From: Schmidtea polychroa
Lineage: Eukaryota
Assembly: GCA_044892525.1 (NCBI GenBank)
Contig: CM097885.1
Location: forward strand, 11,162,001-11,226,000
Direction of reading: 5' to 3'
DNA length: 64,000 bases
In this document: positions 1-64,000 of the stretch, piece by piece
Position numbering within the stretch: the first letter of the stretch is position 1
How the letters are laid out: every line of letters starts with the position of its first letter
Notes under the pieces: model-generated
Databases searched by the model: none
Seen by the model: the letters and a program-made list of their open reading frames with translations, nothing else
What the model was told of the DNA's origin: nothing
Position numbers and translations under genes: made by a program

Positions 1-663
1 AAAAGAGGAACCTGTTCAAAAATTGGTTGAGATATCTTCAGAAATTTGGATTTGTATAGCGGACATACAGACAGACACACATTCAAGATTATATATTAGA
101 TTAAATTAAAAGTAAATATTTTTATTCCGTAAATGTATTTCTTATTTGTCTAGTGGTTATAACAACATGCTAACAATGGGGATAATTTTACATATAGCAG
201 ATTGAATTTGGCGTCGATCTGGGAATAAACGAATGTCAGTCAGGATAAATTTAAAACGACAATTAAAATGGAAATGTATATGATCTGAGTTAGAAACCGA
301 GTTGCATAGTTGGATAATTGAATAAAAATCTAAACGGTAGTAGATACTGTTACGGAAGATTAAAAAATGTTGCAACATTAGAAATAAATTATTTTAAAAA
401 TTCTAACCATTATGCTTATAAATTTATGCAGCAAAATAATTTTGTTAGAGAAGCAGCATCTTCAGTTGGGCAAAAAAAAGTCATTACATTTTATTATTTG
501 TTTTACTTAAAGAACACTTGGAGTCAGATTAACAGTTGCCAATTTAAAATTTCATCGACAAATCCTAACAAACGATTTTCTTTGTCTGAACTGAATAATT
601 GTGATTTTTCCTGGCAAAACTGACTCAACTATCTCTACGCAAGGCATACTCAGATGATGATAT

Positions 664-1422
664 TGTTGGGGTTAGCGGAAAAACCAAAAAAAAATTATAT
701 ATAAATAATGGTAAAATCAATAAAAATACAAAATTAATTAAAATTTACTAAAAATCAAAAATCAATATCGGGTATCGGGTATGGTTGAACGCCAAATTGA
801 TAGACGAGTTCAAAAAAATATAATAAAAATTTAATAAGGTGTTCACAAGGAAAGTTAATGCGAAAAAACAAATTAATTAATCGGTAATGAAAAACCCGAG
901 CCAATGGGAAACCCGAGCGCCATAGGAAACCCGATTTGCAGTGAGACCCGAGAAGCGAGATAAAAATAGGAATATTTTGAGCCCTAATCAAGGGTAAACA
1001 AATTAGAAACCAAAAAATATTGATTTAGGATAATTTAGCGCAATTTTCTAGATAATTGACTTCTGATGAAAAGTACAAAAAGAGAGCTCGGAAGTGAACA
1101 AGCAGCCAGTTTGTCGACGAAAAGAAAACTCAAAGTTCAGACAGAGTAACAAGAAAACCGTGAAGTTAGTATCAATTGAATAACTTAAATCGAACGTACT
1201 AGAAAAGGACATCTCCCATTGGAAGAGTCATCCCTACGTGAGATTTCCCGTAGTATTGAATGGTGCAAAAAGTGGTTGTATCAAGTGTGGTGAAATCATT
1301 AAAAGTGTAACAAAAGTGTAATTGTATTAGTTTCAAATATAGATTTGTGTTGGGTGTTTAATTTATTTTCATAGGGCACGAAGGAGTCAGACAGTGATAC
1401 TGACTTGCATTAATACCCAACA
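664..1422. mobile_element. Solo LTR (gypsy-like)
   Basis: Begins TGTTGGG and ends CCCAACA; 4-bp direct repeat ATAT on both sides (660-663, 1423-1426); no long ORF. Confidence 0.75.
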
Positions 1423-3619
1423 ATATGCATAAATTTGTTATCAATTATATAACAAGTATATTTTATAAGTTTATAATATCATTGTCATATATATGTGAAT
1501 AATATTGTTTGTCGGAACAAAAATAACTTCCTGGCCTACATCAGTCATGTAAAGGTAACATGAGTCACCTTTGTTGTTTAGAGCTTAGATGAAAAAACTA
1601 CTCAAAAAGATATCAATATAATTTAACGACAAGATTTGATAATTGCAGTTGGCGAGATAATTACATAAAAAATTATAGAAATATGGACGAAATAGTAATC
1701 ACATGTTAAAAATAATGAAGATATTGTTTGATGTTTAAATTTGGTTTCCGTCAATATTACTTTTACAAAGATTTTAGGGGACACGAAGTTATTTTTATTT
1801 TATTTAATAAAGTGATTTTAAGTATAGGGTCGAAGAAACAGAAATGAAAGTATAGTCAAAGGGAGTAAAAGTGAATTTAAATTAGTGCCAACCAAATCGT
1901 TTTGAATCTCGCTTTAGTACTCCTGTCCTCCCCAACAGGTCCGGCCGCCTGGTCGGTGCTATCCTATAGCCGTGAATAGAAGCTGCGATCTTGATACAGA
2001 GCCATTCCTGTTGCGGCACTGTCATTCGTTGAGGGATTGCAGGTTCGGGCGATCTTTTAAGGCATTCTCGACTACGGTGCGATATTTACCGACGAACTGA
2101 AATAATGAATTTCATCATGCGCATCAATACCCGTTATCTATTTCTCATCACTCATCCATACGCATGTCATGCAATAATTTATTATTATTAATAATTCGCA
2201 GAGTGGAATTAATTCATTTTATTCGCCAGGTAAAGCAATAACCTGCATATTATTTTCGGTGGCTACCAATAACTTTCTAAGCAATTGGGAACTATCTAGC
2301 ACTTGAAGTTTATTCTCCTATTTTACAAGTGAATTAAATATATATTGCAATTGATATTGTTATTATTCTCAAGAACCCCGAAATTAATTCGATACTTTCG
2401 TGATTTATCTACGATCAATTTTTAATCTGAATACATCAGCTCTGATTGAAATTTATCCTGCAAAACTGAAAGACCTGGCGCATTAAATTAATTGTTGGGT
2501 GATGAGGGTAGGCCCATTACCACATTCACCCTCAATAAATATTACAAGACGGGGCCTAGAATGTACCGAGTAAATATATGTACTGAAGAAAGGCAATAAA
2601 GTGAATAATTGAAAAACAATACAATCCAGGTCCAGCAACAATCCAGACAATACCCAGTCAGAAATAATTTATCCTTTGTGCGATGAATCAATCGTGTATA
2701 TATTAACTATTATCCCTTGTGGTATCATCAACACTAACTATCATGTGTGACTATTCTTTATTTTACTTATTTTATTCTTTATGATATTATTGGTGTATAT
2801 CTTAATTATTTTTATTCTTTAGAATTTTGTACATATTCTCGAGTAGCTTGTTAATTTTTATTTAATATATCTCTCCGTATAAATTTTTAATATTTTACAA
2901 AATGGTAAATTAAATCATTAATAAATAGAGATAAATAATATTATAAAATAATAATAATAATATTATAAAATAATTATCAATCTAAATTTCTTCATAATAA
3001 TCTGTAATTATTAAATAACATTCATTATAAGAAAACATCGGTCAGATTATAAGAAATAAAATCATTAAATTTAATAACGCTACATAAACATCTGTCTTAG
3101 TGAATAGAACAAAAATTGATATAATATTATTACTATGCAAATAAATAAAAAACATGTAAAATATATTAAATAATATTCCGTGCGTATAAGCCGGAAGTAA
3201 AAATAACTTATTTCAAAATACTATATATACCCCAATAACATTTAGAACAATCACCAAAAATTAGCGTTACAGCTATTTCGAAGGTTAATCCGGAGAAATA
3301 ATTAAAACCCGAGATAGTACAGAATTTGTCTCACAGATTTTCTAAAAAGCAGTAACTTTTACATAAGCACGCATTACATAGCATATTAACAAAATACATA
3401 TTTGCGACCATTTTAAAGTAGCTCAAAAGTAATTGAATAAAAGAAATAATTGTTTGAATTGATAATATTATTTGGAAACTTGCATTGTTTATTTTAGGTA
3501 ATTTTTATTATTAATAAATATTTATATTGAGATTTGTGTTTTATTTTATATAAGAACCAGAAAAGTTGAGTTTTTCAAATATTGGTACCTCAACATACTT
3601 ACTTATTATAATACATGAA

Positions 3620-4149
3620 CGGAGCTATTTACTTAAAGATCAAAATGGGAAGACGGTAGTTAGAAATGTTGAGAAGATCAAACATTTATAAAAAGGGGGA
3701 TGTAAGGAGTTAAAATTAAAATGTTAAATTAAAATTATTTCATGATTCAATTTTGTAAAATTACAAGTGAAACTTAAATTATTTGAAATATATTAGAATT
3801 AAAATGGTGAAAAAAAAATAATTTTTAATAAAATTGCAATTCAAGTATGAATGTGGTATGTCGATATTTGGTTGAAATTACAATTTATAAAAAGAAAATG
3901 TCCCAAGAATATTTGTCTTTATAAGCAGTTTAATGAAATATAATTTTTGGATTTATTTATTCTTAGTAATTTATTTGATGACAGAAGAATTGAATGTTAT
4001 AGCTTCTAACAATGTTAAAGATAAATGATCAAGGAGTAGAATGTACAGACGAATATTGGTATACAAAAGTGAGTAAAATACGACGGAGAGCAGCAGAAAT
4101 TATGGGCAATAGTGGAATAATTGTATTAACGTATGAAGGTTTTGAGTTA
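3620..4149 (+). mobile_element. Degenerate gypsy 3' end: integrase C-terminal tail, polypurine tract and start of an LTR
   Basis: Frame SYLLKDQNGKTVVRNVEKIKHL* followed by AAAAGGGGGA (3691-3700) and TGTAAG at 3701; right boundary uncertain. Confidence 0.5.
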
Positions 4150-5166
4150 TGTTGAGGATACCTAAATAACAATTTATAAAGAAATAAATAAACTTACCTG
4201 GGGGAAGATCACCATGACAAACGGGACGATCTAGAGAAACTCAGAAAAGAAAACGGAAGTGAAAAGAAATTAAAATGAGAAAGAGAAAGGAAATAAAAGT
4301 TATCAAATAGGAAAATAAAAATCAAGGCCAGTACTAATTAATTAATACAGAAGGGAAAGGGAATTTTGAAATCGGGGGAAAAGGAAAACAACAATATCCT
4401 TATCTCGACAGCTTGCCAGTGATAATAGAATTGATGGTAGAAGGCGGTCAAACAAAAAAGGGAAAAGGGAAAATAACTTGACAGCTGTCAAAGATAAAAA
4501 TGGGACAGTCGGGGAAAGCAGGAAAAGGAAAATGGAAAACACTTGATTATCTGGAGTGCAACGAGAGAAGCGAACTATATAAGGGAAAACTGGTGAACAT
4601 GAAATTAGAACAAAATTAGAAGGAAAATTAGAGACAAAGTGACGTGAAATTGAAAAACATTTGGAAGACAATTTGAGAGACAATTTAAGAGACGATTTGA
4701 GAGATAAAATTACTGGAGAAAATTAGACGTTGGACGAAATGTTGTTGGACAAACGATTGTCAAAATAATTGTAAAGGAAATAATTGTGGAGAATAATTAT
4801 TGGAGAAGAGTTGAAGAACAGAATTAGTTGAAAAATAAAACGGAAATAAGTTATTTGATTATTTGAATAAAGTTGCAAAGAAAGTCAAAGAAAACAACCA
4901 GCTCAAAAATCGCAGTTTAGAAACCAATCAGTAATTTGTGATCTTTTAATCCGGTGTTATACAGAAGTGCTATTCCTCACCGAGTGTTGCAATAAGCATT
5001 GTATAGTCACCAAGTAGAGTGTTGAATTTATTGTCAGTGTGAAAATAAAGTGTATTTGTGATTATCAATAAAGATTTCTGTTGTCAAATGTTATTTGTGA
5101 ATCGTATAAAGACACGCTTGGAGTCAGAGTAACATTTAAAATTATCACCAACTCAATAACACAACA
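4150..5166 (+). mobile_element. Solo LTR
   Basis: TGTTG...CAACA termini; GTTA TSD (4146-4149, 5167-5170); purine-rich + strand with TATATAA near 4576 and AATAAA signals near the 3' end. Confidence 0.7.
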
Positions 5167-5565
5167 GTTAGATGATGATGAGTATTTATTTGATTGTGGC
5201 TGTGTACCACGAAACTCGATGAAAATGGATTTTTGAGGAACCGTCTCAAATGTGTATTAATGAAATAGTTGCGATGAAACAATTTCAATTAAAGGAAGTA
5301 GAAGAAAGTTTTGAAATGGAATTACCAAATTGGGAAAATGAGATATAGATAAAAATGATGAGACGCACGATGAACGAGAAATGAGAAAAGATGATATAGA
5401 AAATGAAACTGAAGAGATTATTGTTGAAAATGAGATAAAACTGAAGTTCAAAATGAGGCATATATGACACAGAGAACGATTGATATTAATGATATTAAAG
5501 AAAAACAATGCAGAAATTTGTATGAAATGATAATTGAACTATGACACTATAATTATATTTGCCAC

Positions 5566-5576
5566 TATTATTGGTA

Positions 5577-5639
<63 letters not shown>
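5566..5639. repeat. (ATT)n microsatellite
   Basis: Direct inspection. Confidence 0.95.
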
Positions 5640-5641
<2 letters not shown>

Positions 5642-6746
5642 AAACAATAAAATGATAATTTAAGCCTTTTGCTGCAAATAATTTATTTAATGAAAAAATT
5701 TTCGACTATAAGATAGTCCTTGTCAATCTCCTGGAATTTAGCAATGTTCTTCCCCAAATTACCTTTCAATCTTTCTTTTATTTTCTTTCTCTTAATTCTC
5801 ATTGGTTGTAAATATGAATTTTTTAATAAAAACTTTTAAAATTTTTACATTTAAAATTCCAAAATGACACAAACTAAAAATTTTTAAATTTTTTTATACA
5901 GCTTCTATAATTAGCTTCTAGAAGCCTAATAAAATATTTCAAAATATTCTAAATAAAGCCTCCAATAACCACTTATATATGCTATTTAAATATTTCAATA
6001 AATGTGTCAATTTTGATTTTCAAATCCTATTTTTTAAAATTTTCTATATTATTCTAATTATTACTTTTTAATTTATTATATATTTTTTTAAATTTCTTTA
6101 TATATTGTCAGTTATTCTCAAGGTTGATGACAACAGATCAAATTCATGATTTCATTGATTTCTTCTTTATTGTTGATCTTTGGCTGTCTGTTTATGATCA
6201 GAATTGTTTCTTTGAATCTGACATTTTTCTTTTGGATGTTTCCATTAGCTATGATTTCTATTGAAATATTTTTTCTTTCCTCTGTTGGGTGACACTGCCG
6301 GAGATGTCTGCCCAACGAGGATGTTCCACCAGGATCTAGATGTTCTTTAACTCTTTGGTACAAGGTCCTGAGTGTACTTCCAATGTAGATTTTATTGCAT
6401 ACATTGCACGTGATGCAATAGACGATGTTTTTTCTCAAGCACATATCTTTCGGTGTCTGACAGTTTTTCATTGTGCAATTGTTTTCTCTATTTATGTTGC
6501 CTGCCAGAGCCCTTCTCAATGTCCAAGATATATGTGCTATCCGAATTGGAAGACCGGTACGTTTAAGTTCTTTCAGGATCTTGAAGTCGAGTATGTCACT
6601 GATGAATGGGATATTCAGATAGAAATATTTCTGATTCTTTTGTGTTAATTCCCTATATCTTCTTGGGGTAGAATTCATTCTTTCAATGTCCTCACCTTGG
6701 TATCCGTTTCGGTGTAGGATGTTATTGAAATTTGATTGTTCTTTAA

Positions 6747-9263
6747 CACTAGGACGGCCGGAAATATTTTATACCTTGGAAGGCCAAACCGGTCAATTTG
6801 ACCGGTGCACATATGCTCCTTATTTTCATGCTGAGATTTCTATGATGCAACTCATTTAGCAATACTTTCTTTGTGCTACTAACACGCTTTCAAAATTTAA
6901 CTATTTTTATTCTAACAGTAGTTAATTTATTAAACTACTTACAATAATGAAATAAAAATATTTGTTTAGCTGACACAAAGCTACACTATTTTAAACATTG
7001 TCTTCGCGTTTATTCAGACTGGTATGTATGTATACTTCATTTCTTGTTTATAAATATTCTCTTGCTTTTATTCAAAGATAGTGCTTATTAAAAGTGTAAT
7101 TAAGCAAGCATTAAGAGTTCTAAGTTTTGAAATTTGGTAAATTAAAAGAATCAAACGAAAAACTTAACGAAATGTCATAAGACAATATCTAATAATTGTT
7201 ATAGAAAATCTTTGAACTTCTTGGGATAACAAACATTATAAAACCGTGTTTTCATTAGAATCCAATAATAAATTTGACGTTTCTTATTTTACTGACGGAG
7301 TTTTTATCATTATTTTAGAATCAAATATGCCAACTAAAAGAATTACTGCTCAACGTGCTTTACAGAAGCTATGGAATATTGACGCTGCTCTCTCCGAAGA
7401 TGAAGATCAGCCTATGGGAAGTGATGATGAGCCCGAAAGAAATGATTCTGACGAAGAGTTACATGAATGGAACTCTGATGATAATGGAAGTTCGTTAGAA
7501 AGTGACAATGAGTCAGTCAATAGCTCAATTTCTTCATTAGAAAATCAGCTTTTATCTGGCAGGGATGGCACTCTTTGGAATCAAGTAGAAAACAATCACG
7601 CTATTAGTGTTGGCAGATTCCCTGCGCACAATATTTTTAGTGGAACACCTGGTGTGAAAGCTTTTGCAAAGCGCAAAATTGACTCACCCCTGAGCGCTTG
7701 GCGCTTGATAGTCTCTGAGGGAATGCTGAAGTTAATTCAAAAATACACAATTATGAAAGGAAAAGAAGCTTCGTCAGACTGGTGTATCAGTCTACAAGAA
7801 TTAGATGCTTTTCTTGGATTGCTGTATCTCCGTGGTGTGTTAGGCTTTCGCCGACATTCTATCAATTCAATCTGGTCATCTCAATTTGGATCTCCTTACT
7901 TCAGAGAAGTCATGTCTCGGAACCGTTTCCGTGAGATACTGCGCTTCCTTCGTTTTGATGAACAATGTTCTCGACGTCAAAGAGTAGAACAAGATAAATA
8001 TGCCCATTTTCGTGAAATATTTGACTTGTTTGTTTCAAACTGTCTTCAAGTTTATACTCCTAACCCCTTCCTTACTGTCGACGAGCAACTTTTGCCGCTA
8101 AAAAATAGGTGTTGCTTCATCCAATTTATGCCAAATAAGCCTGATAAATTCGGTATCAAATACTGGATTCTCAGTGATGTCAAAACCAAATTTGTCATCA
8201 ATCAAATGCCATATTTAGGGGCTCACGATAGAAACGAACGCTGTGGATTACGGCTGGGTGATTTTGTAGTCAGGAAACTAATGGAGCCATTTTTCAATAA
8301 AGGATACAATGTCTGCACTGACAATTTCTTTACAAGTCTCTCACTAGCTGAACATCTCCTTGTAAATCGAACAACATTGGTTGGTACTGTAAGATTAAAT
8401 TCACGCTTTTTATCATCAGCTCACTTGGAGAAAAAGCCTCTTTTTGAATCGACTCATTTATCGTGTCAAAACACTGTCACTGTTTCCTATCAAGGCAAAT
8501 CGGACAAGAAAGTCATTGTCATGTCAACATTCCATTCTACTGCTAGTGTGAGATCTGACGAAAAGAGAAAGCCTGAAATGATACACAAAAATAAGACAGC
8601 TGTAGATACCATGGATAGCATGTTGCGTTTATACAGCAGTAAAGCCGCAACAGCAAGATGGCCAGTCGCTACTTTCTATGATTTGCTTGATAAAGCAGCT
8701 CTCAACGCTCATGTTATTTTCAAAGATGCTACGGGATCAACTATAAAAAGAAGGGATTTTATTTTTGAATTAGCTACATCTCTTTGTCAGGAGTTCAAAA
8801 GCCGTCGAACAGCAAGTCCCATCTCTGGTGAACTCTGTTCTGAACAACCAAAATTAAAGAAGCGAAAAACTTGTTCTGCTCCTCATTGTCATAACAAATC
8901 CGGAGCTATATGCCATGTATGTAGTAAAGTTTACTGTGGAAAACATTCCCAAATGACTGTTAAATGCTTCGGTTGTGTGTAAATTATATTTGGTTTTATA
9001 TTTTCTAGTATGTAAGATGATTATGTGTGACTTTCTTGTGTGTTTCAATATACCGGTCAAATTGACCGGTTCGGCCTTCCATGGGGATGGCCTCATTATC
9101 TCAGTCGTGACAAATGCTATAATTGAAGCTTTGATATGCACAACAAGTTCACTAAAAATGAATAATTGTCACAAAATATGAGACGTTAATTCCTTTTCGT
9201 TTTCTCACAAAATAAAAATGAAATTGCTTAACGGTCAAAATAACCGCTCTGGCCGTCCTAGTG
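6747..9263 (+). mobile_element. piggyBac transposon
   Basis: 13-bp TIR CACTAGGACGGCC / GGCCGTCCTAGTG; TTAA TSD at 6743-6746 and 9264-9267; subterminal palindromic ACCGGTCAA(A/T)TTGACCGGT repeats near 6788 and 9052. Confidence 0.95.
7328..8982 (+). CDS. piggyBac transposase (DDD core, C-terminal Cys-rich domain)
   Basis: VDEQL, KPDKFGIK, CTDNFFTS, AVDTMD, RWP motifs; acidic N-terminus; C-terminal CxxxxC..CxxC..CxxH..CxxC; first ATG at 7328 (ORF open from 7246). Confidence 0.9.
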
Positions 9264-9456
9264 TTAAAGTTTTTGTTTTTTTCCGTGCATCGATTGGCTA
9301 TTCTTCATTTCTCGTTTCTTATGATATGTACTTTCTGTAAGTATGGAAGCGCTGATCTTTGGTGCATAAATATTTCTTTGCGAGCTGGTTTTCTGTAGAA
9401 CCCGTATGTTTGAGTATTTGCTTCTATTTTAATTCTCAAATCTAATAAATTGAGGG

Positions 9457-9457
<1 letters not shown>

Positions 9458-9519
<62 letters not shown>

Positions 9520-9550
9520 GTTATTATTATTAGTATTCTTATTATTATAT
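9458..9550. repeat. (ATT)n microsatellite at the Penelope truncation point
   Basis: Direct inspection. Confidence 0.9.
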
Positions 9551-9884
9551 TAAATAAAACTTAATATAAATTCAAAATACTCCCCGGCCAGATATGTATA
9601 TTTTGTAATAGATAGTCATTACAATTCATAACACTTGTATTCATACAGATTTATTTATATAAAATCATATCCAGTTCAACATAATTACGATTTGTATGTC
9701 TACAATTAATACAATTCAAAGCTTTAAAGCGCTTAAACACGTTGGCAGGTTTCGATGAGGTCATAATTTGTAAGGAAAATTTCAAATTGAGGATGTGAGT
9801 TGCATGTTAATGAAAATAGATAATGTTCGTAAATCATTTCAAAACACAAATTACCTGCTAATGAGAATAACATGTATTCGTAGA

Positions 9885-10928
9885 CAGAGCCTTTTAGAGC
9901 CTTTTGGAGGCCCAGGTCTGACATTATATGTGGCCCCTATATAATGAAAAATATACAAAAAATGAAATTTTTACTGATAAAAAATTTATTATTTCAAAAA
10001 TAAAAAAATATATTCCGAATATCAAAGTAATATTAATTAAAATTTAAAAATGCGCTTTTCGAGCCTTTAAAGCTGCAAAAGAACTTATAATTTCAGCATA
10101 GTCCAAATTTCTAGCTATATCCCAATTAATATTTAGCGTCGCCAGATGATTTACACGATTCTGTATCATGGTTGATCTTAAATAATTTTTATCCGTTTGA
10201 GTACGCTAAAACTCCTCTCTGCCTCTGGTACGCTAACTGGCAAGGTTAAAAATATTCTCAGAGCAATAGCAATATTTGGATAAATATTTAAAAACCCCAT
10301 TTCGATTATTTCTTTTAAAAGCTCACACGGTTTCGTGCAGCCTTTAAAATTTGATTTATAAACTCTTTTAAGTTTTTTCTTATGCCTTTTGCTGGCACCG
10401 CTTTCGTAGGTCCTCTTCATGTTTTAATTGCCGCCAAGTTTATTTATTTTTATTTATTATCAATAATCAAAGCCAAACAAAAAATAAATTACCCGTTTTC
10501 CTAATTTTATGTAGTTTAAAAAAATCAAATTTAAACACTTTAACTTTAAAACACTTAAACAACGTCAAAGACAAACTGCTAATAAACTTTTATATCATAA
10601 TTTGAACTCATGTAACAAATAAAAGCCTACTATTCTTTAATATTTTTAATATAATTTTTAATATATTTTTAAAATAATAAGATTTTGAAATCATATCGGC
10701 AGTTAGTTGTGCAATTGCAATGAAAAAAAATGAGAATCTCAGGAAAAGCGAAAATAAAATAACACCAAAAATAAGGCCTCCTATTCTATAGTTAAATTAT
10801 ATTTAATCTTAGAAAAAAAATTGTTGCCCTACGTAAAATGGCGAAATACATTTTTGATCGTTTGGTGTAGTATCAAATAGTGTTATTTGGGGCCCCCTAA
10901 AATAAGAGGCCCATGCTAAAAGACCCTT
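9885..10928 (-). mobile_element. Internally deleted non-autonomous hAT element
   Basis: ORF 10178-10420 fuses the N-terminal MKRTYESGASKR to the hAT dimerisation motif YPNIAIALRIFLTLPVSVPEAERSFSVLKRIK; imperfect termini CAGAGCCTTTTAG / CTAAAAGACCCT; no TSD match. Confidence 0.65.
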
Positions 10929-11645
10929 ATTCAACCAGTTGGTTGAATGTTTATTTTGATTGATTGCATGAGTGCATATTTTAAAATCAAAATTTAAGTA
11001 AATATTATAATAATCTAACTAAATTAAATGTTACGAAATTGAAAGAAGGTTAATTTTAAATTATACAAAGTGATAAACTTTATTTTTATATGAATTATAT
11101 TTTAAAAATAATAAAACTAGATTAAAACCACATGAAATTTATGAATTTAGTCAAGGATATTAATGACATAAAAATAAATTCAGAACCGTTGTTATTATAT
11201 GCACTTTTCAATTCACGCGTTTTTACAAATATATGTTTGCATTAAACAATAATTGGGTTTCAGCTTACTTTTTAACTCATATTGATAATTCATCAGAGAT
11301 TCCCAATAAAACTAAAGACATTTTCAAATTGTATTATCCAGGAGTTTAGGCATCAGACGATCAAAGTAACATTGAGTTAGTAAAGAAAATCAACTAAATA
11401 AAAATTTTGCCAAATACAGATTTTGAAATTTATTATTTAAATCTTATGAATTCTGTTGAAAAAACGACACAAAGGACTATATCAAATTTTAATAATAATA
11501 AACAAAGATGCTGGATGAAGGGATGACTCCAAAAATAGTAACAATTAAAATCTGCACTTTTAAAAACAGAAATTCTATAGAACAGAACAGAGTGCGTTGT
11601 CATTCAAAATGGAGTGTCAACAGGGATTTCATGAAGCTGCAGATA

Positions 11646-11795
<150 letters not shown>

Positions 11796-11911
11796 TTCAA
11801 ATATATTTGAGGTGATTGTTAATTTTATTTTTAACTTTATTTGTAATTGTTATAATCAAATACATTTTATTGAACCAGTGTTTGTGTTCTTATTTATACA
11901 GGAACCTTCAA

Positions 11912-12430
11912 GTTGAGATTTGAAAACCTTAACACAAACAAGAAATTAAAACAAAGGTCATAGTTAAATAACAAATACAACCGAAGGTGGAATCTCTAAT
12001 TGCACAAAACCAAAAATATGGGGAAAGCCGTATCTTGGCAGCTTGTCAAAAATAACCAAATGGCAGGAAAAGTCGGCACAACATGAAAAGTAAAAAACAG
12101 GGCATATATCGACATCTGTCAGAGATAAGGCTGAAGTAGTGGGTAATACAGAGGAAAAAGAAAATGGAAAACAAAATTTATCTCTAGTGCTACAAATTAA
12201 ACGAGCTATATAAAGAGGAACTGTTGACCGAGAAATCAGACAAAAACCGAGACGAGAGAAGAAAAACGAGAGTTAAAGAGAGAGTTAAAAAGGAGAATTG
12301 TTGTGGTTACAGAAAGGGTTATTCTTCACGTAGTGTCGCAATAAGCTCTGTTTGATTAACTGGTTTAGAGTTAATTTGTTGTAATTGTAATTTGTGCGAC
12401 CTGGTGTGAATAAAATAAAACTTGCAATGT
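11912..12430 (+). mobile_element. Diverged, truncated LTR related to 4150-5166
   Basis: Colinear shared blocks CAGCTTG, GACA(G/T)CTGTCA.AGATAA, GAAAATGGAAAACA, TTATCT..AGTGC, CTATATAA. Confidence 0.5.
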
Positions 12431-12433
12431 TTA

Positions 12434-12492
<59 letters not shown>

Positions 12493-12882
12493 TATTATTA
12501 TTATTTATTATTTTAATTTATTATTATTATTATTATTGTGATAATTATTGTATTGATAATTGGAATTAGTATTGTTGTTATTAATATAATAATTATTATA
12601 TAAAAAAACAAATAAAATAAATTTTACATGAAACAATTTTAATAAGGTTTCTGATTTATCGTAATTTTGATTTAAATTTATTCGATTTAATAAAAATTGT
12701 GTCGATCGAATGATTTGGCATTTAAACGGCAATCATTCATTGTCATTTTTTTGCATCTCCAATGGTTTTCCCTGGGTTGCTTGTCTGTGTTTGTGCTGCG
12801 CACAGTGGATAAATAATAGAGATAACTTTAGTTTTTATCTTTGACCTGTGTGCTTTCAGTGAGCGGTTTTGGAGAGGATAAA

Positions 12883-13094
<212 letters not shown>

Positions 13095-13111
13095 GCGATA
13101 TATAGGAAACT

Positions 13112-14746
13112 TTTGCGAATGAATCCAAAGGATCCAATAGAAAATATTGCTAAAATGATATATAATAAACTAAAGATGGATGCTATGCCGTGGATAAAGT
13201 TAAAGGGAGGATGGAAAATACTGTATGATGAGATCTTAGTTGAGAGTGCTAAAGAAAGCATAAAAGATAATACTACTGCGGAAGTAGATGATACCGAAGA
13301 GACAGTAAAATTCTAGTTAATAAAATAGCGATGAAACCAAGTTAAAAAGAGACAAATATTTGGATATTGTTTGTATCGTCTTTCTCATTCTCGATAGTCA
13401 AAATTAATAATTGATTACAATTGATCAAGTTATTATTATTATTTCAACTATCTTAATTATTTTTTAATTATTCTGTATCGACTAACAACTTTGGATGCTC
13501 CTTTAATTGGTAATCTCAGATATAATATAGCATAAAAAATACACTATGAAATATATCCAAATTTATAAGGCATTCCTTCTCTAATTCATTAATAAAGTAT
13601 CATTTACACTTGTAAGTCCAATCTTTCATTAATACCATGAATGTAGAATATATTCGGCAACCAAAAGTAATTGTAATACCTTGTATGTCTTACTAATCCG
13701 GACTAATAAACCAAGTGTTCGCTATTAAAAAATTGAAATACCAACGTTATAAAAAAGTTGATGTTATGCTGCCGAATGAGTCTGACATACGAGGTATTAT
13801 ATTTTATTTCAATAATTTCCTGATGATATTATATTTTATTACTATATATAAATATAATGCCGGCTTCCCACTAAGAATTTCAGAAATTGGAAAAATGTAA
13901 ACTTTTGTTGTGAACATTGGATCTGAATCCAATTGTATAAACTATACATGAAAGTTGAATCTTTTTTCTTGGTATTTCAATAAATAAAATAATTGGGCCC
14001 AAATAATGATACCCATAAACATATTTTTAACACTATATTATTTGCTTTTCGATTTTTATTATTATTATTATTTAAAACAATAAAGTGATAATTTAAACCT
14101 TATTATTATTTTTTTTTAATATTATTTATTATTATTATTTTTATTTTATAATATTATTATTATTTATTATTATTTATTATTATTATTATATTATTTCATT
14201 AATAGCCAATGGGTATATTGTCTCTTCTTGATGAAGAAAGCTTCTTTCCAAAAACCACTGACAAAAGTTTTGTGGAAAAATTATTTAAAACTCAAGAAAA
14301 GCACCCAAAACTCACAAAGGGTAAATTCCGTTCCAATGTCAACTTCTCTGTCGTACTTTATGCCGGTCGCGTAGATTACGTGGCAGATAAATGATTAGAG
14401 AAAAACATGGACCCATTGAATGAGAATGTAGTTCAATTTCTACAAAAATCAAACGTGCCTTTTTTCCAGGTAGCTATACTCCTAAATGCTTTTTCAAGGT
14501 TTATTCTTGGAATTATTTTCTATTAGTCCATTTGGAAAGACGCTGAAAACTTTGTTACTTTATCAGCGACTGCTAATCAAGAAACTCAGTTTGGATCTGG
14601 AACTTGCAAGGGAGTGATGAGAACCGTCCGTCAACTTCATAAAGAATCTTTGGTCAAATTATTGAATGTCCTGAACAATACAAATCCACATTTTGTGCGT
14701 TGTATAATTCCTAATCACGAGAAAAGGGTAATAATAATAATTATTA

Positions 14747-14750
<4 letters not shown>
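13112..14750 (+). repeat. ~1.6 kb block repeated at 25746-27390 (four copies in the window)
   Basis: Identical 67-aa and 61-aa ORFs and a myosin fragment at offset ~12634, with several substitutions. Confidence 0.9.
14206..14727 (+). pseudogene. Myosin II heavy chain motor-domain fragment, 2 exons (14206-14469, 14527-14727), premature stop
   Basis: [61 protein letters not shown] intron; TGG>TGA at 14392-14394. Confidence 0.85.
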
Positions 14751-14844
<94 letters not shown>

Positions 14845-15179
14845 CCTTTGAGGGCCAACCGCCACTATAGTGGCAAACTAGTTCTAAAAATATCAAATGT
14901 GGTTTTTCTTATATAAAATTAAAAAAGAAAATTTTTTTTCAAATAAAAAAATTTCATAAAACACACTGTTTATATAATATTAGCTAAAAACTAAAATAAA
15001 TCAAACTATAATGAAAATCACATTTCTGTGTGTATTTTTATAAAACTAAACAAAACGAATGATTTTTTTCAAGAAATTTTTTTTCTAAAAACTACGAATC
15101 AATATGTAAAAATAAGAAAAGACAAAAAATTCAATCGAGAAATAAACTATTTTATTTTTTTTATAAAATATTTAGATTC

Positions 15180-15380
15180 ATGTAAATAAATTTTATTTTA
15201 AAAATTTTAAAAATTATAAAATTAATTTTTTTCCCAGTTTTTAATGAAATAAATAAAATATTTATAAAAAAAATAAAATTAAAAAATTTATTTAAATTTT
15301 AATATTTTATTTATTTCATTAAAAACTAAAAAAATTAATTTTATAATTTTTAAAATTTTTAAAAAAAAATTTATTTACAT
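15180..15380. repeat. AT-rich long inverted repeat (foldback) upstream of RPB5
   Basis: ATGTAAATAAATTTT...AGTTTTTAATGAAATAAATAAAATATT mirrored by AATATTTTATTTATTTCATTAAAAACT...AAATTTATTTACAT. Confidence 0.75.
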
Positions 15381-15456
15381 TTTTTCAATATTAATATAAT
15401 TAATAAAATTGTTTAAATATTGCGTTTTGCTTTTATATAAAATTCATCATTTTACA

Positions 15457-16179
15457 ATGTCTGAAAATGAATTTCATGAAACACAATATATTAATAAAAA
15501 AAATTTAAATAGATATAGAAGAATACGACAACATACTATGGAAGTAAATACTGTTCCTGTTTTGTACTCATTATCTTATATTTCTAGATGCTTCATGATC
15601 GTGGGTTTAAAATTGAAAACAATATTACTACCGATATGTCCTTTAAGGAACAATTTCTAAATAAAGTGCTAAAAGATTTAAATTTTTCTTGTTTAAACAG
15701 CCGAAATGAAAGTATTTACGTGTATTTCTCTGGTTGTGATTTTAGGAAATCGTCAATTGATGACTCGATAAAATATTTATGTGAGCAAAATTACGACGCA
15801 GCAATTTTCATTTTCAATGAGCCGTTGAATGCGATTGTTAGTAACAGAGTTGCAGAGGTTAACTTCAATAAATTAGTTTCATTGGAAACATTCGTCGAGG
15901 AAGATTTAATTGTAAATGTCACGAAACATTCATTTGTTCCGCGACACATTTTGATGTCAGAGACAGAGAAACTTGCAGTGTTGAAGAAATAGTAAGTATT
16001 ATGATTGCAATAATTAATAACAAACCCCTTCTAGTCAGGCTACCGAGGCGGAATTTCCAAAGATATTTATCACCGACCCAGTAGCGAAATATTACCATGC
16101 AGCCAGACATCAAATGTTTCACATTATCCGCCAATATGAAGACGGAGAGCAGTATGATACTTATCGGATCGTTGTGTAA
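15457..16179 (+). CDS. RPB5: RNA polymerase I/II/III subunit RPB5-like, divergent; exons 15457-15543, 15588-15991, 16035-16179
   Basis: TMEMLHDRGF, LETFVEEDLIVNVTKHSFVPRH, FPKIFITDPVAKYY, TYRIVV*; 44- and 43-nt GT-AG introns give a continuous frame. Confidence 0.88.
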
Positions 16180-16419
16180 TATATTATCGCTTTCCTTTGC
16201 TTGTTTTCATTGGTTAAAAGATAAGATTTTTATGATGTTATTATTTTGATTGGCTCATTTGTTTTGGTTTTGATTTATGCTTTTCTCTTTTTGTTCAATC
16301 TATTGTTTTCTTTTGAAAGGGTTGATGGAATGATTTTTATTGATTATTTGTAACTCTTTCATTTTTGATTGGATAATTTGTCTATTGCGTCTTAATTAGA
16401 TAAATCATCTAATATATAC

Positions 16420-19008
16420 AATGAAATTCATCTTGGGGGTATCTTAGGAATATTCATAAATAGATTGAGTTCAGCAATTTGTTACGCACTGGCGGCGATT
16501 AGGATTCGATTGAATCTTTTCCAAACATCAATATTGCTATACGATTATTCCTCACACTCCCCGTAACAATTGCTTCGTGTGAGAGAAGTTTTAGCAAGTT
16601 GAAATTAATTAAAAACTATTAAAGATCTGCTATAGAACAAGATAGATTATCCAATCTAATCATAATATCTATTGATCGTAAATATTGTTTCTTCTCGATA
16701 ATTATTTTTTGAGAATTTCTCGCGAAAAATGCCAAATAGAAAATTCTCATTTCTCGAGAATTTTTTATAAATCAATTTTTATTGTATAGCGAAAAAATTG
16801 TACGAATATTTTCACAACCACTGAACTATGAACGACTTTCTGTCGATTTGAAGGTTTTATTATAAATGTATAGTATCCAGGTATGACTAAAAATGTTTAT
16901 AAATTTCTAAAGACAAAATTCGTTTTATCTCTGGGTAATAAATAATAAAAGAAGCTACTCACAATGCCGTTCTGAACGCGTCCATTTGTTCCCCATAAAA
17001 CATGCTTCCTTTCTTAGAAAATACAATTAGACAATTTTCACGTAGCTTTTATTATGTGGATTTGGTTATCTCAAAGAGAATCCGAAATCCGAATACCTAG
17101 ATTTTATTACGGTTGAAATGCGTTTGCTTATGACGGTTGATGAATAGGTTTTGTCGTTTATGGTATTCATTTATATGTATTCATTTCAAAAATTTGCTTT
17201 TTTTGTTCCGAAATAAATAACCATTAACATATTGTTAAAATATAATTATTTTGAAATTATTAAATAATTATGCAGGAAAATACTTTTAATTTAGAATCCG
17301 AAATCAGATTTCGTATTGTTTTAATATTAAAATTTCTCGATACTTTAACAAATGTAAGTATGTGCATTTGCGTTTCGTTAACATTTTAAAATTTCATTAA
17401 TTTATCATTAACCTTTTTTAATTTAATTATTAGATAATCTTACTACCCATCATGAGTAAATCATATCAAGACTGCTGGCAATATTTTAAGAAGTGCAAGA
17501 GCAACACCGATATGGCAGTATGTAATATTAGCGCGAAAACTCTTTCCTACAAAGCCTCGGCAACAGCTGGACTTCGAAGACATCTTGAGGGAGTTCACGG
17601 ATTTCAAAGAACAGCAAATCCATCGACGAATGTGATCAAAGACAGTGGAGATTATCAAGTTGATAAACATGCTCGATATTCTATAGATGAAACAATTGTA
17701 AAGTTTCGAAGACAATCCACGTTATCTGAAGAAGTTACTACACTTGCAGTGATTGATCGATTTACATTAAAGCAAATCAGCCAGTCTCGATTAATTAGAC
17801 AAGCAAAAAGCGCTATGAGACTTAAATTTTAGTAATCTGTGGAGCGAAGAATACATAATTATTGCTGAAGAGATCCTAAAAACTTTGCAGTCAATAAAGG
17901 TCACTGTGGAATTTCTTAGCAGAGAAGAGACTACACTGTTGACAGCTGAAGGGGCTTTAATATTTTTATTTAAGCAATTGGAGAATACTGATTCTGGTTT
18001 AAGCTTACACGGGCTATTAAAGATGAGTTAAATAACAGAAGAAACAAGCCATTGGTTTCATTAATAAAATATTTACAAAATCCAGAATCCATCTCTAATT
18101 CAAAAAAATAATGACTTCTGTGGTTATTCTTCAAAATCAGAATTATGCAAAATTGGGAAAAAATTTGTGAAAGATTATTTAATGTACCAATAAATTGCAA
18201 TGAGCCTCATCAATCTGTTGAATCGTTGGAATCTACAGAATCAATATAAGAAATCGATAACCTATCATTGGCTCAACAATTGGAGCAAGAAGTTTCATTT
18301 AGCCTTGTGAAGAGCAAAATTAAAAAACCTTTGTCTTACGGAGTAATAGAAAAAGAATTCAAAATATATGAATCGACTGGAAAGAGAACGGATAATTTAC
18401 AATGCTTATTTGACGCGTTGTTGTCTATTAAACCGACGTCCACTCAAAATGAAAGAAATTTTTCAGCGGCAGAAAATTTCTTGACAAAAAAAGAGCAAGA
18501 ATGTGTGATAAAACTTTGGACGCAATGTGTTTCTTAAAGGGTTATTTCAAAAACAATAAATAATGATTTATTTTAATATACACAATTTAAAACAATAAAA
18601 TTTTAAATGTTTATTATTCTCTAGATGTTATATTTCATTTACATACTAAGATAATAGGTTTATTAATATTGATATATACATTTTATATGTTATATTTTCT
18701 TATTTCAAATACACTTATTCACTTCTCAAATTTCTCGAGAAATCCCGAGAAATTTGGAAAAGCGATTTCGAGAAATGAAAATCATCGAGAAATCAGAAAA
18801 ACTAATCGTAAAGGATATTAATTACGACGATATAATTAATGACTTTGCTCAAATGAAAGCTAGAAGAAAACGATTAAATGAAAATTAAATAATCTTATAA
18901 TATAAATAATATAATATATTTTTGTGTACAATAAATTTAATTTATAATTAAATATAATTAATTTTCCCCAAAAAATATAGAGCCCTAAAAATGTTAGTTA
19001 CGGCACTG
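16420..19008 (+). mobile_element. Degenerate hAT element 3' part, host of a nested hAT
   Basis: FPNINIAIRLFLTLPVTIASCERSFSKLKLIKNY*RS..QDRLSNL continues after the insertion as INYDDIINDFAQMKARRK; terminus TAGTTACGGCACTG; left end not found. Confidence 0.75.
16683..18804 (+). mobile_element. Nested, internally deleted hAT element with BED finger
   Basis: 8-bp TSD ATCGTAAA (16675-16682, 18805-18812); imperfect TIRs; many subterminal TCTCGA motifs; ORF 17452 CWQYF..AVC..GLRRHLEGVH; ORF 18268 LLSIKPTSTQNERNFS. Confidence 0.8.
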
Positions 19009-19341
19009 AATACTGTCTTTATGATTGAGCTATATTATTTTACTAAACGCCATTACTCTCAGTTTTTGACAGAAAGATTTGTTGTTGTAACCGATTTAAA
19101 CGATATATTAACGTTTACACATTTCTGCGGTATTTAAATAATATAAGTAATAAGCATACGTACTCCTTGCGTTATATTGATATATAAATAATATTGTATA
19201 ATATACAAATAATATACGATAAATATTTAAATACAAAATACTACAATTAATTTTTAAATGTAAGTAATTTAAATTTATTTTTCATTTCTTAATTTTGATA
19301 ATTAATACATAATTATTATTATATTTAGTGAAATCCTCGTC

Positions 19342-19860
19342 ATGAACGTTGAAATTAATAAAAAATTGAAAACAGAACAATATATTTTAACTGACAAGAA
19401 GAAGGCGAAGAGTGATCTCTGGAGAAATTTCAAAGAGATCGTTGATAAATCGAATTATAAAGACATTGGTTATGTAGGTTACATGACAAAATTACACAAG
19501 ACGAAATTACACAAGACTATTATGTATTAAGTGTGAAACAATTTTTAGTTATTGTGCCAAATTTAAAGCTACATTCTTATAAAAAATAGGCAATTACAAG
19601 CAGCTCAACATCATCCAAAACCAGCATTGATATGGGAAATTTTTTCACTCACAGCCTAAAACATTGCAAAAGATCAAAGACCGACTTACAAAATCGTGTA
19701 GTAGAGATGTTCGTCCATTTGACATCGTAAGTGGCAGCGGTTTTATAAATTATTCACAGGAATTGATTCGAATTAGAGCTCAAAATGGCAACTTGCATAT
19801 TAAAGATATATTGCCACACGCTACGACTGTTTTTCGTAATACCCACAACGAAGATCAGCG
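19342..19860 (+). mobile_element. hAT (Hermes/hobo-like) transposase N-terminal remnant
   Basis: KSDLWRNF..IGYV (BED start); DVRPFDIVSGSGF..ELI..DILPHATTV.RN; stops and frameshifts. Confidence 0.7.
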
Positions 19861-20533
19861 GCACTCAAAAAAGGTAACAATAACGTTTCCCATCTATACG
19901 AAACAAGAAACCTCAAGAAAATTCAAGCAACAAAACTTATTAACAAATTAAATAATAAAATCAATTCTATTAAAAGTCAGAATAAAAAGAAAATATGGCT
20001 CTCCAAAAAGAATCTGGTGAGAGAAACTGGAAGGACGTTCTCACAAACCGACTTCAATAATATAAAACGGTTTTCATGATAACCGCCTTATATAATGACG
20101 ACACCCCAGAAAACAATGCCAGATTCTTTTATATGACAGAGACAATATTACAACAGTCCTCGTCATCATTGAGTGACCTCGAATGGAAGACCATATTAGA
20201 ACAATTCTTAGTCCCAGAAGAATGGCTAAAAAATTTAAAGCCAATCCATAATTTCCGGAACTAAATAAAGAAGATGGTGATCTCATTATCAATATAATAG
20301 CAGCTTTGAGATTTTACCAGTTCATTTCCCATATCAACCAAACTAATTCCATTAAATATTTCCAATTCGGGATAATGAGAACTATTATTGGAGTCCCTTG
20401 TTCTTTCAGATTAAGAAAACAAATCCCATACTTAAGAAAAACAGTGGTTATTCAGAACTCAGATGATCATATATATGAGGAGTCTCAGATCCCAGAAGTA
20501 GAAATTATGGAGACAACTACAGATGAACTAGAC

Positions 20534-22992
20534 CAGTGGTGCCCAACCTTTTTATCAAGTGGGCAACTATTTAAATGAAAAAGTCTTTGCGGGCACATTT
20601 TTGAAAAATTAGTTAATAGAAAAATGATCTTATAACAATCTTTTTATTAGGAAACATGCATTTGTATTAAAAATTTAAAATAATAAAAATAATAATGTGA
20701 AACAAAACAAACAAATTTATTTATAACATCATTTTAATGCGGCTTTTGAATTTGAGTCTAGCTAACAAGTTGATCAATATCAGGATTGATTTTTGAAATT
20801 GATAATAGAATGAGGTTTTCCAAGTGAGCATCAGTGAGTGAACATCTGAATTTGCTTTTTATGTAGTTCATTGAAGAAAATGTCTTCTCACAAATGTAAG
20901 TTGATCCAAATTTGACCACAAACCGGAGTGCCATGTTGTTAAGTTCAGGATAGTCATTTTTTGGAACAAGCTTCCAGAATGCTTTTAAGTCGGGTGAAAT
21001 AGGTGATTCACAAAGCTCTTGAAACTTTCTCTTTAATCCTGTGTGGTTTTGAATGTCAGTAATTTCCATCTGTATTTTTGGAGAATACTTGCTGATTTCA
21101 CTTTCTGATATAGAGAATGGATTAATGAACAATAAAATGTTATCCTTCTCTGCCTCAAAGTCAGAAAATCGAGAAGAAAATGAATGAGACAAATTCATAA
21201 TGGCAAGTTTGTATTTTTCATAGTCCAAGTTGACAGTGATTGAACTTTCAAGTTGAAATTTCTGAAGCGTGGGGAAAAGATCCAGATTTCCTTGAGAAAG
21301 ACTGTTATAAAACAGTTTTAATTTTGCCTTAAATGCATTGATTTGATTGAATAGTGTTGGGAACAAACTATTTTCACCTTGCAATCCTGTGTTCAAGATG
21401 TTCAGGTAATTTGTGACATCAACAAGAAAAGCCAATTCACTCAACCAGGAATTGTTTTTCAAAAGATCACACTCGGTAGGCAACTCTTTTTTTTCTTCCA
21501 AAAATTGCAGTACTTGGGTCCTTAACTGGAAAAATCTTGACAGCATTTTTCCCTTTGACAACCAGCGAACAGAGCAATGGAGCAAAAGTTCACCACAATC
21601 ATCGGTTTCCTCTTCAAACAGGGATCGGAACTCTCTTCTATTTAGAGATCGTGCTCTAATCTTGTTAATACAGTGCACAGCTGTGTCAATAACATGCTTG
21701 AATTCCATATCCTTTGAGCAAAGAACTTCTTGATGAATAATGCAATAGTACTTAAAAAGTTTTCTTTTTAGATATTTTTCTAGAAGGGAAACACAACCGT
21801 TGTTTTTTCCAACCATTGCAGGAGCTCCATCTGTGCAGATACTTTCCAGTTGATTCCAGTTGAGCTTATACTCGTTGATGCTTGAATTTTCCACACAATC
21901 TTTCAGTGCTTCAAAGATATCGGCTCCAGTTGTTGTGGTTTTCAGTTGACAAAGGCCAAGAAGTTCCTGAACAACATCGAAGTTTTCATTGACACATCTT
22001 ATATAAACCAGTAATTGAGCACTGTCAGTTGCATCACAGCTTTCATCAATTGCAATTGAAAAGTATTTTGAAAGTGAAGCAGCAACAATAATTTGTTTTG
22101 AGACATCATTGGTCATTTCTTCAATTCTCCGAGTAACTGTAATTCTTGAAAGTGCTATGTTTTTGGACAGCAATTTGTTTTTTGGGTCACCTGAGTTTTC
22201 AGCAAAAATAGAAATTGCCTCTTTTACCATTTCACCATCTGAATAACTTTTTTTTTAATCTGGCAAGCAGCAGGGAAATTTGAAAGGAAGCTTTTGTCAT
22301 TCCGTGCATTTCTTCTTGTCTTTTGGTAAAAAATGTTTGCTGAACTGCAAGTTTCGATTTTCTCTTTGAAATAAAGTCAGTTCTGTCTGCAGATCCAATT
22401 GGGTATTTGATTTTGAATTCTGAATGCATCTGATTAAAATGACGTTCCACATTGTATTTTTTATACACTGCAACTGTGTCATTACAAATCAGACAAATTG
22501 GCCTTGATGATTGTGAATGTGTGAACAAAAATTGTTCTTCCCAGTTATTTCTTAACACTTGTTGCGCAGATTTTTCATCTTCACGTTTTCTTTTTTGAGA
22601 CATCCCTTTGCTGAGAGACATTTTTGTAAAAACAAAAATTATTTTTTTTATTTGGACAAATTGTTGTCCACCCTGAGAGATTGTTTTTGGTTGACTGATT
22701 TAAATAGAGTTTTTTAACTAACGATGTAACGATATTTGAGTTAATTAATTTTAATTTAAAGTAGGAAAAAATTTAATTTTCTTGGAATTCCCATTTAATA
22801 ATTAATTGTTGGGATTGATTAATTTTAATTTCGAAAATTAAAAATGCGCTTGTAATTCTCATTGAAACATTATACATCTTAATGTTAAAAATTGATATTT
22901 TCTTTAACCGTATTTAGAAAAACACCCACGGGCATTTGAAAAAGTCTCCACGGGCACATTTTTGCCCGCGGGCACTAGGTTGGGCACCACTG
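20534..22992 (-). mobile_element. hAT transposon (SPIN/Charlie/Buster type)
   Basis: Perfect 16-bp TIR CAGTGGTGCCCAACCT; 8-bp TSD AACTAGAC (20526-20533, 22993-23000); subterminal CGGGCAC motifs. Confidence 0.95.
20734..22621 (-). pseudogene. GTF2IRD2/SPIN-like hAT transposase, frameshifted
   Basis: CLICND..NVERH, IAIDES, CTDGAPAM, CIIH, VRWLSKG, FGSTYICE; extra base in the T9 run at 22248-22256; premature TAG at 20758 before TQIQKPH*. Confidence 0.88.
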
Positions 22993-25014
22993 AACTAGAC
23001 AATCCCCCCAGCGACCAAAACACAGATAATGAAATACAACAGACAGAGCCGGAAAAGATAAAAACTACAGCGGTCGAAACTCACTACTCCCCACAACAAA
23101 GCGAGACAACCGAGACTAACAAAACTAGACGAAAAGCCGAGATCAGTGTTGAGATTATTTCTGGAACCAAAGAAAATTGTCAATCTAAACACATGATGCT
23201 GCGGAGAGAAAAAAACCAAAACAGTTGATTAGAGGAGGAGCTGTTGAGAAAGATAAGACCACAAAATCTTCCTACGAAGGTGTTATCAATAATGACCTGG
23301 AAATTAACTGTAACACAGGAAGATGCAGAAGGTGAAGAAGCATGGATAAAAGGAGGAAAGAATATTTAAGTGCGTCCAGTGCACGAATCCAATCAATCAT
23401 AAAGAAATTACGGCTCACATTAGCAGTCACAAAGATAAAATTATCAGGAAGAGAAAGGAGAGCAATATCGTCAACATACCTAATGAAGAGGATATCCCAA
23501 CTGATAAAAACTGATTGTCTCTTCCTGTAATAGAATAATATACGAGATTCATCTCAAGTAGCCCAATAGAACATGGGACTAATGTATGCTACATAAACCC
23601 CTCTTGTGCTGGCTACTTAATAGAGGATAACAAATCTGCTCTCTATACAAATATTCACATGAAGACTATTGTAGGATGGGATTGGGTTATATGGCTGATT
23701 CACTGTAACTTAGGACACTGGACAACCAGATACCAGAGGCCCGAAAAATTCTGATAAAGAGCAGGATGGACAATTTACATATAATGACGACTCAAGAAGA
23801 ATCCACCTTCAATCAATTATCAACATGCGAATATCCCAAACTGTACAACAACTACGACTGTGGGATATTAGCAAACCTTGCATTTAAACCAGAATTGGAT
23901 GACAGAACAATATTATCATCAACAGCCAAAATAAATTAAATCTTTGAAAAAATAATAATTTTTTTTCAAAGGTTTTCTGTGCCCCTATATTGTATATTAT
24001 ATAAATTAATTTGTTAATATGAGTTAAAGTAATACTTTCGGAAGTAAAGTTCTAATTTTCCCTCCTTATATATCTAAATAATCTAAATTACTTTTATTAC
24101 TTTTAATCATCTAGAACAGTGTTTCCCCACTGTGGGGATCACGCCTCAGAGATAGGGCAACGCGCTTCAGAGTTTGGACACGTCAACAATTATCAAATAT
24201 TCCAAATATAATATGCTCAGTTACGACTAAATATAACAATATTAAGTGGAATGGCATAGGTTTGAAGGCTAACATTTTCGATTTGTCAATTAGTTTTTTC
24301 TCCCGAGTCGGTTTCAGTGACGTGACACTGATTCATTTGAGCACACTCCGTGTGTGTTTGTTGCTTGTGTGGACACATGTCAATTCTGACGTGGCACCAC
24401 ACCCGAAATCCCTGCATAATTGGAGTGTGCATTGTACTATCCAAGTATTAGGATGTGAGCAAACGAGGGGGAGGGTGTGATATTATTTTATTTACATCAT
24501 ACTACCACTAAAATAGACTAAGGACCAACGACCATGGACAGCAACAGCTACTACTACTACTAGCATGATTTCTATGTATTACAAATGGAAGATTTCCTTC
24601 CTTTTTTTAATTTTCACATCTTTTTGCATACCATCTATTAAAAATGACCAATAGATGCAATTTTTGTATTGTTAATTGAAGGGTATAACATGAAATAACT
24701 TTGGAATTGCCTTCTAATTGGTATGGTGTTACTGAAGATGAGTATGGTAAGGCTCAACTAATTTCACTTTACCAAAACTGTAATAATTTGTTAGACTATA
24801 TTTTAACATACCTCAAATTAGACGTAATTCTCCTTGCGGATTTTTTTCAGTAATTCAGTGAAAAGGCATATAATGGTCTTGAGCCTCTAAATTTCTGGTA
24901 GTTTAAAATAATTAAATAAGTATTATGTAATATTCCCCATGAAAATCGCTAAAGAATTAATTATAAAAGAAAAAAATTATTAAATATTGAAGATATCATA
25001 TCTATCGAATCGAC

Positions 25015-25442
25015 TTGCATGGATGTCATGGAAGTTTTTTTAAATGGCTAAGGAAGTTAGATATGAAAACGGTCGGGTAGGCAAATTTTATTAACACTTG
25101 ATAATGCCCAGTCCATCCTTCCGTTAATGATTTTAAAGCTTTTGTTCTTTCCACCAAATTGCACTTCAAAAATTCAGCCACTTGACCAAGGAATAATAAA
25201 ATCCCTTAAAGGACTATACATAAAAAAAATTGAATCGAAAATTTGGTTTTGAACTAGATAATAATCAAAACTTTATTTATACTGATCTTATAAAAGAAAT
25301 CAAATTGAAGGATCCCTTAATGTTAGTTCTCGAAGCTTGGGGTGAGGTAACAACGGAGACAGCAGTGAATTGTTTTCATAAAGCCATGAATAATTCTAAA
25401 CTCGATACCAATGACCTGTTTAATTTAGAAGAGCCGGAGTAG
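25015..25442 (+). mobile_element. pogo/Tigger DDE transposase remnant
   Basis: WM..F.KWL..LD, ILLTLDNA, LFFPPNCTSKIQPLDQGIIKSLK, AWGEVT..T..NCFHKA, with frameshifts. Confidence 0.8.
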
Positions 25443-26839
25443 GGATTGCGATATCGATAACCCGATAAATCGGACAAAAATATCATTTTAAAATTATCGA
25501 TAAATTCTCTAAATATTATCGATAATTCGATAAATAAACCAACACACATTTTTCAATTTCTGAAAAGATTTTCAAACTTTTGGATAGTTTAATTATTCAA
25601 CTAATTAATTTAATTTGTTTTTACACTTAAACTGTTTAAATTGTTCGTTTGTAAAATTGTTAAATTTGAACTTCTACATTTTTGGTAAATTTTTTTAAAG
25701 GAAACGAGTTTTATTTTAATTTAATATATATTATACGTGTTGATATTTGCGAATGAATCCAAAGGATCCAATAGAAAATATTGCTAAAATGATATATAAT
25801 AAACTAAAGATGGATGCTATGCCGTGGATAAAGTTAAAGGGAGGATGGAAAATACTGTATGATGAGATCTTAGTTGAGAGTGCTAAAGAAAGCATAAAAG
25901 ATAATACTACTGCGGAAGTAGATGATACCGAAGAGACAGTAAAATTCTAGTTAATAAAATAGCGATGAAACCAAGTTAAAAAGAGACAAATATTTGGATA
26001 TTGTTTGTATCGTCTTTCTCATTCTCGATAGTCAAAATTAATAATTGATTACAATTGATCAAGTTATTATTATTATTTCAACTATCTTAATTATTTTTTA
26101 ATTATTCTGTATCGACTAACAACTTTGGATGCTCCTTTAATTGGTAATCTCAGATATAATATAGCATAAAAAATACACTATGAAATATATCCAAATTTAT
26201 AAGGCATTCCTTCTCTAATTCATTAATAAAGTATCATTTACACTTGTAAGTCCAATCTTTCATTAATACCATGAATGTAGAATATATTCGGCAACCAAAA
26301 GTAATTGTAATACCTTGTATGTCTTACTAATCCGGACTAATAAACCAAGTGTTCGCTATTAAAAAATTGAAATACCAACGTTATAAAAAAGTTGATGTTA
26401 TGCTGCCGAATGAGTCTGACATACGAGGTATTATATTTTATTTCAATAATTTCCTGATGATATTATATTTTATTACTATATATAAATATAATGCCGGCTT
26501 CCCACTAAGAATTTCAGAAATTGGAAAAATGTAAACTTTTGTTGTGAACATTGGATCTGAATCCAATTGTATAAACTATACATGAAAGTTGAATCTTTTT
26601 TCTTGGTATTTCAATAAATAAAATAATTGGGCCAAAATAATGAAAACCATTAACATATTTTTAACACTATATTATTTGCTTTTCGATTTTTATTATTATT
26701 ATTATTTAAAACAATAAAGTGATAATTTTAACCTTATTATTATTATTTTTTTAATATTATTTATTATTATTATTATTATTTTTATTTTATAATATTATTA
26801 TTATTTATTATTATTATTATTATATTATTTCATTAATAG

Positions 26840-27361
26840 CCAATGGGTATATTGTCTCTTCTTGATGAAGAAAGCTTCTTTCCAAAAACCACTGACAAAA
26901 GTTTTGTGGAAAAATTATTTAAAACTCAAGAAAAGCACCCAAAACTCACAAAGGGTAAATTCCGTTCCAATGTCAACTTCTCTGTCGTACTTTATGCCGG
27001 TCGCGTAGATTACGTGGCAGATAAATGGTTAGAGAAAAACATGGACCCATTGAATGAGAATGTAGTTCAATTGCTACAAAAATCAAATGTGCCTTTTTTC
27101 CAGGTAGCTTTACTCCTAAATGCTTTTTCAAGGTTTATTCTTGGAATTATTTTCTATTAGTCCATTTGGAAAGACGCTGAAAACTTTGTTATTTTATCAG
27201 CGACTGCTAATCAAGAAACTCAGTTTGGATCTAGAACTCGCAAGGGAATGATGAGAACCACCCGTCAACTTCATAAAGAATCTTTGGTCAAATTATTGAA
27301 TGTCCTGAACAATACAAATCCACATTTTGTGCGTTGTATAATTCCTAATCACGAGAAAAGG
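26840..27361 (+). pseudogene. Myosin II heavy chain fragment, 2 exons (26840-27103, 27161-27361), locally open frame
   Basis: Same motifs as the 14206 copy with an intact Trp codon; no further myosin exons seen on either side. Confidence 0.8.
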
Positions 27362-27701
27362 GTAATAATAATAATAATTATTATTATTATTATTTATTAT
27401 TATTATTATTATTATCATTATTTATTGTTATTAATATTATTTATTATTATTAATATTATTTATTATTATTATTTATTATTAATAATATTATTTATTATTA
27501 TTATTATAATTATTACTATTAATATTAAAATTATAATTTTTTTCATTTTATCACCATTGGTTCATTTTCATTTTTAAAATATACTTAAATAATAGTAGAT
27601 GGATTGGGCACCGCTGGCACAGGGCACCGCTAGCACAGTAGCCCCCCCCCCCCGTCGGTAAGATTTTCAAAAATATTCTAAGTCTAAAAGTACATTTTTT
27701 T

Positions 27702-28318
27702 TCAAGGTCAAATTTAAACAAAGACATATGACTCATCAAGGTCATTGAGACAAAGACCATGACTCATATTATGACTCATCAAATTTTTCAAGGTCATTTA
27801 AACAAAGGCCATGAGTCATCATATGACTCATCAAGGTCATTTTCAAGGTCATATGACTCATACTATGACTCATCAAGGTCAAAAAAATTTTCTCAGGGTC
27901 ATTTAAACAAAGGCCATGGCTCATCAAGGTCATTTTCAAGGTCATATGACTCATACTATGACACATCAAGGTCATTGAAACAAAGACCATGACTCACAGT
28001 ATGACTCATCAAGGGCATTTCCAAGGTCATATGACTCATAATATGACTCATCAAGGTCATTTTCAAGGTCATATGACTCATAGTATGACTCAAATGACCT
28101 TGAAAATTTTTTCAAGGTCATATGACTCATGATATGACTCATCTCGGTCATTCTCAAGGTCTTATGACTCATCCGATGACTCATCAAACTTTTCAAGGTC
28201 ATTTTCAAGGTCATCTGAGTCATTTTATGACTCATCAAGGTCATTTTCAAGGTCACGTGACTCATCCAAGGTCATTCCCAAGGTCATATGAGTCATCGCG
28301 ATGACTCATCAAGGTCAT
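27702..28318. repeat. Subterminal repeat array of TGACTCA and (T)CAAGGTCA motifs
   Basis: By eye about 23 TGA(C/G)TCA and about 21 CAAGGTCA motifs in ~620 bp. Confidence 0.9.
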
Positions 28319-28673
28319 ATTATTATTTTAAAAAATATTATTATTTTTATTATTATTTTTAAAAATATTATTATTTTATTTTTAATTTTTTCAAAGTTCC
28401 CGCCAACGAAAATTAATAATCGATAGCTCATTTTAAAGCTCAATCCAAGACCTTTCGAATGAGCCATATATCTTGTTATTAGTATTATTAGTATTATTAG
28501 TATTAATCTATATACACCGAGTCTATATACTCTGAGTCTATCCGACAAAATATTTTGTCCCCCTATGGGTAATGCTCACAAGGGTACTGGTCACGCTCAA
28601 CAAATCAACAAAACATACATTTATTTAAACAATAAAATAATGTAAAATTAACAAAGGTAAACTTAATATTTAT

Positions 28674-29302
28674 TTACATGTATATAGTATGATATTCATT
28701 AATCAGTGTTGAACAAGCTTGACACTTGCGAACAATCTTCTCGTTACACTTAGAACAAACAATTACGTGACCGCACGGTAAATACAAAACCGAAACTCGA
28801 TTTTCTTTACAAATTGAGCAAGTTAAATACCTTTTCTTAACATCGCTCAGTTTTTTCGTTAGCTTATTTTCAATCAAATCGGTTTTTGCTATCCAATCAT
28901 AAATCAATCTACTATATCCAGGTTTCAACCTTAAAAACATACAACTCCAAAAGTATTCATTCAGTGAATCATTGTTTACTGCTATTTTTTCTAAGTACAT
29001 TAAATAACAAGATAACTTTAAAATGGATTTCTCATAATTAAATAAATCAAACAAATATTCAATAGAGGAATGTTTGAAAATCTTTAAAATATTTATGAGT
29101 TGCTTATCACTGTAAGTATCATGATTATTTATAAAATCTTCAACTGTGTTGTTAAAAAATTTCATTGAAATTTCGGAATCGGTCGGACTTAATTTTTCCT
29201 TATTTCTTCCTTGCTATAAATGACATATATAAAAAAATATTGACAAAATAATAAAGTTACCAAATGTGTTACACATTCATCAATTTTATTTGTAGAAATC
29301 AT
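28674..29302 (-). CDS. IAP/MDM2-type C-terminal RING finger protein; predicted exons 29302-29261 and 29213-28674
   Basis: CSICKE..VLYLPCGHVIVCSKC..CQACSTLI..IYM*; frame open upstream to an AG at 29215-29214; 47-nt GT-AG intron joins MISTNKIDECVTHL in frame. Confidence 0.8.
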
Positions 29303-29430
29303 TAGTAATAAATAACTAAATTACTTTTGTTCTTACATTTATAAAATGTGATAGCCAATCAAAATATAGAAATTGTAACCATCAAATGGATAATAAGCAT
29401 GACTAGTAACCTTGCAAGCTGTTTAAAGTT

Positions 29431-29464
<34 letters not shown>

Positions 29465-29479
29465 GCAAGCTGTTTAAAG

Positions 29480-29522
<43 letters not shown>

Positions 29523-29572
29523 ATTATTATTATTATTATTAATATTATTATTATTATGCAAGCTGTTTAAAG

Positions 29573-29624
<52 letters not shown>

Positions 29625-29632
29625 GTGATTGA

Positions 29633-29855
29633 TATAGCTGCATGCTCACTGCAGACTATACTTATATAGCTGCATGCTCACTGCAGACTATACTTATATA
29701 GCTGCATGCTCACTGCAGACTATATATAAAAATACTGATATAGCTGCATGCTCACTGCAGACTATATATAAAAAAAAAACTGATATAGCTGCATGCTCAC
29801 TGCAGACTATATATAAAAAAAAACTGATATAGCTGCATGCTCACTGCAGACTATA
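29633..29855. repeat. Array of six 28-nt hairpin repeats TATAGCTGCATGCTCACTGCAGACTATA
   Basis: Units start at 29633, 29665, 29697, 29739, 29784, 29828. Confidence 0.92.
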
Positions 29856-30086
29856 TAAAAATCACCATTAAATATAAAAAATTATAATAAAAGACCAAAT
29901 ACTTAAAAAATTAAAAAAAAAAAATCTGATTAAAAATTTTATTGAATATGTATATATAAATACAAGTTTTATACAATATACAGGTTTTTGTACAAGTTTT
30001 TAAATAAAAGTTTCTATACAATTTTTTATAAATCATGAAATCACTATACAAGTTTTTATAAATCAAAAATATAAAGTTTTTTCTAT

Positions 30087-33000
30087 TTAAATTTGATCTT
30101 CGTCCCATTCGCTGTCGTCAAAACTGGGACTTGGAGCTGCACTGAATTCCTCATCATATTCGCTTAAATCGTCAACTCCTAAATAGTGCCCAAATGCGTA
30201 ACTTATGTTTTTTCCTAGCCACGCGCGCTTATCATCATTATTACTTAGGGCAATTTTCGAATTTTTAAAAGTAAAAAGTTGGTGATTTCTAGTACCTATT
30301 CTAGTCTGCGGTACAGAAATCACCTGATTTGAATGAAAGCAATTTAGATATGATTCGTGATTTATTGATGTCCCTGGTAATTTAACCCCTTTCGCTTTTA
30401 CTGTTTCCTTACTACCTAAAAGACTATAACATTTAGGGCGTAAGAAAACCCATTCAGAATAACCTAATCCCTTGCTCTCATCTTTAAACTTCCCGATGAC
30501 AGAGTCAAGGTTCCTATTATATAAGGGGTGTGTTGGATCGTAATTTGACGTATCCAATAAATTATCAGAGATCATCTGAGGTAATAGAGTTGTTAATTTT
30601 AAATTTTTAATTTCCAAAAAGAAACTGTCGGTATCACCGGCAATAATATTAATTATACATTTATATTGGCGTCTGTACTTCTCCAAATCAATATATTGGA
30701 GCTGGTACATCCGCAGTTTAGACAGATCTAGTACTGTTTGACCAATGTAGCTAGGTCTGTCTAAACAAATCACATCTTTTTCCAAATGTGCCGCAATCAG
30801 ATCGTTATCGATTCTTATGGACTTTCTGAAAGTCGGCTTTGAGGAGTATACTATCATCTTTTCGGATGAATTACACAACCTCAAATTCATTCTTTTTTTC
30901 AAATTTTCAACCGATTTACCGTAAAGAGAGTTATTATACAATTTAAACAAGTCCCTATATATCTCGCTAGTAGACTGAGATCGTAAAGTGGTGTTGGTGT
31001 CTATGTAGGATTTAAAGATAGGTCCTTGTTTAAACTTTATACATCTATGAATATTTACAACAACCGCACCTAATTCTATATACAATTTGAGAAGCTTCCA
31101 ATGAAGAACATAATTCCTCTTTGGCCAATGCGTAAGCATAAGCTTCTCAACTTTTGAATTAGGCGGGCACAACTTTTCCGGCGCAAGCGGAAAATCATTC
31201 AAAAAGTCATGCACACATTCCGGAATATCGATATCGACCTCCATAGTATACCCATATGGAAGGTTATCAATATCCGTGTTCATACATTCAAGTAAAACAT
31301 CATTCAAGTTATTATTCACCCAAGAAAAATCACCATACGGAAGATTTTGGCTAAGAGCCCAACCATACAGATTATTTATATCAATGTACAATAATTCTGT
31401 ATCATCTGAAGTAGCCGTGTAATGTTTGTTAACAAATGTTAACCCACCCCGGATACCTCCCTCATAGAAATTATACATTTCCATGTCCTGCAGAAGTTCT
31501 ATTGGTTCCGTTAATGTCATAAGCGCTGAGGCCCATGACATACCGGGAATCCCGTAGAAATTAAGAGGATCCAGACCATTGTAAGCAATTGCCTTACCGC
31601 GGAATTGCTGAAAATAATCTGCGAGGAGGTATACGTCCAATTTTAGGTAGATTAACATATAATCTAACAAATTATTACAGTTATGCTGACTCCAAATTAG
31701 TTGAGCCTCAGCGTACTGATCTTCCGTAACATCAGACCAAATAGGAGGTAATTCTAAAGTCGATTCAAGAACATCCAAAGAAGTAGCGAAATTATATGGA
31801 AAGATACCTTTAGAGTGAATCATCGACCCTTGAAAGACAGACGAAGTTAACGGAAAAGTAGTTAAGGTTTTCACAGCTTTTGCTAAAGAACAATTAACAA
31901 ATTGCATGCTGTCAATAAAACGAACAGGCAATTTGTTAATATATGCAATTAAAGATATAAATTTTTCTGTAGAGGTAGGTATAATATTAAGTTCCCAAAG
32001 GGGAAAATCACTGAGACCATGTTTTAAAATATGGTGGAGGTCATAGCCTCGTAAATTATGAAAGACAACAGGTAACAATTTATTAATCCTGCGAGAGATA
32101 TTGCATTTCCTACATGCCGCTCCGACATATCTACCTGTAAAATGGCAATGATCTCTCACAGGATTAATAATAGATTTTTTACACAAATAACAAATAGTGG
32201 TAGATCGAAAGGCACGCTCCTGAGCAAAAGACAAAGTAGACATACCTTTACGACCTTCAAGTTCATAATATGGCAGGACAATTGTGACAGCAATTTCCTC
32301 CACTTTCCTCAAAAAATCCAAAATACAATTAGGTCCAAAAAAATAATAATAAAATTTTGTGTTTGTATAATTATTAATTAATAAAAGACCTGCTGATATG
32401 GGTAAATGTATTTGATGATATGTTTCATGTTCTGGTAAAACCGATTCAAAATCGGCATAAATTACGAAGGGAGGTGTAACTGTTTTTGCGTAATCTGTGA
32501 ATAATAAATCCTTATTTTTAGGAAGTGTATACAAGGTTGTGCCAGTCTGATTTTTACAGCATAGAGCAACATGCTGATCGAAAGCATTCTTATATCTAAA
32601 GCCATTTAAACAATGTGGGCACCAGTTACACCTTTTTTGAACGTTAACATTTTCATTTAAATGGCAATTCATTAATTTGTCCAAGTCTGTCACGGCCGTA
32701 TAATGATATTTATCTTTATTACTCAAAAGTAATAAATAAATTGGCCTACCATCTATAACCTTGGAGCGATGTATGATATTAAGATGAGGGTGGTGAGCTA
32801 CATAATCCTGAGAAATATCACTATCAGTACTGGCTGGATTATACGAAAGAACGTTTATGCTTAAATTTAAATCACGATTTTTCCTTTCAAATTTAGGAAT
32901 GTTACATAGCCTCATCGGGCAATCGGTGTCTTCGTCATAATTTAATAGAGGTAAAAATTCTATATATTTGGCGGCTCTTTGGTGATTACGACCTATTTCT

Positions 33001-34141
33001 TCTCTTTTTAAAAGTGCAAGAATGCTATATAAGAAACACTTATGGTCGTTGTTTTTAACGTTAATTATTGCATGTTTTAATTTTAAAGCCGATGGGGTTT
33101 TTATATAGCTATGTCCGGATAATCTACTAACGGGTGCGTATTTCGTTAAAATAAAATCTATCTCTAAAATATTCACTACTCGCCACCCGCTTCCTAAATA
33201 GGTGAATTGCTCAATCTTTTCATTTAATTTGCTCACCCCCTCGTTTATAAAATTTGCTGAAAAAACTTGCGCATTGTTTGAAAAATAATTATCCCGGATC
33301 TCCCCATCTTTTTCAAATTTAATTAAAATTGTAAATTGGATTTTTACATTGCCCATCTTTTCTATTTCCTCTATTAATCTTTCTTCAATTTTTGATGTTA
33401 GGGCTATTTTAACCAGGTTTTCATTTCTTATATTAAATTTTAAAGTTTTACGTGATCCATTCAAATCGGATTCAACAACTGGTTCAAACAAAGAGCCGCC
33501 TATTTGACATATGTTGAAAGACGTTGAAGCTACACATTCATCATTGATGACTATCACTTCTTGTTGTGTAATGGGTGATTGTTGTGTAATGGGTGCTTGT
33601 TGTGTAAACGATGTTGAAGCTACACATTCATCTTTGCTGATGACTATCACTTCAGGTCGCGATAATTTATTAGGAATGCAATTTTTAATTAAACCAGCAG
33701 GTCTTTTAATAGAATCTTTTTTAATATTTATAATATCTTTTTTAATAATATTTATAGTATCTTTTTTAATAATAATAGCATCTTTTTTAATAGAATCTGT
33801 TTTTTCTTTTATAATATTTTTTTTAATATTTTTTAAATCTTTTTTAATACCTTTTTTTATATCTTTTTTAATAGTATTTTTTGGTAAATTTTTTGATAAA
33901 TTTTTTTGTAATTTCTTATTTATTTTTTTAAATAAAACATTTTTTGATATCGAAAATTGCCCTAAGTGACTATGATGTTTATTAAAAAATTCCCTATATT
34001 TTATTTTTTCGCTAGTCACGCATTTGGGGCATATAAAAAAGTTGACGGAATTAAACGTCTTTTTGTAGTACTTTTTCATTGTGCGATGACATTTATCGCT
34101 ATGTCCATTTGCAGCTTGACAATAATTTGGGTATAGTCTAC
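30087..34141 (-). CDS. polB: Protein-primed family B DNA polymerase (terminal protein, OTU-like, Zn finger, exonuclease with endonuclease VII-like insert, polymerase)
   Basis: YADFES, FHNLRGYD, FIDS, KGIFPY, YIDINNLYG, KLYNNSLYGK, GDTDS, RPKCY; DHCHFTGRYVGAACRKCN; NNDHKCFLYS..HY; ATG at 34079, frame open to the acceptor at 34141. Confidence 0.95.
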
Positions 34142-34198
34142 CTGTTAAATAATAAAATTAAAGTTTTTTCTTTTTTCTAATTGTTATTAATTGTTACA

Positions 34199-34272
34199 TC
34201 TATAAGGATTTATCATCATTTGTTATTTAATTCAAATGAACTATATAACAAATGATGATAAATCCTTATAGA
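34199..34272. repeat. Perfect 28-bp inverted repeat with 18-nt loop
   Basis: TCTATAAGGATTTATCATCATTTGTTAT / ATAACAAATGATGATAAATCCTTATAGA. Confidence 0.92.
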
Positions 34273-34370
34273 AAATAGGTTAATAGAGAATATTAGAGAG
34301 ATTTTAGTATATGGGTCAGATTATTATATGTTAAATATTAGACGAGTAAGATTATTATTATTAAAGAGAA

Positions 34371-34443
34371 GTAGCTGCATGCTCACTGCAGACTACTATA
34401 TAGCTACATGCTTACTGTAGACAATAGTAGAAGGGTCAGATTA

Positions 34444-34498
<55 letters not shown>

Positions 34499-34591
34499 AT
34501 TATTATTATTAAAGAGAAGTAGCTGCATGCTCACTGCAGACTACTATATAGCTACATGCTTACTGTAGACTATAGTAGAAGGGTCAGATTA

Positions 34592-34649
<58 letters not shown>

Positions 34650-34735
34650 TTATAAAAGAGAAGTAGCTGCATGTTCACTGCAGACTACTATATAGCTACA
34701 TGCTTACTGTAGACTATAGTAGAAGGGTCAGATTA

Positions 34736-34814
<79 letters not shown>

Positions 34815-34900
34815 TTATAAAAGAGAAGTAGCTGCATGTTCACTGCAGACTACTATATAGCTACATGCTTACTGTAGACTATAGTAGAAGGGTCAGATTA

Positions 34901-34958
<58 letters not shown>

Positions 34959-35044
34959 TTATAAAAGAGAAGTAGCTGCATGTTCACTGCAGACTACTAT
35001 ATAGCTACATGCTTATTGTAGACTATAGTAGAAGGGTCAGATTA

Positions 35045-35078
<34 letters not shown>

Positions 35079-35147
35079 TTATAAAAGAGAAGTAGCTACA
35101 TGCTTACTGTAGACTACTATGTAGCTACATGCTTACTGTAGACTACA
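34371..35147. repeat. Six double-hairpin units separated by variable (ATT)n tracts
   Basis: GTAGCTGCATG(C/T)TCACTGCAGACTAC + TATAGCTACATGCTTACTGTAGACTATA; same family as the 29633 array. Confidence 0.92.
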
Positions 35148-35150
35148 TTA

Positions 35151-35208
<58 letters not shown>

Positions 35209-35329
35209 TTAACTATTGTAGATGCACATTGCAAACTACAAGGATTTTATAACTATAATTTTGTAATAACTTTTTAAATATTTTCATAATAATTTCAAAA
35301 ACATAGTATTTACTTCATAAATCATTTTC

Positions 35330-35820
35330 TTCATAATTTTCGTCATAAGTTTCATCATAATTTTAGTCATAAAGTATTTTCATCATAAATTTTCGTCATT
35401 ATTTCATCATAATTTTGGTCATAAATCATAAAGCATTTTCATCATAATTTTGGTCATAAATCATAATAAATCATTTTCAGCATAATTTTGGTCATAAATC
35501 ATAAAGCATTTTCATCATAATTTTGATCATAAATCATAAAGCATTTTCATCATAATTTTGGTCATAAAGCATTTTCATCATAATTTTGGTCATAAATCAT
35601 AAAGCATTTTCATCATAATTTTGGTCATAAAGCATTTTCATCATAATTCTGGTCATAAAGCATTTTCATCATAATTTTGGTCATAAATCATAATAAATCA
35701 TTTTCATCATAATAATTCATTTTCATCATAAATTTTCTTCATATTTTCATCATAATCATTTTCTTCATAAATCATTTTTTCATCAATTTTTTGGCATATT
35801 TTCATCATAAAATCATTTTC
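35330..35820. repeat. Minisatellite CATCATAATTTTGGTCATAAA(TCATAAA)GCATTTT
   Basis: Direct inspection; degenerate edges; no ORF in the track. Confidence 0.85.
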
Positions 35821-35964
35821 TTCAACAGTTTCATTATAATTTTTATCCAAATATTTAAAAAATTTTTTATCAAAATGTTTTTTTTTTTATGAAAATATTT
35901 AAAAAGTTGTTACGAAATTTTAATAAATTTTAATATAAAAAATATAAAAATAAATGAATCTTAC

Positions 35965-36293
35965 ATTTCGATTCCATATCGGAATCAGAGTCCTCCTCAT
36001 TAGAAGCGATGTCATTCATTTCGTCCATATTAGAACTATTATCGGAATCATCATCTTCAGCAATTTCATAATCTTCGGCATCAATGTCAACATTGAAAAC
36101 ATTTGAATTTGAACATTTGAAAACATTTGAAACATTTTCTAAAATGAAAAATTAATTTAATAAAGTGAAAAATAATAAAATTTACTTTTTTCTTCGAAAA
36201 CCTTGTTTTGCCCAACATCCTTAACTGGGGCATCAATAAATATCAAATCCTCATCGGCATTAATTTCTTCGTCTTCGCTAATAGTAATAATAC
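35965..36293 (-). pseudogene. Last two acidic mini-exons of the Polinton spliced leader, cut by the duplication junction
   Basis: Identical to 62422-62750; upstream exons and ATG missing. Confidence 0.6.
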
Positions 36294-36306
36294 ATGTATT
36301 CGTAGA

Positions 36307-37350
36307 CAGAGCCTTTTAGAGCCTTTTGGAGGCCCAGGTCTGACATTATATGTGGCCCCTATATAATGAAAAATATACAAAAAATGAAATTTTTACTGAT
36401 AAAAAATTTATTATTTCAAAAATAAAAAAATATATTCCGAATATCAAAGTAATATTAATTAAAATTTAAAAATGCGCTTTTCGAGCCTTTAAAGCTGCAA
36501 AAGAACTTATAATTTCAGCATAGTCCAAATTTCTAGCTATATCCCAATTAATATTTAGCGTCGCCAGATGATTTACACGATTCTGTATCATGGTTGATCT
36601 TAAATAATTTTTATCCGTTTGAGTACGCTAAAACTCCTCTCTGCCTCTGGTACGCTAACTGGCAAGGTTAAAAATATTCTCAGAGCAATAGCAATATTTG
36701 GATAAATATTTAAAAACCCCATTTCGATTATTTCTTTTAAAAGCTCACACGGTTTCGTGCAGCCTTTAAAATTTGATTTATAAACTCTTTTAAGTTTTTT
36801 CTTATGCCTTTTGCTGGCACCGCTTTCGTAGGTCCTCTTCATGTTTTAATTGCCGCCAAGTTTATTTATTTTTATTTATTATCAATAATCAAAGCCAAAC
36901 AAAAAATAAATTACCCGTTTTCCTAATTTTATGTAGTTTAAAAAAATCAAATTTAAACACTTTAACTTTAAAACACTTAAACAACGTCAAAGACAAACTG
37001 CTAATAAACTTTTATATCATAATTTGAACTCATGTAACAAATAAAAGCCTACTATTCTTTAATATTTTTAATATAATTTTTAATATATTTTTAAAATAAT
37101 AAGATTTTGAAATCATATCGGCAGTTAGTTGTGCAATTGCAATGAAAAAAAATGAGAATCTCAGGAAAAGCGAAAATAAAATAACACCAAAAATAAGGCC
37201 TCCTATTCTATAGTTAAATTATATTTAATCTTAGAAAAAAAATTGTTGCCCTACGTAAAATGGCGAAATACATTTTTGATCGTTTGGTGTAGTATCAAAT
37301 AGTGTTATTTGGGGCCCCCTAAAATAAGAGGCCCATGCTAAAAGACCCTT
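36307..37350 (-). mobile_element. Deleted hAT element (copy 2)
   Basis: Duplicate of 9885-10928. Confidence 0.65.
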
Positions 37351-38067
37351 ATTCAACCAGTTGGTTGAATGTTTATTTTGATTGATTGCATGAGTGCATA
37401 TTTTAAAATCAAAATTTAAGTAAATATTATAATAATCTAACTAAATTAAATGTTACGAAATTGAAAGAAGGTTAATTTTAAATTATACAAAGTGATAAAC
37501 TTTATTTTTATATGAATTATATTTTAAAAATAATAAAACTAGATTAAAACCACATGAAATTTATGAATTTAGTCAAGGATATTAATGACATAAAAATAAA
37601 TTCAGAACCGTTGTTATTATATGCACTTTTCAATTCACGCGTTTTTACAAATATATGTTTGCATTAAACAATAATTGGGTTTCAGCTTACTTTTTAACTC
37701 ATATTGATAATTCATCAGAGATTCCCAATAAAACTAAAGACATTTTCAAATTGTATTGTCCAGGAGTTTAGGCATCAGACGATCAAAGTAACATTGAGTT
37801 AGTAAAGAAAATCAACTAAATAAAAATTTTGCCAAATACAGATTTTGAAATTTATTATTTAAATCTTATGAATTCTGTTGAAAAAACGACACAAAGGACT
37901 ATATCAAATTTTAATAATAATAAACAAAGATGCTGGATGAAGGGATGACTCCAAAAATAGTAACAATTAAAATCTGCACTTTTAAAAACAGAAATTCTAT
38001 AGAACAGAACAGAGTGCGTTGTCATTCAAAATGGAGTGTCAACAGGGATTTCATGAAGCTGCAGATA

Positions 38068-38225
<158 letters not shown>

Positions 38226-38863
38226 TTCAAATATATTTGAGGTGATTGTTAATTTTATTTTTAACTTTATTTGTAATTGTTATAATCAAATACATTTTAT
38301 TGAACCAGTGTTTGTGTTCTTATTTATACAGGAACCTTCAAGTTGAGATTTGAAAACCTTAACACAAACAAGAAATTAAAACAAAGGTCATAGTTAAATA
38401 ACAAATACAACCGAAGGTGGAATCTCTAATTGCACAAAACCAAAAATATGGGGAAAGCCGTATCTTGGCAGCTTGTCAAAAATAACCAAATGGCAGGAAA
38501 AGTCGGCACAACATGAAAAGTAAAAAACAGGGCATATATCGACATCTGTCAGAGATAAGGCTGAAGTAGTGGGTAATACAGAGGAAAAAGAAAATGGAAA
38601 ACAAAATTTATCTCTAGTGCTACAAATTAAACGAGCTATATAAAGAGGAACTGTTGACCGAGAAATCAGACAAAAACCGAGACGAGAGAAGAAAAACGAG
38701 AGTTAAAGAGAGAGTTAAAAAGGAGAATTGTTGTGGTTACAGAAAGGGTTATTCTTCACGTAGTGTCGCAATAAGCTCTGTTTGATTAACTGGTTTAGAG
38801 TTAATTTGTTGTAATTGTAATTTGTGCGACCTGGTGTGAATAAAATAAAACTTGCAATGTTTA

Positions 38864-38925
<62 letters not shown>

Positions 38926-39315
38926 TATTATTATTATTTATTATTTTAATTTATTATTATTATTATTATTGTGATAATTATTGTATTGATAATTGGAATT
39001 AGTATTGTTGTTATTAATATAATAATTATTATATAAAAAAACAAATAAAATAAATTTTACATGAAACAATTTTAATAAGGTTTCTGATTTATCGTAATTT
39101 TGATTTAAATTTATTCGATTTAATAAAAATTGTGTCGATCGAATGATTTGGCATTTAAACGGCAATCATTCATTGTCATTTTTTTGCATCTCCAATGGTT
39201 TTCCCTGGGTTGCTTGTCTGTGTTTGTGCTGCGCACAGTGGATAAATAATAGAGATAACTTTAGTTTTTATCTTTGACCTGTGTGCTTTCAGTGAGCGGT
39301 TTTGGAGAGGATAAA

Positions 39316-39545
<230 letters not shown>

Positions 39546-40656
39546 GCGATATATAGGAAACTTTTGCGAATGAATCCAAAGGATCCAATAGAAAATATTG
39601 CTAAAATGATATATAATAAACTAAAGATGGATGCTATGCCGTGGATAAAGTTAAAGGGAGGATGGAAAATACTGTATGATGAGATCTTAGTTGAGAGTGC
39701 TAAAGAAAGCATAAAAGATAATACTACTGCGGAAGTAGATGATACCGAAGAGACAGTAAAATTCTAGTTAATAAAATAGCGATGAAACCAAGTTAAAAAG
39801 AGACAAATATTTGGATATTGTTTGTATCGTCTTTCTCATTCTCGATAGTCAAAATTAATAATTGATTACAATTGATCAAGTTATTATTATTATTTCAACT
39901 ATCTTAATTATTTTTTAATTATTCTGTATCGACTAACAACTTTGGATGCTCCTTTAATTGGTAATCTCAGATATAATATAGCATAAAAAATACACTATGA
40001 AATATATCCAAATTTATAAGGCATTCCTTCTCTAATTCATTAATAAAGTATCATTTACACTTGTAAGTCCAATCTTTCATTAATACCATGAATGTAGAAT
40101 ATATTCGGCAACCAAAAGTAATTGTAATACCTTGTATGTCTTACTAATCCGGACTAATAAACCAAGTGTTCGCTATTAAAAAATTGAAATACCAACGTTA
40201 TAAAAAAGTTGATGTTATGCTGCCGAATGAGTCTGACATACGAGGTATTATATTTTATTTCAATAATTTCCTGATGATATTATATTTTATTACTATATAT
40301 AAATATAATGCCGGCTTCCCACTAAGAATTTCAGAAATTGGAAAAATGTAAACTTTTGTTGTGAACATTGGATCTGAATCCAATTGTATAAACTATACAT
40401 GAAAGTTGAATCTTTTTTCTTGGTATTTCAATAAATAAAATAATTGGGCCCAAATAATGATACCCATAAACATATTTTTAACACTATATTATTTGCTTTT
40501 CGATTTTTATTATTATTATTATTTAAAACAATAAAGTGATAATTTAAACCTTATTATTATTTTTTTTTAATATTATTTATTATTATTATTTTTATTTTAT
40601 AATATTATTATTATTTATTATTATTTATTATTATTATTATATTATTTCATTAATAG

Positions 40657-41178
40657 CCAATGGGTATATTGTCTCTTCTTGATGAAGAAAGCTTCTTTCC
40701 AAAAACCACTGACAAAAGTTTTGTGGAAAAATTATTTAAAACTCAAGAAAAGCACCCAAAACTCACAAAGGGTAAATTCCGTTCCAATGTCAACTTCTCT
40801 GTCGTACTTTATGCCGGTCGCGTAGATTACGTGGCAGATAAATGATTAGAGAAAAACATGGACCCATTGAATGAGAATGTAGTTCAATTTCTACAAAAAT
40901 CAAACGTGCCTTTTTTCCAGGTAGCTATACTCCTAAATGCTTTTTCAAGGTTTATTCTTGGAATTATTTTCTATTAGTCCATTTGGAAAGACGCTGAAAA
41001 CTTTGTTACTTTATCAGCGACTGCTAATCAAGAAACTCAGTTTGGATCTGGAACTTGCAAGGGAGTGATGAGAACCGTCCGTCAACTTCATAAAGAATCT
41101 TTGGTCAAATTATTGAATGTCCTGAACAATACAAATCCACATTTTGTGCGTTGTATAATTCCTAATCACGAGAAAAGG
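40657..41178 (+). pseudogene. Myosin II fragment with premature stop (copy 2)
   Basis: Duplicate of 14206-14727. Confidence 0.85.
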
Positions 41179-41197
41179 GTAATAATAATAATTATTA

Positions 41198-41295
<98 letters not shown>

Positions 41296-41907
41296 CCTTT
41301 GAGGGCCAACCGCCACTATAGTGGCAAACTAGTTCTAAAAATATCAAATGTGGTTTTTCTTATATAAAATTAAAAAAGAAAATTTTTTTTCAAATAAAAA
41401 AATTTCATAAAACACACTGTTTATATAATATTAGCTAAAAACTAAAATAAATCAAACTATAATGAAAATCACATTTCTGTGTGTATTTTTATAAAACTAA
41501 ACAAAACGAATGATTTTTTTCAAGAAATTTTTTTTCTAAAAACTACGAATCAATATGTAAAAATAAGAAAAGACAAAAAATTCAATCGAGAAATAAACTA
41601 TTTTATTTTTTTTATAAAATATTTAGATTCATGTAAATAAATTTTATTTTAAAAATTTTAAAAATTATAAAATTAATTTTTTTCCCAGTTTTTAATGAAA
41701 TAAATAAAATATTTATAAAAAAAATAAAATTAAAAAATTTATTTAAATTTTAATATTTTATTTATTTCATTAAAAACTAAAAAAATTAATTTTATAATTT
41801 TTAAAATTTTTAAAAAAAAATTTATTTACATTTTTTCAATATTAATATAATTAATAAAATTGTTTAAATATTGCGTTTTGCTTTTATATAAAATTCATCA
41901 TTTTACA

Positions 41908-42630
41908 ATGTCTGAAAATGAATTTCATGAAACACAATATATTAATAAAAAAAATTTAAATAGATATAGAAGAATACGACAACATACTATGGAAGTAAAT
42001 ACTGTTCCTGTTTTGTACTCATTATCTTATATTTCTAGATGCTTCATGATCGTGGGTTTAAAATTGAAAACAATATTACTACCGATATGTCCTTTAAGGA
42101 ACAATTTCTAAATAAAGTGCTAAAAGATTTAAATTTTTCTTGTTTAAACAGCCGAAATGAAAGTATTTACGTGTATTTCTCTGGTTGTGATTTTAGGAAA
42201 TCGTCAATTGATGACTCGATAAAATATTTATGTGAGCAAAATTACGACGCAGCAATTTTCATTTTCAATGAGCCGTTGAATGCGATTGTTAGTAACAGAG
42301 TTGCAGAGGTTAACTTCAATAAATTAGTTTCATTGGAAACATTCGTCGAGGAAGATTTAATTGTAAATGTCACGAAACATTCATTTGTTCCGCGACACAT
42401 TTTGATGTCAGAGACAGAGAAACTTGCAGTGTTGAAGAAATAGTAAGTATTATGATTGCAATAATTAATAACAAACCCCTTCTAGTCAGGCTACCGAGGC
42501 GGAATTTCCAAAGATATTTATCACCGACCCAGTAGCGAAATATTACCATGCAGCCAGACATCAAATGTTTCACATTATCCGCCAATATGAAGACGGAGAG
42601 CAGTATGATACTTATCGGATCGTTGTGTAA
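41908..42630 (+). CDS. RPB5: RPB5-like, copy 2; exons 41908-41994, 42039-42442, 42486-42630
   Basis: Duplicate of 15457-16179. Confidence 0.88.
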
Positions 42631-42870
42631 TATATTATCGCTTTCCTTTGCTTGTTTTCATTGGTTAAAAGATAAGATTTTTATGATGTTATTATTTTGA
42701 TTGGCTCATTTGTTTTGGTTTTGATTTATGCTTTTCTCTTTTTGTTCAATCTATTGTTTTCTTTTGAAAGGGTTGATGGAATGATTTTTATTGATTATTT
42801 GTAACTCTTTCATTTTTGATTGGATAATTTGTCTATTGCGTCTTAATTAGATAAATCATCTAATATATAC

Positions 42871-45459
42871 AATGAAATTCATCTTGGGGGTATCTTAGGA
42901 ATATTCATAAATAGATTGAGTTCAGCAATTTGTTACGCACTGGCGGCGATTAGGATTCGATTGAATCTTTTCCAAACATCAATATTGCTATACGATTATT
43001 CCTCACACTCCCCGTAACAATTGCTTCGTGTGAGAGAAGTTTTAGCAAGTTGAAATTAATTAAAAACTATTAAAGATCTGCTATAGAACAAGATAGATTA
43101 TCCAATCTAATCATAATATCTATTGATCGTAAATATTGTTTCTTCTCGATAATTATTTTTTGAGAATTTCTCGCGAAAAATGCCAAATAGAAAATTCTCA
43201 TTTCTCGAGAATTTTTTATAAATCAATTTTTATTGTATAGCGAAAAAATTGTACGAATATTTTCACAACCACTGAACTATGAACGACTTTCTGTCGATTT
43301 GAAGGTTTTATTATAAATGTATAGTATCCAGGTATGACTAAAAATGTTTATAAATTTCTAAAGACAAAATTCGTTTTATCTCTGGGTAATAAATAATAAA
43401 AGAAGCTACTCACAATGCCGTTCTGAACGCGTCCATTTGTTCCCCATAAAACATGCTTCCTTTCTTAGAAAATACAATTAGACAATTTTCACGTAGCTTT
43501 TATTATGTGGATTTGGTTATCTCAAAGAGAATCCGAAATCCGAATACCTAGATTTTATTACGGTTGAAATGCGTTTGCTTATGACGGTTGATGAATAGGT
43601 TTTGTCGTTTATGGTATTCATTTATATGTATTCATTTCAAAAATTTGCTTTTTTTGTTCCGAAATAAATAACCATTAACATATTGTTAAAATATAATTAT
43701 TTTGAAATTATTAAATAATTATGCAGGAAAATACTTTTAATTTAGAATCCGAAATCAGATTTCGTATTGTTTTAATATTAAAATTTCTCGATACTTTAAC
43801 AAATGTAAGTATGTGCATTTGCGTTTCGTTAACATTTTAAAATTTCATTAATTTATCATTAACCTTTTTTAATTTAATTATTAGATAATCTTACTACCCA
43901 TCATGAGTAAATCATATCAAGACTGCTGGCAATATTTTAAGAAGTGCAAGAGCAACACCGATATGGCAGTATGTAATATTAGCGCGAAAACTCTTTCCTA
44001 CAAAGCCTCGGCAACAGCTGGACTTCGAAGACATCTTGAGGGAGTTCACGGATTTCAAAGAACAGCAAATCCATCGACGAATGTGATCAAAGACAGTGGA
44101 GATTATCAAGTTGATAAACATGCTCGATATTCTATAGATGAAACAATTGTAAAGTTTCGAAGACAATCCACGTTATCTGAAGAAGTTACTACACTTGCAG
44201 TGATTGATCGATTTACATTAAAGCAAATCAGCCAGTCTCGATTAATTAGACAAGCAAAAAGCGCTATGAGACTTAAATTTTAGTAATCTGTGGAGCGAAG
44301 AATACATAATTATTGCTGAAGAGATCCTAAAAACTTTGCAGTCAATAAAGGTCACTGTGGAATTTCTTAGCAGAGAAGAGACTACACTGTTGACAGCTGA
44401 AGGGGCTTTAATATTTTTATTTAAGCAATTGGAGAATACTGATTCTGGTTTAAGCTTACACGGGCTATTAAAGATGAGTTAAATAACAGAAGAAACAAGC
44501 CATTGGTTTCATTAATAAAATATTTACAAAATCCAGAATCCATCTCTAATTCAAAAAAATAATGACTTCTGTGGTTATTCTTCAAAATCAGAATTATGCA
44601 AAATTGGGAAAAAATTTGTGAAAGATTATTTAATGTACCAATAAATTGCAATGAGCCTCATCAATCTGTTGAATCGTTGGAATCTACAGAATCAATATAA
44701 GAAATCGATAACCTATCATTGGCTCAACAATTGGAGCAAGAAGTTTCATTTAGCCTTGTGAAGAGCAAAATTAAAAAACCTTTGTCTTACGGAGTAATAG
44801 AAAAAGAATTCAAAATATATGAATCGACTGGAAAGAGAACGGATAATTTACAATGCTTATTTGACGCGTTGTTGTCTATTAAACCGACGTCCACTCAAAA
44901 TGAAAGAAATTTTTCAGCGGCAGAAAATTTCTTGACAAAAAAAGAGCAAGAATGTGTGATAAAACTTTGGACGCAATGTGTTTCTTAAAGGGTTATTTCA
45001 AAAACAATAAATAATGATTTATTTTAATATACACAATTTAAAACAATAAAATTTTAAATGTTTATTATTCTCTAGATGTTATATTTCATTTACATACTAA
45101 GATAATAGGTTTATTAATATTGATATATACATTTTATATGTTATATTTTCTTATTTCAAATACACTTATTCACTTCTCAAATTTCTCGAGAAATCCCGAG
45201 AAATTTGGAAAAGCGATTTCGAGAAATGAAAATCATCGAGAAATCAGAAAAACTAATCGTAAAGGATATTAATTACGACGATATAATTAATGACTTTGCT
45301 CAAATGAAAGCTAGAAGAAAACGATTAAATGAAAATTAAATAATCTTATAATATAAATAATATAATATATTTTTGTGTACAATAAATTTAATTTATAATT
45401 AAATATAATTAATTTTCCCCAAAAAATATAGAGCCCTAAAAATGTTAGTTACGGCACTG
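42871..45459 (+). mobile_element. Degenerate hAT with nested hAT at 43134-45255 (copy 2)
   Basis: Duplicate of 16420-19008. Confidence 0.75.
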
Positions 45460-45792
45460 AATACTGTCTTTATGATTGAGCTATATTATTTTACTAAACG
45501 CCATTACTCTCAGTTTTTGACAGAAAGATTTGTTGTTGTAACCGATTTAAACGATATATTAACGTTTACACATTTCTGCGGTATTTAAATAATATAAGTA
45601 ATAAGCATACGTACTCCTTGCGTTATATTGATATATAAATAATATTGTATAATATACAAATAATATACGATAAATATTTAAATACAAAATACTACAATTA
45701 ATTTTTAAATGTAAGTAATTTAAATTTATTTTTCATTTCTTAATTTTGATAATTAATACATAATTATTATTATATTTAGTGAAATCCTCGTC

Positions 45793-46311
45793 ATGAACGT
45801 TGAAATTAATAAAAAATTGAAAACAGAACAATATATTTTAACTGACAAGAAGAAGGCGAAGAGTGATCTCTGGAGAAATTTCAAAGAGATCGTTGATAAA
45901 TCGAATTATAAAGACATTGGTTATGTAGGTTACATGACAAAATTACACAAGACGAAATTACACAAGACTATTATGTATTAAGTGTGAAACAATTTTTAGT
46001 TATTGTGCCAAATTTAAAGCTACATTCTTATAAAAAATAGGCAATTACAAGCAGCTCAACATCATCCAAAACCAGCATTGATATGGGAAATTTTTTCACT
46101 CACAGCCTAAAACATTGCAAAAGATCAAAGACCGACTTACAAAATCGTGTAGTAGAGATGTTCGTCCATTTGACATCGTAAGTGGCAGCGGTTTTATAAA
46201 TTATTCACAGGAATTGATTCGAATTAGAGCTCAAAATGGCAACTTGCATATTAAAGATATATTGCCACACGCTACGACTGTTTTTCGTAATACCCACAAC
46301 GAAGATCAGCG
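45793..46311 (+). mobile_element. Hermes/hobo-like hAT remnant (copy 2)
   Basis: Duplicate of 19342-19860. Confidence 0.7.
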
Positions 46312-46984
46312 GCACTCAAAAAAGGTAACAATAACGTTTCCCATCTATACGAAACAAGAAACCTCAAGAAAATTCAAGCAACAAAACTTATTAACAAATT
46401 AAATAATAAAATCAATTCTATTAAAAGTCAGAATAAAAAGAAAATATGGCTCTCCAAAAAGAATCTGGTGAGAGAAACTGGAAGGACGTTCTCACAAACC
46501 GACTTCAATAATATAAAACGGTTTTCATGATAACCGCCTTATATAATGACGACACCCCAGAAAACAATGCCAGATTCTTTTATATGACAGAGACAATATT
46601 ACAACAGTCCTCGTCATCATTGAGTGACCTCGAATGGAAGACCATATTAGAACAATTCTTAGTCCCAGAAGAATGGCTAAAAAATTTAAAGCCAATCCAT
46701 AATTTCCGGAACTAAATAAAGAAGATGGTGATCTCATTATCAATATAATAGCAGCTTTGAGATTTTACCAGTTCATTTCCCATATCAACCAAACTAATTC
46801 CATTAAATATTTCCAATTCGGGATAATGAGAACTATTATTGGAGTCCCTTGTTCTTTCAGATTAAGAAAACAAATCCCATACTTAAGAAAAACAGTGGTT
46901 ATTCAGAACTCAGATGATCATATATATGAGGAGTCTCAGATCCCAGAAGTAGAAATTATGGAGACAACTACAGATGAACTAGAC

Positions 46985-49443
46985 CAGTGGTGCCCAACCT
47001 TTTTATCAAGTGGGCAACTATTTAAATGAAAAAGTCTTTGCGGGCACATTTTTGAAAAATTAGTTAATAGAAAAATGATCTTATAACAATCTTTTTATTA
47101 GGAAACATGCATTTGTATTAAAAATTTAAAATAATAAAAATAATAATGTGAAACAAAACAAACAAATTTATTTATAACATCATTTTAATGCGGCTTTTGA
47201 ATTTGAGTCTAGCTAACAAGTTGATCAATATCAGGATTGATTTTTGAAATTGATAATAGAATGAGGTTTTCCAAGTGAGCATCAGTGAGTGAACATCTGA
47301 ATTTGCTTTTTATGTAGTTCATTGAAGAAAATGTCTTCTCACAAATGTAAGTTGATCCAAATTTGACCACAAACCGGAGTGCCATGTTGTTAAGTTCAGG
47401 ATAGTCATTTTTTGGAACAAGCTTCCAGAATGCTTTTAAGTCGGGTGAAATAGGTGATTCACAAAGCTCTTGAAACTTTCTCTTTAATCCTGTGTGGTTT
47501 TGAATGTCAGTAATTTCCATCTGTATTTTTGGAGAATACTTGCTGATTTCACTTTCTGATATAGAGAATGGATTAATGAACAATAAAATGTTATCCTTCT
47601 CTGCCTCAAAGTCAGAAAATCGAGAAGAAAATGAATGAGACAAATTCATAATGGCAAGTTTGTATTTTTCATAGTCCAAGTTGACAGTGATTGAACTTTC
47701 AAGTTGAAATTTCTGAAGCGTGGGGAAAAGATCCAGATTTCCTTGAGAAAGACTGTTATAAAACAGTTTTAATTTTGCCTTAAATGCATTGATTTGATTG
47801 AATAGTGTTGGGAACAAACTATTTTCACCTTGCAATCCTGTGTTCAAGATGTTCAGGTAATTTGTGACATCAACAAGAAAAGCCAATTCACTCAACCAGG
47901 AATTGTTTTTCAAAAGATCACACTCGGTAGGCAACTCTTTTTTTTCTTCCAAAAATTGCAGTACTTGGGTCCTTAACTGGAAAAATCTTGACAGCATTTT
48001 TCCCTTTGACAACCAGCGAACAGAGCAATGGAGCAAAAGTTCACCACAATCATCGGTTTCCTCTTCAAACAGGGATCGGAACTCTCTTCTATTTAGAGAT
48101 CGTGCTCTAATCTTGTTAATACAGTGCACAGCTGTGTCAATAACATGCTTGAATTCCATATCCTTTGAGCAAAGAACTTCTTGATGAATAATGCAATAGT
48201 ACTTAAAAAGTTTTCTTTTTAGATATTTTTCTAGAAGGGAAACACAACCGTTGTTTTTTCCAACCATTGCAGGAGCTCCATCTGTGCAGATACTTTCCAG
48301 TTGATTCCAGTTGAGCTTATACTCGTTGATGCTTGAATTTTCCACACAATCTTTCAGTGCTTCAAAGATATCGGCTCCAGTTGTTGTGGTTTTCAGTTGA
48401 CAAAGGCCAAGAAGTTCCTGAACAACATCGAAGTTTTCATTGACACATCTTATATAAACCAGTAATTGAGCACTGTCAGTTGCATCACAGCTTTCATCAA
48501 TTGCAATTGAAAAGTATTTTGAAAGTGAAGCAGCAACAATAATTTGTTTTGAGACATCATTGGTCATTTCTTCAATTCTCCGAGTAACTGTAATTCTTGA
48601 AAGTGCTATGTTTTTGGACAGCAATTTGTTTTTTGGGTCACCTGAGTTTTCAGCAAAAATAGAAATTGCCTCTTTTACCATTTCACCATCTGAATAACTT
48701 TTTTTTTAATCTGGCAAGCAGCAGGGAAATTTGAAAGGAAGCTTTTGTCATTCCGTGCATTTCTTCTTGTCTTTTGGTAAAAAATGTTTGCTGAACTGCA
48801 AGTTTCGATTTTCTCTTTGAAATAAAGTCAGTTCTGTCTGCAGATCCAATTGGGTATTTGATTTTGAATTCTGAATGCATCTGATTAAAATGACGTTCCA
48901 CATTGTATTTTTTATACACTGCAACTGTGTCATTACAAATCAGACAAATTGGCCTTGATGATTGTGAATGTGTGAACAAAAATTGTTCTTCCCAGTTATT
49001 TCTTAACACTTGTTGCGCAGATTTTTCATCTTCACGTTTTCTTTTTTGAGACATCCCTTTGCTGAGAGACATTTTTGTAAAAACAAAAATTATTTTTTTT
49101 ATTTGGACAAATTGTTGTCCACCCTGAGAGATTGTTTTTGGTTGACTGATTTAAATAGAGTTTTTTAACTAACGATGTAACGATATTTGAGTTAATTAAT
49201 TTTAATTTAAAGTAGGAAAAAATTTAATTTTCTTGGAATTCCCATTTAATAATTAATTGTTGGGATTGATTAATTTTAATTTCGAAAATTAAAAATGCGC
49301 TTGTAATTCTCATTGAAACATTATACATCTTAATGTTAAAAATTGATATTTTCTTTAACCGTATTTAGAAAAACACCCACGGGCATTTGAAAAAGTCTCC
49401 ACGGGCACATTTTTGCCCGCGGGCACTAGGTTGGGCACCACTG
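46985..49443 (-). mobile_element. hAT transposon SPIN/Charlie type (copy 2), frameshifted transposase 47185-49072
   Basis: Same TIR, TSD and lesions as 20534-22992. Confidence 0.95.
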
Positions 49444-51465
49444 AACTAGACAATCCCCCCAGCGACCAAAACACAGATAATGAAATACAACAGACAGAGC
49501 CGGAAAAGATAAAAACTACAGCGGTCGAAACTCACTACTCCCCACAACAAAGCGAGACAACCGAGACTAACAAAACTAGACGAAAAGCCGAGATCAGTGT
49601 TGAGATTATTTCTGGAACCAAAGAAAATTGTCAATCTAAACACATGATGCTGCGGAGAGAAAAAAACCAAAACAGTTGATTAGAGGAGGAGCTGTTGAGA
49701 AAGATAAGACCACAAAATCTTCCTACGAAGGTGTTATCAATAATGACCTGGAAATTAACTGTAACACAGGAAGATGCAGAAGGTGAAGAAGCATGGATAA
49801 AAGGAGGAAAGAATATTTAAGTGCGTCCAGTGCACGAATCCAATCAATCATAAAGAAATTACGGCTCACATTAGCAGTCACAAAGATAAAATTATCAGGA
49901 AGAGAAAGGAGAGCAATATCGTCAACATACCTAATGAAGAGGATATCCCAACTGATAAAAACTGATTGTCTCTTCCTGTAATAGAATAATATACGAGATT
50001 CATCTCAAGTAGCCCAATAGAACATGGGACTAATGTATGCTACATAAACCCCTCTTGTGCTGGCTACTTAATAGAGGATAACAAATCTGCTCTCTATACA
50101 AATATTCACATGAAGACTATTGTAGGATGGGATTGGGTTATATGGCTGATTCACTGTAACTTAGGACACTGGACAACCAGATACCAGAGGCCCGAAAAAT
50201 TCTGATAAAGAGCAGGATGGACAATTTACATATAATGACGACTCAAGAAGAATCCACCTTCAATCAATTATCAACATGCGAATATCCCAAACTGTACAAC
50301 AACTACGACTGTGGGATATTAGCAAACCTTGCATTTAAACCAGAATTGGATGACAGAACAATATTATCATCAACAGCCAAAATAAATTAAATCTTTGAAA
50401 AAATAATAATTTTTTTTCAAAGGTTTTCTGTGCCCCTATATTGTATATTATATAAATTAATTTGTTAATATGAGTTAAAGTAATACTTTCGGAAGTAAAG
50501 TTCTAATTTTCCCTCCTTATATATCTAAATAATCTAAATTACTTTTATTACTTTTAATCATCTAGAACAGTGTTTCCCCACTGTGGGGATCACGCCTCAG
50601 AGATAGGGCAACGCGCTTCAGAGTTTGGACACGTCAACAATTATCAAATATTCCAAATATAATATGCTCAGTTACGACTAAATATAACAATATTAAGTGG
50701 AATGGCATAGGTTTGAAGGCTAACATTTTCGATTTGTCAATTAGTTTTTTCTCCCGAGTCGGTTTCAGTGACGTGACACTGATTCATTTGAGCACACTCC
50801 GTGTGTGTTTGTTGCTTGTGTGGACACATGTCAATTCTGACGTGGCACCACACCCGAAATCCCTGCATAATTGGAGTGTGCATTGTACTATCCAAGTATT
50901 AGGATGTGAGCAAACGAGGGGGAGGGTGTGATATTATTTTATTTACATCATACTACCACTAAAATAGACTAAGGACCAACGACCATGGACAGCAACAGCT
51001 ACTACTACTACTAGCATGATTTCTATGTATTACAAATGGAAGATTTCCTTCCTTTTTTTAATTTTCACATCTTTTTGCATACCATCTATTAAAAATGACC
51101 AATAGATGCAATTTTTGTATTGTTAATTGAAGGGTATAACATGAAATAACTTTGGAATTGCCTTCTAATTGGTATGGTGTTACTGAAGATGAGTATGGTA
51201 AGGCTCAACTAATTTCACTTTACCAAAACTGTAATAATTTGTTAGACTATATTTTAACATACCTCAAATTAGACGTAATTCTCCTTGCGGATTTTTTTCA
51301 GTAATTCAGTGAAAAGGCATATAATGGTCTTGAGCCTCTAAATTTCTGGTAGTTTAAAATAATTAAATAAGTATTATGTAATATTCCCCATGAAAATCGC
51401 TAAAGAATTAATTATAAAAGAAAAAAATTATTAAATATTGAAGATATCATATCTATCGAATCGAC

Positions 51466-51893
51466 TTGCATGGATGTCATGGAAGTTTTTTTAAATGGCT
51501 AAGGAAGTTAGATATGAAAACGGTCGGGTAGGCAAATTTTATTAACACTTGATAATGCCCAGTCCATCCTTCCGTTAATGATTTTAAAGCTTTTGTTCTT
51601 TCCACCAAATTGCACTTCAAAAATTCAGCCACTTGACCAAGGAATAATAAAATCCCTTAAAGGACTATACATAAAAAAAATTGAATCGAAAATTTGGTTT
51701 TGAACTAGATAATAATCAAAACTTTATTTATACTGATCTTATAAAAGAAATCAAATTGAAGGATCCCTTAATGTTAGTTCTCGAAGCTTGGGGTGAGGTA
51801 ACAACGGAGACAGCAGTGAATTGTTTTCATAAAGCCATGAATAATTCTAAACTCGATACCAATGACCTGTTTAATTTAGAAGAGCCGGAGTAG
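51466..51893 (+). mobile_element. pogo/Tigger remnant (copy 2)
   Basis: Duplicate of 25015-25442. Confidence 0.8.
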
Positions 51894-53290
51894 GGATTGC
51901 GATATCGATAACCCGATAAATCGGACAAAAATATCATTTTAAAATTATCGATAAATTCTCTAAATATTATCGATAATTCGATAAATAAACCAACACACAT
52001 TTTTCAATTTCTGAAAAGATTTTCAAACTTTTGGATAGTTTAATTATTCAACTAATTAATTTAATTTGTTTTTACACTTAAACTGTTTAAATTGTTCGTT
52101 TGTAAAATTGTTAAATTTGAACTTCTACATTTTTGGTAAATTTTTTTAAAGGAAACGAGTTTTATTTTAATTTAATATATATTATACGTGTTGATATTTG
52201 CGAATGAATCCAAAGGATCCAATAGAAAATATTGCTAAAATGATATATAATAAACTAAAGATGGATGCTATGCCGTGGATAAAGTTAAAGGGAGGATGGA
52301 AAATACTGTATGATGAGATCTTAGTTGAGAGTGCTAAAGAAAGCATAAAAGATAATACTACTGCGGAAGTAGATGATACCGAAGAGACAGTAAAATTCTA
52401 GTTAATAAAATAGCGATGAAACCAAGTTAAAAAGAGACAAATATTTGGATATTGTTTGTATCGTCTTTCTCATTCTCGATAGTCAAAATTAATAATTGAT
52501 TACAATTGATCAAGTTATTATTATTATTTCAACTATCTTAATTATTTTTTAATTATTCTGTATCGACTAACAACTTTGGATGCTCCTTTAATTGGTAATC
52601 TCAGATATAATATAGCATAAAAAATACACTATGAAATATATCCAAATTTATAAGGCATTCCTTCTCTAATTCATTAATAAAGTATCATTTACACTTGTAA
52701 GTCCAATCTTTCATTAATACCATGAATGTAGAATATATTCGGCAACCAAAAGTAATTGTAATACCTTGTATGTCTTACTAATCCGGACTAATAAACCAAG
52801 TGTTCGCTATTAAAAAATTGAAATACCAACGTTATAAAAAAGTTGATGTTATGCTGCCGAATGAGTCTGACATACGAGGTATTATATTTTATTTCAATAA
52901 TTTCCTGATGATATTATATTTTATTACTATATATAAATATAATGCCGGCTTCCCACTAAGAATTTCAGAAATTGGAAAAATGTAAACTTTTGTTGTGAAC
53001 ATTGGATCTGAATCCAATTGTATAAACTATACATGAAAGTTGAATCTTTTTTCTTGGTATTTCAATAAATAAAATAATTGGGCCAAAATAATGAAAACCA
53101 TTAACATATTTTTAACACTATATTATTTGCTTTTCGATTTTTATTATTATTATTATTTAAAACAATAAAGTGATAATTTTAACCTTATTATTATTATTTT
53201 TTTAATATTATTTATTATTATTATTATTATTTTTATTTTATAATATTATTATTATTTATTATTATTATTATTATATTATTTCATTAATAG

Positions 53291-53812
53291 CCAATGGGTA
53301 TATTGTCTCTTCTTGATGAAGAAAGCTTCTTTCCAAAAACCACTGACAAAAGTTTTGTGGAAAAATTATTTAAAACTCAAGAAAAGCACCCAAAACTCAC
53401 AAAGGGTAAATTCCGTTCCAATGTCAACTTCTCTGTCGTACTTTATGCCGGTCGCGTAGATTACGTGGCAGATAAATGGTTAGAGAAAAACATGGACCCA
53501 TTGAATGAGAATGTAGTTCAATTGCTACAAAAATCAAATGTGCCTTTTTTCCAGGTAGCTTTACTCCTAAATGCTTTTTCAAGGTTTATTCTTGGAATTA
53601 TTTTCTATTAGTCCATTTGGAAAGACGCTGAAAACTTTGTTATTTTATCAGCGACTGCTAATCAAGAAACTCAGTTTGGATCTAGAACTCGCAAGGGAAT
53701 GATGAGAACCACCCGTCAACTTCATAAAGAATCTTTGGTCAAATTATTGAATGTCCTGAACAATACAAATCCACATTTTGTGCGTTGTATAATTCCTAAT
53801 CACGAGAAAAGG
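53291..53812 (+). pseudogene. Myosin II fragment (copy 2 of the open-frame variant)
   Basis: Duplicate of 26840-27361. Confidence 0.8.
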
Positions 53813-54152
53813 GTAATAATAATAATAATTATTATTATTATTATTTATTATTATTATTATTATTATCATTATTTATTGTTATTAATATTATTTATTATTA
53901 TTAATATTATTTATTATTATTATTTATTATTAATAATATTATTTATTATTATTATTATAATTATTACTATTAATATTAAAATTATAATTTTTTTCATTTT
54001 ATCACCATTGGTTCATTTTCATTTTTAAAATATACTTAAATAATAGTAGATGGATTGGGCACCGCTGGCACAGGGCACCGCTAGCACAGTAGCCCCCCCC
54101 CCCCGTCGGTAAGATTTTCAAAAATATTCTAAGTCTAAAAGTACATTTTTTT

Positions 54153-54769
54153 TCAAGGTCAAATTTAAACAAAGACATATGACTCATCAAGGTCATTGAG
54201 ACAAAGACCATGACTCATATTATGACTCATCAAATTTTTCAAGGTCATTTAAACAAAGGCCATGAGTCATCATATGACTCATCAAGGTCATTTTCAAGGT
54301 CATATGACTCATACTATGACTCATCAAGGTCAAAAAAATTTTCTCAGGGTCATTTAAACAAAGGCCATGGCTCATCAAGGTCATTTTCAAGGTCATATGA
54401 CTCATACTATGACACATCAAGGTCATTGAAACAAAGACCATGACTCACAGTATGACTCATCAAGGGCATTTCCAAGGTCATATGACTCATAATATGACTC
54501 ATCAAGGTCATTTTCAAGGTCATATGACTCATAGTATGACTCAAATGACCTTGAAAATTTTTTCAAGGTCATATGACTCATGATATGACTCATCTCGGTC
54601 ATTCTCAAGGTCTTATGACTCATCCGATGACTCATCAAACTTTTCAAGGTCATTTTCAAGGTCATCTGAGTCATTTTATGACTCATCAAGGTCATTTTCA
54701 AGGTCACGTGACTCATCCAAGGTCATTCCCAAGGTCATATGAGTCATCGCGATGACTCATCAAGGTCAT
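54153..54769. repeat. TGACTCA/CAAGGTCA array (copy 2)
   Basis: Duplicate of 27702-28318. Confidence 0.9.
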
Positions 54770-55124
54770 ATTATTATTTTAAAAAATATTATTATTTTTA
54801 TTATTATTTTTAAAAATATTATTATTTTATTTTTAATTTTTTCAAAGTTCCCGCCAACGAAAATTAATAATCGATAGCTCATTTTAAAGCTCAATCCAAG
54901 ACCTTTCGAATGAGCCATATATCTTGTTATTAGTATTATTAGTATTATTAGTATTAATCTATATACACCGAGTCTATATACTCTGAGTCTATCCGACAAA
55001 ATATTTTGTCCCCCTATGGGTAATGCTCACAAGGGTACTGGTCACGCTCAACAAATCAACAAAACATACATTTATTTAAACAATAAAATAATGTAAAATT
55101 AACAAAGGTAAACTTAATATTTAT

Positions 55125-55753
55125 TTACATGTATATAGTATGATATTCATTAATCAGTGTTGAACAAGCTTGACACTTGCGAACAATCTTCTCGTTACAC
55201 TTAGAACAAACAATTACGTGACCGCACGGTAAATACAAAACCGAAACTCGATTTTCTTTACAAATTGAGCAAGTTAAATACCTTTTCTTAACATCGCTCA
55301 GTTTTTTCGTTAGCTTATTTTCAATCAAATCGGTTTTTGCTATCCAATCATAAATCAATCTACTATATCCAGGTTTCAACCTTAAAAACATACAACTCCA
55401 AAAGTATTCATTCAGTGAATCATTGTTTACTGCTATTTTTTCTAAGTACATTAAATAACAAGATAACTTTAAAATGGATTTCTCATAATTAAATAAATCA
55501 AACAAATATTCAATAGAGGAATGTTTGAAAATCTTTAAAATATTTATGAGTTGCTTATCACTGTAAGTATCATGATTATTTATAAAATCTTCAACTGTGT
55601 TGTTAAAAAATTTCATTGAAATTTCGGAATCGGTCGGACTTAATTTTTCCTTATTTCTTCCTTGCTATAAATGACATATATAAAAAAATATTGACAAAAT
55701 AATAAAGTTACCAAATGTGTTACACATTCATCAATTTTATTTGTAGAAATCAT
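55125..55753 (-). CDS. IAP-type RING protein (copy 2); exons 55753-55712, 55664-55125
   Basis: Duplicate of 28674-29302. Confidence 0.8.
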
Positions 55754-55881
55754 TAGTAATAAATAACTAAATTACTTTTGTTCTTACATTTATAAAATGT
55801 GATAGCCAATCAAAATATAGAAATTGTAACCATCAAATGGATAATAAGCATGACTAGTAACCTTGCAAGCTGTTTAAAGTT

Positions 55882-55915
<34 letters not shown>

Positions 55916-55930
55916 GCAAGCTGTTTAAAG

Positions 55931-55979
<49 letters not shown>

Positions 55980-56029
55980 ATTATTATTATTATTATTAAT
56001 ATTATTATTATTATGCAAGCTGTTTAAAG

Positions 56030-56081
<52 letters not shown>

Positions 56082-56089
56082 GTGATTGA

Positions 56090-56312
56090 TATAGCTGCAT
56101 GCTCACTGCAGACTATACTTATATAGCTGCATGCTCACTGCAGACTATACTTATATAGCTGCATGCTCACTGCAGACTATATATAAAAATACTGATATAG
56201 CTGCATGCTCACTGCAGACTATATATAAAAAAAAAACTGATATAGCTGCATGCTCACTGCAGACTATATATAAAAAAAAACTGATATAGCTGCATGCTCA
56301 CTGCAGACTATA
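56090..56312. repeat. Six-unit hairpin array (copy 2)
   Basis: Duplicate of 29633-29855. Confidence 0.92.
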
Positions 56313-56543
56313 TAAAAATCACCATTAAATATAAAAAATTATAATAAAAGACCAAATACTTAAAAAATTAAAAAAAAAAAATCTGATTAAAAATTTTATT
56401 GAATATGTATATATAAATACAAGTTTTATACAATATACAGGTTTTTGTACAAGTTTTTAAATAAAAGTTTCTATACAATTTTTTATAAATCATGAAATCA
56501 CTATACAAGTTTTTATAAATCAAAAATATAAAGTTTTTTCTAT

Positions 56544-59500
56544 TTAAATTTGATCTTCGTCCCATTCGCTGTCGTCAAAACTGGGACTTGGAGCTGCACT
56601 GAATTCCTCATCATATTCGCTTAAATCGTCAACTCCTAAATAGTGCCCAAATGCGTAACTTATGTTTTTTCCTAGCCACGCGCGCTTATCATCATTATTA
56701 CTTAGGGCAATTTTCGAATTTTTAAAAGTAAAAAGTTGGTGATTTCTAGTACCTATTCTAGTCTGCGGTACAGAAATCACCTGATTTGAATGAAAGCAAT
56801 TTAGATATGATTCGTGATTTATTGATGTCCCTGGTAATTTAACCCCTTTCGCTTTTACTGTTTCCTTACTACCTAAAAGACTATAACATTTAGGGCGTAA
56901 GAAAACCCATTCAGAATAACCTAATCCCTTGCTCTCATCTTTAAACTTCCCGATGACAGAGTCAAGGTTCCTATTATATAAGGGGTGTGTTGGATCGTAA
57001 TTTGACGTATCCAATAAATTATCAGAGATCATCTGAGGTAATAGAGTTGTTAATTTTAAATTTTTAATTTCCAAAAAGAAACTGTCGGTATCACCGGCAA
57101 TAATATTAATTATACATTTATATTGGCGTCTGTACTTCTCCAAATCAATATATTGGAGCTGGTACATCCGCAGTTTAGACAGATCTAGTACTGTTTGACC
57201 AATGTAGCTAGGTCTGTCTAAACAAATCACATCTTTTTCCAAATGTGCCGCAATCAGATCGTTATCGATTCTTATGGACTTTCTGAAAGTCGGCTTTGAG
57301 GAGTATACTATCATCTTTTCGGATGAATTACACAACCTCAAATTCATTCTTTTTTTCAAATTTTCAACCGATTTACCGTAAAGAGAGTTATTATACAATT
57401 TAAACAAGTCCCTATATATCTCGCTAGTAGACTGAGATCGTAAAGTGGTGTTGGTGTCTATGTAGGATTTAAAGATAGGTCCTTGTTTAAACTTTATACA
57501 TCTATGAATATTTACAACAACCGCACCTAATTCTATATACAATTTGAGAAGCTTCCAATGAAGAACATAATTCCTCTTTGGCCAATGCGTAAGCATAAGC
57601 TTCTCAACTTTTGAATTAGGCGGGCACAACTTTTCCGGCGCAAGCGGAAAATCATTCAAAAAGTCATGCACACATTCCGGAATATCGATATCGACCTCCA
57701 TAGTATACCCATATGGAAGGTTATCAATATCCGTGTTCATACATTCAAGTAAAACATCATTCAAGTTATTATTCACCCAAGAAAAATCACCATACGGAAG
57801 ATTTTGGCTAAGAGCCCAACCATACAGATTATTTATATCAATGTACAATAATTCTGTATCATCTGAAGTAGCCGTGTAATGTTTGTTAACAAATGTTAAC
57901 CCACCCCGGATACCTCCCTCATAGAAATTATACATTTCCATGTCCTGCAGAAGTTCTATTGGTTCCGTTAATGTCATAAGCGCTGAGGCCCATGACATAC
58001 CGGGAATCCCGTAGAAATTAAGAGGATCCAGACCATTGTAAGCAATTGCCTTACCGCGGAATTGCTGAAAATAATCTGCGAGGAGGTATACGTCCAATTT
58101 TAGGTAGATTAACATATAATCTAACAAATTATTACAGTTATGCTGACTCCAAATTAGTTGAGCCTCAGCGTACTGATCTTCCGTAACATCAGACCAAATA
58201 GGAGGTAATTCTAAAGTCGATTCAAGAACATCCAAAGAAGTAGCGAAATTATATGGAAAGATACCTTTAGAGTGAATCATCGACCCTTGAAAGACAGACG
58301 AAGTTAACGGAAAAGTAGTTAAGGTTTTCACAGCTTTTGCTAAAGAACAATTAACAAATTGCATGCTGTCAATAAAACGAACAGGCAATTTGTTAATATA
58401 TGCAATTAAAGATATAAATTTTTCTGTAGAGGTAGGTATAATATTAAGTTCCCAAAGGGGAAAATCACTGAGACCATGTTTTAAAATATGGTGGAGGTCA
58501 TAGCCTCGTAAATTATGAAAGACAACAGGTAACAATTTATTAATCCTGCGAGAGATATTGCATTTCCTACATGCCGCTCCGACATATCTACCTGTAAAAT
58601 GGCAATGATCTCTCACAGGATTAATAATAGATTTTTTACACAAATAACAAATAGTGGTAGATCGAAAGGCACGCTCCTGAGCAAAAGACAAAGTAGACAT
58701 ACCTTTACGACCTTCAAGTTCATAATATGGCAGGACAATTGTGACAGCAATTTCCTCCACTTTCCTCAAAAAATCCAAAATACAATTAGGTCCAAAAAAA
58801 TAATAATAAAATTTTGTGTTTGTATAATTATTAATTAATAAAAGACCTGCTGATATGGGTAAATGTATTTGATGATATGTTTCATGTTCTGGTAAAACCG
58901 ATTCAAAATCGGCATAAATTACGAAGGGAGGTGTAACTGTTTTTGCGTAATCTGTGAATAATAAATCCTTATTTTTAGGAAGTGTATACAAGGTTGTGCC
59001 AGTCTGATTTTTACAGCATAGAGCAACATGCTGATCGAAAGCATTCTTATATCTAAAGCCATTTAAACAATGTGGGCACCAGTTACACCTTTTTTGAACG
59101 TTAACATTTTCATTTAAATGGCAATTCATTAATTTGTCCAAGTCTGTCACGGCCGTATAATGATATTTATCTTTATTACTCAAAAGTAATAAATAAATTG
59201 GCCTACCATCTATAACCTTGGAGCGATGTATGATATTAAGATGAGGGTGGTGAGCTACATAATCCTGAGAAATATCACTATCAGTACTGGCTGGATTATA
59301 CGAAAGAACGTTTATGCTTAAATTTAAATCACGATTTTTCCTTTCAAATTTAGGAATGTTACATAGCCTCATCGGGCAATCGGTGTCTTCGTCATAATTT
59401 AATAGAGGTAAAAATTCTATATATTTGGCGGCTCTTTGGTGATTACGACCTATTTCTTCTCTTTTTAAAAGTGCAAGAATGCTATATAAGAAACACTTAT

Positions 59501-60598
59501 GGTCGTTGTTTTTAACGTTAATTATTGCATGTTTTAATTTTAAAGCCGATGGGGTTTTTATATAGCTATGTCCGGATAATCTACTAACGGGTGCGTATTT
59601 CGTTAAAATAAAATCTATCTCTAAAATATTCACTACTCGCCACCCGCTTCCTAAATAGGTGAATTGCTCAATCTTTTCATTTAATTTGCTCACCCCCTCG
59701 TTTATAAAATTTGCTGAAAAAACTTGCGCATTGTTTGAAAAATAATTATCCCGGATCTCCCCATCTTTTTCAAATTTAATTAAAATTGTAAATTGGATTT
59801 TTACATTGCCCATCTTTTCTATTTCCTCTATTAATCTTTCTTCAATTTTTGATGTTAGGGCTATTTTAACCAGGTTTTCATTTCTTATATTAAATTTTAA
59901 AGTTTTACGTGATCCATTCAAATCGGATTCAACAACTGGTTCAAACAAAGAGCCGCCTATTTGACATATGTTGAAAGACGTTGAAGCTACACATTCATCA
60001 TTGATGACTATCACTTCTTGTTGTGTAATGGGTGATTGTTGTGTAATGGGTGCTTGTTGTGTAAACGATGTTGAAGCTACACATTCATCTTTGCTGATGA
60101 CTATCACTTCAGGTCGCGATAATTTATTAGGAATGCAATTTTTAATTAAACCAGCAGGTCTTTTAATAGAATCTTTTTTAATATTTATAATATCTTTTTT
60201 AATAATATTTATAGTATCTTTTTTAATAATAATAGCATCTTTTTTAATAGAATCTGTTTTTTCTTTTATAATATTTTTTTTAATATTTTTTAAATCTTTT
60301 TTAATACCTTTTTTTATATCTTTTTTAATAGTATTTTTTGGTAAATTTTTTGATAAATTTTTTTGTAATTTCTTATTTATTTTTTTAAATAAAACATTTT
60401 TTGATATCGAAAATTGCCCTAAGTGACTATGATGTTTATTAAAAAATTCCCTATATTTTATTTTTTCGCTAGTCACGCATTTGGGGCATATAAAAAAGTT
60501 GACGGAATTAAACGTCTTTTTGTAGTACTTTTTCATTGTGCGATGACATTTATCGCTATGTCCATTTGCAGCTTGACAATAATTTGGGTATAGTCTAC
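56544..60598 (-). CDS. polB: Protein-primed family B DNA polymerase (copy 2)
   Basis: Same 1330-aa ORF 56544-60536; frame open to the acceptor at 60598. Confidence 0.95.
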
Positions 60599-60655
60599 CT
60601 GTTAAATAATAAAATTAAAGTTTTTTCTTTTTTCTAATTGTTATTAATTGTTACA

Positions 60656-60729
60656 TCTATAAGGATTTATCATCATTTGTTATTTAATTCAAATGAACTA
60701 TATAACAAATGATGATAAATCCTTATAGA
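60656..60729. repeat. Perfect 28-bp inverted repeat (copy 2)
   Basis: Duplicate of 34199-34272. Confidence 0.92.
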
Positions 60730-60827
60730 AAATAGGTTAATAGAGAATATTAGAGAGATTTTAGTATATGGGTCAGATTATTATATGTTAAATATTAGAC
60801 GAGTAAGATTATTATTATTAAAGAGAA

Positions 60828-60900
60828 GTAGCTGCATGCTCACTGCAGACTACTATATAGCTACATGCTTACTGTAGACAATAGTAGAAGGGTCAGATTA

Positions 60901-60955
<55 letters not shown>

Positions 60956-61048
60956 ATTATTATTATTAAAGAGAAGTAGCTGCATGCTCACTGCAGACTA
61001 CTATATAGCTACATGCTTACTGTAGACTATAGTAGAAGGGTCAGATTA

Positions 61049-61103
<55 letters not shown>

Positions 61104-61189
61104 TTATAAAAGAGAAGTAGCTGCATGTTCACTGCAGACTACTATATAGCTACATGCTTACTGTAGACTATAGTAGAAGGGTCAGATTA

Positions 61190-61271
<82 letters not shown>

Positions 61272-61357
61272 TTATAAAAGAGAAGTAGCTGCATGTTCAC
61301 TGCAGACTACTATATAGCTACATGCTTACTGTAGACTATAGTAGAAGGGTCAGATTA

Positions 61358-61415
<58 letters not shown>

Positions 61416-61501
61416 TTATAAAAGAGAAGTAGCTGCATGTTCACTGCAGACTACTATATAGCTACATGCTTATTGTAGACTATAGTAGAAGGGTCAGATT
61501 A

Positions 61502-61535
<34 letters not shown>

Positions 61536-61604
61536 TTATAAAAGAGAAGTAGCTACATGCTTACTGTAGACTACTATGTAGCTACATGCTTACTGTAGAC
61601 TACA
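60828..61604. repeat. Double-hairpin/(ATT)n array (copy 2)
   Basis: Duplicate of 34371-35147. Confidence 0.92.
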
Positions 61605-61607
61605 TTA

Positions 61608-61665
<58 letters not shown>

Positions 61666-61786
61666 TTAACTATTGTAGATGCACATTGCAAACTACAAGG
61701 ATTTTATAACTATAATTTTGTAATAACTTTTTAAATATTTTCATAATAATTTCAAAAACATAGTATTTACTTCATAAATCATTTTC

Positions 61787-62277
61787 TTCATAATTTTCGT
61801 CATAAGTTTCATCATAATTTTAGTCATAAAGTATTTTCATCATAAATTTTCGTCATTATTTCATCATAATTTTGGTCATAAATCATAAAGCATTTTCATC
61901 ATAATTTTGGTCATAAATCATAATAAATCATTTTCAGCATAATTTTGGTCATAAATCATAAAGCATTTTCATCATAATTTTGATCATAAATCATAAAGCA
62001 TTTTCATCATAATTTTGGTCATAAAGCATTTTCATCATAATTTTGGTCATAAATCATAAAGCATTTTCATCATAATTTTGGTCATAAAGCATTTTCATCA
62101 TAATTCTGGTCATAAAGCATTTTCATCATAATTTTGGTCATAAATCATAATAAATCATTTTCATCATAATAATTCATTTTCATCATAAATTTTCTTCATA
62201 TTTTCATCATAATCATTTTCTTCATAAATCATTTTTTCATCAATTTTTTGGCATATTTTCATCATAAAATCATTTTC
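61787..62277. repeat. CATCATAATTTTGGTCATAAA minisatellite (copy 2)
   Basis: Duplicate of 35330-35820. Confidence 0.85.
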
Positions 62278-62421
62278 TTCAACAGTTTCATTATAATTTT
62301 TATCCAAATATTTAAAAAATTTTTTATCAAAATGTTTTTTTTTTTATGAAAATATTTAAAAAGTTGTTACGAAATTTTAATAAATTTTAATATAAAAAAT
62401 ATAAAAATAAATGAATCTTAC

Positions 62422-63212
62422 ATTTCGATTCCATATCGGAATCAGAGTCCTCCTCATTAGAAGCGATGTCATTCATTTCGTCCATATTAGAACTATTATC
62501 GGAATCATCATCTTCAGCAATTTCATAATCTTCGGCATCAATGTCAACATTGAAAACATTTGAATTTGAACATTTGAAAACATTTGAAACATTTTCTAAA
62601 ATGAAAAATTAATTTAATAAAGTGAAAAATAATAAAATTTACTTTTTTCTTCGAAAACCTTGTTTTGCCCAACATCCTTAACTGGGGCATCAATAAATAT
62701 CAAATCCTCATCGGCATTAATTTCTTCGTCTTCGCTAATAGTAATAATACTAGGTTCTAAATGCAAAAATTAATTTAATAAAAATTAAAATTATAAATTT
62801 ACCGATGATATTTTCCGTATTTAAAATCGATTCGGCATTAATTTCTTCATCGTCGTCGCTAATAGTAATAATACTAGGTTATAAATGCAAAAATTAATTT
62901 AATAAAAATTAAAATTATAAATTTACCGATGATATTTTCCGTATTTAAAATCTATTCGGCATTAATTTCTTCATCGTCGTCGCTAACAGTAATAATACTA
63001 GGTTCTAAATGCAAAAATTAATTTAATAAAAATTAAAATTATAAATTTACCAAAGATATTTTCTACATTTAAAAGCGAATCGTTTTCGGTAACCTCATAC
63101 CAGTCGAATGGTTCTAAATAAAATAGAATAAAATATAATAAAATAGAAAAAAAAAATTACCATTCGTCAAAAGACTTCTCAAAACGCGATCGTTATTATT
63201 GTTATTTTGCAT
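62422..63212 (-). CDS. Predicted multi-exon acidic coding leader; exons 63212-63161, 63113-63051, 63004-62927, 62880-62803, 62756-62643, 62595-62422
   Basis: ATG at 63212; GTAA donors and T-rich TAG acceptors with 46-47 nt spacing; all introns phase 1; exon 3 has a TAG and the exon 4 acceptor is AT. Confidence 0.65.
62731..63070. repeat. 124-bp tandem repeat (exon + intron unit), ~2.7 copies
   Basis: TAATAATACTAGGTT.TAAATGCAAAAATTAATTTAATAAAAATTAAAATTATAAATTTACC recurs with period 124. Confidence 0.9.
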
Positions 63213-63572
63213 TTTAGCTAAACAGATTTTTGAAAAATTTAGAAAAATTGTGACAAATTTTAGATTTGTCGATGTTTATAAAGAGAATGAATATTTTCCT
63301 GTCCCAGCCAATGAGAATATAGACACACACACATATACACAGAATATTTTACTCTCTCAACCAATCACACACATGCATGTATGTAATGTAAATCAGTCAG
63401 AATTACATGTGACTGCCTTTGTTAGTCATGCCTTTGTTAACTTGCACTGTGCATGCCTCAGGCAAATGCAGTCTTTATGTTACAAATAATAATATTTATT
63501 AGAATAATAATAAAATTAATTAAAAATAATAATATTTTTCACAATAATAATAATATTAATAATATTAATAAT

Positions 63573-63630
<58 letters not shown>

Positions 63631-63720
63631 TTAATAATAATAATAATAATATTAATAATAACACAACAACAAAGGAAAGGATACATTTATTAAACATCAA
63701 ATTTATTAAACATTTTTTCT

Positions 63721-64000
63721 TTAAACATCAAATTTTTTGTACAATAACCAAGCTAAACAATGTTGACCGCATGTTTGGGTCAAAGGATTTTGAAACATAG
63801 TTTTATTATACACAATAGGTTTTCCCATTGTTTGTAGTTTTGATATCAACAAAGCCGGGTAATAGAAACCCATAGGATCGAACACGAATATATTACCAGG
63901 TTTCACATATATAGCTATCCAATGTTCTCCACCAAGATGAGACGATTGAGTATTGACGATTATTGCTTGATTATTGCTCAAATATGGAATTTTATCAAGA
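63721..64000 (-). CDS. Adenain-like (adenoviral-type) cysteine protease, 5' end outside the window
   Basis: LDKIP..IIVNT..GEHWIAIY..FDPMG..FQNPLTQTCGQHC (His/Asp/Gln/Cys); frame open to the window edge. Confidence 0.9.
   Translation of the reverse strand, partial: LDKIPYLSNNQAIIVNTQSSHLGGEHWIAIYVKPGNIFVFDPMGFYYPALLISKLQTMGKPIVYNKTMFQNPLTQTCGQHCLAWLLYKKFDV

Follow-up and report, generated by a model that had tools for sequence, protein, structure and literature searches.

A bulged hairpin in the predicted leader intron of a Polinton polymerase gene from Schmidtea polychroa

The window analyzed here is a 64,000-nucleotide stretch of the Schmidtea polychroa genome, in which one short stem-loop recurs on both sides of a polymerase gene (polB). 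What keeps such a hairpin beside one gene of a mobile element? No internal cis-element controlling the polymerase gene of Polintons/Mavericks was described in the literature surveyed, and this hairpin is short, sharply defined and visibly structure-constrained, with a natural series of variants and with sister lineages that do not carry it. Therefore, its function can be tested directly in reporter and binding assays without the whole element. Considering the evidence below, the hairpin likely helps to set the amount of polymerase rather than marking polB for excision.

The host element and its hairpin arrays

The arrays belong to a Polinton/Maverick of 17 kb, flanked by a target duplication of 6 bp, and they appear twice in the window because positions 9857–36293 are repeated at 36277–62750 with 99.8% identity. 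The parts of the element outside polB and the hairpins are as follows.

27594–27650, plus strand: left terminal inverted repeat (TIR) of the first Polinton copy, end approximate
27697–28312, no strand assigned: repeat array TCAAGGTCA / TGACTCA
28674–29213, minus strand: main exon of a RING-finger cargo gene (PF13920, E = 9.7e-11), acceptor conserved in copies
54045–64000 and on past the window, plus strand: second, complete element copy of 17,050 bp with an AATAAT target duplication

Adintovirus-type Polintons/Mavericks are characterized by TIRs starting with AG, a 6-bp target duplication, a protein-primed polymerase (pPolB), an rve integrase, a packaging ATPase and an adenovirus-type protease (PMC6431247, PMC8502044), and the window's element shares these features. 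Its TIRs begin with 5'-AG, and the complete copy is flanked by the 6-bp duplication AATAAT; duplications of this length were found in eight of the nine TIR-chosen elements tested and in all five of a separate set. The integrase, ATPase and protease were recognized in element L051 (PF00665, 5.8e-8; PF04665, 3.2e-7; PF00770, 1.2e-6), whose counterparts in the window's element are 85–96% identical genes. Two ORFs have a size and place that would fit major and minor capsid genes and gave no Pfam hit; the labels MCP, mCP and PZ are provisional. Ten other copies start at the identical base as the left TIR, which has exact matches genome-wide on the plus (780) and minus (803) strands. The element is a virus-like mobile element with hundreds of genome copies, and mirror-image elements occur within this Polinton family. 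The TCAAGGTCA / TGACTCA repeats look like nuclear-receptor and AP-1 sites.

The hairpins themselves all lie in one orientation, and every unit noticed in the first-pass annotation was recovered, including the further variant near 35217.

29633–29855, minus strand: 3' hairpin array of six units, about 90 nt past an AATAAA downstream of the polB stop codon and before the RING gene is reached
34370–35147, minus strand: intronic hairpin array of 12 units, in doublets split by (TAA)n
35217–35240, minus strand: terminal variant hairpin with the same outer stem and a 3-nt loop (24.3 bits)
56090–56312, minus strand: second copy of the 3' array, six units
60827–61697, minus strand: second copy of the intronic array (12 units, 60827–61604) and of the terminal variant (from 61674)

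The unit is a 28-nt, Polinton-internal bulged hairpin, predicted to fold on both strands into a 5+5-bp stem with a 7-nt loop and a one-base bulge. About 6,300 units occur genome-wide, and the exact pattern gave 3,863 matches against none for a reversed control pattern, which excludes a chance origin. It is not a host MITE or satellite, as all 33 clusters among the matches listed (the first 100 of the 3,863) are in Polintons, each no farther than 1.4 kb from polB or RING. The number of units per intron ranges from 1 to 16.

The loop length and bulge, previously described as fixed, are indeed constant in full units, but not in two deletion forms, a terminal form with a 3-nt loop (42 copies) and a loop-less form (35 copies), both of which retain the outer stem and still leave one base unpaired where the bulge belongs. 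The bulge base also varies, being mostly U on the sense strand and C or G in some lineages. In all 22 common types, four of the seven loop bases and the arms TAG/CTA are invariant, and the sense strand carries GCAUG, the RBFOX motif, in 450 of 465 units.

Compensatory changes in the stem

The compensatory changes first noticed in the window persist in a much larger sample, in genome-wide counts as well as among 37 unit types. At inner pair 3, the genome holds 3,980 G-C and 1,092 A-T against 32 G-T and 35 A-C (67 mismatched), and where inner pair 1 has no C, it is T-A in 86 of 100 among the matches listed (first 100 of 894). The outer stem earlier written GTAG/CTAC does covary, but the actual pairing is AGTAG/CTACT, with one more compensated pair. 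In the 37 types, 94.6% of cells pair against 87.0 ± 0.9 after shuffling, and 37 cells are changed on both sides against 13.3. Four of the ten pairs change on both sides, a count that 447 of 500 shuffles also reach, and the 22 common types show 11 one-sided changes next to seven compensated ones. Unit counts represent copies, not independent events.

Which strand and which nucleic acid would fold is indicated less clearly. Inherited core mismatches give a sense-strand G·U at four pairs and an other-strand G·U at none, while the second outer pair has inherited mismatches of both kinds; this bias is confounded because the four-fold sites of polB are T-rich on the sense strand. The folding energy is lower on the sense strand in 29 of the 37 types as RNA and in 28 as DNA, and with such similar scores the energy test does not discriminate.

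Mutation alone can also imitate covariation. Template switching at quasi-palindromes can create compensatory changes in one step, and bulge loss, bulge mirroring and loop inversion are other products of the process (PMC3820800; bioRxiv 10.1101/2021.04.15.439925). Unlike what template switching alone would leave, perfected palindromes and inverted loops are nearly absent here: the bulge is lost in two units and mirrored in one, and the loop is inverted in none of 465. Selection must therefore also act, and the hairpin offers a clean case for separating hairpin selection from template-switch mutation.

Position in polB and distribution across lineages

The twelve units had been placed upstream of polB. 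The units are confirmed, but they lie inside a predicted phase-1 intron of the gene.

30087–34141, minus strand: pPolB main exon (ORF), a protein-primed family B polymerase with an endonuclease VII-like insert
34142–35964, minus strand: phase-1 GT-AG intron of 1,823 nt, predicted to be the last in the polB leader
35308–35824, no strand assigned: second, non-hairpin repeat array of TTATGA/GATGAA type in the polB leader intron
35965–36138, minus strand: predicted last, acidic leader exon of polB, donor conserved
63274–63280, minus strand: TATAAAC box preceding the start codon predicted for polB (63212)
63443–63456, minus strand: polB promoter motif that shares 12 of 14 bases with the hairpin core but on the opposite strand

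Polymerase motifs are visible in the polB ORF, which gave a weak PF02945 match (E = 0.0034) and no direct PF03175 hit; many of its closest relatives carry PF03175/PF02945. The intron acceptor is conserved in all 32 copies parsed and the donor was found in 28 of them. As weak evidence for the acceptor, a contig match from a run guessed to be RNA ends at 34141, and run X12 also covers 34289–34326, inside the predicted intron; run X19 gave two short pieces and runs X15 and X18 none, gaps that are uninformative. The distance from hairpin to acceptor varies from about 200 to 1,600 nt.

By sequence comparison, the intron hairpin is the mark of one polB clade, made up of eight lineages with 73–83% core identity to the window's. 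It was present in 41 of 41 elements of one, biased, set, in 10 of 10 picked by polB match and in 7 of 7 polB-bearing elements picked by TIR. We rejected the idea that it is universal, since a region fetched regardless of the hairpin showed polB lineages without it; the intron hairpin is absent from sister polB lineages. Within the clade the N-terminal polB region is 45–77% identical across the eight lineages and the flanking intron DNA differs by lineage while the hairpin stays, often as a single unit. The bracketing of polB by two arrays holds in three of the eight lineages, the 3' copy being optional and absent in five over the sequence covered; the conserved feature is the intronic copy. 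Hairpin-less lineages also hold non-hairpin repeat arrays in the polB intron, which indicates that the intron tolerates repeats.

The hairpin motif was not found in metagenome contigs. One viral and 80 metagenomic polB loci (30–57% identity, 537 kb), many of which stop short of the leader, matched neither the regex nor the covariance model, and scanning viral contigs with a single protein revealed no relative. No internal structured cis-element is described for Polintons in the available parts of PMC6431247 and PMC8502044, the latter text containing neither "hairpin" nor "splic", and this hairpin was not described in the titles and abstract openings covered.

A candidate stem-loop in the polB pre-mRNA and its alternatives

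What is directly observed is a sequence that pairs with itself, is confined to one polB clade, lies between conserved splice-site sequences and always points the same way. From this we tentatively propose, at somewhat under an even chance, that the hairpin is a protein-bound stem-loop in the polB pre-mRNA, which would tune splicing of the last leader intron and hence the output of full-length polymerase. The predicted intron would be spliced, the sense strand would fold, and a protein would read the invariant stem pairs and loop bases; candidate ligands are a splicing factor of the host or the Cys/His module at the N-terminus of the polymerase itself. Slippage and unequal exchange within the neighboring (TAA)n would raise the copy number, and the 3' array may be a secondary copy kept similar by sequence exchange with the intron array. 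Several observations speak against this pre-mRNA reading: the 3' array is located past the probable poly(A) signal, a 13-nt core recurs unpaired and on the opposite strand in the polB promoter, the intron tolerates other repeats, the distance to the acceptor varies widely, most shuffles reach the count of covarying pairs, and the sense-strand G·U bias is confounded. A more specific version, which we regard as improbable, has the N-terminal zinc module of the polymerase bind the intron hairpin and block the splice that completes that module, with copy number as the activity dial. Such an autoregulation loop, if true, would give Polintons/Mavericks their first defined cis-regulatory RNA. Joint splice choice of polB and RING through both arrays was rejected, because the 3' hairpin is kept in RING-less lineages and RING occurs without the hairpin.

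The same promoter core supports the main alternative, itself somewhat doubtful, in which the unit is a double-stranded enhancer or operator site for a polB-promoter factor, multimerized as the element's other site arrays are, with template switching in strand-displacement replication changing both arms together. Besides the 12 of 14 bases shared with the promoter motif, 37 of 46 non-unit core matches in 1.24 Mb precede a polB TATAAAC box, nearly always by about 58 or 160 nt (chance about 0.1 per 10 kb), and the promoter core is also found in a lineage without hairpins. The 3' array, past the poly(A) signal, stands 100–250 nt ahead of the RING gene, other site-like arrays flank the hairpins, mirror-image elements occur in the family, and switching can yield instant compensatory changes that keep the loop (bioRxiv 10.1101/2021.04.15.439925). 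However, the promoter copies have no outer arms and are not symmetrized, yet the TAG/CTA arms of the units never vary in the common types; the other switching products are as rare as described above; and the terminal form shifts the arm-to-core spacing by 4 nt while the outer stem is kept. Folding in displaced single-stranded DNA during replication, where the polymerase or another element protein would read the hairpin as a pause, nick or internal priming site, is unlikely. It agrees with the fold as DNA on both strands, with a covariation that cannot separate RNA from DNA and with the endonuclease VII-like insert of the polymerase, but the hairpin stays tied to the polB intron and is missing from sister lineages with the same capsid-integrase backbone. 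Elements without polB have no hairpin and are integrated nevertheless; three of them (L123/124, L125/126, L263/264) carry perfect 6-bp target duplications, which, assuming that they moved in that form, also speaks against a cis-required origin or packaging signal.

A neutral quasi-palindromic minisatellite hitchhiking on a successful element is very unlikely: the intron does gather lineage-specific repeats and unit counts are not independent events, but the 28-nt unit is kept across eight lineages with differing flanks, often as one copy, with its four invariant loop bases. Site-specific recombination that excises or swaps polB is still less credible. The direct orientation, the dyad arms and the 7-nt spacer are reminiscent of recombinase sites, units and flanks of lineage 2 are near-identical at the two ends of the gene (they differ on average at 6 of 52 nt, compared with 14–21 between lineages), one 3' array (L143) contains an intron-type doublet, and polB modules have been swapped between element backbones. 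The three placed crossovers, however, lie in the adjacent (TAA)n and not in units. Excision between the arrays finds no support, as the five hybrid-type units genome-wide include none that joins both arrays by polB deletion (the pattern misses some hybrid kinds), the polB-less L127/L128 uses short microhomology elsewhere, the 3' site is so often absent, and no tyrosine recombinase is among the element's mapped genes. A small-RNA precursor, another early proposal, is just as remote. A conserved stem-loop inside an intron would suit it, but microRNA precursors have stems of about 22 pairs or more, whereas this one has ten, and Rfam gave 15 weak hits in 27500–36300, all far below gathering and none on the arrays.

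Known structured elements offer partial likenesses. The iron-responsive element has a bulged C five pairs below a six-base CAGUGN loop, and was rejected given the 7-base loop and mostly U bulge here; by-eye comparison with the consensus sequences of REP (GTAG foot), IRE, Pax, p53, Maf, NRF1 and NFI gave none that fits throughout. Integron attC and tyrosine-recombinase core sites are imperfect dyads with an extrahelical base in which pairing is kept as letters change; the hairpin resembles them in geometry only (dyad arms, short spacer, extrahelical base) and differs in having neither a recombinase gene nor detected array-to-array deletion products. Baculovirus hr regions consist of tandem imperfect palindromes with AT-rich spacers in variable copy number, as do the hairpin arrays, but the hairpin is found at one or two places beside a single gene instead of being dispersed, and is dispensable in cis for integration. 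HIV TAR, the phage MS2/PP7 operators and retroviral intronic export elements are protein-bound viral RNA stem-loops. They share with the hairpin a short stem, a single bulge, conserved loop bases, fixed strand and multimerization; the hairpin differs in showing no sequence likeness to them and in lying in a predicted intron of a DNA replicon.

Hairpin units and their host element

The repeated 28-nt unit is predicted to fold, on both strands and as RNA and DNA alike, into a hairpin of two 5-bp stems, outer and inner, that are separated by a single bulged base and closed by a loop of 7 nt. The six and twelve units of one orientation and the variant near 35217 that the first-pass annotation described around polB were all present, and each reappears 26,457 nt farther along the window because the surrounding sequence is duplicated. 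The features are as follows.

9857-36293 / 36277-62750: tandem duplication of 26.45 kb, 99.8% identical
27594: element start base, matched by ten other copies
29633-29855: 3' array, six units in a single orientation
34142/34141, minus strand: splice-acceptor sequence of the long polB frame
34370-35147: intronic array, 12 units oriented like the 3' array; short variant at 35217
35965/35964, minus strand: donor of an acidic exon, in the same phase as the acceptor

The arrays are located in a Polinton/Maverick element, a known kind (PMC6431247, PMC8502044), with 780 plus-strand and 803 minus-strand matches to its terminal inverted repeat (TIR) in the genome. The duplication boundary cuts the first copy within its polB leader; the second copy is intact, measures 17,050 bp with AATAAT flanking both ends, and beyond the window carries protease, putative capsid, integrase, ATPase and TBP-like genes. 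Host exons (myosin and Rpb5-like) and pieces of transposons also lie within the duplication.

A strict unit pattern matched 3,863 times in 781 Mb, against 0 for the reversed control, and disjoint pattern searches together give about 6,300 units. Among the first 100 strict matches listed, all 33 unit clusters lay no more than 1.4 kb from polB or the RING-finger cargo gene, so that a host MITE or satellite unrelated to Polintons, the alternative raised earlier, found no support among the matches listed.

Other features of these elements were also observed. A short TBP-family protein is encoded in two fetched copies (L051:25-501, L267:2190-2591; PF00352, E=1.4e-15), and the RING gene occurs in three to four tandem copies behind a single 3' array in L060 and L132. 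Near the end of many lineages lies a conserved, inward-facing block, a TATA-like run followed by CCCTATGGG with ATG (window 28530-28600; L123, L129), which stands directly ahead of the RING gene in gene-poor elements and resembles a cargo promoter slot. Lineage-specific arrays of short site-like repeats (TCAAGGTCA, TGACTCA, TTACGT, GAAAAGAAGA) occur close to the element termini and within the final polB intron (window 27697-28312; L054, L071; L239, L244; L236).

Position in polB and distribution among lineages

The larger array had been placed upstream of polB; it is on the leader side, but its predicted position is intronic, within the last leader intron. All 32 parsed copies had the acceptor and 28 of them the donor, the N-terminal region being only 44-56% identical to the window's across lineages. 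Transcript-level support for the intron is weak: the match of one contig ends at 34141, its run being presumed rather than known to be RNA, and that run also overlaps a short stretch inside the intron. The 3' array lies just ahead of the RING gene and is probably outside the mature polB mRNA, because it begins about 90 nt past AATAAA. The polB leader (window 62590-63160) contains tandem copies of a micro-exon/intron unit of 121 bp (62711-63082, 93.6%).

The intronic unit was found in 41 of 41 elements of seven lineages, a set biased by many members fetched via the motif, and in unbiased subsets it was present in 10/10 elements chosen by polB and in all 7 polB-bearing elements among 10 chosen by TIR. 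An eighth hairpin-bearing lineage was also found. All 12 hairpin-bearing rows fall on a single branch of the polB tree (100/99), with core polB identities to the window's of 73-83% in the other hairpin-bearing lineages. Sister lineages (53-64%) gave no model match in 200 kb containing several such copies; the best score with filters off was 9.6 bits, and their intron is occupied by other repeats. In the tree, L060 was placed with these sisters despite its ambiguous leader region. No match was found in 81 loci of outside relatives. Three lineages carry the 3' copy, in 15/15, 7/11 and 5/5 of their elements; none was found in the other lineages, some rows of which have little 3' sequence.

In L052 and L054, which have no 3' hairpin, another imperfect dyad, not scored by the model, lies at a similar distance behind polB. 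In a distant metagenomic Polinton (L184:1465-1535; polB 43-56%), two bulged dyads with one compensated pair between them stand directly ahead of a TATAAAC box, a lead only; generic hairpins built this way turned up 11 times in 537 kb, or about one every 49 kb.

Pair changes and maintenance of the fold

The covariation noted in the first-pass annotation persisted in a larger sample. Genome-wide, inner pair 3 was G-C in 3,980 units and A-T in 1,092, with 32 G-T and 35 A-C. Inner pair 1 lacked C in 894 matches (control, 65), the first 100 listed comprising 86 T-A, 11 A-A, 2 T-G and 1 A-G; it had C without G in 353 matches, of which 93 of the first 100 listed were C-A. The 429 units fetched represent 112 arrays and 69 types, and among them four pairs changed on both sides, namely outer 1 (T-A/A-T), outer 2 (G-C/A-T/T-A), inner 1 and inner 3, and the other six pairs and four loop bases were nearly invariant. 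A spanning tree of the 22 types each present in at least three arrays contained 7 compensated changes and 11 one-sided ones, plus 3 double changes of other kinds. Over 37 types, pairing cells reached 94.6% (87.0 shuffled) and cells changed on both sides numbered 37 (13.3 shuffled); the number of covarying pairs was not above shuffles (447/500). Such counts are of copies rather than independent events, and the independent signal amounts to about five to seven double changes.

Template switching can make quasi-palindromes perfect (PMC3820800) and can produce one-step compensatory changes, bulge copying or loop inversion (bioRxiv 10.1101/2021.04.15.439925), and it may have supplied the base changes. 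The bulge and loop had been described as fixed: bulge-less units numbered 2, a true mirrored bulge 1 (of 4 matches to that pattern) and inverted loops 0 of 465 fetched units, which argues against switching alone, but deletion forms of two kinds, with 42 and 35 copies, depart from this constancy. Both keep the outer stem, which fits recognition of a fold. Bulge, loop length and loop bases are maintained by something besides switching, and a neutral repeat is an improbable reading.

Candidate functions of the hairpin

We tentatively favor, while holding it short of probable, a stem-loop of the polB pre-mRNA that is bound by a protein and tunes how the last leader intron is spliced. This intron would be spliced, the sense strand of the hairpin would fold in the pre-mRNA, a protein ligand would bind it, and the bound hairpin would tune splicing. 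The proposal starts from the demonstrated sequence, pairing, clade, position between conserved splice-site sequences and dispensability in cis. Intronic units have a fixed orientation, and inherited mismatches at four core pairs are G.U on the sense strand, with none G.U on the other; these four events are only suggestive of RNA. Mutation bias could give the same skew, because on the sense strand the four-fold sites of polB are rich in T (173, against 115 A). Post-insertion single mismatches were even (32 vs 35), and outer pair 2 inherited both mismatch kinds. PMC8532177 describes planarian Polintons as piRNA-silenced and de-silenced during differentiation; it shows Polinton-type elements transcribed in one animal, an analogy whose bearing on the present host is unproven.

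A double-stranded DNA site reshaped by template switching is a rather unlikely but substantial alternative. The 13-nt hairpin core recurs on the opposite strand of the polB promoter, where 37 of the 46 matches outside units in 1.24 Mb lie, and does so in one hairpin-less lineage too, the 3' array lies past the poly(A) signal, and site-like arrays accumulate in these elements; the bulge and loop counts speak against its switching component acting alone. The shared core may mean one ligand for promoter and hairpin, or merely that an inverted fragment of the promoter gave rise to the hairpin. A single-stranded DNA role in replication is less likely still: three unit-less elements (L123/124, L125/126, L263/264) have perfect 6-bp target duplications, which tells against the origin (or packaging signal) role suggested earlier, and the hairpin is dispensable in cis. 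Small-RNA precursors, also suggested, are very improbable, the stem being too short and an Rfam search of the arrays giving no family match.

Equally remote is a recombination site. Excision of polB between the arrays was not supported: hybrid-type units number five genome-wide, none joining intronic and 3' arrays, and one element that lacks polB but has a clean target duplication is broken at microhomology elsewhere; in L143, an intron-type doublet was copied into the 3' array with polB retained. polB modules are indeed swapped between elements; the switches placed in L106, L137 and L065 fall in the (TAA)n tract preceding the units, so that units and main exon move together. Modules 55-72% alike sit on capsid-integrase backbones 90-100% alike, with promoter, leader and main exon in mixed combinations (L239, L244, L105, L106, L137, L065).

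The hairpin was not found described in the titles and abstract listings searched. The Polinton itself being known, the novelty is a structured cis-element in a virus-like transposon; it is real, under constraint and open to testing, so far in one clade of one genome and with a putative function. The polB promoter (window 63390-63470, minus strand; also L137, L119, L239) carries CATG-type motifs at an 11-bp period (L137 and L119 have three each) as well as a TGACT-N9-AGTCA dyad. This period is one base above that of the p53-type repeat.
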